A stretch of 46,783 nucleotides of DNA from an uncultured Kiloniellales bacterium (GCA_964196275.1 CAXMSN010000004.1:1-46783), one strand, 5' to 3'. Positions 1 through 46,783 are shown, numbered from the stretch's first letter. Notes: generated by a model not told the origin, from the letters alone. A program made the numbers and translations.

Positions 1-27
1 GACTAGGTAGAAACCGTACGCTTCCAT
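1..27 (-). CDS. Possible N-terminus of a gene running off the left edge (MEAYGFYLV...)
   Basis: Minus-strand ATG at 27 preceded by the SD-like GGGGGTG; open to the window edge; only 9 codons visible. Confidence 0.3.
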
Positions 28-226
28 GTGACACCCCCAGGTGTTAGTTCGTGTAGCCAACGTATCGGGCCGCTTCGATGGCGACTATCGGGGAACACCC
101 CTAGGTCAAGCGTTGATCGAAACGGAAGCGCATATGCGGCATGTGTGCGGTTCGTCTGGTGCGCATGGACGCTGCGGGGCGGAAGCCGTCTTGGAATACG
201 CGGCACCGCCGTCGGTTGGTGCATGT

Positions 227-745
227 ATGAGCCACTCTGAACTTCTTGCATACCGCACGCAACGGGACGACTTCTTTAGACATGCCCACGAATCGCCGGT
301 GCCGCACGAGGACCGTGCGAGTTTCCCCGGCCTGGCCTTCTTCGACTCCGACCCGAATCTCGTCTTCGCTGTGGCGCTTGACCGTGTGGAACCAACCGAG
401 GTGACCATCGCCACGACCACTGGCGATGAGCGGACCTACATGCGCGTCGCGACCGCGACGGTGAAGATCGAGGGGGAGGAGACAACCGTCGCTCTGTACT
501 CGACAGGCCATGACAGCTTGTTCCTCCCGTTCCGCGATGCGACCTCAGGGAATGAGAGTTACGGGGCCGCCCGCTACCTCGACATCCAACCCGAGGGCGA
601 TGGGAACGTAACGATCGACTTCAACTACGCCTACGCCCCGTTCTGCGCATACAGCGACATCTACTCGTGTGCCTTGCCCCCTGCGGAGAACTGGCTCACC
701 GTGCCGGTCCGAGCCGGTGAGCGGCTGGCAACGTCCGGATCCTGA
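227..745 (+). CDS. DUF1684 domain-containing protein
   Basis: Family motifs LFLPFRDATSGNESYGAARYL and IDFNYAYAPFCAYSDIYSCALPP. Start moved to ATG 227 (MSHSELLAYR..RDDFF), in frame with ORF 41..745. Confidence 0.85.
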   Translation: MSHSELLAYRTQRDDFFRHAHESPVPHEDRASFPGLAFFDSDPNLVFAVALDRVEPTEVTIATTTGDERTYMRVATATVKIEGEETTVALYSTGHDSLFLPFRDATSGNESYGAARYLDIQPEGDGNVTIDFNYAYAPFCAYSDIYSCALPPAENWLTVPVRAGERLATSGS

Positions 746-922
746 TTGCTTGACTTCCTGCTCCCGTCGACCGACGGAGGCGTCGCCGTTCAACTGGCGA
801 TTTGGTTCGTCCTGAGCGTGACCGCGATCTGGTTCACACGACGCAACAAGGATTTCAGGCTTCTTGCGATCGGCCTATCGACCCTCACATTCGGCCTATT
901 GGCCGTACGCGCCATCCACTAA
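746..922 (+). CDS. Small two-TM membrane protein (58 aa), absent from the ORF track
   Basis: TTG directly follows the DUF1684 stop. MLDFLLPSTDGGVAVQLAIWFVLSVTAIWFTRRNKDFRLLAIGLSTLTFGLLAVRAIH has two hydrophobic helices joined by a basic loop (RRNK) and fills the gap up to the repeat. Confidence 0.65.
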   Translation: MLDFLLPSTDGGVAVQLAIWFVLSVTAIWFTRRNKDFRLLAIGLSTLTFGLLAVRAIH

Positions 923-924
923 CG

Positions 925-1060
925 CTTCGTCCTCCTTTCAAGGGGGACGGCAGAGCAGCGCCAGTTGCGATGCAGGGGGATGATGCAGGAGCAGCGCCTT
1001 TGCGCTCACCAACACCCTGCTGACTCGCAGGCTCGCCCGTCCTCCCTCAAAGGGAGGACA
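925..1060. repeat. REP/REPIN-like inverted doublet, copy 1
   Basis: Hairpins CGTCCTCCTT-TC-AAGGGGGACG (928-949) and GTCCTCCCT-CAA-AGGGAGGAC (1039-1059) in opposite orientation; related units at 31895-32065. Confidence 0.7.
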
Positions 1061-1069
1061 GAACAGAGA

Positions 1070-1348
1070 TCAGCTTGCGTACTTGGTACGGCCTGAGTAG
1101 CCGCCGCTGGAGTAGGAACCGATGTCGAAGAGGAGGCCGATACCTATCCAGATCCAGTCGAATCCGGTTACACCACCAGAGAACGTCAGCACGTACATGA
1201 TCGTCGTCCACGGCAGGAAGAGGAAGCCGACGAAGGCGACGAAGAAGTTATCGAACGCCTTGTCCCATCTGGCCGTGTCAACCAGCCACCAGATCAGAAT
1301 TCCGAATCGTGGGCCGATCAGGGCCGCAACGGCAGCAAAACAACACAT
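1070..1348 (-). CDS. Small integral membrane protein (92 aa, about 3 TM)
   Basis: Hydrophobic ORF MCCFAAVAALIGPRFGILIWWL...FLPWTT; SD AGGAGGGAG upstream. Confidence 0.8.
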   Translation of the reverse strand: MCCFAAVAALIGPRFGILIWWLVDTARWDKAFDNFFVAFVGFLFLPWTTIMYVLTFSGGVTGFDWIWIGIGLLFDIGSYSSGGYSGRTKYAS

Positions 1349-1433
1349 TTCTCGAACTCCCTCCTATTTCTGCTGTGACTGTACCACCGGTCATGCCGGC
1401 TCTGTCGTGAACACTCACCGGTAATCTGACGCC

Positions 1434-2420
1434 GTGTTCGACTTCGTAAACGCACCACTGCCGATCCGTGGCGACATCCCTGCAACCCTTCGCAACGAGT
1501 GGGGCCATCTGGCAGCACCAGGTGCGACACTTTCGTCACGCGAGCGAATCGCTGTCGCCGCTGTGTCACGCTCATCTGTCGACGGTGGCGGAGTTCCGGC
1601 ATCGGGGCTCGATCCGTCGATTGACGATCTCGCCACCACCCTGATGGCGGACCCCGGCGCCGTCGACGAAGCCCTCGTCCGCTCAACAGCTGCCGCCGTT
1701 GGTGACCCGACGACGGTGGAGGTGATCGGGATCGTGTCGCGACTCTCTGCAGTCGACGGGTTCCACATGGCTCTTGCCGTGCCCATTGAGGCGCTGCCCG
1801 ATCCGGTCGAGGGTGACCCCACAAGGGACATAACGCCGGACCTGAAGCGACGACGCACGCACGTTCCCATGCCTCCTGGACCGATTCCTGTATCGCTCGA
1901 CCTCGCGCCCTCTGAGGGAATCGCAATGGAGGACCTTGCGGGTCCCCTGTACATGACGTACTCAGACATGGCACACGACGACTTTGCACGCAGTCCGGGT
2001 CTGAACCGCTCACAGATGGAACTGATCTCATCGAGAACGTCACACAGGAATGGCTGTTTCTACTGAACGATGAGCCACGTGCGGATGCTCCGTGGGAGCT
2101 CCATCGCCTTCGGTTATGAACTCGACATCCGGGCAATCGCCGACGACCGTTTCCACAGCGGTGTGCCAGGTGGCGATGTGATCCTGCCGTTCGTTGATGC
2201 CGTAATGACCGGGACCGCATCAGACCAGCGGTTGGCCCGAAACGCCATCGTCGATGCCCTCGGCCCCGAGTCTCTTGTTGACGCCGCCGGGGTCTTTGCG
2301 AACTTCCAGATGATGAACCGGGTGGCAGAGGGAACGGGAATCCCCGTTCCGGGTGCAGCCATCGAACGTGAATCGGAGATGGTTGAAGCGCTCGGCCTCA
2401 ACAGCTTCTACAAGCACTGA
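1434..2420 (+). CDS. AhpD/CMD-related alkylhydroperoxidase-like probable selenoprotein (328 aa, UGA at 2064-2066 read as Sec, CxxU)
   Basis: ORFs 1434..2066 and 2070..2420 share a frame and are separated only by TGA-ACG. Readthrough gives MELISSRTSHRNGCFY-U-TMSH, which matches the AhpD E-x-S-x2-N-x-C-x2-C-x3-H motif. A hairpin follows the UGA and there is no SD before 2070. Confidence 0.8.
2081..2107 (+). promoter_or_regulatory. Candidate bacterial SECIS hairpin
   Basis: GCTCC-GTG-GGAGC (2087-2099), extendable by GAT/ATC and GC/GC pairs. The G-starting apical loop follows a 25 nt spacer after the UGA. Confidence 0.6.
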
Positions 2421-2436
2421 GTCCACCATCCCAATG

Positions 2437-2470
2437 GAAAGCGGGCGCCACCGAAAGTGGTGACGCCCGC
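2437..2470 (-). terminator. Intrinsic terminator-like hairpin between convergent genes
   Basis: Minus strand reads GCGGGCGTCACC-ACTTTC-GGTGGCGCCCGC followed by TTTC, just after the MMPL stop. Confidence 0.65.
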
Positions 2471-2481
2471 CGCTGCAGCGA

Positions 2482-5211
2482 TCAGACGACGGTCACTCGT
2501 GCGTGCTCCAGTTCCTTCACGGGCTGGGGACTGTCCGTCGATACCAACACCAAGAGGCTCGGGAGAACGAGCAGCGCCACTGCAAGGGACAGCACGATCA
2601 TCACGGCCGTGAGAACTCCGAACGTGGCGAAGATGGGCGTGGGAGCCATCGCCATCACTGTGAATCCGAGCACCGACGTGACGGCTGACAGAACCAGTGC
2701 CCCTCCCGTGCCAGCACCCGTTCGCCTCACGGCGTCGAGCCGTGAGCCATCCACACCCAGTTCCTCGCGGTACCTCGCTGTGAAGTGCGTCGAAAAGTCG
2801 ATGCCCACGCCGACTGCGATTGCCGCGATCGTCGCTGTCACCACATTGACCGTGTACCCGAACGTCGCCATGAAGGCGTACACGCCGGTAACGACCAGCC
2901 CGATCGGAAGAACGGCAACAAGCGCATATCGAATCGATCGGAGCATCACGCTCGCAAGCATGAATGTCAGTAGTGCAGCGAGTGGAAGGGACACGAGCAT
3001 CGAACGGGTGAACGACTCCATACTGACGAATTGGGCAATGACCTCGCCAGACACGAGGGCAGTGACACCATCCGAAGATGCTTCGTAGTCAACCGCCGCT
3101 GCCTCCATCGCCTCACGGACCGGAACAATCACCGCTCCATCCGTGAAACTTCCGACCTGGATGCGCACCGCTGTCGCATAGCCAGCATCCGTCTCCGCGA
3201 TGATGGACCGCACGTCGTCGACCGACACCGCAACGTCTCCGTTCGGACTCGGGACACCATTCGCCTCTACGTACCGGTAGATCGCGGCCACGCCAGCAGC
3301 GCTGTCGGGAAGTGAGTCACGATCGGCATCTTCGAGCGACGGACCATCAGCTTCGATGGCCTCTACAGCTACGGGCGCAGCCATGACCATTCGTACAACG
3401 TCCCCGGCGTGCAAGCCAACGATCAGTTCGCCGCCTGCCTTCGTACCGAATTCGGCATCGGAAGCAGCGAGGTCGGCGACCAAGTCATCAATGCCAGCCA
3501 GGTTCGCAGGATCGGTGAGGTCACCCTCGATGAACACCAGTGATGAGCCCTCACCGCTGGATGGGAAGTGCTCAGAGACCCGTTCGATTGATTGAGCGAA
3601 ATCGGTCTGTGAGGAAAGGAAGTCCTCGATCTTGAAACCCGACTCCACATCCGACGCCTTTGCAACACCGAGAACGGAGACGAGGATGATGACCGGGATG
3701 GTGATCACCTTCCACTTCGCAAGCGTCGACACCATCGACCCGACAGGAGCCAGGCCATGCGCTGCACCCGTGTGACCCGAAACCAGTTGCTTCCCCCGGG
3801 CTTCCGCACGACGATTTCGTCGTCTGGTCAGACCGGCTGTTATCAGGATGAACACAATCGAGAAGATCAGGAAAGCGAAGACGCCCGCGGTGGGCATCAC
3901 AGCACCAAGTGCCACAGAGAGGCCTCCCACGATGGCCATCGCGACCGTACCAATCGCATACATGGGCTTCGAGAAACGCTTGACAGGGTCGGGACCCACG
4001 AACGATTCGAGCCCGACGGTGATCCTCGGAGCTAGTTGGCCAAGCAGGAGATACGCCCACGCAAGAGCGATCGCCGCACCGATACCGAACTGGATGATCG
4101 ATTCCGTCCCGGATGCTGCATTCGCAAGGAAGGCAGCGACTGATGAAGAGACCGCAAGGAACATCGCCGTGAACACCGCTGTCAGTCCGGCGGGGTACGC
4201 CTTCTTTACTCCCATCCCATGTTCGACCTGCATCTCACGGACGCGGCCGACGCCGTGGATGTAGAAGTCGACACCGAAACTGATCATCGCTATCGGAACG
4301 ATGAAGGCAAGCAGAAGTGAGCCCATCTTCAGTCCGATGAGGGCGGCAGTTCCGTAGTAGGCGAGCGCGGTGGCCGACAACCCGGCAGCGACTATCGCCG
4401 CAGACCAGAAGGACCGGTGAACCACCGCGACGAGAAGGACGATCAGACCGACGGCGAGAAAGATGAAGGGTGCAGACTGCGTGGCGGCTTCTTCGAACGT
4501 CGTGTCTCCATCGATAGCAACGCCTATGGAATCGGTGTGCACCGCGCCAATTCGGAATTCAGCCTGTACCTCGCGGAGCCACAGTTCACTCTCCGCGTAG
4601 CTGTCGAACGAACCTCCATCGAAGACGACTTGGGTAATGAACGCCGGAGATTCGAACCTGATTACTCCCGCCTCATCAACGAACGAGTCGGCCTGCTCCG
4701 ACAGGGTGAACTGGATGTACTCGACCTCGGAACCTGCACGAAGCGTTGAAGTGATCGCATCGACGATCTGTACATCCGTTGAGCCTTCGATGCCGCGTTC
4801 GAGTTGAGAATCAACGACATCGGCGATGGACATGACACCGGGAACCGTCGCACCAGCATCGCGGTCGAAACGCTCGACGAGGTGTGACGCGTGGACGGCA
4901 TCAGATCTCACTCGGGTGGATGCCGCATGCCACTCCCTCATCACGTCGGCTGTAAGGACGTTCGAACCATCGTTCGTAGCCTCGACCAGGAACGACGCTG
5001 AAGAGATCGTCGATTCGCCGCTGAGCGCGACATCTGAACGTTCCATTGTGTCGAACACCTGTCCCGCAGGATCGAAGTTCGGCTCGCTTGTGTCCGCTAT
5101 CACCGGCCCGACAAGGCCGAGTGCCACAACCAGCAGCATCGCGCCGATCGTGACGATGCCGATCCGCCGACTCACCAGATCGAACAATCTGTATGTTCGC
5201 TTCTTCTCCAT
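2482..5211 (-). CDS. MMPL/RND family transporter (909 aa)
   Basis: Two repeats of TM + large loop + 5 TM; motifs FGVDFYIH..GRVRE and GIDFSTHFTARYREE. Start at ATG 5211 after SD GGAGGAG. Confidence 0.9.
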   Translation of the reverse strand: MEKKRTYRLFDLVSRRIGIVTIGAMLLVVALGLVGPVIADTSEPNFDPAGQVFDTMERSDVALSGESTISSASFLVEATNDGSNVLTADVMREWHAASTRVRSDAVHASHLVERFDRDAGATVPGVMSIADVVDSQLERGIEGSTDVQIVDAITSTLRAGSEVEYIQFTLSEQADSFVDEAGVIRFESPAFITQVVFDGGSFDSYAESELWLREVQAEFRIGAVHTDSIGVAIDGDTTFEEAATQSAPFIFLAVGLIVLLVAVVHRSFWSAAIVAAGLSATALAYYGTAALIGLKMGSLLLAFIVPIAMISFGVDFYIHGVGRVREMQVEHGMGVKKAYPAGLTAVFTAMFLAVSSSVAAFLANAASGTESIIQFGIGAAIALAWAYLLLGQLAPRITVGLESFVGPDPVKRFSKPMYAIGTVAMAIVGGLSVALGAVMPTAGVFAFLIFSIVFILITAGLTRRRNRRAEARGKQLVSGHTGAAHGLAPVGSMVSTLAKWKVITIPVIILVSVLGVAKASDVESGFKIEDFLSSQTDFAQSIERVSEHFPSSGEGSSLVFIEGDLTDPANLAGIDDLVADLAASDAEFGTKAGGELIVGLHAGDVVRMVMAAPVAVEAIEADGPSLEDADRDSLPDSAAGVAAIYRYVEANGVPSPNGDVAVSVDDVRSIIAETDAGYATAVRIQVGSFTDGAVIVPVREAMEAAAVDYEASSDGVTALVSGEVIAQFVSMESFTRSMLVSLPLAALLTFMLASVMLRSIRYALVAVLPIGLVVTGVYAFMATFGYTVNVVTATIAAIAVGVGIDFSTHFTARYREELGVDGSRLDAVRRTGAGTGGALVLSAVTSVLGFTVMAMAPTPIFATFGVLTAVMIVLSLAVALLVLPSLLVLVSTDSPQPVKELEHARVTVV

Positions 5212-5442
5212 GATCTTCTCCTCCAGAGGCGGACCTCGTACATCGAGATCTCTGATTTCCTGTGGCAAGAGTGCTGGAATCACGCAGTCGTTCCTATCGG
5301 GTATGAACCCACACCAACCCTGAGACCCTGAGGCCGGGGTCAGGGAATCACCGATAACCAACGGATCCGGATTGCATCGCGTCCCGAGACCAACTACAAC
5401 GGTGTCAGCGCCACATACGCAAGCGAGAGGTGGGCCCACAAA

Positions 5443-7401
5443 GTGTCGGATTCAGGTATCGAGAACCTCCTACATGAAGACAGGCTCTTCCCACCCGCTC
5501 AGTCCTTTGCGGACAGCGCCAATGCCACGAGCGACCTCTTCGACGAGGCAGAGGACGACTTCGAGAGCTACTGGATGCGCCAGGCCACCGAACGCCTGAC
5601 ATGGTTCACGGAACCGACAGAGGGTCTCGACGATTCGAATGCCCCGTTCTTCACGTGGTTCGCCGACGGTGAACTCAACATCTCGTACAACTGCCTGGAT
5701 CGTCATCTCGCATCGGGCGGAGACAAGGTCGCGTATCACTGGGTCGGGGAGCCGGGGGACACGCGGACGATCACCTACCAGGAGTTGTCAGATGAGGTCA
5801 ACCGTTTCGCGAACGGGTTGCGGGAACTCGGTGTCGAGAAGGGCGACCGCGTTGCGATCTACATGGGCATGGTTCCCGAACTGGCGATCGCGATGTTGGC
5901 GTGTTCCCGTATCGGGGCTCCTCACTCTGTGATTTTCGGTGGCTTTTCCGCCGATGCCATCGTTGACAGAGTTGTCGATGGCGATGCGAAACTCCTCATC
6001 ACGTGCGACGGGGCGTGGCGCCGCGGTGGGATCGTCCCACTCAAGGACAACTGCGATGCTGCGATGGAGCGCACGCCGTCGATAGAGCATTGCATCGTCG
6101 TTAACAGGACGGATCACGGCGTTTCGATGACCGAAGGCAGGGACTTCTGGTGGCACGACCTCACCGCTGACCAGTCAACGACCTGCGATCCGGAGGTCAT
6201 GAACGCTGAGGACCTTCTGTACATCCTCTACACGTCTGGCACCACCGCAAAGCCGAAGGGCATCATGCACACGACCGGCGGATACCTGACCGGAGCCGCA
6301 ACGACGCACTCCCTGATATTCGACATCAAGCCTGACGATGACGTCTACTGGTGTGCCGCAGACATCGGCTGGGTCACCGGGCACACCTACATCGTCTACG
6401 GCCCGCTTGCCAATCACACGACATCCGTGATGTACGAGGGAACGCCGGACTTTCCTGACAAGGACCGCCTGTGGTCGATCATCGACAAGTACAACGTGAC
6501 GATCTTCTACACGGCCCCGACTGCCATCCGTGCGTTCATGAAGTGGGGAGCGAACTATCCCGACGGCCACGATCTGTCCTCGCTGCGGCTCCTGGGAACC
6601 GTCGGGGAACCGATCAACCCGGCTGCGTGGATCTGGTACCACGAGAACATCGGGGCTGAGCGATGCCCGATCGTCGATACGTGGTGGCAGACAGAGACGG
6701 GTGGCATCATGATCAGCCCTCTCCCTGGCGTGACCTCGACAAAACCCGGATCGGCAACCAAGGCCATCCCTGGTATCACAGCAGACGTCGTGGATCAGGA
6801 CGGGAACTCCGTCGGCCTAGGAAACGGAGGGTTCCTCACGATCACCAAACCATGGCCCTCGATGCTGCGGTCCATCTACGGGGACGACAAACGCTACGTC
6901 GATACCTATTGGACACGGTTCCCCGGCAGTTACTTCCCAGGGGACGGTGCGAAGATCGACGAGGACGGCTATCTCTGGGTGCTCGGCCGCGTCGATGATG
7001 TCATGAACGTATCTGGCCACCGCATCTCAACAATGGAGGTCGAGTCTGCGCTCGTGTCTCACCCTGCTGTTGCGGAAGCAGCGGTTGTTGGAGCAACGGA
7101 CGACCTGACAGGCCAAGCCATCGCGGCCTTCGTGACCCTGCGCGGCTCGTTCACGGAGTCGGATGAACTGCTTGAGGAACTGAGATCCCACGTTGCAGAG
7201 AAGATCGGAGGGATCGCGAAGCCGAGGACGATCGTCTTCACGCCGGACCTCCCCAAGACACGGTCAGGCAAGATCATGCGAAGGCTCCTGCGCGACATCT
7301 CGGACAACAAGACGCTCGGTGACGTGACCACACTCGCGAACGCCGACATCGTTGAGGCGATCGCAAAACAGGCACAGGCCGCATCGAGCGATGACAGATA
7401 G
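5443..7401 (+). CDS. acs: Acetate--CoA ligase (AMP-forming acetyl-CoA synthetase)
   Basis: YTSGTTAKPKG, ADIGWVTGHTY, DTWWQTETGG, GRVDDVMNVSGHR, PKTRSGKIMRR. Confidence 0.97.
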   Translation: MSDSGIENLLHEDRLFPPAQSFADSANATSDLFDEAEDDFESYWMRQATERLTWFTEPTEGLDDSNAPFFTWFADGELNISYNCLDRHLASGGDKVAYHWVGEPGDTRTITYQELSDEVNRFANGLRELGVEKGDRVAIYMGMVPELAIAMLACSRIGAPHSVIFGGFSADAIVDRVVDGDAKLLITCDGAWRRGGIVPLKDNCDAAMERTPSIEHCIVVNRTDHGVSMTEGRDFWWHDLTADQSTTCDPEVMNAEDLLYILYTSGTTAKPKGIMHTTGGYLTGAATTHSLIFDIKPDDDVYWCAADIGWVTGHTYIVYGPLANHTTSVMYEGTPDFPDKDRLWSIIDKYNVTIFYTAPTAIRAFMKWGANYPDGHDLSSLRLLGTVGEPINPAAWIWYHENIGAERCPIVDTWWQTETGGIMISPLPGVTSTKPGSATKAIPGITADVVDQDGNSVGLGNGGFLTITKPWPSMLRSIYGDDKRYVDTYWTRFPGSYFPGDGAKIDEDGYLWVLGRVDDVMNVSGHRISTMEVESALVSHPAVAEAAVVGATDDLTGQAIAAFVTLRGSFTESDELLEELRSHVAEKIGGIAKPRTIVFTPDLPKTRSGKIMRRLLRDISDNKTLGDVTTLANADIVEAIAKQAQAASSDDR

Positions 7402-7410
7402 CGATACGGC

Positions 7411-8949
7411 CTATACGCGAGCCAGATAACGATCGACCGCGACCGCTGCTGACTTGCCAGACCCGACGCAGGCCGTCATGCCGCCACCGCCGACCCATGC
7501 ACCGGCCAGAAACAGATTCGGTACGGGCGTCTTGGACCTCCGGCGATTCATCTGATTCATGACCGTCTGTTCCCGACCGTATATCGACCCGCCGGGCTGC
7601 ATCGCATAGCGAACATTCGTAAGGGGAGTGGCGACCTCCTGCACAATGATCGCATCCCGCAGGCCTGGAATCAGTTCCGCGAGACGACCGATGAGGATGT
7701 CACCTGCTGCCTCCTTAATGCGGGCGTAGTCATCGTTGGTCGAGTACCCGTCCAACTCGCCGTGCGTGCCCCAGATGTCCTCGTAGTCCCAAGGAGCCAG
7801 AGACGTGAGCGAGAGGACCGATCCGCCCTTGGGGGCACAACCAGGATCGGCGATCGTGTAATTGGACACGATCATCCCCGCGTGGGCGAAGTCGCCGCGC
7901 ATGATCGCCTCGTACTCAGACTCGATGTCATACGAGGGCATGTCGAAGTACTCGTGATGGTTCCATCCTTCGGCAGCAACGTCCCTATCGAGTCCGAGGT
8001 ACACGACGAGGTTCGAGAGAGCCGGCTGCTCACCACCCGCTTCGGTAGAGAACGATTCATCGACGGACCCCTCCGGCAACATGCCGATCGTCAGCTCTGG
8101 GCTCGCATTCGACACGACAGCCTTGGCGTGTACGACGAGACCCTTGTGCGTCGTGACCGTGACAGCCGTGGGACCGGTGGGTTCTATGGAGATCACATCG
8201 TTGCGGTAGTGGATCTCGCCTCCACGGTCGATGATCTTGCGTGCGAAAGCCTTCGTCATCGCTCCCGATCCTCCGGCCGGGTACCAAGCGCCTGACGAGT
8301 GATATGTCAGAAGGGTGAGGGCCATCTGGCCAGCCGACAAACGGGAGGGAGGTAGCCCGAGGTATCCCCACAGCGTCGATACGAGTGCCTTCACCTCGTC
8401 AGACAGAGGGAAGCGGTCCAGGAACTGCGCCCAGTTACTCGCAAACGCCATCGCCATGTCCGGATAGTGGCCAGGCATGTCGGTCTGCTCGACGCGAACA
8501 CCGGATCTTCGATCAGATGCGAACTTCGCCATGTCATGCCCGACCGCCTTGATCGCCTCGAAAAGTTCAATGACGGCCGATCGTTGGTCTGGGAACACTT
8601 CGGCGATCGCACCGATGTACTCGGGGAGGTCCGTAGACACGTCGATCTCGAAGTCAGGGAACGACACCGTGTAGAACGGATCGAGCCGGTGGAACTCGAT
8701 ACTTTCGAACGCACCGAGCGTCTCGAACATGGGATACGCCCACCCGCCCGGCTCCATGCCGTCGAGTGCGTGGAGCGCTACCTCGAATCGATACCCACGC
8801 CGTGTAAAATTGTGGGCGTAACCTCCGGGGACGGAGTGGTGCTCGATGATGACAACATCGTGTCCCGCGGCTTGGAGATGTCCCGCGGCGCTGAGCCCTC
8901 CCAGGCCAGCTCCGACAACGACTACGTCTGTTTCGATCTCGGCTGTCAT
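7411..8949 (-). CDS. Phytoene desaturase/CrtI-like (retinol saturase-type) FAD-dependent oxidoreductase
   Basis: N-terminal VVVVGAGLGGL...EHHSVPGGYAH; YPAGGSG; EVATPLTNVRY...GGSIYG; TPVPNLFLAG. Substrate unknown. Confidence 0.85.
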   Translation of the reverse strand: MTAEIETDVVVVGAGLGGLSAAGHLQAAGHDVVIIEHHSVPGGYAHNFTRRGYRFEVALHALDGMEPGGWAYPMFETLGAFESIEFHRLDPFYTVSFPDFEIDVSTDLPEYIGAIAEVFPDQRSAVIELFEAIKAVGHDMAKFASDRRSGVRVEQTDMPGHYPDMAMAFASNWAQFLDRFPLSDEVKALVSTLWGYLGLPPSRLSAGQMALTLLTYHSSGAWYPAGGSGAMTKAFARKIIDRGGEIHYRNDVISIEPTGPTAVTVTTHKGLVVHAKAVVSNASPELTIGMLPEGSVDESFSTEAGGEQPALSNLVVYLGLDRDVAAEGWNHHEYFDMPSYDIESEYEAIMRGDFAHAGMIVSNYTIADPGCAPKGGSVLSLTSLAPWDYEDIWGTHGELDGYSTNDDYARIKEAAGDILIGRLAELIPGLRDAIIVQEVATPLTNVRYAMQPGGSIYGREQTVMNQMNRRRSKTPVPNLFLAGAWVGGGGMTACVGSGKSAAVAVDRYLARV

Positions 8950-10184
8950 GGATCCGCTGGTATCGGGATCGGGTCTTCATCAGGGAACGGGTCCTTGTCG
9001 AGGAGTTTCGCCCAGATGTAGACGGCGACATCCCGGATCGATGCGATCACCGGGACCGCGAGGAGCGACCCTAGAAGACCGCCCACCTGGAACCCGACCA
9101 TCAAGCCGACGAGGACGATGGCTGGCCTCAGTTGCACCGCCGTCCCCATGACCTTCGGCGCGATCACGTTCGCCTGTGCCTGCACGACAACGAGATAGAT
9201 CCCTGCGACGATCAATGCGAACCACCAGTGCTCGAGATCAGGCCACCGGGTGGAGCCCGAGATCAATGCCGCGAGGATGCCAGGCACCGCAGCGAGGATC
9301 GGCCCGAACGTCGGGATCATGTTGAGGACGACCATGATCGTACCCATGAGGAACGCACCGGGAAGCCCGACGAACCACAGAACCGCAAAGACGAGGGATC
9401 CGGTGATGATCGAGTTGACCAGTTGCCCGTAGAGGTAGCCGCGCCATACGCGTTTCTGCTTCATCAGCAACATATGGCCATCCCGCTCGTAGCCATCGGG
9501 CATCTGGTCGATCACACCCCGATGGAAACGCGAACTGTCTGCGTTGAGGTACATGGCGACAAGCGCCGTGACGATCGCCGAGGTGATGATCGCCGTCACA
9601 AGCCCTGCGATCGTCTTGACACTGCTCAATGAGCTTCCGAGGATGTCGAGCACGCGCTCGAAGTCGACAACGATGATGCCATCTCCTGGCTCAACGGACT
9701 GCACGAGCGAGTCCATGACACCCGTCATGTCGATGGTGAGACCGAAGAACAAGAGTCGGTTGTCTGCATCGATCTCACGCAGGATCCACTCCCGTGTCGA
9801 CTCGACCAGGCCCACCGGATCGAGTTCCTTGATGGACTCGACGATCTCGTTGGCGACGAGTAGACCGAACGCTGTCGTGCCTATGAACACGAGAACGTAT
9901 GCGATGAGGAGCGAGATCCCCCTTGGGATGTGAAGCTTCTCGTGACCAAGTCTGATCAGCGGGGCCACGAGGAACGCGATCAGTGCGGCCAGCGCTGCAA
10001 CGGCCAGGACGTTCCGGATCAGATAGACACCGATCACGGCGAGAAGGAAACCGATGCCGATTACAAGAAGTTTGGCGTTCTCTCCCCAGTTCGGCGACAG
10101 GGGGTAGAACCTCGCCTCGCTGACCTCCGGCGTCGATTCAACAGGTTCGCTGACCGGGTCGCCCTGGGCGTCTTGATCGTTCAT
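8946..10184 (-). CDS. AI-2E family transporter (PerM-like)
   Basis: YLYGQL, NMIPTFGPIL, QANVIAPKVMG, GLLGSLLAVP; ATGA overlap with the downstream oxidoreductase. Confidence 0.9.
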   Translation of the reverse strand: MNDQDAQGDPVSEPVESTPEVSEARFYPLSPNWGENAKLLVIGIGFLLAVIGVYLIRNVLAVAALAALIAFLVAPLIRLGHEKLHIPRGISLLIAYVLVFIGTTAFGLLVANEIVESIKELDPVGLVESTREWILREIDADNRLLFFGLTIDMTGVMDSLVQSVEPGDGIIVVDFERVLDILGSSLSSVKTIAGLVTAIITSAIVTALVAMYLNADSSRFHRGVIDQMPDGYERDGHMLLMKQKRVWRGYLYGQLVNSIITGSLVFAVLWFVGLPGAFLMGTIMVVLNMIPTFGPILAAVPGILAALISGSTRWPDLEHWWFALIVAGIYLVVVQAQANVIAPKVMGTAVQLRPAIVLVGLMVGFQVGGLLGSLLAVPVIASIRDVAVYIWAKLLDKDPFPDEDPIPIPADP

Positions 10185-10238
10185 CGCTCATACGGTAGAA
10201 CAAACCGACACGTGACAGTCGGCACAGTCTCGTCGGTG

Positions 10239-11696
10239 TTACCCGATGTCCATCGACACGTATTTGGTTTCGAGATACTCCTCAAGGCCCTGATGTGCAC
10301 CCTCGCGGCCGATACCTGATTCCTTCCATCCCCCGAACGGTGCGACGGGAGTCGAGATTGATCCCGTGTTCACGCCGACCATCCCGTACTCGAGGGCCTC
10401 GGAGACACGCCATGCCCGGGAGTTGTCCTTGGTGTACATGTAGGCCGCAAGCCCGTACCGAGTGTTGTTCGCCGACGCAACTGCCTCGTCCTCCGTCTCG
10501 AATGTAATCACGCTCGAGACGGGGCCGAACACCTCGGACGATGCGATCTCCATGCTGGCCGTGATGCCCCCAAGGACGGTCGGTTCATAGAACAGACCTC
10601 CGCGATCAGATGGAGATCCGCCTGTGCGGACGTCCGCTCCTGCGCCGACGGCGCTCGAAACGAGAGCCGAAACCTTCGTGTGAGCAGCCGCGTTGATGAG
10701 GGGGCCCACATCGGACCGCTTATCGGTACCTGGCCCGACAACGAGGGCCTGCGTCGCCCGTGCAAGCTTGGACGTGAACTCCTCCGCGATTCCGCTCTGG
10801 GCGTAGAACCTGTTCGCACAGATGCACGTCTGTCCTGTGTTCCGGTACTTCGCAGCGATCGCACCGTCGACCGCAGCGTCAACATCTGCATCGTCGAAGA
10901 CGATGAACGGGGCGTTCCCACCCAACTCCATCGAGACTCTCTTGACCGTTGACGCTGTTTGGGCAAGCAGCATCTTCCCAACAGCGGTCGAACCGGTGAA
11001 CGAGAACTTTCCGACGTCTGGATGCGTGGTGAGGACGGTGCCGACGGAGGCAGGATTGAAGGTGGGAACCACGTTGAACACGCCAGCCGGGATTCCAGCC
11101 CTCTCAGCAAGCTCGGCAAGGGCAAGCGCAGAGAGCGGTGTGTCCTCTGCCGGTTTGACGATGAACGTACAACCCGCTGCAAGGGCGGGGGCCGCCTTTC
11201 GGGTGATCATCGCGTTCGGGAAGTTCCATGGCGTAACGGCCGCTGCAACACCGATCGGCTGCTTGAGGACCACAAGACGGGCCGTTGGGAACGGGGACGG
11301 AATCACTTGGCCGTATGCCCTCTTGCCCTCTTCGGCGAACCAGGACACGAACTGCGCGCCGTACCTGACCTCCCCAATGGCCTCCGCTATGGGTTTCCCG
11401 CCCTCAGCTGTCATGATCGATGCGAGATCTTCAGCGTTCTCGAGCATGAGATCGTGCCACCGCATCAGGATGCGGGCTCTCTTGTGTGCCGTCTCGGCGG
11501 CCCATGCAGGGAACGCTTCTTTGGCGGAGACCACGGCAGCGGTTGCTTCCTCGGCACCGGAATTCGCAACGGCTGCGACTGTCTCCCCGGACGCTGGGTC
11601 GCTCACATCGAACGTGGAACCATCGGCTGCGTCCATCCACGCGCCGCCTATGTACGCCTGTGTGCGTATGAGCGTTGGGTCAGCTACTTCGTTCAT
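10239..11696 (-). CDS. gabD: NAD(P)-dependent succinate-semialdehyde dehydrogenase
   Basis: TPWNFPNAMITRK, FTGSTAVG, MELGGNAP, GQTCICANR, EVFGP, PFGGWKESG. Start at ATG 11696 after SD GAGGTG. Confidence 0.9.
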   Translation of the reverse strand: MNEVADPTLIRTQAYIGGAWMDAADGSTFDVSDPASGETVAAVANSGAEEATAAVVSAKEAFPAWAAETAHKRARILMRWHDLMLENAEDLASIMTAEGGKPIAEAIGEVRYGAQFVSWFAEEGKRAYGQVIPSPFPTARLVVLKQPIGVAAAVTPWNFPNAMITRKAAPALAAGCTFIVKPAEDTPLSALALAELAERAGIPAGVFNVVPTFNPASVGTVLTTHPDVGKFSFTGSTAVGKMLLAQTASTVKRVSMELGGNAPFIVFDDADVDAAVDGAIAAKYRNTGQTCICANRFYAQSGIAEEFTSKLARATQALVVGPGTDKRSDVGPLINAAAHTKVSALVSSAVGAGADVRTGGSPSDRGGLFYEPTVLGGITASMEIASSEVFGPVSSVITFETEDEAVASANNTRYGLAAYMYTKDNSRAWRVSEALEYGMVGVNTGSISTPVAPFGGWKESGIGREGAHQGLEEYLETKYVSMDIG

Positions 11697-11761
11697 GATG
11701 ACATCACCTCGTCGAGATGGTACCGCTGCGTCACATGGACGACGCCCCGTACAATTCACTG

Positions 11762-12487
11762 ATGCCAGACACCTCCGAGGTCGCTCCCGAGTACCAGCCA
11801 CACATCGGTGCATCACGCCAGTACGTTCGAGATGTCATCCTCGGCGTCAACGATGGGCTGGTCTCCACCTTCCTCCTCGTGTCCGCCGTCGTCGGTGGTG
11901 GTCTCACCGCGACACAAGTTCTCCTCACCGGCACCTCGGGGGCGCTCGCAGGGATGATCTCGATGGCCATCGGCGAGTACCTCGCCACCAAGTCACAGGA
12001 AGAGGTGCTTGAGGCCGAGATGATCCTCGAGCGCGAGCACCTCAGGGATCACAGGGACCACGAACGTGAACAACTTGCCGAGATGCTCGGCGACATGGGA
12101 CTCGAAGGCGATGACCTCGAGACGGTTGTTCGGATTATTGACAGCAACGAAGAGGCCATGTTCGGCATGCAAGCTGCGTTGGAATTCGGAGTCGTCGACT
12201 CCGAGCGGAGGAACCCGATCGCTGCTGGACTCGCATCCGGCGCACTCTTCCTCGGAGGAGCCATCCCACCGATCGTGCCGTTCGTGTTCATGGACGACAC
12301 AGGACAGGCCCTCGTCGCGTCAGCAGTCCTGTCAGGCATAGCGCTCTTTGCTGTAGGAGCTGTCAAGACGCTCGCTACCAAGAAGAACGCCATCCTGTCC
12401 GGTCTCGAGAACCTCGCCCTTGGCCTCATTGGTGGCGTGCTCGCCTACCTCGTGGGCCGCGCATTCGACTCGGTCATCGGAACTTGA
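11762..12487 (+). CDS. VIT1/CCC1 family Fe/Mn transporter
   Basis: RDVILGVNDGLVST, GMISMAIGEYLA and a Glu/His-rich metal-binding loop. TACAAT 6 nt before ATG 11762 suggests a leaderless transcript. Confidence 0.92.
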   Translation: MPDTSEVAPEYQPHIGASRQYVRDVILGVNDGLVSTFLLVSAVVGGGLTATQVLLTGTSGALAGMISMAIGEYLATKSQEEVLEAEMILEREHLRDHRDHEREQLAEMLGDMGLEGDDLETVVRIIDSNEEAMFGMQAALEFGVVDSERRNPIAAGLASGALFLGGAIPPIVPFVFMDDTGQALVASAVLSGIALFAVGAVKTLATKKNAILSGLENLALGLIGGVLAYLVGRAFDSVIGT

Positions 12488-12491
12488 CCGG

Positions 12492-13022
12492 TCAGTAGTC
12501 CAAGCCTTTCTTGGCCTGGATTCCGCTATCGAACGCGTGCTTGACCTTGCGCATCTCGGTCACCGTATCTGCCAACGCGACGAGTTCCTCATGTGCGTCC
12601 CTTCCGGTGATGATCACGTTCACACCATCCGGACGCTCGCTGATCGTCGCGAGGACGTCGTCGACGTCGATCCATCCGAACGTCACCGGGTAGGTCGCCT
12701 CGTCCAGGATCACGAGCTCGTAGGAGCCTGATCCGATCGCTTCCTTGGCATGTTCCCAGGCATCGCGAGCAGCTTCGGCCGTGGCTTCCATGTCGTCAGA
12801 CTCCCACGTGAAGCCGTCTCCCCCTGTCATCCAATCCACACCGAGTTCGACTGCCATCTTCTTCTCACCGGTCTGCCATTTTTCAGACTTGATGAACTGG
12901 ACGACCTTGACGTTCCAGCCTCGCGCCAATGCACGAAGCATCACACCGAACGCCGAGGTCGACTTTCCTTTGCCGTCACCCGTGTTGATGATGAACAAAT
13001 CTCTTCGTCTTTTATCCGTCAC
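12492..13022 (-). CDS. cobO: Cob(I)alamin/cob(I)yrinate adenosyltransferase (CobO/BtuR type)
   Basis: TGDGKGKSTSAFG, VVQFIK, ILDE, ITGR, ADTVTEM, KHAFDSG. Confidence 0.93.
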   Translation of the reverse strand: MTDKRRRDLFIINTGDGKGKSTSAFGVMLRALARGWNVKVVQFIKSEKWQTGEKKMAVELGVDWMTGGDGFTWESDDMEATAEAARDAWEHAKEAIGSGSYELVILDEATYPVTFGWIDVDDVLATISERPDGVNVIITGRDAHEELVALADTVTEMRKVKHAFDSGIQAKKGLDY

Positions 13023-13803
13023 GCAAGCTCCTATCCGAACGCAGGGACACGATCACCGGCGCCCCATCGACCTCAACCACCCGAATCGTAGGTTCGAACA
13101 CCGCCGCGAGCGTTTCTTCGGTCAGAACATCACCCGGCAACCCCGATGCCACGACCCTTCCATCGGCCATCACAGCCACAGCATCACAGAACTGAGCGGC
13201 CGCCGTGAGATCGTGGATGGCGCTCACGATCGTCATGCCCTTCTCGATACGAACCCTGTCGATGAGTTCGAGCACCTGATGTTGGGCTGCCACATCCAGC
13301 GATGCTGTCGCCTCATCGAGCACCAGGACGGGCGCATCCTGTGCCAGAACTCTCGCCAATGAGACCCGTTGGGTCTCGCCACCGGACAGAGATCCGACAT
13401 CCCTGTCCGCAAAGCTATCGATGGAGAGCGATCCAAGTGCGCCCCAGACCTTCTCGATGTCGTCGGACTGCTCGGCAGCGAGCCTGCCCATGTGGGGTGT
13501 GCGGCCAAGCAGGACGAAATCGAACACGGACATCCCTGGCGGGTACACCGGCCTCTGGGGAACATAGGAGATAAGCCTCGCACGCTGTTTCGAGTCGAGC
13601 GATGAGAGAGAGGTACCGTCGACCGATACCTCGCCTTCGAACGACACATCCGATACGACAGAGCGAAGAAGTGTGGACTTGCCGGCGCCGTTGGGTCCCA
13701 CCACACCCATCCATCCGCCAGTGGCGACATCCAGCGTGATTCCGTCGATGATCGTGGAACCGCCAAGCTCAACGACCACGTCGGTGACCGTGAGACCGCT
13801 CAC
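13012..13803 (-). CDS. btuD: Cobalamin ABC transporter ATP-binding protein (BtuD-like)
   Basis: GPNGAGKS, LSGGE, LDEAT, IHDL; lies in the riboswitch-led operon. Confidence 0.85.
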   Translation of the reverse strand: MSGLTVTDVVVELGGSTIIDGITLDVATGGWMGVVGPNGAGKSTLLRSVVSDVSFEGEVSVDGTSLSSLDSKQRARLISYVPQRPVYPPGMSVFDFVLLGRTPHMGRLAAEQSDDIEKVWGALGSLSIDSFADRDVGSLSGGETQRVSLARVLAQDAPVLVLDEATASLDVAAQHQVLELIDRVRIEKGMTIVSAIHDLTAAAQFCDAVAVMADGRVVASGLPGDVLTEETLAAVFEPTIRVVEVDGAPVIVSLRSDRSLRDG

Positions 13804-14852
13804 GACACCACCCCCTTGCTCTTTCGGAGCACGATCGCAAAGAACGGCGCACCGATCAGCGCTGTGACCACACCTATTGGGATCTCAGCTGGTGCCTGCG
13901 CAGTGCGTGCGATCACATCCGCCAGCACGAGGAACGCTCCTCCGACCAGTATCGACAGCGGAACGACTATCCGATACGAGGCCCCCGTCAGCAGTCGGAC
14001 GGTATGGGGGACGATGATTCCCACGAACCCGATGAGCCCGCTTACCGATACCACGGCTGCTGTTCCAAGTGTGGCGAACGCGATGATGATCAGCCTGACC
14101 CTCGCTGGGCGAAGTCCAAGCGATGCCGCTTCCGTGTCGCCAACGGACATGACGTCGAGTAACCGCCGGTACATCATCACCACAGCGGTACAGACGATGA
14201 CGTAAGGAAGTACCAGTTGGACCTCCGACCATCCAGCGGTATTGAGGCTCCCGAGGATCCAGCCGTACACCTCGCGCAACGTGTCCGATTCGCGCTGCTG
14301 CAAGAGCGTCTGGATGGCGGTGAGGAACGAGGCGACCGCGACCCCTGCAAGGATCAGGGTTACCGCTGTCCGGCCTGATCTCACGGAATACCCGAACAGG
14401 TATGCCATGGCGACACCAAATATCGCACCTACGAATGCTGCGAGAGGAAGTGGGTCGATCAGCCAGTCGGATCCGTCAGGGCCATAGGCGATAGCGATCG
14501 TGGCGCCCAAGCCGGCACCCGCGCCGGCACCCAGCAGATACGGGTCTGCGAGTGGATTCCGGAACACGCCCTGATACGCGGCCCCAGCGACGGAGAGCAT
14601 CGACCCGACAAGGACGGCGAGGATGACCCTCGGCATCCGAATCTGCCAGATGATGGCTTCCGTTCTCTCGTCTAGGGGCGACTCGGCACCGATGAAGGGA
14701 ATCTTTGCGATCGCAGATGCAACGATGTCCCCTGGCGAGATCGACACGGCACCGATCATCGCTCCCACAATGACCGAGATGATGAGCAGCGCGACCGCTC
14801 CACCGACCCACCACCACGGCAGGCGACTCGAGCGGGGGCGGCCTGTGTTCAT
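13800..14852 (-). CDS. btuC: Cobalamin ABC transporter permease (FecCD/BtuC family)
   Basis: IRMPR, FRNPLADPYLLG, EAASLG, GLIGFVGIIVPH, EIPIGVVTALIGAPFF. Confidence 0.88.
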   Translation of the reverse strand: MNTGRPRSSRLPWWWVGGAVALLIISVIVGAMIGAVSISPGDIVASAIAKIPFIGAESPLDERTEAIIWQIRMPRVILAVLVGSMLSVAGAAYQGVFRNPLADPYLLGAGAGAGLGATIAIAYGPDGSDWLIDPLPLAAFVGAIFGVAMAYLFGYSVRSGRTAVTLILAGVAVASFLTAIQTLLQQRESDTLREVYGWILGSLNTAGWSEVQLVLPYVIVCTAVVMMYRRLLDVMSVGDTEAASLGLRPARVRLIIIAFATLGTAAVVSVSGLIGFVGIIVPHTVRLLTGASYRIVVPLSILVGGAFLVLADVIARTAQAPAEIPIGVVTALIGAPFFAIVLRKSKGVVS

Positions 14853-15847
14853 GCGTTCTGTTGATCAAGCGCTACAAGCGCATCAACGATGGCATCGAGG
14901 AGTTCGGCTATCCGAGAGCTCCACCGTGAGGCCACATCGTCATCGAGTTCGACGACGCTATCGGTTTGAACAGCAGACAATGTGGCCCATCCCGGACGCT
15001 CGGCAACGGTCTCTGCGGTCTGACCGCAGCACTTGGTGTCTGCCAGGAGGATCAGAGTCGGGTCCGCATCAACGATGTATTCCTCGGCCAACTGCGGAAA
15101 CCCGAACCCATCGGGGTCCGGTGCGGCGTCGCCGACGTTGGCGATCCCCGTCAAGCCGATCACGTTGCCGATGAATGATCCCGACGTCGTCGTGTAGTAC
15201 GTGTTGTCGAGTTCGTAGTAGTACGACACGGCTTCGGCACCATCAGGTACGCGTCCCACCGAGGCCTCCATCCGGTACTGCGTCATCGACACGAGTTCTT
15301 CTGCATCTTGTGCGTGCCCCGTGACAGCGCCTGTCTGTGCCCATTGCTCGAAGGCGTCCTCAAGCGTTGACGCCGTTGGATGAACGATCACGTCTATCCC
15401 AATGGCCTCAAGGCCAGCAACGACATCGCCAGGGTCAAAGGAAAGGAACACGAGATCAGGATCGAAGGTCGCGATCGCCTCCACACTTGGCGCCCACGCC
15501 GACAGTTCGGTGATCGGCGCAGTTGGTGGATAATTTGAAAGACTGTCGACGGCCACAACCTCGTCACCGGCGCCAATCGCGAACAAGATCTCCGTGGCTG
15601 TCGGCGAGATCGAAACGATACGTTCCGGCTTCTCGCCGATCGTGACCGATCCGTTCACCGTCTCGATGGTGACCGGAAATTCTGCCTTCGCAACCATGGT
15701 CGTTGTCGTTGTGGTCGATTGAACAACAGCCGTCGTAGACGACGTCGATGGTGGGGTCGTGGTGGTTGCGGCCTCAGGCACACCTGCTGCACACGAAGCT
15801 GCCAAGAGGGCCACACCGGCCAAGAGAGGGATAATGCGTTTGAACAC
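14849..15847 (-). CDS. btuF: Cobalamin ABC transporter substrate-binding lipoprotein (BtuF-like)
   Basis: Lipobox LAASC, Thr-rich linker, PERIVSISPTATEILFAIGAG; first gene after the B12 riboswitch. Confidence 0.85.
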   Translation of the reverse strand: MFKRIIPLLAGVALLAASCAAGVPEAATTTTPPSTSSTTAVVQSTTTTTTMVAKAEFPVTIETVNGSVTIGEKPERIVSISPTATEILFAIGAGDEVVAVDSLSNYPPTAPITELSAWAPSVEAIATFDPDLVFLSFDPGDVVAGLEAIGIDVIVHPTASTLEDAFEQWAQTGAVTGHAQDAEELVSMTQYRMEASVGRVPDGAEAVSYYYELDNTYYTTTSGSFIGNVIGLTGIANVGDAAPDPDGFGFPQLAEEYIVDADPTLILLADTKCCGQTAETVAERPGWATLSAVQTDSVVELDDDVASRWSSRIAELLDAIVDALVALDQQNA

Positions 15848-15892
15848 GAGGTTCGTCTCCTTTCACTGGAGGAGGCGAACGTTGTGGAACTT

Positions 15893-16010
15893 AAACCCCT
15901 CCTCCGAAGGTCAGGCCACTCACTGTTCAAGAGGCGACCTGGCTACCTCCCAAGGAGGATCACAGTTGCGGGACAGCGCCGGGATCTCACCGGACTTCGC
16001 TCGAAAACAG
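15893..16010 (-). promoter_or_regulatory. Cobalamin riboswitch (compact variant)
   Basis: Minus strand GAGCGAAGTCCGGTGAGATCCCGGCGCTGTCCCGCAACTGTGA-short hairpin-AGCCAGGTCGCCT, closed by CTGTT..GAG/CTC..AACAG. A further hairpin (CCTTCGGAGGAGGGG) lies downstream. Sits upstream of btuFCD-cobO. Confidence 0.9.
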
Positions 16011-16101
16011 CACCCGGGACATCCCGGTACGCCAGCGCACAGTAGCACCAGGATGTTCGCTCCATCCACCCGCAGCATGCCTGCACTACCCTCACCGACC
16101 C

Positions 16102-16692
16102 ATGGACACACAGTCGAGCGATTACACACAGCGGCTGGCCTCAAAACAAGGGTGGGGTTGGAAACGGTTCGTCCCAAACCCGTATCGATGGTGGATCAGA
16201 CGGCTCACCCTCGGAACCGTTCTGGATGTCGGGTGCGGTATCGGTCGCACATTGACGTATCTCGACGGGAATGGCGTCGGCGTTGACCACAACGAAACTT
16301 CTGTGGAGGTCTGCCGCTCGAACGGGCTTACGGCATACACACCCGAAGAGTTTCTCGAAGATGAGGCCTACAGACTGGGCTCCTTCGACGCTCTGATCGT
16401 CCTTCACGTGCTGGAGCACCTTGAGGATGGCGACGCTGATGAGTTGTTCGACGCCTACCTTCCCTTCATCCGGCCAGAGGGACGAGTCGTCCTCGTAACA
16501 CCGCAGGAACGCGGCTTTGCGAGCGACGAAACCCACACACATCTCGTTTCCGGGTCCGATCTGGTCGAGCTTTGCGAGCGGCACGGTCTTCTCGTGGACC
16601 GATGGCGGTCATTTCCACTGCCGCGGTGGGCTGGACGGCTCTTCATCTACAACGAGTTCAGCGTCGTGGCACGTGTTCCGAGCGCCTCCTAG
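16102..16692 (+). CDS. Class I SAM-dependent methyltransferase
   Basis: VLDVGCGIG motif I, GVD, FD...HVLEHL, RPEGRVVLVTP. Confidence 0.88.
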   Translation: MDTQSSDYTQRLASKQGWGWKRFVPNPYRWWIRRLTLGTVLDVGCGIGRTLTYLDGNGVGVDHNETSVEVCRSNGLTAYTPEEFLEDEAYRLGSFDALIVLHVLEHLEDGDADELFDAYLPFIRPEGRVVLVTPQERGFASDETHTHLVSGSDLVELCERHGLLVDRWRSFPLPRWAGRLFIYNEFSVVARVPSAS

Positions 16693-16743
16693 GTCAAGAA
16701 CTCTCTGGTAAAGCATCGCAACGGAGTGGCTAACGTTTCTCCG

Positions 16744-16881
16744 ATGAAGAAGTTGCTCCTTGTCGCCGTTGCTGCTGCAGCCGCTGCTGTCGCTGTCGCT
16801 GTCGCCACCAGACGCCCCATCCAGCAACCGGACCAGCCGTCCGGAACCTGGGAGATCGCCTCGAAGCTGCCAGAAGCATGA
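16744..16881 (+). CDS. Small membrane-anchored/secreted peptide (45 aa), absent from the ORF track
   Basis: MKKLLLVAVAAAAAAVAVAVATRRPIQQPDQPSGTWEIASKLPEA. The stop overlaps the next start (ATGA, 16878-16881); TAACGT lies 7 nt upstream of the ATG. Confidence 0.65.
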   Translation: MKKLLLVAVAAAAAAVAVAVATRRPIQQPDQPSGTWEIASKLPEA

Positions 16882-17600
16882 GAATCGCACTCGACGCCGG
16901 CTCGCCGGTCGGATTCAGGACGGCAAGGGTCCTCCTCGGCGAGCCCGAGGTCGCGCACGTCGGAGTGCTCGATCCCTCGGTGCCGACGTCTGGACGCTCT
17001 GGCCGGATGAGGGACCTCTCGTCATACGATGCGTTGGTGTCCGACGGCACGACCGATCACCACGACCTGATCGGCCGTTGCTCGGTTGGAGGCGTACCAC
17101 TCGTTCTCTGGCCTGATCTCCCTGACCTCGCCACTGGCCCGAGCCATCTCCCCGTGATCAAGGGGGCGAATGTCGCCATCGCGCTCACGGCAGCACTGGC
17201 TGTCCACCCGACGGCGGCGGTAACGGCCTCCGACACCGTGCGGGTCGGCTGGACAGAACCCGGCTCACCTCAGCGTTCAGGGGAATCGATGCCGTTTCCA
17301 GAACCGGTCGGGTCGGTGTGGGCATCACCACGATCGAACGGTCGCTTCGTCGCATTGCGCGATGACAACTGGGGCGCTGCTGTCGTGGAAGCGGTAGGGG
17401 GTGGCAGCACAAGGATCGTCGGCGTCGGGGACCACGCAGAGTTCATGGAGGCCATCACGCTTGCGGCAGTCGCCATCCTGGCGGCCGGGGGTGCGTACGC
17501 ACCAACTATCCAGGATGCCTCCACTCAGCCTGACTTGCTCCTCAACGAGGTCACAAGGCTGGAACTTGACGTCGCCGCATGGCGTTCTTCATCTGAATAG
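16878..17600 (+). CDS. Hypothetical protein with a degenerate Rossmann-like N-terminus
   Basis: 240 aa ORF tightly packed in an operon. MRIALDAGSPVGFRTARVLL resembles a beta-alpha dinucleotide-binding start without the full glycine motif. Confidence 0.7.
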   Translation: MRIALDAGSPVGFRTARVLLGEPEVAHVGVLDPSVPTSGRSGRMRDLSSYDALVSDGTTDHHDLIGRCSVGGVPLVLWPDLPDLATGPSHLPVIKGANVAIALTAALAVHPTAAVTASDTVRVGWTEPGSPQRSGESMPFPEPVGSVWASPRSNGRFVALRDDNWGAAVVEAVGGGSTRIVGVGDHAEFMEAITLAAVAILAAGGAYAPTIQDASTQPDLLLNEVTRLELDVAAWRSSSE

Positions 17601-17611
17601 CGACAGGTCAT

Positions 17612-19630
17612 ATGAAGCTCTTACTCCTTCCCCTCTCCATACTGCTCGTCGCCACAGCGTGCACGCCGTCCAACTCCTCAGACGATGCGGATGGAGACAC
17701 CGTTGAAGATGCCGTTGAAGATGCAACGACAACTGTCGTTGCGCAGTCCTTTGCCGGAACGGTTGACGCACCCGAGTTTCCAGAGGGTTTGGATTGGATC
17801 AACACCGCGGAGCCGATCGCTCTGAACGATCTCAAGGGGAAGGTCGTGCTGCTCGACTTCTGGACCTATGGGTGCGTCAACTGCATCCACATCATCCCAG
17901 ACCTCGAAAGGCTTGAGGCCGAGTACCACGACGAACTCGTCGTCATCGGCGTCCACTCCGCAAAGTTCACCAACGAAGGCGAGACGGAGAACCTCAAGGA
18001 CATCGTCCAGCGATATGGCCTCGTCCATCCTGTCTTGAACGACAAGGACTTCACCGTGTGGAACCAGTGGGGAGCGAACGCCTGGCCGACGATCGCTCTG
18101 ATCGACCCTGCAGGCCGAGTAGTCGGGGTAAGAGCCGGCGAAGGTGTCTACGACGCTGTCGAACCCGTGATCGCAGGCCTCGTCGCAGAGTTCGATGCAG
18201 CCGGAGCGATCGATCGGCGGGTCGTCGAGTTTGAACTCGAGGCAGAGACGGCGCCGGCCCGTCCTCTCAGCTACCCGGGCAAGGTGCTCGCTGCCAATGG
18301 ACGGCTCTGGATCGCAGACTCCGGGCACAATCGCATCCTCGAGGTCGATCCGGCCACGGGAGACGTGCTCGCCGCGTTCGGTTCCGGTCGACGCGGCTTC
18401 GACAACGGAGAGGCCCTTGGATCGTCGTTCGATGACCCACAGGGCCTCACGTTCAATGCAGATACGAACGAGTTGTACGTGGCCGACACCGGGAACCACG
18501 CTGTGCGAGTCATCGACCTCGTCACGTCTGAGGTCGGGACGCTCCTGGGAACAGGGGAGCTCGGCTGGCCCCCGGCGCCTGGCAGGCTCGACGAGGTCAC
18601 ACTCAACTCGCCCTGGGATGTTCTGTACGAAGAAGGCGTCGTCTACATCGCAAATGCAGGAACACATCAGATCTGGGCAGCCGAACTCGCGACCGAGTTC
18701 GCTGGCCCGTTCATCGGTTCGGCGAGAGAAGGCACGGCGAACGGATCGTTCTCGGACACCGACCTCGCACAGCCCAGCGGTCTCGCCCTGACGGAGAACG
18801 GGGCGCTCTACATCGCGGACTCAGAGTCGAGTTCGATTCGTGTTGGCGACCTCATCACCGGGCTCACCTCTCTCGTCGTCGGTGGCGATGAGAATCTGTT
18901 TGCGTTCGGGGACGAGGACGGAGTCGGTAACGAGGCCAGGCTCCAGCATCCGCTTGGGCTCGCCTGGGACGGCACGACCCTCTACGTCGCAGACACCTAC
19001 AACTCCAAGCTGAAGCGAATCGACGTCGATGCATCCAGCATCGAGAGTTGGCTCGGGGCTGAGCCCGGGTGGGCGGACGGTGAAGTCCCCCTCTTCAACG
19101 AGCCTGGCGGCCTCTCGTATGCGGATGGCCTCCTCTACGTCGCAGACACGAACAACCATGCGATCCGCATCGTCAACACGGAGACCGGCGACACGAGGAC
19201 GCTCATCCTCAAGGGCGTCGAGAAGTTCAACCCGCCGTCAGAGTTCTTCGGTGAGGTGATCACTCTTGATCCCGTATCAGGTGCCGCTGGACAGGCGACG
19301 ATCGTCCTCAACTATCAATTGCCTGACGGATACAAGGTCAATGAGGACGCTCCGTCCTCGCTCGTGGTCGCTGGCGGGACGGTCGTCCTCGACCTATCTG
19401 ACGGGGAGACCGGAGATCTCACCGGAACGAAGCTTCCATCAACGGTCTCGGTCGATCTTGCGGAAGGATCGGGCGATGTGCTTCTCGACGTCACCCTCAT
19501 CTACTGCGAGACCGTTGCGACAAGCCTGTGCCTCATCGATCAAGTCCGCTACGAACTCCCCCTCGAAGTAGGCCCCGCCGGCCCCTCAACCCAGATCGTG
19601 ATAGAAAGAACCATCCCCACACCAGGCTGA
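17612..19630 (+). CDS. Thioredoxin-like + NHL-repeat lipoprotein (NHLRC2/SOQ1-like architecture)
   Basis: Lipobox LVATAC; LLDFWTYGCVNC, VIGVHSAKF, WPT; repeated LYVADTxNH/PxGL NHL units; C-terminal beta domain with YC..LC. Confidence 0.9.
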   Translation: MKLLLLPLSILLVATACTPSNSSDDADGDTVEDAVEDATTTVVAQSFAGTVDAPEFPEGLDWINTAEPIALNDLKGKVVLLDFWTYGCVNCIHIIPDLERLEAEYHDELVVIGVHSAKFTNEGETENLKDIVQRYGLVHPVLNDKDFTVWNQWGANAWPTIALIDPAGRVVGVRAGEGVYDAVEPVIAGLVAEFDAAGAIDRRVVEFELEAETAPARPLSYPGKVLAANGRLWIADSGHNRILEVDPATGDVLAAFGSGRRGFDNGEALGSSFDDPQGLTFNADTNELYVADTGNHAVRVIDLVTSEVGTLLGTGELGWPPAPGRLDEVTLNSPWDVLYEEGVVYIANAGTHQIWAAELATEFAGPFIGSAREGTANGSFSDTDLAQPSGLALTENGALYIADSESSSIRVGDLITGLTSLVVGGDENLFAFGDEDGVGNEARLQHPLGLAWDGTTLYVADTYNSKLKRIDVDASSIESWLGAEPGWADGEVPLFNEPGGLSYADGLLYVADTNNHAIRIVNTETGDTRTLILKGVEKFNPPSEFFGEVITLDPVSGAAGQATIVLNYQLPDGYKVNEDAPSSLVVAGGTVVLDLSDGETGDLTGTKLPSTVSVDLAEGSGDVLLDVTLIYCETVATSLCLIDQVRYELPLEVGPAGPSTQIVIERTIPTPG

Positions 19631-19640
19631 AGGTTCACTG

Positions 19641-19707
19641 ACAGCGAGCCACAGAACAGCCCTCGCGACTCTGGTCTGAGGTCTGTTGTCTGTCGTCTGC
19701 GGTCTTC
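19641..19707. repeat. Heptamer tandem repeats with an imperfect inverted repeat between convergent genes
   Basis: GGTCTGA GGTCTGT TGTCTGT CGTCTGC GGTCTTC (19673-19707) can pair with ACAGAACAGCCCTC (19651-19664). Confidence 0.5.
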
Positions 19708-19708
19708 T

Positions 19709-20164
19709 TCAAGCGTGTTCCACGGTCTCTTCGGAACTCATGGGTGACCCGCCGCTGTCGGCAGGCACGTGAACAACCGGCCTCGGCCGCTGTTGCGTGT
19801 CGTACACAGCCTGCTCCTGGGTCTCCTCAAGCATGATGAGTTCGACACCGCCAACGATGTCGGACACGAGGTTGTATAGGACCGCCATGAGCGTCATGAC
19901 GGCGGTCGTTCCTATGACCCAGATGATGCCGAACATGAGCACGACTCGGAAATAGAGCTCACCGTCGGGCGTGAACGCGATGGTCAATCGGCCAACGAGA
20001 TCGGCGAAGGCGTCAGGGATACCTCTTTGAACCGCGATCGACCACGCGACCCATACGCCAAGGGTCCACGCAAGGCCTATCGCTGCATTGATCACCAAGG
20101 CGACCTTGAGAACCGTCCAGGGATCGATCTTTCGGATGATGCGTCGAACTCGACGAACCGCCAT
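19709..20164 (-). CDS. DUF3566 domain-containing membrane protein
   Basis: RKIDPWTVLKV...AVLYNLVSDIVGGVE; typical actinobacterial position after gyrA. Confidence 0.9.
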   Translation of the reverse strand: MAVRRVRRIIRKIDPWTVLKVALVINAAIGLAWTLGVWVAWSIAVQRGIPDAFADLVGRLTIAFTPDGELYFRVVLMFGIIWVIGTTAVMTLMAVLYNLVSDIVGGVELIMLEETQEQAVYDTQQRPRPVVHVPADSGGSPMSSEETVEHA

Positions 20165-20245
20165 GGCACTCCCTTCGGCGCGCAGCTTACCTACGGGCCT
20201 CTGCTGCCCCTGCCATTGAGACGTCGTGGACCGGCGAAGCGTTCC

Positions 20246-22678
20246 CTACTCGTCCTCGACGGGAGCGATCGCAAGGGCCGAAAGTGCCGCACCATCGGCC
20301 AGGTTCATGACCTTGACGCCGGTGGTATCCCGACCCTGCCGTGAGATCGCTTTGGCTGCCGATCGGATGACGATCCCGTCTGAAGAGGTCACGACGATCT
20401 CGTCGGTGTCGGTGACCGCACGGGCAGCCGTGATCGATCCTCGGACCTTCGTCAACTTCATCGCCTTGATCCCGAGCCCTCCACGCTTCTGCGTACGGAA
20501 CGCTGACATCTTCGTGCGCTTTCCATAACCGCCTGTGGTGAGAAGCAGTACGTCCTCTGCCTCATCGGCGACGGCTGCAGCGACGACCTGGTCCCCTTCA
20601 CGGAGCCGGATCCCCCTGACTCCCTGGGATGCCCTTCCGAGAGGCCGAGCATCGGACTCAGAGAAACGGATGCCCTGGCCGTTTGCGGTGAACATCATCA
20701 GGTCGGAATCACCGTTGGTCTGCCTCACGGCAACCACCTCGTCGTCGTCCTTCAGGTTGATCGCAACGAGTACCTGGTTCCTGCTGTCGTAGTCCGAGAA
20801 CTTCGACTTCTTGACCACGCCCTGCTTCGTGAACATCACAAGGAACCGGTTCGTCTCGTAGTCCCTCGTGTCGATGACCTCTTCGACTATCTCGTCTGGC
20901 TCGAACGGAAGGACGGACTGGATCAACGACCCCTTTGCCGTGCGGTCCTTGCGTGGGATCTCGTGAGCCCTGACCCGGTACACCTTGCCCCTGTTCGTGA
21001 AGAACAGGAGATACGAATGTGCCGTCGTGTGCAGCATGTGCTCGACCACATCCTCGTCCCTGAGGCCCGCACCCTTGACTCCTCTGCCACCTCTTCCTTG
21101 CGTCCTGTACGCCTTCGACAGAACGGACTTCACATAGCCAGCAGCCGTGATGCTCACCACAAGTTCTTCATCTGCGATCAGGTCCTCAAGCGACATGGTG
21201 CCGAGATCCGGCACGATCCTCGAACGACGGTCATCGGCGAACTTGTCCCTGATCTCAGCCAGTTCCTCGCCGATCAATTCTCTCCGCATGCCCTCGTCGG
21301 CAAGGAGTCGTTCGAGATATGTGATCTTCTCCTCGAGGTCCGCCAGTTCCTCGCGCAACTTGCTCGTCTCAAGCGCGGTGAGCCTCCGAAGAGGCATGTC
21401 GAGAATGTGATTGGCCTGGACCTCGCTCAGATCGAAACTCTCCATCAACGACGTTCGTGCCTCATCCACGTTCGCTGATGCCCTGATGATCCTCACGACC
21501 TCGTCGATGCTGTCGAGGGCGATGAGCAGTCCACGCAGGATGTGCGCTCTCGCTTCGGCCTTTGCGAGCCTGAACTGCGATCGACGCTCTATGACCTCGA
21601 GTTGATGTGCGACGTAGTAGTGCACGAGTTGTGCGAGGTTCAACGTGCGTGGAACGCCATCGACGAGCGCCACGTTGTTTACGGCAAAGGTGTCCTCGAG
21701 TTGGCTGTGCTTCATGAGCAGATTCAGCACCACCTGAGGATTCGCATCTCGCTTCAGTTCGATGACGAGGCGGGTTCCGTGCCGATCTGACTCGTCACGA
21801 AGGTCAGCGATCCCGGCGATCGTCTTCATGCGAACGAGGAGAGCGATCTTCTCCATGATGCGATCGCGTGACATCTGATACGGGATCTCGGTGACGATGA
21901 TCGCGACCCGGTTCTTTCTCACCTCGACGACGTCGGTGACGGCTCGCATCTTGATCGATCCCCGTCCGGTCATCAACGCATCCTTCACACCCTTGTTGCC
22001 AACGATGTAGGCGCCTGTCGGGAAGTCCGGCCCCTTGACGAACTGCATCAGGTCGTCAACGGTCGCCTCGGGATGGTCGAGCGCATGGAGCACAGCGTCC
22101 GTCACCTCGCCGAGGTTGTGCGGAGCCATGTTGGTCGCCATTCCCACGGCGATTCCCGTGGAACCATTGACGAGGAGGTTTGGGAACCGGGAAGGAAGAA
22201 CGATGGGCTCTTCCCGCTCGCCTGAGTAGTTCGGCCTGAAGTCGACCGTGTCCTCGTCGATCCCGTCGAGCATGTGTGCGGCAAGCTTGGCGAGGCGTGC
22301 CTCGGTATATCTCATGGCAGCGGGTGGGTCGTCGACCGTTCCGAAGTTGCCCTGGGGTTCGACTAGTGGGCTTCGCAGGGCAAAGCTCTGGCCAAGCCGC
22401 ACCATCGAGTCGTATACCGCCTCAGGGGCGTGGGGGTGGAACCAGCCGACGACGTCGCCAACCACGCGGGCGCACTTACGGAACGGAGTCCCCGGGCGGA
22501 TGCCGCTGTCCCACATCGAGTACAACACACGACGGTGAACCGGTTTCAAGCCGTCCTTCACGTCTGGCAGGGCCCTCGAAACGATGACCGACATGGCGTA
22601 CTCCAGGAAGGAGTCCTGCATCTCGGTCTCGATGTCGATCGGGTGCAGATTTGGTGAAATGGGATCTTCGATGGTCAT
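20246..22678 (-). CDS. gyrA: DNA gyrase subunit A
   Basis: RALPDVKDGLKPVHRR, AAMRYTE (catalytic Tyr), GyrA-box QGRGGRG, C-terminal pinwheel repeats. Confidence 0.98.
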   Translation of the reverse strand: MTIEDPISPNLHPIDIETEMQDSFLEYAMSVIVSRALPDVKDGLKPVHRRVLYSMWDSGIRPGTPFRKCARVVGDVVGWFHPHAPEAVYDSMVRLGQSFALRSPLVEPQGNFGTVDDPPAAMRYTEARLAKLAAHMLDGIDEDTVDFRPNYSGEREEPIVLPSRFPNLLVNGSTGIAVGMATNMAPHNLGEVTDAVLHALDHPEATVDDLMQFVKGPDFPTGAYIVGNKGVKDALMTGRGSIKMRAVTDVVEVRKNRVAIIVTEIPYQMSRDRIMEKIALLVRMKTIAGIADLRDESDRHGTRLVIELKRDANPQVVLNLLMKHSQLEDTFAVNNVALVDGVPRTLNLAQLVHYYVAHQLEVIERRSQFRLAKAEARAHILRGLLIALDSIDEVVRIIRASANVDEARTSLMESFDLSEVQANHILDMPLRRLTALETSKLREELADLEEKITYLERLLADEGMRRELIGEELAEIRDKFADDRRSRIVPDLGTMSLEDLIADEELVVSITAAGYVKSVLSKAYRTQGRGGRGVKGAGLRDEDVVEHMLHTTAHSYLLFFTNRGKVYRVRAHEIPRKDRTAKGSLIQSVLPFEPDEIVEEVIDTRDYETNRFLVMFTKQGVVKKSKFSDYDSRNQVLVAINLKDDDEVVAVRQTNGDSDLMMFTANGQGIRFSESDARPLGRASQGVRGIRLREGDQVVAAAVADEAEDVLLLTTGGYGKRTKMSAFRTQKRGGLGIKAMKLTKVRGSITAARAVTDTDEIVVTSSDGIVIRSAAKAISRQGRDTTGVKVMNLADGAALSALAIAPVEDE

Positions 22679-22692
22679 GGTGCTCGCTCGTT

Positions 22693-24651
<1,959 letters not shown>

Positions 24652-24729
24652 TCATGGGCAACTAACACGCTTGTAAGTATACCTCCTGGGAGCGACAAAA
24701 CCCTTACCCTGCCTGAACTTTCGCAGGAA

Positions 24730-25056
24730 TTATGGAGCTCCGATTTTCACCTTTACAGCGGTCACTATCCCTGTCCCAAAATGCTCGTCAATGGCCTTCA
24801 GCAGGTCCGTTATCTGGTAGCGCAGGAGGGTCGCACCGGACCCGTCCGACACCTCAACGAGGAGCGTTTCGTCACGCACACCCACCGGTCTTCCAAACGT
24901 CACCCAGTCGTCTGGTGCGAATGCATCCCAATCGGCGACGAGTTGTCCGTGACGCACATCTATCCCCACCGAAGCCTTCTCGATGATCGTGCCGAGCACT
25001 TCACTGATCTCTGCGGGTTGCTTTGGTTCTTTCTCCCCGTAGTACTTCGCTCTCAT
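24730..25056 (-). CDS. DUF721/DciA family protein
   Basis: Lies between recF and gyrB with an ATGA overlap on recF; W..(x)..RPVGVRDETLLVEV..A..LRY pattern. Confidence 0.8.
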   Translation of the reverse strand: MRAKYYGEKEPKQPAEISEVLGTIIEKASVGIDVRHGQLVADWDAFAPDDWVTFGRPVGVRDETLLVEVSDGSGATLLRYQITDLLKAIDEHFGTGIVTAVKVKIGAP

Positions 25057-26144
25057 CCGGATACCTTCCCGTCTTGGACCGACCAACGTCGTCCTCCGAT
25101 CGGTACCTCATCTTCTCTCGCCGATGTGACGAAAACTTGACCCGTCGGCATCACATCGAGCACCCTTGCCGCACGATGGGGGTCGAGTTCGGAGAACACG
25201 TCGTCGAGCAACAGGATCGGGAGTTGATCACGAACCTCCTCGATGAGGCGGTACGCACCGATACGCATCGCCAACGCTGTCGTCCTCTGCTCTCCCTGGG
25301 AGGCCCGGCTCCGCGTCGGCCGTGAATCGAGCAGGATGTCGGGCTCGTCCCGATGGGGGCCGACTGTCGTCGTTCGAATCTCGAGCTCCTTCGGCCGCTT
25401 CTCCATGAGTGCAGCGGTCAGGGCATCGACCAGCCCCTCTTCGTCGTAGATGCCGTCAGATCCCCACGTCGAGCGATACGCCCACCGAAGCTCTCCCGAA
25501 CCTCCTACGACTTCATAGGCGTGTGACAGATGCGGCTGGAGGGACGTTGCTACGGATCGCCGGTGGAGCAGGACCTTCGCTCCCCCGATCGCAAGACGCT
25601 CATCCCACACGTCGAGCGTGACGGGATCCGTTCCTCGCCCTCCCTGCTTGAGGAGGGAGTTGCGTTGCCTCACCGCTCGTTCGTAGTCCGTCTGATCCGC
25701 GACCGCTTGTGGCCAGAGACGCGCAGCCAGGTCATCCAGAAAGTCTCTCCTCATCGCAGGACCACGCTTGATCACGTCAAGATCGTCGGGAACGAACGCG
25801 ACGATCGGAACGATCGTCAAGAGATCTCTCATCCGGGCTGGCTTCTTCCCGTTCACGAGGATCCTTCGCCTTCCCTCGATCGGGAGTTCGCATTCGATCG
25901 TCGTGTCACTCGCTCTCCCGGCGAAGCCACCTCTCACAACCGCGGCCGGCTGTCCATCCCGTACGAGAGCATCTTCGGGCACACCACGAAACGAGCGGGC
26001 GGTGCCTAGGTAGCCGATCGCCTCCAGCACCGACGTCTTCCCTTGGCCGTTGTCCCCAATAAGTACGTTGACCTGGGGGTCCGGCTCGAACCTGAGGGCT
26101 CCGTAGACACGGAAATCACGAAGCTCAAGCCAGGTGAGGTGCAC
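25053..26144 (-). CDS. recF: DNA replication/repair protein RecF
   Basis: GDNGQGKTS, GPHRDE, ASQGEQR, LLLDDVFSELD. Confidence 0.97.
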   Translation of the reverse strand: MHLTWLELRDFRVYGALRFEPDPQVNVLIGDNGQGKTSVLEAIGYLGTARSFRGVPEDALVRDGQPAAVVRGGFAGRASDTTIECELPIEGRRRILVNGKKPARMRDLLTIVPIVAFVPDDLDVIKRGPAMRRDFLDDLAARLWPQAVADQTDYERAVRQRNSLLKQGGRGTDPVTLDVWDERLAIGGAKVLLHRRSVATSLQPHLSHAYEVVGGSGELRWAYRSTWGSDGIYDEEGLVDALTAALMEKRPKELEIRTTTVGPHRDEPDILLDSRPTRSRASQGEQRTTALAMRIGAYRLIEEVRDQLPILLLDDVFSELDPHRAARVLDVMPTGQVFVTSAREDEVPIGGRRWSVQDGKVSG

Positions 26145-26151
26145 TGCTGCC

Positions 26152-27234
26152 TCAGAGGCGCACAGGCATCAACAGGTACCGGAAGTCTGCGCTTTCGCCT
26201 CCGTGGAGGAGGCCAGGCTTGAGGGGATCGGATGTCTCGATAACGATGTGCTGATCGTCAACCGCTGAGACGCCGTCGGTCAGATAGCGGGTGTTGAAGG
26301 CGATCGTCATGTCTTCGCCGGTGTACTCGCCTTCGAGCAGTTCGGTCGCTTCACCGACTTCCTGACGGATGACGGACAGTTCCACACCACCGCTGTGCAT
26401 CGCAAGGCGCACAGGAATGTGGTCTTCGGCAACGAGGGCCGCACGACCGACCGCCTCGAGGAGAGAGGCTTTCTCAACGATCAGGCGATTGGTATGTCCG
26501 TCGGGAAGCAACTGTCGATAATTCGGGAACGTGGAGTCGATGATGCGGGCGGTCATCCGGCCGTCGCTGGTCACGAACGAAGCTTCTCTTTCACCGAGCG
26601 TCACCTTCATGGGACCACCTCCAACCGTGCGTCCGAGGTCACGTAGTGCTCGGAACGGAACCAGTTTCGTTCCCTCCGTTGCGACACCAGGCATGTCACG
26701 GACAGCGAGGCGATAGGAGTCGGTGGCGACGAGTCTCAAGCTCTCCTCGGCCGCCTCGAACAGCACGCCAGTGAGCGTCGGACGGGCGTCGTCAGTCGAA
26801 GCTGCGATACCGACCTGTCCCAGCGCCTTGATGAGGCTCGTACCGTCGAGAGCAATCTCTTCACCGGAACCATCGGCATCAGCGATCTTCGGATAATCGT
26901 CGACCACCATCTCCCGGAGCTTGAAGCGCGGACCGTTCCCTGTGATCTCTACCTCACCGTCAGCTGAAGCGAGTGTCACTGCGCCAGCCGGCAGTTTTCT
27001 GACTGCCTCAGCCGCAAGCTTCGCGGGGATCACCGTCTTCCCCTCTTCGGTGACCTCAACCTCGAGGTAGGTGCGCACCGTGACCTCGTTGTCGGTTCCG
27101 GTGACAGTCAGTCGTCCGCCGCTGACCTCGCACAGGACACCCTGAAGAATCGGCAGCGGCGAGCGTGTGCCTACGGCCCTTGCCGCTCTGCCAAGCACAT
27201 CTGCCAGGTCGTCTCTTTCTGCTCTGATTCGCAC
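26152..27234 (-). CDS. dnaN: DNA polymerase III beta clamp
   Basis: ATDSYRLA, FPNYRQL, IAFN..YL, YLLMPVRL; downstream of dnaA. Confidence 0.97.
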   Translation of the reverse strand: MRIRAERDDLADVLGRAARAVGTRSPLPILQGVLCEVSGGRLTVTGTDNEVTVRTYLEVEVTEEGKTVIPAKLAAEAVRKLPAGAVTLASADGEVEITGNGPRFKLREMVVDDYPKIADADGSGEEIALDGTSLIKALGQVGIAASTDDARPTLTGVLFEAAEESLRLVATDSYRLAVRDMPGVATEGTKLVPFRALRDLGRTVGGGPMKVTLGEREASFVTSDGRMTARIIDSTFPNYRQLLPDGHTNRLIVEKASLLEAVGRAALVAEDHIPVRLAMHSGGVELSVIRQEVGEATELLEGEYTGEDMTIAFNTRYLTDGVSAVDDQHIVIETSDPLKPGLLHGGESADFRYLLMPVRL

Positions 27235-27429
27235 GTTCTGTTTTCCCCTCAGCTATTGCTGCTTCTGAATATTCTTCTTAAAGAGTAGATGTAGTAGTAG
27301 GCCCTGTGGATTGTGGATATGACCACGGAATCCTTGTCGTAGAGCGGTTTCGCCGTCCACAGGGGATGTGTACTGATCGCACGATATCCACGGTCGGGTT
27401 GGAATGAGAGGTCGGCCTGTGGATAGTCG
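27235..27429. other. oriC (dnaA-dnaN intergenic region): AT-rich stretch, DnaA-trios and DnaA boxes
   Basis: AATATTCTTCTTAAA (27268-27282); TAGATGTAGTAGTAG (27286-27300); tandem boxes TGTGGATTG/TGTGGATAT (27305-27320); further boxes CCGTCCACA (27353), ATATCCACG (27384) and TGTGGATAG (27418). Confidence 0.9.
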
Positions 27430-28821
27430 TCAACTTGTCCTCAGCTGTTGGGTGATCTCAGTCACCTGGTCATAGATCGACTTATCGGTTTGAAGAAGGT
27501 TGGTGATCTTGTCTACCGCATGCATCACCGTCGTGTGATCCCTGCCACCGAAAGCGGCGCCGATGCGGGGAAGGGAGAGGCCTGTGTGTTCTCTGGAGAG
27601 GTACATGCCAACCTGTCGTTGTCTGGCGAGGGGTTGCCTACGCGACGGGCCAACGAGTTCCGACCGTGACACTTCGTAATACTGTGCGACGGCCGAGATG
27701 ATCGTCTCGGCCGTAAGCGGGGCAACGGACTGCAGTTGTACGACATCGTGCAGGACGTTGGTAGCGAGGTCGAGAGTGACGGGTTCGTTGGTGAGCTTGG
27801 CGAAGGCGGTAACTCTCGTGAGAGCGCCTTCGAGTTCCCTGACATTGTCGGCAACGTTCTCTGCGATGAACTCCAGCACATCAGCAGGGATCGTTGAGCC
27901 GCCTGTGGCTGCGTTCTTTCTCAGGATCGCTAGGCGTGTTTCGATGTCTGGACTCTGGATGTCGGTGGTCAGGCCCCACTCGAATCGGCTCCGCAGACGA
28001 TCCTCGAGCGTCTTCAAATCTCGCGGCGCACGATCTGACGAGATGACGAGCTGATTGCCAGCCTCGTAGAGGGAGTTGAACGTGTGGAAGAACTCCTCGA
28101 GGACCATCTCCTTGCCCTCGAAGAACTGCACATCGTCGAGGAGAAGAACATCGACCTTCCGATACCTCGCCTTGAAGTCGTCCATGCGCTTGCGGCGGAT
28201 GCAGTTGATGAAGTCGTTGAAGAACGCCTCTGAGGTCACGTACTTCGCCACGGCGGTCGGGTCGAGCTCAAGACGGTGTTGACCGACCGCATGGAGCAGA
28301 TGGGTCTTGCCAAGGCCGGAACCGGCGTATATGAAGAGAGGGTTGTAATGACGGCCAGGTTGCTCAGCGACCGCTTGAGCGGCGGCGTGGGCGAAGCGAT
28401 TCGATGGCCCGACGACGAAGTTGTCGAACGAGTACCTAGCGAGCAGGTTCGAGGTGTCCCTCTGGGCAGGCGGAGTGTCGATCCGGTGTCGTGCGTGGTC
28501 GTCCAACGACGACTGATACGGGCCGCGCTCGCTTGGTCCGGGTTCCTGAGCAGGTTCGGGCGAGACAGTGACAGCGACGTCGAAGGGTTGGGGCCACACA
28601 GAAGAAGCGATCTCGTTGATCTGGTGCGTGTAGTTGTCCTGCACCCACGTGGCGTTGAATCTGTTCGGGGCCTCAAGTACGAGGGTCCCCTCGCTGTGGG
28701 AGACGGTCAAAGGTTTGATCCATGTCTCCCACTTCGCTGGCCCGATGACATCGCGAAGACGACTGTGAAACAGATCTATCTTTGAATCCACCGACCCAGG
28801 AGGCGTTGTTATAGCTCTCAC
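27430..28821 (-). CDS. dnaA: Chromosomal replication initiator DnaA
   Basis: YSFDNFVVGPSNRFA, YNPLFIY..SGLGKTHL, LLLDDVQF, RLRSRFEWGL, VRELEGAL, GGRDHTTV. Start taken as GTG 28821 after GAAAGGGA; the longer ORF runs across DnaA boxes. Confidence 0.97.
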   Translation of the reverse strand: MRAITTPPGSVDSKIDLFHSRLRDVIGPAKWETWIKPLTVSHSEGTLVLEAPNRFNATWVQDNYTHQINEIASSVWPQPFDVAVTVSPEPAQEPGPSERGPYQSSLDDHARHRIDTPPAQRDTSNLLARYSFDNFVVGPSNRFAHAAAQAVAEQPGRHYNPLFIYAGSGLGKTHLLHAVGQHRLELDPTAVAKYVTSEAFFNDFINCIRRKRMDDFKARYRKVDVLLLDDVQFFEGKEMVLEEFFHTFNSLYEAGNQLVISSDRAPRDLKTLEDRLRSRFEWGLTTDIQSPDIETRLAILRKNAATGGSTIPADVLEFIAENVADNVRELEGALTRVTAFAKLTNEPVTLDLATNVLHDVVQLQSVAPLTAETIISAVAQYYEVSRSELVGPSRRQPLARQRQVGMYLSREHTGLSLPRIGAAFGGRDHTTVMHAVDKITNLLQTDKSIYDQVTEITQQLRTS

Positions 28822-28858
28822 TCTTCTCGTCCCTTTCAGCGTGACGTGCCCCAGAAAT

Positions 28859-28891
28859 CTGTCCACACATCTATCCACAGGATGTGGAGAA
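28859..28891. promoter_or_regulatory. DnaA-box cluster upstream of dnaA (autoregulation or second origin half)
   Basis: CTGTCCACA (28859), CTATCCACA (28871), TGTGGAGAA (28883). Confidence 0.8.
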
Positions 28892-28974
28892 ATGTCATCA
28901 TGGGTATGGCAAGCCAAGCCCACGACTACAACTCCTCGGGGAAGAGCGGACACCCGCCCGTAAGAGCGACTGTC

Positions 28975-29004
28975 ACTGTATAGACGCCCCTCGCGCCAGT
29001 ACAA
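28975..29004 (-). promoter_or_regulatory. Candidate sigma-A promoter of dnaA
   Basis: Minus strand TTGTAC-N18-TACAGT upstream of the DnaA-box cluster. Confidence 0.4.
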
Positions 29005-29189
29005 GAGTGGCAAAATCGCGACAAAGGGCGACGTCGCACGCACCGTGCTTCGACAGATAGCCCAGTCATAGCAAGGGTTTCAAGAGGTTCGGTATCGCTG
29101 ATCGGCTGGCCGGTTGTTGGGGGTTTGCCCGGAATCGTCTTGTTCTGTGTTTCGCGAGGAGGCGAGAGTTTTCGCGCGTTGTGTAGGGG

Positions 29190-29220
29190 GTGACGGTTTC
29201 TCGGTTCGGAGACCTAGAAT
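29190..29220 (+). promoter_or_regulatory. Candidate sigma-A promoter of the rpmH operon
   Basis: GTGACG...TAGAAT (29215-29220), spacing 18-19. Confidence 0.35.
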
Positions 29221-29279
29221 GTTGCCGTTCCGTCATCTATACGGACACCGTCACTTCGCCCGAACAGGGGTTACCTCAC

Positions 29280-29414
29280 ATGAAACGTACGTATCAACCG
29301 AACAACCGACGCCGCAAGCGCAAGCACGGATTCCGATCCCGCATGCGTACGCGCGCAGGCCGGGCGACGGTCAAGCGTCGCCGCACCAAAGGCCGTCACG
29401 AACTCTCTGCCTAA
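29280..29414 (+). CDS. rpmH: 50S ribosomal protein L34
   Basis: [28 protein letters not shown]. Confidence 0.98.
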
Positions 29415-29760
29415 GCGGCAAGAGTTCGTCTCGCTTCGTTCTGCAACGCGATTCTCATCGGTCTACCGGTCGGGCGTGCGCAGTTCACGAGGCGGCGTTC
29501 TGGTCCTCCAGGACGAGGGAGATCCGGGCCAGCCCCAGGTGGGCTTTGTAGCTGGGAGGAAGGTAGGAAATGCAATCAAGCGCAACAGGGCGAAGCGACG
29601 TGTGCGTGAAGCCATGCGACGAACTCCTCTCCAAGACGGCACCGCCTACATCGTGGTCTCGTCACCGGCTGTCCTCGATGCAGAATTCACTACGCTCGCG
29701 GTATGGCTCGACGAAGCCATCGAGGCGAACCGCATGAAGTCATCAAGGAAGAACTCGTGA
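29407..29760 (+). CDS. rnpA: Ribonuclease P protein component (probable CTG start)
   Basis: [24 protein letters not shown] (RNR motif). The conserved N-terminal [14 protein letters not shown] lies upstream of GTG 29476 and is reached from CTG 29407. Confidence 0.9.
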
Positions 29761-30038
29761 CCGAAGCTACGAGGCGCAACCCGATCGCAGTCGCGATGCT
29801 CGCTCTCATTCGCACGTACCAGAGGACATTGTCCCCTCTCCTTGGTGCGAAGTGCCGATTCCACCCGAGTTGTTCCCGATATACGTACGAAGCCATCGAG
29901 GTACACGGTGCCTTGAGGGGCTCGTGGCTTGGGATCAAGCGGATCGGCCGCTGTCAACCTTTCCATGAGGGAGGATTCGACCCCGTGCCGGGCTCGGAGG
30001 CCACTCCCAATCAGCCGATGCAAGGGAGTGCCTCGTGA
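29757..30038 (+). CDS. yidD: Membrane protein insertion efficiency factor YidD
   Basis: YQRTLSP...[10 protein letters not shown]...[15 protein letters not shown]; GTGA overlap with rnpA. Confidence 0.95.
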
Positions 30039-30973
30039 GCTTCGCCCCATGGGAGTGGTTGCTGAGCCTGCTTGGCACGCTCCTAGCGTTCTTCTACGAC
30101 CTTATTCCAGAATATGGAATTGCGATCATCTTGCTGACCGTCACGGTCAGCCTGCTGCTGTTCCCGCTGACCGTCAAACAGACGCGGTCGATGAAGGCCA
30201 TGCAGGAGATCCAACCCGAGGTCAAGAAGCTCCAGAAGGAGCTTAAGGGGGATAAAGAGGAGCTCAACAAGCATCTCATGGAGCTCTACAAAGAGCGCGG
30301 TGTAAACCCTGCTGCAGGATGTCTCCCCTTGATCGTCCAGATGCCGATCTGGTTTGCGCTCTACCGCGTTCTCTGGCAGGGACATGGAATCCCTGAGGAT
30401 TCAGCCCTCAAGGAAGTGCTCGAGGCCGCTGGAAGCCTGCTCTACAACACCGACGAATCGGGGGCCCGCACCCTCGTAGACGGATGGCAGAACATTTCGG
30501 GGGAGGCGATAGATGCAGTCAAGTTCCTGGGGATGAACCTGCTCGTGCGACCAGGGGACGCCGTAAGCCTCGACAATGTCGCTGGATCGCTCCCGTACCT
30601 CGTGATGATCGCCGTGATCGTAGCTGCCGGATTTTACCAGCAGGTGCAGACGAGCCGTAAACGCACGGACGGTCCCGCCCAGGAGCAGAACAGCCAGATG
30701 GCGGGCATGCAGAACGCAATGAAGATCATGCCTTTCGTCTTCGGCTTCATCACCTGGAACTTCGTAGCCGGCCTCGGTCTCTACTTCGCCACCTCCAACC
30801 TTTTCCGCGTCGGACAGCAAGCCTTCATTCTCCGGTTGGGAGATGATGGAGGGTCCAGTGGAAAGGCCGAGTCTTCGGCAGAGGACGATCCGGATCCTTC
30901 GGATACGCCCCCGAACGGCAACGGCCCATCACCCAACGCAAGCAAGAAGCGCAACCGCAGAAGAAAGAAGTAG
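30035..30973 (+). CDS. yidC: Membrane protein insertase YidC/Oxa1
   Basis: [43 protein letters not shown]. Confidence 0.95.
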
Positions 30974-30977
30974 CCCG

Positions 30978-31826
30978 ATGGATTGGGTTGAAGTACAGGG
31001 AAAGACCGTCGACCTGGCCGTTGAAGTGGCCATGGGCGAGCTCGGTCTGAAGAACAAGAGCGATGCTCAAATAGAGATCATCCAGGAGCCGGCCACCAGT
31101 TTCCTTGGTATGGGAGGAAAGGACGCCATCGTCAAGGTGACGAAGGCCCCGAGTCGGCGGAATCGTAGCCGCGGCCGCGGCAAGGGTGGTCGGGGTGGAG
31201 ACAACCGGTCCTCCAAGCAGGGAAGCCGGAGCAGCAGCGGAGGCGGATCGAAGAACTCGAATCCGCAACAGCAGAAGAGTCAACAGAATACGTCCGGTTC
31301 GAAGAAGAAACCGGCTCATTCCAAGGAAGACAGGGAAAAGGTGCAGCGCGACGACCGCCCAGAAGCCGCCCCCATCGAGGAACAGGCAAAGGTGGCTGCT
31401 GGTTTTCTGACCGGCCTACTCGGCGCCTTCGGCCTTGAGGGCGAAGTGAACACCCGTATCGATGACGGCGTCCTGTATCTGGATGTTGTCGGAGAGCAGA
31501 CGGAAGCCCTCGTCGGATCAAAAGGATCCGTGATGTACTCGGTTCTCGAGCTCACCCGTACCGTGGTGCAGCGAAAGACCTATGGCGCCCCTCGGATGAG
31601 AATCGACATCGCCGGATATGCAGAGCGAAGGAGTGAGGCCCTGACGATCTATACAGGGAAACTCGCCACGCAGGTCGTGGAGGAAGAGACCGAGATCATG
31701 CTCGAGGCGATGAACGCAGCAGACCGCAAGGTCATACACGATGCTGTGGCCGAGATCGAGCATGTACGCTCGTACTCCGAAGGCGAAGATCCCCGTCGCG
31801 CCGTGGTGCTCGCCTACGAAGCCTGA
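30978..31826 (+). CDS. jag: Jag/EloR (KhpB) RNA-binding protein
   Basis: Jag-N (GKTVDLAV..FLGMG), low-complexity linker, KH (LVGSKG), R3H (MNAADRKVIHD..SYSEGEDPRRAVV). Confidence 0.93.
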   Translation: MDWVEVQGKTVDLAVEVAMGELGLKNKSDAQIEIIQEPATSFLGMGGKDAIVKVTKAPSRRNRSRGRGKGGRGGDNRSSKQGSRSSSGGGSKNSNPQQQKSQQNTSGSKKKPAHSKEDREKVQRDDRPEAAPIEEQAKVAAGFLTGLLGAFGLEGEVNTRIDDGVLYLDVVGEQTEALVGSKGSVMYSVLELTRTVVQRKTYGAPRMRIDIAGYAERRSEALTIYTGKLATQVVEEETEIMLEAMNAADRKVIHDAVAEIEHVRSYSEGEDPRRAVVLAYEA

Positions 31827-31847
31827 CACCAACCACCCGCCAATAGT

Positions 31848-31879
31848 TGAGAAGAGGGCCCTCCGGGGCCCTCTTCTCA
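31848..31879 (+). terminator. Terminator-like hairpin after jag
   Basis: TGAGAAGAGGGCCC-TCCG-GGGCCCTCTTCTCA, a 14 bp perfect stem followed by TTGTT. Confidence 0.75.
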
Positions 31880-31880
31880 T

Positions 31881-31896
31881 TGTTCCACGTGAAACA
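31881..31896. promoter_or_regulatory. parS site 1
   Basis: TGTTCCACGTGAAACA; matches the universal parS consensus; upstream of rsmG-parA-parB. Confidence 0.92.
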
Positions 31897-32065
31897 CTGG
31901 GCTCCCGTCCCCCCTTCAGGGGGGACGGGAGCCCAGTGAGTTAGGGGGGTCTGCGAGCCCGCGAGCCTGGAGTGGCTGGAAATGCTGGCTCCGGGGCTGA
32001 GGTCTGAGGCCTGAAATCCCCCTGGCTCGCCTTGCTCGCCCGTCCCCCCTGAAAGGAGGACGAAG
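31895..32065. repeat. REP/REPIN-like inverted doublet, copy 2, between the parS sites
   Basis: Perfect 20 bp inverted repeat CACTGGGCTCCCGTCCCCCC-TTCA-GGGGGGACGGGAGCCCAGTG (31895-31938). The reverse complement of 32040-32065 matches 925-950 at 25 of 26 positions. Confidence 0.75.
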
Positions 32066-32089
32066 GGACGAGGCCGACAGCAGCGTAAC

Positions 32090-32105
32090 TGTTTCACGTG
32101 AAACA
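32090..32105. promoter_or_regulatory. parS site 2
   Basis: Perfect palindrome TGTTTCACGTGAAACA. Confidence 0.95.
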
Positions 32106-32140
32106 ATGAGGTGGGGGGCGATCGTTGTTAGCGTTGGCAT

Positions 32141-32764
32141 ATGACCGATCAGGAACAACTCCGTGCTGTTGCCGAATGGCTTGGGATGTCGTTGACCCCC
32201 GAGCAAGAGCAGCGACTCCTTCGATTTGCTGAGCTGCTGGCCAGTGAAGGTCTTGCGGGAGGTGGTATTGGACCCCACGAGGCTCCAAGGATGATCGACC
32301 GACACATCTGCGACAGCCTCGTGTATCTGATCGCGATCGAGCCACACCAGAGTACCGTTATCGACGTCGGTTCCGGTGTGGGCCTGCCGGGGATCCCGAT
32401 CGCCATCGGTAGACCGGATCTCGAAGTGACGCTGCTCGACCGGTCGCAACGAAGAACCGACCTCGCACGCCGTGCCGTTCGTATCCTTGGGCTTGACAAC
32501 GTGACTGTTGAAACGGGTGACGTCAAGGGGGCCAACGGATCCTGGGACGTCGTCACATTCCGGGCTTCACTTGCCCCGGATGCGGCAGTAGAGGCGTTCG
32601 AGGCGTTGGCCGCGAGCACGGGCATCGGTGTATTCGGCGTATCCCGTCTCCCCGATAACCCCAGCGTTCCCGAGCCACCGCCCGGTATCTCGTACGAATT
32701 GCGCCAGGAAGCGAGCGAGGTACTTGACTCGCCCAGTTGGCTCCTTAGGATGAGACATCTATGA
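32141..32764 (+). CDS. rsmG: 16S rRNA m7G527 methyltransferase RsmG (GidB)
   Basis: RHICDSL, IDVGSGVGLPGIP, DVVTFRA; canonical position before parA. Confidence 0.93.
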   Translation: MTDQEQLRAVAEWLGMSLTPEQEQRLLRFAELLASEGLAGGGIGPHEAPRMIDRHICDSLVYLIAIEPHQSTVIDVGSGVGLPGIPIAIGRPDLEVTLLDRSQRRTDLARRAVRILGLDNVTVETGDVKGANGSWDVVTFRASLAPDAAVEAFEALAASTGIGVFGVSRLPDNPSVPEPPPGISYELRQEASEVLDSPSWLLRMRHL

Positions 32765-32798
32765 CCGATCCTATTCTTGACCGCATCCAAAGGAAGCA

Positions 32799-33581
32799 GT
32801 GATGGCTGAAGCCACGACCGTAGCTATCGCCAATCAAAAGGGCGGCGTCGGGAAGTCCACGACAACGATCAACCTTGGTGCAGGAATGGCGCTCCAGGGG
32901 GAACGGGTGCTGATCGTCGATCTCGACCCACAGGGCAACACGAGTTCTGGTCTCGGCGTCGACCGTGCTGCCATCGAGTTGTCGACATACGAACTGCTGG
33001 TCGATGACGAGGTGTCCGTTGGAGACGTGCTGGAACCAACGTCGGTACGAGATCTACACATTATCCCTGCAACCATTGAGCTTGCCGGTGCTGAGATCGA
33101 GCTCGTGTCAATGTTCTCACGGGAACAGCGTCTGAAACAGGCGCTATCCACGGTGCTCGATGATTACGATTTCGTCTTGATAGATTGCCCTCCTTCGCTT
33201 GGTCTTCTGACGATCAATGGCCTCACAGCAGCGAACGAAGTGCTGATCCCCATTCAGTGTGAGTACTACGCACTTGAAGGCGTGAGTCAACTGACGCGGA
33301 ACATAGGATTGGTCCAGCAGAACATCAACCCTCAACTAGAGGTTGAAGGTGTGGTCCTCACCATGTTCGATGGGCGAACGACCCTGTCGAGTGACGTCGC
33401 GTCGCAGGTGCGGAGCCACTTTGGGAAGACAGCGTATAAGACAGTGATCCCGCGAACCGTCCGGCTGAGTGAGGCCCCCTCCTACGGGGAGCCCATCGAA
33501 GCCTACGACGAGATGTCGCGAGGAGCCATCGCGTACAGGGAACTGGCACGAGAGTTCAGGAGAAGGCATGGCCGCACGTAA
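32799..33581 (+). CDS. parA: Chromosome partitioning ATPase ParA/Soj
   Basis: NQKGGVGKST, DLDPQGN, IDCPPSLG, QCEYYALEG, LSEAPSYG. Start is GTG 32799 or ATG 32802. Confidence 0.96.
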   Translation: MMAEATTVAIANQKGGVGKSTTTINLGAGMALQGERVLIVDLDPQGNTSSGLGVDRAAIELSTYELLVDDEVSVGDVLEPTSVRDLHIIPATIELAGAEIELVSMFSREQRLKQALSTVLDDYDFVLIDCPPSLGLLTINGLTAANEVLIPIQCEYYALEGVSQLTRNIGLVQQNINPQLEVEGVVLTMFDGRTTLSSDVASQVRSHFGKTAYKTVIPRTVRLSEAPSYGEPIEAYDEMSRGAIAYRELAREFRRRHGRT

Positions 33582-34425
33582 GGGAGGGCTGGGCCGAGGG
33601 CTCGATGCCCTTATCCCCCAAGAGCTAGTAACGGAAGGCTTTGCGGAGCTTTCGGTCAAGGATATTCAACCGAATCCGCAACAGCCGCGCACCGATTTCG
33701 GGGCAGAATCTATCAAAGTCCTGGCGGATTCCATCCGTTCCGTGGGGGTTCTTCAGCCTGTTGTGGTGCGCAAGGTAGACGACGGCTATGTCCTCGTCGC
33801 TGGCGAGCGACGGCTACGAGCGGCGAAGAAGGCACGCCTGAAGACCATCCCGGCCGTGATCCGGGGCGACGGCTCCGACAGCGACGATCTCACGGAGGCC
33901 CTGGTCGAGAACCTCCAGCGTGAGAACCTGTCGGTACTCGAGGAGGCAGCGGCCTACAACCATCTTCTGGAAGATTTTGGAATGACTCACGAAGAGGTCG
34001 CTTCGCACGTCGGGCGCAGTAGGAGTGCGGTGTCGAACACCGTGAGGCTTCTGGCACTCCCCGGGCCGATCCTCGCCATGCTCCAAAACGGTGAACTGAC
34101 GGCCGGCCATGCCCGCGCACTGCTCGGCACCGACGACGAGGCCTATGCCGTTCACATCGCTGAGAGGGCCGTTGCAGAGGGTTGGACGGTTCGAAGGGTC
34201 GAGGAGGCCATACGACTTCGATCGACACAGAGCGCGTCCGGAAAGCGGGGACCTGCGGCGGTTCGCCCAGCAGCCATCATCGAGTTGGAACTGAAACTCC
34301 AAGAGCGGCTCGGTACCAAGGTCAAGATCGACTATCGGGGCAAGGGCGGGCGGATCACGATCAAGTACGCATCCTCGGACGATCTTGAGCGTATATATCG
34401 CCACTTGTTCGAGCCAGGGGCATAG
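33568..34425 (+). CDS. parB: Chromosome partitioning protein ParB/Spo0J
   Basis: KGGLGRGLDALI, NPQQPR, AGERRLRA, ENLQRE, HTH GRSRSAVSNTVRLL. Confidence 0.96.
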   Translation: MAARKGGLGRGLDALIPQELVTEGFAELSVKDIQPNPQQPRTDFGAESIKVLADSIRSVGVLQPVVVRKVDDGYVLVAGERRLRAAKKARLKTIPAVIRGDGSDSDDLTEALVENLQRENLSVLEEAAAYNHLLEDFGMTHEEVASHVGRSRSAVSNTVRLLALPGPILAMLQNGELTAGHARALLGTDDEAYAVHIAERAVAEGWTVRRVEEAIRLRSTQSASGKRGPAAVRPAAIIELELKLQERLGTKVKIDYRGKGGRITIKYASSDDLERIYRHLFEPGA

Positions 34426-34431
34426 CCCCGT

Positions 34432-35397
34432 CTACTCGTCTTTGGGCGTCTCGTAGAGAGATGCGACGACGTTCGCGACGATGCGTCCCGTTCGGCGATT
34501 CATCGAGCGGAGTGCGACCACCACTGCTGGCGCCCGGGTCTCCTTGAGGATGGGCACGGTTCGGCCAACCGGCGAAACGCCTAGCCGATCCGCCAGGGCC
34601 TGTGCGACCGCCATCCCTGCCTCTGACCTGGAGTGCTCCGAACTGAAGTAGTAGATACCGTCGTCGCCCTCTTCCGGCACGAAGAAGCCGATCACGATGT
34701 CGACGTTCATCCTGTTGGCCTTCTGCGACCGCAGTCGCGGCGGCGGAGCCGTATCGATGGAGCGACTCAGAGTGGAGATACCTCCCAGAATTTGGATGGC
34801 AGAGCTTGCCTCGACCGCTGCCATCCAGGTTGCATCGGACTCGTCGGTCGTCCGACACTCCGGATCCAGATAGACCCGCTGGCCTGAGATGGAGGGGGGC
34901 ATCTGATCGAGCCACTGACGCTCCCTGACAGACTCCCTGCCTTGTTTTTGAGTAGCGAGGTCGACCAGACGGAGTTCAGCGCCGACCTTGTCTCCGGCGA
35001 TCCCGTCCTCAGCCATCTGGCTGTTGTGTTGGAAGTCGAGCAGACCAGCGAGGGAGTCAGGGCCGAAGATCCCGTCGACCTTCCCGGTGTCGAAGCCAAG
35101 AGAGTTGAGCCTGGCCTGTAGTTCAGCGACATCGTCCCCACGCATCATCGGAACGCGGTGGTAGATCATGCGGTCACCGAGGCGGTAGCCGGCCTCCACG
35201 AGGGAGCGCCAGGTCTCCGACCCGACGATCCCATCGACAGGGAGGCCCCTGGAATCCTGAAATTCAGAGACTGCCGCGAACGTGGCGTCGCCGAAAACAG
35301 CATCGCCATCGGTGTCACATTCGAACCCGAGCGCGGTCAACCGGTCCTGGACATCTCTGACCGGTTCGCCTCGATCCCCGCGGTGATAGAGCCTCAC
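34432..35397 (-). CDS. cwlM: CwlM-like protein: two peptidoglycan-binding domains + degenerate amidase_3 domain
   Basis: GDRGEPVRDVQ..DGIVGSETW and GDDVAELQ..DGIFG; amidase-like C-terminal half (ILKETRAPAVVV); position between parB and trxA. Confidence 0.8.
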   Translation of the reverse strand: MRLYHRGDRGEPVRDVQDRLTALGFECDTDGDAVFGDATFAAVSEFQDSRGLPVDGIVGSETWRSLVEAGYRLGDRMIYHRVPMMRGDDVAELQARLNSLGFDTGKVDGIFGPDSLAGLLDFQHNSQMAEDGIAGDKVGAELRLVDLATQKQGRESVRERQWLDQMPPSISGQRVYLDPECRTTDESDATWMAAVEASSAIQILGGISTLSRSIDTAPPPRLRSQKANRMNVDIVIGFFVPEEGDDGIYYFSSEHSRSEAGMAVAQALADRLGVSPVGRTVPILKETRAPAVVVALRSMNRRTGRIVANVVASLYETPKDE

Positions 35398-35421
35398 GAC
35401 TCAATCGTGCCAGATTTGGAG

Positions 35422-35748
35422 CTAGTTGGTGAACTCCATCAGCTCCGTCTCGAGCTGACCCTTCGAGCGGGCGCCTATCAGTCTGCGCTTCTCTTCACCG
35501 TTTTGGAAGACGATCATGGTCGGGATACTCATGACCGAGTAGGCAGAAGCGGTGCCTGGGTTCTCGTCGATGTTGAGTTTGGCGATGGTGAGCTTGCCGG
35601 CGTTCTCCTCGGCGAGCTCTTCTAGTGGTCCATTCATCATCTTGCATGGACCGCACCATTCAGCCCAGAAATCGACGAGCGTTGGGGTGTCTGATCCGAT
35701 GGTCGATGTGAAATCGCCGTCGTTGACGACCTTTGTGTGCTGACCCAT
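35422..35748 (-). CDS. trxA: Thioredoxin
   Basis: DFWAEWCGPC, SIPT. Confidence 0.97.
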   Translation of the reverse strand: MGQHTKVVNDGDFTSTIGSDTPTLVDFWAEWCGPCKMMNGPLEELAEENAGKLTIAKLNIDENPGTASAYSVMSIPTMIVFQNGEEKRRLIGARSKGQLETELMEFTN

Positions 35749-35774
35749 GGTGATTCTCCTTGTTCTATCGGTAA

Positions 35775-35801
35775 CAACCGATCGATGTGTGTTCTGATTC
35801 C
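35775..35801 (-). promoter_or_regulatory. SigR/SigH-type ECF promoter upstream of trxA
   Basis: Minus strand GGAAT-N18-GTTG, the actinobacterial SigR/SigH consensus, in the trxB-trxA gap. Confidence 0.7.
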
Positions 35802-36722
35802 TCAGTGATGTCCGTCGAGCCAGCGCTCAGCATCGAGTGCTGCCTGACATCCCATCCCTGCGGCTGTGACCGCTTGGCGGTAGACCTTGTCCGTGACGTC
35901 GCCGGCAGCGTAGACCCCCTCAACCGAGGTGAGGGTTTGGCCGGGTTCCGTAACGATGTACGCGTCGTCGTCGAGTTCGAGGCGGTCCACGAACACCTTC
36001 GTGTTGGGATCGTGCCCAATCGCAACGAACACACCGTCCGTCTTGAGTTCCGTGACCTCGTCAGTGAGCGTGTCCCGTATCTTGACGCCTTCAACAACCG
36101 TATCGCCGTAGACCTCGTCGACCGTGGTGTTCCACATGACTTCGATCTTCGGGTGGTCGATGACCCGTGAGCTCATGATGGTCGACGCCCGGAACTCGTC
36201 CCTCCGGTGAAGAACGGTGACCTTGGATGCGAACTTGGTGAGGAAGAGAGCCTCTTCCATGGCGGTGTCTCCGCCACCGACGACGACCAACTCCTTGTCC
36301 CTGAAGAAGAACCCATCGCACGTGGCGCATGCTGAGACGCCGAATCCGGTGAGCCGTGACTCGCCCGTCACGCCGAGCCATCGTGCTGAGGCACCTGTCG
36401 AGATGACGATGCTGTCGCCCTCGTACAGGTCCTGTCCGACCCACACCTTGAAGGGGCGTTCACTGAAGTCGACGTCGGTCACGTTGGACGTGACGATCCG
36501 CGTACCGAAGCGTTCGGCCTGCTTGCGCATCTGCTCCATGAGTTCCGGCCCCATGACGCCATCGGGGAATCCCGGAAAGTTCTCGACATCAGTAGTGATC
36601 ATGAGTTGGCCGCCACGCTCCATGCCTTCGACCATGAGTGGCTCAAGCCCGGCTCTGGCCGCATAGATGGCTGCGGTGAGACCCGCGGGACCGCTCCCGA
36701 TGATGATCATCTTCTCGGACAT
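35802..36722 (-). CDS. trxB: Thioredoxin-disulfide reductase
   Basis: IIGSGPAG, CATCDG, GGGDTAMEE, HRRDEFRA, AAGDV..YRQA. Start ATG 36722 after AGGAG. Confidence 0.97.
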   Translation of the reverse strand: MSEKMIIIGSGPAGLTAAIYAARAGLEPLMVEGMERGGQLMITTDVENFPGFPDGVMGPELMEQMRKQAERFGTRIVTSNVTDVDFSERPFKVWVGQDLYEGDSIVISTGASARWLGVTGESRLTGFGVSACATCDGFFFRDKELVVVGGGDTAMEEALFLTKFASKVTVLHRRDEFRASTIMSSRVIDHPKIEVMWNTTVDEVYGDTVVEGVKIRDTLTDEVTELKTDGVFVAIGHDPNTKVFVDRLELDDDAYIVTEPGQTLTSVEGVYAAGDVTDKVYRQAVTAAGMGCQAALDAERWLDGHH

Positions 36723-36726
36723 GTTC

Positions 36727-37035
36727 CTACTCCTCGTGAGGCTTCCTGTCTTGGGGATATCTTCGAATCCACACGACCGCACCTGCGATGATGAGGATGA
36801 CTCCGACGACGGCGTACGCCGTCTCGATATCTCCCATAAGCGTCCCGAGCGCCCGGAATATTCCGACGAGCAGCCAGAAGATGGCCATCACGCCTGCGGT
36901 GATGAGGATCAGTGCAACGGCGGTCCATGTGATCGCCGTCGCGGCCCTATCGACAGACATCTCGCGCACTTTTGTCGCGACCAACTCAAGGAGGTCCGCG
37001 ATTCGAGCGGAGAGCGGTGGGGTGCGGTCTGTCAT
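36727..37035 (-). CDS. Two-TM membrane protein (actinobacterial holin-like/DUF1469-like)
   Basis: Amphipathic N-terminal helix followed by two hydrophobic segments; ends 4 nt before trxB. Confidence 0.7.
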   Translation of the reverse strand: MTDRTPPLSARIADLLELVATKVREMSVDRAATAITWTAVALILITAGVMAIFWLLVGIFRALGTLMGDIETAYAVVGVILIIAGAVVWIRRYPQDRKPHEE

Positions 37036-37068
37036 GGGTGACAAGACTAGTGGTCGCGGGTGCCCAGC

Positions 37069-37908
37069 TCAGCTTCCGGGGCTGACAACTGCGCAGGTTT
37101 CGAGGTCGACGCTCATTGCGCCGCCGATGCCGTCGTCGAACACGATGCCGAGATGGGCGACCTGGGTTGGCCCGGAACTGTCCACCCCGAACAGGACGAT
37201 GTCGGTCGCGTTCGGAGGAAGCTGCCCAGAGACCTGGCTGATACATTCCGCCAGCACATCCGCGTTGACCGATGCCGACTCCGTGTAACCGAGGGCGTTG
37301 AGTTGATCCTGCACAGCTTCCGGGCTTTCCTCGCCGGCGGTCGCTTCGAGTACTTCAACAAGGTCTGCGCCGTCGAGGTCAACAACGGCTACAGGGGCCG
37401 GTGCGGCAAGTGACTCCTCCTCGGGTGCGTCGAACTGACTTGCTCCATCATCGGTAGTGGAACCCTGGGCGGCCGAGTCCCTGGCGGCAGGATCCTCGGG
37501 TGCTTCGGCGGCTGCAGCTGCGGATGCGACGATCGTCGTTTCGGCGCTCGAGTCGTCAGATTCCGAGAGCCCGGGCATGATGAATATCGCGGTGACCGCT
37601 GCGGCTGCCGTTGCGATCCCTGCGATGGGCATCCACCAAGCCTTCCGTTTCCTGGCGATGGGAACGACCGCTGCCGCTGACTCAAGATGAAGTTGTGAAA
37701 CGAGAGCGGTGTTGAGTGCGTCCTTCTCAGCCACCGCCATCGATGCGATCGGCAGTTCTGCAAGCGAGGCATGAACCGCGAGTTGCTCTGCGTACGCAGC
37801 GGAGAGTTCAGGATCGGCCATGATGCGCGCAAGGGCGGTCTCAGCCCCGGAGTTGCTGAGTTCGCTTTCGATCAGATCGACGATGAGGTTGAGGTCTTGG
37901 TCGTTCAT
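37069..37908 (-). CDS. Putative anti-sigma factor (RsmA-like)
   Basis: ATGA overlap with the ECF sigma; cytoplasmic N-domain, basic stretch, one TM, acidic linker and a C-terminal domain with 2 Cys. No HxxxCxxC ZAS motif. Confidence 0.75.
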   Translation of the reverse strand: MNDQDLNLIVDLIESELSNSGAETALARIMADPELSAAYAEQLAVHASLAELPIASMAVAEKDALNTALVSQLHLESAAAVVPIARKRKAWWMPIAGIATAAAAVTAIFIMPGLSESDDSSAETTIVASAAAAAEAPEDPAARDSAAQGSTTDDGASQFDAPEEESLAAPAPVAVVDLDGADLVEVLEATAGEESPEAVQDQLNALGYTESASVNADVLAECISQVSGQLPPNATDIVLFGVDSSGPTQVAHLGIVFDDGIGGAMSVDLETCAVVSPGS

Positions 37909-38489
37909 GGTGCTCCGTCTTCACGGTTTAGAGGTTCGGGAGGTGGTGTGAGGTTCCCAAGAACTTTGGCAAGTTGCTTCCGGGCCCTGAACAGTCGGCT
38001 TTTGACCGTTCCTGTTGGTACTTCGAGGGTATCGCTGGCCTGCTCTAGCGACATGCCCATGAGATCTACCAGCACCACTGCGGACCTGAACTCGGGGCTG
38101 AGCGTCGAGAGAGCAGCCTCGATGTCCGGCCGAAGCTCTACCGCCGTGAAGGCATCGCCGCTTGCGATATCGGCGGGGTCGTGCCCTTCTGGCAGTGAAT
38201 CGGTCTGTTGACGTTTCTGTCTACGCAGGTGGTCGTAGCAGGTGTTGACAGCGACCCGGTAAAGCCATGTGGAGAACGCAGCCTTCGCTTGGAATCTGTC
38301 AGCCTTCCGAAAGACGGTCAGGAAGGTGTCCTGTGTCGCATCGAGTGCGGCGTCACGGTCGCGTAGCATTCGCAGACAGATTCCGAACACACGGTCCTGG
38401 TGAGCGTCCATGAGCTCGTTGAACGCGTCGATATCGCCTGAGAGATATCGGTCTATGAGTTCGATGTCGAGGTCGGCGCGATCGGTCAT
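37905..38489 (-). CDS. sigM: ECF RNA polymerase sigma factor (SigM-like)
   Basis: DALDATQDTFL-type region 2, FSTWLYRVAVN, VPTGTVKSRLFRAR; syntenic with actinobacterial sigM upstream of trxB. Confidence 0.85.
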   Translation of the reverse strand: MTDRADLDIELIDRYLSGDIDAFNELMDAHQDRVFGICLRMLRDRDAALDATQDTFLTVFRKADRFQAKAAFSTWLYRVAVNTCYDHLRRQKRQQTDSLPEGHDPADIASGDAFTAVELRPDIEAALSTLSPEFRSAVVLVDLMGMSLEQASDTLEVPTGTVKSRLFRARKQLAKVLGNLTPPPEPLNREDGAP

Positions 38490-38553
38490 GTGAAACGGAG
38501 AGTAGACATTGAGTCGGGCTCAAAGAGGATGGAATCCGCTTGACGACAGGACG

Positions 38554-39843
38554 TCAAGATGCGAAACGAACCTCGTTGATGATCGTCTGGAACGTCTCGT
38601 CCGGCCGCTCCGGCAGGTCGATGAACCACAGCCTCCAAACACCGCCACCCCGCACGGGCAGATGCGCCCTGACCTCCGAGGTCTGCAGCGTGCCGCGAAG
38701 GATGTGCTCCCATCCATCGGGACTGTCAGGGATGCTCTCCGACCATCCGATGAGGTAGGTGGTCTCTGACAGCCCCCGGATGAACATCGTGGAGGGTGTT
38801 CCATCCACGTCGAAGACGAGTCCAACGCCATCCTTGAACTCGCGGATCGGCATGGAGTACGCCTCTGTCCGCCACGACGTAGAGGGATCGCCGTCGATGA
38901 CGTTCGTGACCTCGTCGTTGCTCTCTTTCTCATCTCCGAGGGGGTCGTACACGACAACTTCGTTGACGAGGAGAACTCCGGAATCGTCCAACGCGTCGAC
39001 ATCGATGGGTGTGGTCGGGGTTGGCGATGCCGGACTCGCAGCGACCGGGTAGAGGAAAGGTGAGTCAGGGTCGAAGTCCGCAGCGAGGCCGACAGCCGCT
39101 ATCAGTGAGATGGCTGCAGCGATGAGTCCGAACATGATCAGTGCACGCCATGGCCTGGATGGCTCGTCAGATCCAAGGGGCTCGTAGGTGACAGCGCTGA
39201 GTGCGGCTGCCATGGCCGACGCGTCGAGAGTCCCGGTGATGCCAGCGATGAGCGCTTCATCGACCGAGGGATGTACGCCTTCGAGGACGCTCGAGGGCAT
39301 GATGTCCGTGTCTTCGGTGCCTGTCAGTCCCGCCCGGAGAACCTCGGCAAGTGCCTTGGTATCGGACGCTGCATCGGTCCAACGCCTCTTGCGGCCGAAT
39401 GCAGCGATCTTCGCAGGGTGTGCGGCGGAGAAGTGCACCGCTGAGGTGTCGATCGCGCCGTGCACCGCACCCGTCTCATGGAAACGGGAGAGAGCGAGGC
39501 ACATACCCGCTGCGTTGGGAAGGAACTCTTCGACGGGGAGGCCCTCACCTGCACGCATCCGGTCTGCGAACGTGACACCGCCGTCCCACTCGCTGACGGA
39601 GTACGCGGACGCCGCTGTCTCGCCCGCGGCGAATACCTTCTGGAGATGGAGTTCAGTGAGACCCGCTGCCGCTCGGACGCCGTCGAGGAACGATGTGCGC
39701 CGACCAACGGACGCTTCGGCTGCGAGATAGCGGACGAGAACGGGTCGATCGAGCGACTCGTCCTGTGCGAGCCACTCCTCGATGTCTCCATCACTTCCGA
39801 GACGTATGTTGAGGCGGTACCGCTCGGGTAGGCGAGGAGGCAT
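38554..39843 (-). CDS. Membrane pseudokinase (Ser/Thr kinase fold + TM + extracellular discoidin-like domain)
   Basis: RYRL..RLG, LAQDESLDRPVLVR, YSVSEW; HGAID and AFG replace HRD and DFG; TM segment; DGDPSTSWRTEAY..KDGVGL. Start at ATG 39843. Confidence 0.8.
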   Translation of the reverse strand: MPPRLPERYRLNIRLGSDGDIEEWLAQDESLDRPVLVRYLAAEASVGRRTSFLDGVRAAAGLTELHLQKVFAAGETAASAYSVSEWDGGVTFADRMRAGEGLPVEEFLPNAAGMCLALSRFHETGAVHGAIDTSAVHFSAAHPAKIAAFGRKRRWTDAASDTKALAEVLRAGLTGTEDTDIMPSSVLEGVHPSVDEALIAGITGTLDASAMAAALSAVTYEPLGSDEPSRPWRALIMFGLIAAAISLIAAVGLAADFDPDSPFLYPVAASPASPTPTTPIDVDALDDSGVLLVNEVVVYDPLGDEKESNDEVTNVIDGDPSTSWRTEAYSMPIREFKDGVGLVFDVDGTPSTMFIRGLSETTYLIGWSESIPDSPDGWEHILRGTLQTSEVRAHLPVRGGGVWRLWFIDLPERPDETFQTIINEVRFAS

Positions 39844-39856
39844 CAGTGACAGGGCA

Positions 39857-40591
39857 CTAGCTGATCCTGAGAACTGCCAGCGACTCTGGGAGAAGTACGA
39901 ACCCCTCGGACTCGTAGAGGGTGGTCGCTCCGCTGTTCTCACTCTGCGTATTGAGGAGCAGCGCCTTGGAACCGGCGCGCTTCGCACCCCTTGCCGCGGC
40001 TCGGATGAGGCTGCGCCCCATGCCCTGACCCTGCCAATCCGGGTGGACCGCGACACGTTGCAGATACGAGATGGCATGCCCATAGCCGACCACCGCATAG
40101 CCAGTGAAGCCCTCCGCACCATCGTTGATGACGAAGAGACTCGATCGTGCAGTGGCCTGTGTTGCCTCATGCAGTGCGTTGTAGTCGAACCGCCAGAAGG
40201 GTTCGAACGCGGCACGGTCGATCTCGAGTAACGCCTCAAGGTCGACGTCGGCATCCCTGACAACGAGGTGATCGGGTGCTGGAAGGCTCGCCTCGAGCGA
40301 CCTGCGCATCAACGAGAGGTCGAGGTGGGGTGTGAACCCAGCGGCCTCCCACGGGCCCCTTGCCGATGCGGCCAGAGGGGTTGACAGAACAGACGGAGCA
40401 CCCAGATCCATCATCCGCCGAGCGCAATCGGCGAGGAAGGTCGCGCCACCTCTCACCATTCTGAGATGGGCGTCGAGGTAGCTGTCGTTCCACGGACGGG
40501 CCTCAGCGCGGGACCACCCGCGTCGTAGCGACACGGTCCCTGGCCAGGTCCCTCTTTGGAATACGCGATGTGATGTGTCCGTGAGTGCCAT
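39857..40591 (-). CDS. GNAT family N-acetyltransferase (degenerate N-terminal + RimI-like C-terminal domain)
   Basis: LQRVAVHPDWQGQGMGRSL, LNTQSEN..A..LYESEGF. ATG 40591 after GGGGAG. Confidence 0.88.
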   Translation of the reverse strand: MALTDTSHRVFQRGTWPGTVSLRRGWSRAEARPWNDSYLDAHLRMVRGGATFLADCARRMMDLGAPSVLSTPLAASARGPWEAAGFTPHLDLSLMRRSLEASLPAPDHLVVRDADVDLEALLEIDRAAFEPFWRFDYNALHEATQATARSSLFVINDGAEGFTGYAVVGYGHAISYLQRVAVHPDWQGQGMGRSLIRAAARGAKRAGSKALLLNTQSENSGATTLYESEGFVLLPESLAVLRIS

Positions 40592-40669
40592 CGACTCCCC
40601 ATAGGCTTGGCACGACTTCCGTAGGCTACTCCCGATCGAGAGTGCCGCAGCACATGGCAGAATCAAGGG

Positions 40670-41680
40670 ATGTCGGTCCACCTCATCACGCACGACTTCA
40701 GTCTGCAGCACCGCACTCCCGTCGGCCATCCCGAGAGAGTCGAGCGCGTTACCTCGGTGATAGAGGCTGTGAAGGCGTCAACTCACGACGTGGTCGAATG
40801 GGATGCGCCCGAGGTCGACATGGCACTTCTCGAGACGATCCATGACCGGTCGTACATAGATCACATCCAGGCGTTCTGCCTCGGTGGTGGAGGTGCGCTG
40901 GATCCTGACACCCATGTTGTCCCCGCGTCATGGCACGCCGCACTCCACGCCGCCGGGGCCGGCCCATTTGCAGCAGATCTTCTTCGCAAGCGGTCGGGGA
41001 CCGCCTTCGTGGCGGTGAGGCCTCCCGGACATCATGCCGAGCGCCACCAGGCGATGGGCTTCTGCCTCTTCAACAACATCGCGGTGACTGCGTCGTATCT
41101 CTTGGAGATGGGTGACAAGGTCGCCATCGTCGATTGGGACGTCCACCATGGCAACGGAACCCAACACTCGTTCTATCCGAACGAAGACCTGCTGTACGTG
41201 TCGCTTCACGAATTCCCGTTCTATCCCGGGACAGGGTGGGTCACCGAGGTTGGCGAAGGTGTGGGCAGGGGTGCCACGGTCAACATCCCACTCCCGGGCG
41301 GCACCGCGGCGTCCTCGTATCTGGCCGCGTTCAGTCGACTTGTGATACCTGTGCTCGGCGAGTTCCGGCCAGACTGGATTCTCGTGAGCAACGGGTATGA
41401 CGCCCACGTTCGTGACCCACTCGGTGGACTCAATCTCGAGTCCGACCACTATGGATGGATGGCGAACGCCCTCGTGTCTGTGGTTCCGAGCAACAGGGTC
41501 ATCGCGTTCCTCGAAGGGGGATACGACCTCGGGGCCCTTGGAGAAGCTTCCGTCGCGACGATCGATGGGTTGACAGGCCGAATCGCCGATCCTGTATGGC
41601 CTACAGAGGTTCAAGGGTCCGCTGCCAAGGTCGTAGATCTTGCTGTTGAGGAGATCGGGAGACACTGGAAGATTCGTTAA
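40670..41680 (+). CDS. Zn-dependent histone deacetylase family protein
   Basis: HPERVER, RPPGHHA, GFCLFNN, DWDVHHGNGT, GYDAH..DPLG, LEGGY. Confidence 0.95.
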   Translation: MSVHLITHDFSLQHRTPVGHPERVERVTSVIEAVKASTHDVVEWDAPEVDMALLETIHDRSYIDHIQAFCLGGGGALDPDTHVVPASWHAALHAAGAGPFAADLLRKRSGTAFVAVRPPGHHAERHQAMGFCLFNNIAVTASYLLEMGDKVAIVDWDVHHGNGTQHSFYPNEDLLYVSLHEFPFYPGTGWVTEVGEGVGRGATVNIPLPGGTAASSYLAAFSRLVIPVLGEFRPDWILVSNGYDAHVRDPLGGLNLESDHYGWMANALVSVVPSNRVIAFLEGGYDLGALGEASVATIDGLTGRIADPVWPTEVQGSAAKVVDLAVEEIGRHWKIR

Positions 41681-41741
41681 GCAGACTTCGGAGTCAGCCG
41701 ATAACGCGTTGTGGGCATCACGACGTTGGAAGGCTACAAAC

Positions 41742-42821
41742 ATGACGACACCGAGTCTTGACGAACTTCTTGAGAAGTTGGTCTCTTCGGGAGCAACGGA
41801 CCTTCATCTGAAGGTCGGATCTCCTCCGGCATACCGGATCAACGGAGAGGTACACACGGCCGAACTCGCTCCCCTTACCGCCGAACAGACCGAGGCACTG
41901 CTCCGTCCGCAATTGCCGGACCATGTCTCGATGCCGAGTCCGGGAAACGACGTGGACTTCGCATGGGGTACGACGGAACTCGGACGGTTCAAGGTCTCCA
42001 GTTACACACAGCGTGGATCCATCAGCGTCGTGATCCGCCGCGTGCCCTCAGAGAGCAAGACGCTCACTGACCTGGGACTCCCTTCGACGATCACGAAACT
42101 CTGTGATGAACGAAGCGGGCTCATCGTGATATCGGGTCCCGTGGGCTCAGGGAAGAGAACCACGTGCGCCGCCATCATCGATCACATCAATACCAATCGT
42201 CGTGCGAACATCATCACGCTCGAGGATCCCATCGGTGTGCTGCACAAGGACAAACGCTCCATCATCAGCCAGCGCGAGGTTGGCGTCGACATCGAGTCGA
42301 TGGGGGCTGGAATCGCCTCAGCCGTTCGACAAGATCCAGACGTCATCTATCTCGGGGAACTGAAGGACCGCGAGACGATTGAAGGAGCACTCACGGCTGC
42401 CGAGAACGGTTATCTCGTACTCAGCACGATGTACACGACGGACGCATGTGAGACCGTGTATCGGATGCTCGATTCGTTCCCCGCATACCTCGAACGCAGG
42501 GTGCGCCAGATGCTCTCGTCTTCGCTGACAGCGATCGTGTCCCAGAGGTTGCTGCCAAGCAACGACGGGCCGGGCCTCACGGCCGCCGTCGAGATCCTGC
42601 TCAACACCGAAGGCGTTCATGAGCGCCTGTCAGGTGAGAAAGACATCGAAACGCTGTACGAAGCCGTCGCTGAGGGTGGGTTCTTCGGGATGCAGACGCT
42701 GGACCAAGCGATGGTGGCGAAGTACGAGGCCGGAGAGGTCTCGTTCTCAGATGCCCTCTTGCATGTCGCTTCGCCACGTGAGTTCAAGCTCGCTACAGGG
42801 GAGATCGCTGCAGCCGTCTAG
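41742..42821 (+). CDS. PilT/PilU-family ATPase-like protein with degenerate motifs
   Basis: ATDLHLKVGSPP, GPVGSGK, QREVG, RQDPDVIYLGE, SQRL, GMQTLDQ. ATG 41742. Confidence 0.88.
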   Translation: MTTPSLDELLEKLVSSGATDLHLKVGSPPAYRINGEVHTAELAPLTAEQTEALLRPQLPDHVSMPSPGNDVDFAWGTTELGRFKVSSYTQRGSISVVIRRVPSESKTLTDLGLPSTITKLCDERSGLIVISGPVGSGKRTTCAAIIDHINTNRRANIITLEDPIGVLHKDKRSIISQREVGVDIESMGAGIASAVRQDPDVIYLGELKDRETIEGALTAAENGYLVLSTMYTTDACETVYRMLDSFPAYLERRVRQMLSSSLTAIVSQRLLPSNDGPGLTAAVEILLNTEGVHERLSGEKDIETLYEAVAEGGFFGMQTLDQAMVAKYEAGEVSFSDALLHVASPREFKLATGEIAAAV

Positions 42822-42865
42822 CCAACGCAGCAGCAGCGGTCTAGCCAACGCAGCAGCAGCGGTCT
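42816..42865 (+). repeat. Exact 23 bp tandem duplication covering the pilT stop
   Basis: GTCTAGCCAACGCAGCAGCAGCG twice (42816-42838 and 42839-42861), followed by GTCT. Confidence 0.9.
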
Positions 42866-42900
42866 GTCCGATCGGACAGCACGGGCTCTACGCTTCACGG

Positions 42901-43500
42901 ATGCCGAGCTTCACCTGTCGCGATTGTGGCGCATCCTTCTCACTGTCCCAGACGGTGCTTGATCGCTATCCGGGATGGACTCCGTCCCAGTGCATGGATT
43001 GCCGACCGGCGGCCAAAAAGCAGAAGGCCAATTCGAGCGAAGCGAACGGCGTTGGACACAAAGATCCGACCTCAGGCGTGTTCACCGACGGGAGCGCCGT
43101 CCCGAATCCGGGCGAAGGTGGGTGGGGGGCTGTGTACGTCCTCGAAGGCAGCGTGGTTGGAGAAGCGAGCGGATACGGCGGCGAGACGACGAACAACCGG
43201 ATGGAATTCACCGCCCTTATCGAGGCGGCCGATCTGGTTCCCGCTGGCACCGAGACGACGGTGTACTCGGACTCGAAACTGGCAGTCCAGACGATCAACG
43301 AGTGGGCAGAGGGCTGGAAGCGCAGGGGCTGGAAGCGAAAGAGTGGCGCTGTCGAGAACCTAGATCTCGTCAAGGCAGCGTACGAGAAGTACCGGTTGCG
43401 CCCCGATCTCACGCTCGTGTGGATCAAGGCGCATGTCGGGTACACATGGAACGAGTACGCGGACGAACTTGCGAACAAGGCAAGGGCAGAAGGCCCATGA
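42901..43500 (+). CDS. rnhA: Ribonuclease HI with an N-terminal Zn-ribbon
   Basis: FTDGS..NPG.GGWG, TTNNRME, SDSK, WIKAHVG..WNEYADELA; N-terminal CRDC-x21-CMDC. TACGCT 6 nt upstream of ATG 42901. Confidence 0.9.
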   Translation: MPSFTCRDCGASFSLSQTVLDRYPGWTPSQCMDCRPAAKKQKANSSEANGVGHKDPTSGVFTDGSAVPNPGEGGWGAVYVLEGSVVGEASGYGGETTNNRMEFTALIEAADLVPAGTETTVYSDSKLAVQTINEWAEGWKRRGWKRKSGAVENLDLVKAAYEKYRLRPDLTLVWIKAHVGYTWNEYADELANKARAEGP

Positions 43501-44903
43501 TCCCAGAAAGACTCCAAGCAGTTCTTGATGATGAGGTGCGTTCGTTGGCGGCTGCATTCGATCAGGCCGGCCATCCGCTGTATCTCGTTGGCGGATCGGT
43601 CAGGGATGCCATGCTCGACCGCACCCTGCCTGAGGGCATGAACGCCGATCGTGACTTCACGACTTCCGCGATGCCTGACGAGATCGAACGGATCGGCGCC
43701 GAGTGGGCCTCGTCGGTGTTCCTGGCAGGTAAGGACTTCGGGACGATTGGCCTCGTGCGAAATGGTCAGACGTACGAGGTGACGACGTATCGGTCCGAGA
43801 TGTACCGCGACGAATCACGGAAGCCATCGGTCACGTTCGGCTCCAGCCTGAGCGAGGACCTCTCCCGCCGTGACTTCACAGTGAACGCCATGGCGCTGCG
43901 GGTTCCTGTCGGCGGGGAGGACGCGCCAGAGATGGTGGATCCCTACGGAGGGCTGGAAGATCTCATTGCAGGGGTGCTGCGCACACCTCTGGCCCCCGAG
44001 ACCCTGTTCGCCGACGACCCTCTTCGGATGCTGCGACTGTTCCGGTTCGTGTCGACCCTCGGTTTCACGCCTGACGAGGCCGCACTTGATGCCGTGGAGC
44101 AGATGCGGGGAAGATTGTCGATCATCTCGGCTGAGCGCATTCGCGCCGAATTCGACAAGTTGATGATCGGTGACAATGTCACCGTCGCTCTTGAGTTGCT
44201 CGTAGGAAGTGGGCTTGCGTCGGAGTTCATCCCTGAGATCCCGGCGCTGGCCGTTGAACAGGATCCCGTTCACCAACACAAGGATGTCCTTGCGCACACG
44301 ATCGCTGTTGTGGGAAAGACCGAGCCCAGACTCAGGCTTCGACTGGCTGCCCTGTTCCACGACATCGGCAAACCGGATACCCGCTCGTTCGCGAAAGGTG
44401 GTGTCTCGTTCCATCACCACGAGGTTGTTGGCGCCAGGATGACCCGCCGACGGATGAAGGAACTTCGGTACTCCAACGACATGATCGAAGAGACGGCGAA
44501 CCTGGTCTTCCTTCACATGAGGCCACACACCTTCAAGATGGGTTGGACCGACTCCGCTGTCCGCCGGTACGTGAGGGATGCAGGGCCACTCCTTGAAGAT
44601 CTGAACGAGCTCGTCCGAAGCGATGTCACCACGCGTAATGCCAGAAGGGCCCGAACCATCTCTCGGCGGATAGACGAGCTCGAAGAGCGGATCGAGGAAC
44701 TCCGTGAACGCGAAGAGCTTGATGCGCTGCGTCCACCCATCGACGGGAACGACATCATGAAGTACCTCGACATCAAGCCATCGAGAGCGGTCGGGGACAT
44801 CATGGACATGCTGCTTGAGAGGCGGATCGAAGAAGGTCCGTATACGCCCGAGGACGCCTACGAACTCCTTGATGAGTGGAGGGAAGCCAATCCCTCTGTT
44901 TGA
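43497..44903 (+). CDS. cca: CCA tRNA nucleotidyltransferase with HD domain
   Basis: LVGGSVRD, DRDFTT, EDLSRRDFTVNA, DDPLRMLR, HQHKDV..H, HDIGKP; ATGA overlap with rnhA. Confidence 0.92.
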   Translation: MIPERLQAVLDDEVRSLAAAFDQAGHPLYLVGGSVRDAMLDRTLPEGMNADRDFTTSAMPDEIERIGAEWASSVFLAGKDFGTIGLVRNGQTYEVTTYRSEMYRDESRKPSVTFGSSLSEDLSRRDFTVNAMALRVPVGGEDAPEMVDPYGGLEDLIAGVLRTPLAPETLFADDPLRMLRLFRFVSTLGFTPDEAALDAVEQMRGRLSIISAERIRAEFDKLMIGDNVTVALELLVGSGLASEFIPEIPALAVEQDPVHQHKDVLAHTIAVVGKTEPRLRLRLAALFHDIGKPDTRSFAKGGVSFHHHEVVGARMTRRRMKELRYSNDMIEETANLVFLHMRPHTFKMGWTDSAVRRYVRDAGPLLEDLNELVRSDVTTRNARRARTISRRIDELEERIEELREREELDALRPPIDGNDIMKYLDIKPSRAVGDIMDMLLERRIEEGPYTPEDAYELLDEWREANPSV

Positions 44904-44916
44904 GCGCCAAGGAACG

Positions 44917-44954
44917 CGTGCATAAAAGCCCGCATATGCGTATACTCATCGATT
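44917..44954 (+). promoter_or_regulatory. Candidate tandem ARG boxes/promoter of the arg operon
   Basis: CGTGCATAAAAGCCCGCA-TA-TGCGTATACTCATCGATT: two degenerate TGCATA-type 18-mers 2 nt apart, overlapping TATACT, directly before argC. Confidence 0.4.
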
Positions 44955-44973
44955 CGCGACGTTGAGAAGATGG

Positions 44974-46002
44974 ATGAAGACCGCAGCAATACTGGGTGCC
45001 TCCGGGTACGGGGGAGGCGAACTGATCAGGTTCCTCGATGCCCACGCCGAGTTCGAGGTGGCGTTTCTCGGAGCCCACACCAAGGCGGGCCTCGCTCTCT
45101 CGGAGGTGCATCCGCAACTCACCGGTGGTAATCGGACGCTCGAGCGCTTCGACCCGACCGCCATCGATGGAATCGATGTTGCCTTTCTTGCCTTGCCCCA
45201 TGGGTCATCTGCCGAACCTGCGATGGAGTTGCTTGCACAAGGTGTGACCGTCATCGATCTGGGCAGCGATTTCAGACTCGACTCACCCGAGCGCTACACA
45301 CAGGCGTACGGCTCAGATCATCCCTTCCCGGATGAACTCGGCCGATGGGCGTACGGGATACCGGAACTGTTCAGGGACCAGATAGCGTCATCGGATCGTG
45401 TTGCCGCACCTGGCTGCTTCCCCACATCTGCGGTTCTCCCCGTGTCTCCGCTCGTCGCCGCGGGCCTTGTGTCCTCGTCCGGGATCATCGTCGACTCGAT
45501 GACCGGAGTGTCGGGCGCTGGCCGAGGCGCATCAGAGGGCCTCTCGTTCGGGGCCATCGACGAGTCGGTCAAGGCGTACAAGATTCTGTCGCACAGACAT
45601 CAGCCAGAGATGGAACAGGCGCTTGGTGCGGTGTCCGGCGGTTCAGTCCAGATCGTGTTCACACCGCACCTCGTGCCGATGCAGAGGGGGATCCTCTCGA
45701 CGATCTACATGCACACGGTCGAGGGGACAACGTCCACCGATATCGAGGAGGCGTTCGACAAGACCTACGGATCGGATCCGTTTGTCCGCCTCATCGACCG
45801 ATCCCCGGAGACGCGGTGGGTCGTGGGATCGAACAACGCCCTGGTTTCTTATCACCTTGACGAGCCGACGGGCACGTTGATCGCCTTGTGTGCCATCGAC
45901 AATCTCGTCAAGGGAGCTGCCGGCCAAGCGGTGCAGTGTGCGAACGTCATGTTCGGGTTCGACGAGACCGCTGGCCTCCCACAGCAAGGGTGGATGCCGT
46001 GA
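44974..46002 (+). CDS. argC: N-acetyl-gamma-glutamyl-phosphate reductase
   Basis: GASGYGG, FLALPHG, DLGSDFRL, PGCFPT, GVSGAGR, HRHQPE, DNLVKGAAGQAVQ. Confidence 0.97.
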   Translation: MKTAAILGASGYGGGELIRFLDAHAEFEVAFLGAHTKAGLALSEVHPQLTGGNRTLERFDPTAIDGIDVAFLALPHGSSAEPAMELLAQGVTVIDLGSDFRLDSPERYTQAYGSDHPFPDELGRWAYGIPELFRDQIASSDRVAAPGCFPTSAVLPVSPLVAAGLVSSSGIIVDSMTGVSGAGRGASEGLSFGAIDESVKAYKILSHRHQPEMEQALGAVSGGSVQIVFTPHLVPMQRGILSTIYMHTVEGTTSTDIEEAFDKTYGSDPFVRLIDRSPETRWVVGSNNALVSYHLDEPTGTLIALCAIDNLVKGAAGQAVQCANVMFGFDETAGLPQQGWMP

Positions 46003-46783
46003 GCGTCGTCGCAGCGAAAGGATTCAGCGCCGCAGGAGTCGCTTCCGGCATCAAGGAGAATGGCCTCGACCTGTCGGTGGTCATTGCTGATGTGGGTTGT
46101 GCCGCCGCCGGTGTCTTCACGACCAATCAGGTGTGTGCTGCACCGGTGACCGTGAGCCGCACACATCTCGAAGAAGCGGATGCGGTCCGAGCCGTTGTGA
46201 TCAACTCAGGCTGCGCAAATGCGGCCACCGGTTCGGAGGGGATGAGGAACGCTGAGGCCATGGCATCGATCATGGCCGAGGGGATCGGTTCTACCGGTTC
46301 GGAGGTACTCGTTGCCTCGACGGGCACGATCGGTCCGCAGTTGCCGATGGACATTGTTGCGTCAGGGATCGGGAAGGCGATCGCATCTTCGACCGATGCA
46401 GCCTCAGGCGGTGCGGACGCTGCGGCCGGCATCTTGACGACCGACGGCGTGATCAAGGAAGCGTCCCTCACCACGGACGGCTGGACGGTCGGCGGCATGG
46501 CCAAGGGCTCGGGGATGATCCGGCCGAACATGGCAACGATGATCGCTGTTCTCACCACCGACGCCGATGTTTCCTCTTCGGCCCTTGCAGAGGCTCTCGG
46601 TGCCGCGGCCGATGGTTCGTTCAACTCGCTCAACATCGATGGCTGCGAGTCGACCAATGACACCGCGGTGGTGCTGGCATCAGGCGCCTCGGGCGTAACG
46701 CCGAGCCAGGAGGACCTGACCTCGGCGCTTACGGAAGTGTGCCAATCGCTCGCAATGCAGATGGCGACGGACGCAGAGGGAGC
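45999..46783 (+). CDS. argJ: Ornithine acetyltransferase/N-acetylglutamate synthase ArgJ (partial, runs off the right edge)
   Basis: GTGA overlap with argC. My translation gives KGFSAAGVASGIK, GVFTTN, NSGCANAATG, STGTIG, ILTTD, GMAKGSGMIRPNMATM, STND. Confidence 0.96.
   Translation, partial: MSVVAAKGFSAAGVASGIKENGLDLSVVIADVGCAAAGVFTTNQVCAAPVTVSRTHLEEADAVRAVVINSGCANAATGSEGMRNAEAMASIMAEGIGSTGSEVLVASTGTIGPQLPMDIVASGIGKAIASSTDAASGGADAAAGILTTDGVIKEASLTTDGWTVGGMAKGSGMIRPNMATMIAVLTTDADVSSSALAEALGAAADGSFNSLNIDGCESTNDTAVVLASGASGVTPSQEDLTSALTEVCQSLAMQMATDAEG

Follow-up and report, generated by a model that had tools for sequence, protein, structure and literature searches.

A predicted AhpD-related selenoprotein of the known NF041238 family, divided at its UGA codon by ordinary gene calling

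The stem-loop of Escherichia coli fdhF is the type of bacterial SECIS elements. Passages of a 2005 study of the Sargasso Sea describe a G in the loop as a common feature of such elements, report AhpD-like selenoproteins with a CxxU motif and introduce, as 'hypothetical protein 1', a family of four sequences with CXXU and a drawn SECIS (PMC1088965). A table in a 2026 review equates this 'hypothetical protein 1' with NF041238 (PMC13188914), an equivalog-level NCBIfam model whose name, 'AhpD_rel_CFYUT, alkylhydroperoxidase-related (seleno)protein', is taken from the CFYUT motif, and a section of the GOS survey places AhpD-like families among the commonest marine selenoproteins (PMC2398784). On the side of architecture, prokaryotic proteins whose two AhpD-like domains are arranged as in Sestrins have already been described in part of PMC11429811, where a GATOR2-binding acidic hinge (DDYDY) in the C-terminal lobe is given as defining for Sestrins.

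Here, we analysed a window of 46,783 nucleotides, by which we mean the whole stretch of DNA, and we are highly confident, on the basis of the sequence and its homologues, that positions 1434-2420 form a single gene for a 328-residue selenoprotein of the NF041238 family (Table 1). Two open reading frames lie here in one frame and are separated by a single TGA, as the original prediction had claimed and as we found on re-reading the coordinates and the junction. The latter runs ...AAT GGC TGT TTC TAC TGA and, with the TGA taken as U, reads ...N-G-C-F-Y-U-T-M-S-H...; the 987 nt then translate into 328 residues, and the TGA supplies the second position of the motif pair (CxxU) in C-F-Y-U-T. DNA contigs of other metagenome runs span 2064-2066 with no change there among the matches listed; again among the matches listed, they have G>A at 2095, the sole variable loop position of the hairpin described below. 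Twenty sequencing runs are listed as containing the stretch, none of them RNA, and their sources include marine sediment.

Table 1. Positions of the features discussed, counted from the first nucleotide of the window
Feature	Position	Strand	Details
-10-like hexamer TAATCT (TANNNT)	1422..1427	+	6 nt before GTG 1434; candidate promoter; its TAA is also the upstream in-frame stop of the ORF
Complete selenoprotein gene (favoured reading)	1434..2420	+	GTG start; 328 codons including Sec211; terminal TGA 2418-2420
Upstream ORF	1434..2066	+	210 aa; C-terminal ...N-G-C-F-Y; TGA 2064-2066
N-terminal helical lobe (model)	1434..1838	+	residues ~1-135; no Cys; no Pfam or NCBIfam domain of its own; aligns with the first lobe of Sestrin2
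C-terminal AhpD/CMD-like lobe (model)	1845..2417	+	residues ~138-328; E196, S203, N206, C208, U211, H215
Cys208 codon TGT	2055..2057	+	partner of Sec in CxxU
UGA, read as the Sec211 codon	2064..2066	+	TGA in 18/19 orthologues, TGC in 1; aligned with the second CxxC Cys of AhpD-type proteins of known structure
Downstream ORF	2070..2420	+	116 aa; N-terminal M-S-H-V-R-M-L...
SECIS-like minihelix GGA(U)GCUCC-GUG-GGAGCUCC	2083..2102	+	core stem 2087-2090 with 2096-2099; U2086 bulged; loop G 2092

The family assignment is supported end to end. The read-through protein scores 215.5 bits with NF041238 against a cut-off of 175, residues 11-326 corresponding to positions 1-356 of the 357 in the model, and in a six-frame search with the same model the gene scores 195 bits. 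The only Pfam domain seen is CMD (PF02627), over residues 175-221 at 29.3 bits against a gathering score of 23. AhpD proper (TIGR00777) reaches 15.1 against a cut-off of 191.95, and the peroxid_rel model (TIGR01926) 31.9 against 81.8; on these scores, the read-through protein is related to both subfamilies and a member of neither. When the profile of 19 orthologues is compared with proteins of known structure, its C-terminal half matches PDB entries 6k40 and 2pfx at E ~2e-12, and its U column coincides with the second Cys of N-x-C-x-Y-C-x-x-x-H in solved AhpD-type proteins, which is where the UGA had been predicted to fall, with the His of the motif encoded after the stop. The gene was originally presented as a 'hidden' selenoprotein, a description that does not hold for curated annotation: NF041238 is a curated model named for this very motif, and the family has been in print since 2005 (PMC1088965, PMC13188914). 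The selenoprotein gene is an ordinary member of a known curated family, and it had been read correctly.

Orthologues were collected from 41 genomes, namely that of the window and 40 relatives. NF041238 exceeds its cut-off in 19 of the 41, with exactly one TGA inside the match in 18 and none in the remaining one (G026); the length filter excluded G001, an incomplete copy at the end of a contig (115 bits, one TGA). A motif scan of the 19 loci returns one site each, at which TGA occupies the identical codon in all 18 Sec-type forms and G026 reads C-F-Y-C, with TGC. None of the 19 orthologues uses TAA or TAG as the internal codon, and the terminal stops of the same genes vary (11 TGA vs 8 TAA/TAG), so that homologues ending here with UAA or UAG, named beforehand as a ground for refutation, did not turn up among them. 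This distribution, together with the Sec machinery of the genome described below, bears out the reading of the UGA at 2064 as a Sec codon. The residues E196, S203, N206, C208, C/U211 and H215 are invariant in 19/19 orthologues, and in the N-terminal lobe Trp23, R46, E96 and D108 are likewise invariant. Two extra loci (L038 and L039) also read C-F-Y-U with the same hairpin and were kept out of the alignments; the first, from a record labelled Acidimicrobiia, is 57% identical.

How the family appears in public collections is equally informative. In a collection of 5.8 billion proteins, in which scoring covered the 8000 candidates sharing most words with the query, all 42 matches are N-terminal pieces of 187-258 aa, or 57-64% of the query, cut at the UGA and labelled 'hypothetical protein' where labelled, in line with the original remark that ordinary gene calling splits the gene. 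A search of 1.84 billion cluster representatives with the profile yielded 2816 proteins at E <= 0.001, of which the best 150 (50% clusters) were classed by script. Among these best 150, 102 terminate directly after N-x-C-x-x, that is, at the Sec codon; 35 are full-length CxxC proteins, 23 of them CFYC; 4 carry another residue by the pattern flag, uninspected; and 9 fit neither pattern, although one of these ends ...SECFY and is also cut there. The 35 full-length CxxC proteins against 102 cut ones, among the best 150, indicate that both halves exist as one Cys protein and that Sec forms predominate, and with the CFYC protein of G026 they answer the question, raised with the original prediction, of whether Cys or UGA occupies this position and whether both halves occur in a single Cys-containing protein.

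Gene calling yields exactly the two frames of Table 1, and it is conceivable that they are two genes, a 210-aa protein that stops at the UGA and a separate 116-aa protein that begins at ATG 2070. At a Sec UGA, insertion always has to compete with some termination. We consider the two-gene reading very improbable. The catalytic motif N-x-C-x-x-U-x-x-x-H spans the stop; the Met at +2 that would start the second protein is found in the window copy only, the other 17 Sec forms having V, L or F; and the 12 nt upstream of ATG 2070 (ttctactgaacg), read directly, hold no purine-rich Shine-Dalgarno run, as had also been noted at the outset. The 35 full-length CxxC representatives described above likewise speak for one protein, as do the single HMM and the single confident fold that span both parts.

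That fold was predicted by AF2 from the 19-sequence alignment, with a pLDDT of 95.8 and a pTM of 0.94, and is all-helical, with an extended linker at ~115-158. The read-through translation, the NF041238 match and this model agree with the two-lobed protein of 328 aa that had been proposed. With VIA-align, single-domain AhpD-type chains match residues ~138-321 of the model at Z 9.2-12.4, and the best match to the whole model is human Sestrin2 (5t0n_A), at Z 16.8 and an rmsd of 3.4 A over 239 residues (model 1..304) and 8-9% identity. Foldseek against the PDB gives no match at E <= 0.001, the best being an AhpD-core protein at 0.024. When the two lobes are aligned with each other by hhalign, as a test for an internal duplication, the probability is 11% and E is 0.0027.

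A single chain read through UGA depends on what the codon means in this organism, and the original prediction implied Sec machinery in the genome. A search for selA, selB, selD and tRNA-Sec in the assembly (2.09 Mb in 139 contigs, 82.75% complete) found all four components over their cut-offs. The tRNA-Sec scores 70.4 bits against a gathering score of 47, and ARAGORN calls it tRNA-SeC with anticodon tca (UCA); selA (394.1 bits) and selB (317.2 bits) are neighbours on one contig; and selD scores 402.7 bits and carries one in-frame TGA (...H-G-A-G-U-A-C-K...), so that SelD, too, is a selenoprotein in this genome. A 7-bp hairpin, GGCGCAG-GUU-CUGCGCC, follows the selD UGA, and its loop opens with G-U, like that of the window gene.

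Sec use in the phylum had been described as sporadic, and here the original prediction was mistaken. Within our sample, selA exceeds its cut-off in 38 of the 41 genomes examined for orthologues and, across the phylum, in 260 of the 401 genomes sampled; Sec use is accordingly common in the sample. The selA gene is also present in all 19 genomes that carry NF041238. The family itself exceeds its cut-off in 4 of the 401 sampled phylum genomes, all in the order of the window. Parts of a 2026 preprint describe Sec machinery across another order of Acidimicrobiia (10.64898/2026.04.03.716425). Our tallies include two unpublished genomes (G027 and G038), plus twelve more in the 401-genome selA count, none of which is among the aligned orthologues.

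The second line of evidence on decoding is the RNA that follows the codon. A SECIS-like hairpin with a G-first loop had been predicted 25 nt after the UGA, and it is present: GCTCC (2087-2091), GTG (2092-2094) and GGAGC (2095-2099) form the hairpin, the first loop G stands 25 nt after the A of the TGA, and the whole minihelix occupies 17-36 nt past the UGA. In an alignment of 54 nt from the UGA across the 18 Sec forms, numbered from the T of TGA, A22, U23, G24-C25-U26-C27, G29 and G33-A34-G35-C36 are invariant in 18/18, which gives a GCUC-N5-GAGC core with a constant loop G, and RNAalifold on the same forms returns a stem of 4-5 bp. In the covariation test that had been suggested for this hairpin, the four core pairs have no variation at all among the 18 forms, which makes covariation uninformative either way, and the covariation score was reached by 65 of 500 shuffles. 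The lower pairs 20-39 and 21-38 are kept in 13/18 forms each, the former with two double changes and five unpaired cells.

Codon choice is more telling than covariation here. By a hand count on the codon table, 40 columns have a 4- or 6-fold degenerate residue common to 15 or more of the 18 Sec forms; just 2 of these columns use a single codon, Leu+8 (CTC in 18/18) and Ser+11 (AGC in 18/18), and both are stem arms. The other six conserved Leu columns use 3-5 codons each, and in the other conserved Ser column AGC occurs in 1 of 18. At the corresponding site of G026, the sole Cys-form DNA compared, the sequence is GCA CTG AGA GCG GCT and the hairpin cannot form. Judged by these codons, the hairpin is conserved at the nucleotide level beyond the needs of the protein. 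M-L-R is also found in several Cys-form representatives at the hairpin position, so that part of the ATG-CTC-CGN conservation could be at the protein level.

Thermodynamic and family-level searches add context to this picture. The 24-nt minihelix at 2081-2104 folds at -11.3 kcal/mol and makes up 94% of the ensemble, with a z of -2.01 and 6 of 200 shuffles as good, and the 54 nt after the TGA taken as a whole have no folding advantage over shuffles (z -0.60, 48 of 200 as good). A scan of 1900-2500 with all Rfam families at E up to 10 returned no SECIS and two chance-level matches (MIR1846 and Chloroflexi-1).

Low-level read-through of UGA is widespread, and the codon might accordingly be decoded as Trp, Cys or Gly, whether by near-cognate tRNAs or under a reassigned code. 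We think this most unlikely. TGA is an ordinary terminal stop in 11/19 orthologues, where it is interchangeable with TAA and TAG; the position is a redox Cys in homologues, and a dedicated tRNA-Sec stands beside selA, selB and selD in the genome; and the conserved hairpin follows the codon in the TGA forms only. The weakest alternative, to which we give next to no weight, is a pseudogene in which a TGC-to-TGA nonsense mutation (the codons are one base apart, and G026 has TGC) inactivated a Cys-type AhpD-related gene whose downstream frame is now decaying, whereas TGA is kept in 18/18 Sec-type orthologues at 29-60% identity to the window protein (28% for the Cys form), the downstream 116 codons are open and conserved, with G277, N295 and R296, all encoded after the UGA, invariant among the orthologues, the genome holds Sec machinery, and 102 of the best 150 representatives are cut at the same spot. 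Pseudogene, split gene and code reassignment were thus rejected on the conservation of TGA in orthologues, the motif that straddles it, the Sec machinery and the use of TGA as a normal stop.

The start of the gene can be placed as well. In Actinobacteria, TANNNT at 6-8 nt upstream of the start, with no Shine-Dalgarno, is typical of leaderless genes. Between the TAA at 1422-1424 and the invariant Trp23, no in-frame start other than GTG 1434 occurs. For each orthologue, we took as start the in-frame candidate closest to the point 22 codons ahead of the invariant Trp; a TANNNT box then stands 6-8 nt ahead of the start in 16/19 orthologues, compared with 0.36% of the 144,226 positions that served as background in these loci. 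The mRNA thus probably starts at or beside GTG 1434, which gives comparative support to the leaderless start, with TAATCT 6 nt before the GTG, that was originally suggested. Scans of 1200-2700 for the full sigma-70 consensus and for intrinsic terminators returned 0 and 0.

Upstream of the gene are a DUF1684 gene at 41-745 and a divergent ORF of 92 aa; downstream is a convergent gene of the MMPL family, of 985 aa, on the minus strand at 2482-5439. Flanking ORFs are common to <=5/19 loci (at most five), all of them more similar orthologues (50-60% identity), so that no operon partner indicates a substrate. A GC-rich hairpin (z -2.83) lies at ~2441-2470 between the convergent genes. A rough search across the whole window for other in-frame TGA codons in a redox-like context gave 69 candidates, mostly off-frame noise.

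These elements can be assembled into a working model, in which the catalytic chemistry and the substrate are drawn by analogy from what is known of the AhpD family. SelB-GTP-Sec-tRNA(Sec) would bind the hairpin on the translating ribosome and insert Sec211, and the product would be a single chain whose two helical lobes mimic an AhpD-type dimer. Cys208-x-x-Sec211, together with Glu196 and His215, would make up the redox centre in the C-terminal lobe; the roles of Glu and His in a relay are those of M. tuberculosis AhpD, and Glu196 and His215 may form the equivalent relay here. The Sec211 selenolate would then attack the oxidised substrate, which would be a hydroperoxide or a peroxiredoxin-type partner in its oxidised state, a selenenylsulfide would form between Sec211 and the resolving Cys208, and a cellular thiol system would reduce it.

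A bolder proposal, which we put forward tentatively and regard as rather unlikely, is that the SECIS of the NF041238 family is an unusually small, sequence-invariant element (A-U-GCUC-N-G-N3-GAGC) that the SelB of this lineage reads by sequence and not by shape, thereby dictating M-L-R-x-S in the protein, and that the protein is a selenium-bearing fused double AhpD resembling Sestrins, in which the redox centre occupies the opposite lobe from the one used by Sestrin2. A SECIS read by sequence and a redox centre in the opposite lobe are both absent from the literature compared.

For annotation, the consequences are practical. The gene and its relatives stand in public collections as pieces of ~210 aa cut at the UGA, and selenoprotein-aware calling with NF041238 would repair many of these records. 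The locus is a further well-supported selenoprotein gene in a lineage labelled Acidimicrobiia, in which Sec machinery is near-universal (38/41), and it illustrates cleanly how synonymous sites within a coding SECIS come under constraint at the RNA level. A 2005 report already covered the family, with its CxxU motif and SECIS, and no new question is opened by this member.

Set against known systems, the candidate element shares with bacterial SECIS elements of the E. coli fdhF type the position of a stem-loop within the coding sequence shortly 3' of the UGA and a small apical loop with G, with a bulged U in the window copy; unlike them, the NF041238 core is only 4 bp, invariant in sequence and without covarying pairs. 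The solved AhpD/CMD proteins (M. tuberculosis AhpD 1knc, D. radiodurans 6k40 and the 'peroxidase-related' 2pfx and 2prr) have the helical fold of the C-terminal lobe and its N-x-C-x-x-C-x-x-x-H motif, in which U replaces the second Cys here, but they are single-domain, oligomeric Cys proteins of ~145-197 aa, whereas the window protein has 328 aa, two predicted lobes and Sec. AhpD-like 1 and AhpD-like 2, the marine selenoproteins of COG2128 / PF02627, have CxxU, an AhpD-type domain and abundance in marine metagenomes in common with it (PMC2398784); they are short single-domain families, and the review table lists NF041238 as a separate one (PMC13188914).

Sestrin2 and fused double-AhpD proteins such as E. 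coli YciW, discussed in part of PMC11429811, resemble the window protein in having two AhpD-like lobes in one chain, an arrangement that is predicted here. With Sestrin2, identity is 8-9% and the redox motif of the window protein lies in the C-terminal lobe and contains Sec, a likeness of architecture and not of membership. The closest system is NF041238 itself, or 'hypothetical protein 1', with which the gene shares an end-to-end model match, the exact C-F-Y-U-T, CxxU and a SECIS-like stem-loop after the UGA; the window copy combines a 5-bp stem with a GUG triloop, most relatives having 4 bp and a loop of 5 nt, and this is no family-defining difference.

The genome from which the contig derives carries genes of its own for selenocysteine synthesis and insertion. 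Because selA and selB adjoin on one strand, they look like a single selAB operon. In selD (locus L017, G000:C67:60046-63972), the U of a G-A-G-U-A-C-K motif is encoded by an in-frame TGA at locus position 1531, so that SelD is itself predicted to be a selenoprotein; 3' of this codon lies a 7-bp hairpin, GGCGCAG-GUU-CUGCGCC, at +30 to +46 counted from the T of TGA. The original prediction had described selenocysteine use in the phylum as sporadic, a description that does not hold in the one sample of the phylum that was searched by profile, in which selA scored above the cut-off in 260 of 401 genomes, far above that expectation.

Locations of selenocysteine machinery genes and neighbours of the selenoprotein gene
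Feature	Sequence	Coordinates	Strand	Score
selA	window's own genome, G000:C112:931-4021 (locus L009/L010)	931-2250	same as selB	
selB	window's own genome, G000:C112:931-4021 (locus L009/L010)	2279-4021	same as selA, adjoining	
DUF1684 protein gene	window	41-745	+	146.3 bits
MMPL-family membrane protein gene, 985 aa	window	2482-5439	-	67.6 bits

Within the SECIS-like hairpin of the NF041238 selenoprotein gene, the sole variable loop position is window 2095, where contigs of three other metagenome runs have A for G, and none of the differences listed for other-run contigs falls within the hairpin stem or the UGA. Upstream, 16 of the 19 orthologs (loci L018-L036) have a TANNNT box 6-8 nt before the start codon (window 1422-1427 here), and their upstream regions are otherwise dissimilar. 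Downstream, the selenoprotein gene converges on the MMPL gene across a 61-nt spacer whose predicted folding energy is -27.3 kcal/mol (z -2.83). This spacer contains a GC-rich hairpin (window 2441-2470; 7 + 4 pairs about a mismatch), at which a T-run was not found. Neither the DUF1684 nor the MMPL-family neighbour is kept as a partner across the NF041238 family.

Whereas the window's own genome has a single NF041238 match, related genomes encode many shorter AhpD-like paralogs that score below the cut-off and match model positions of about 215-342 only. Each contains one in-frame TGA, and they probably represent further AhpD-like selenoproteins of the single-domain type.

In the AlphaFold2 model of the whole protein (m36ae5dba7665), the selenoprotein consists of two AhpD-like lobes fused in one chain, of which the C lobe bears the redox motif. 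The model's top whole-chain structural match, with a Z of 16.8, is human Sestrin2.
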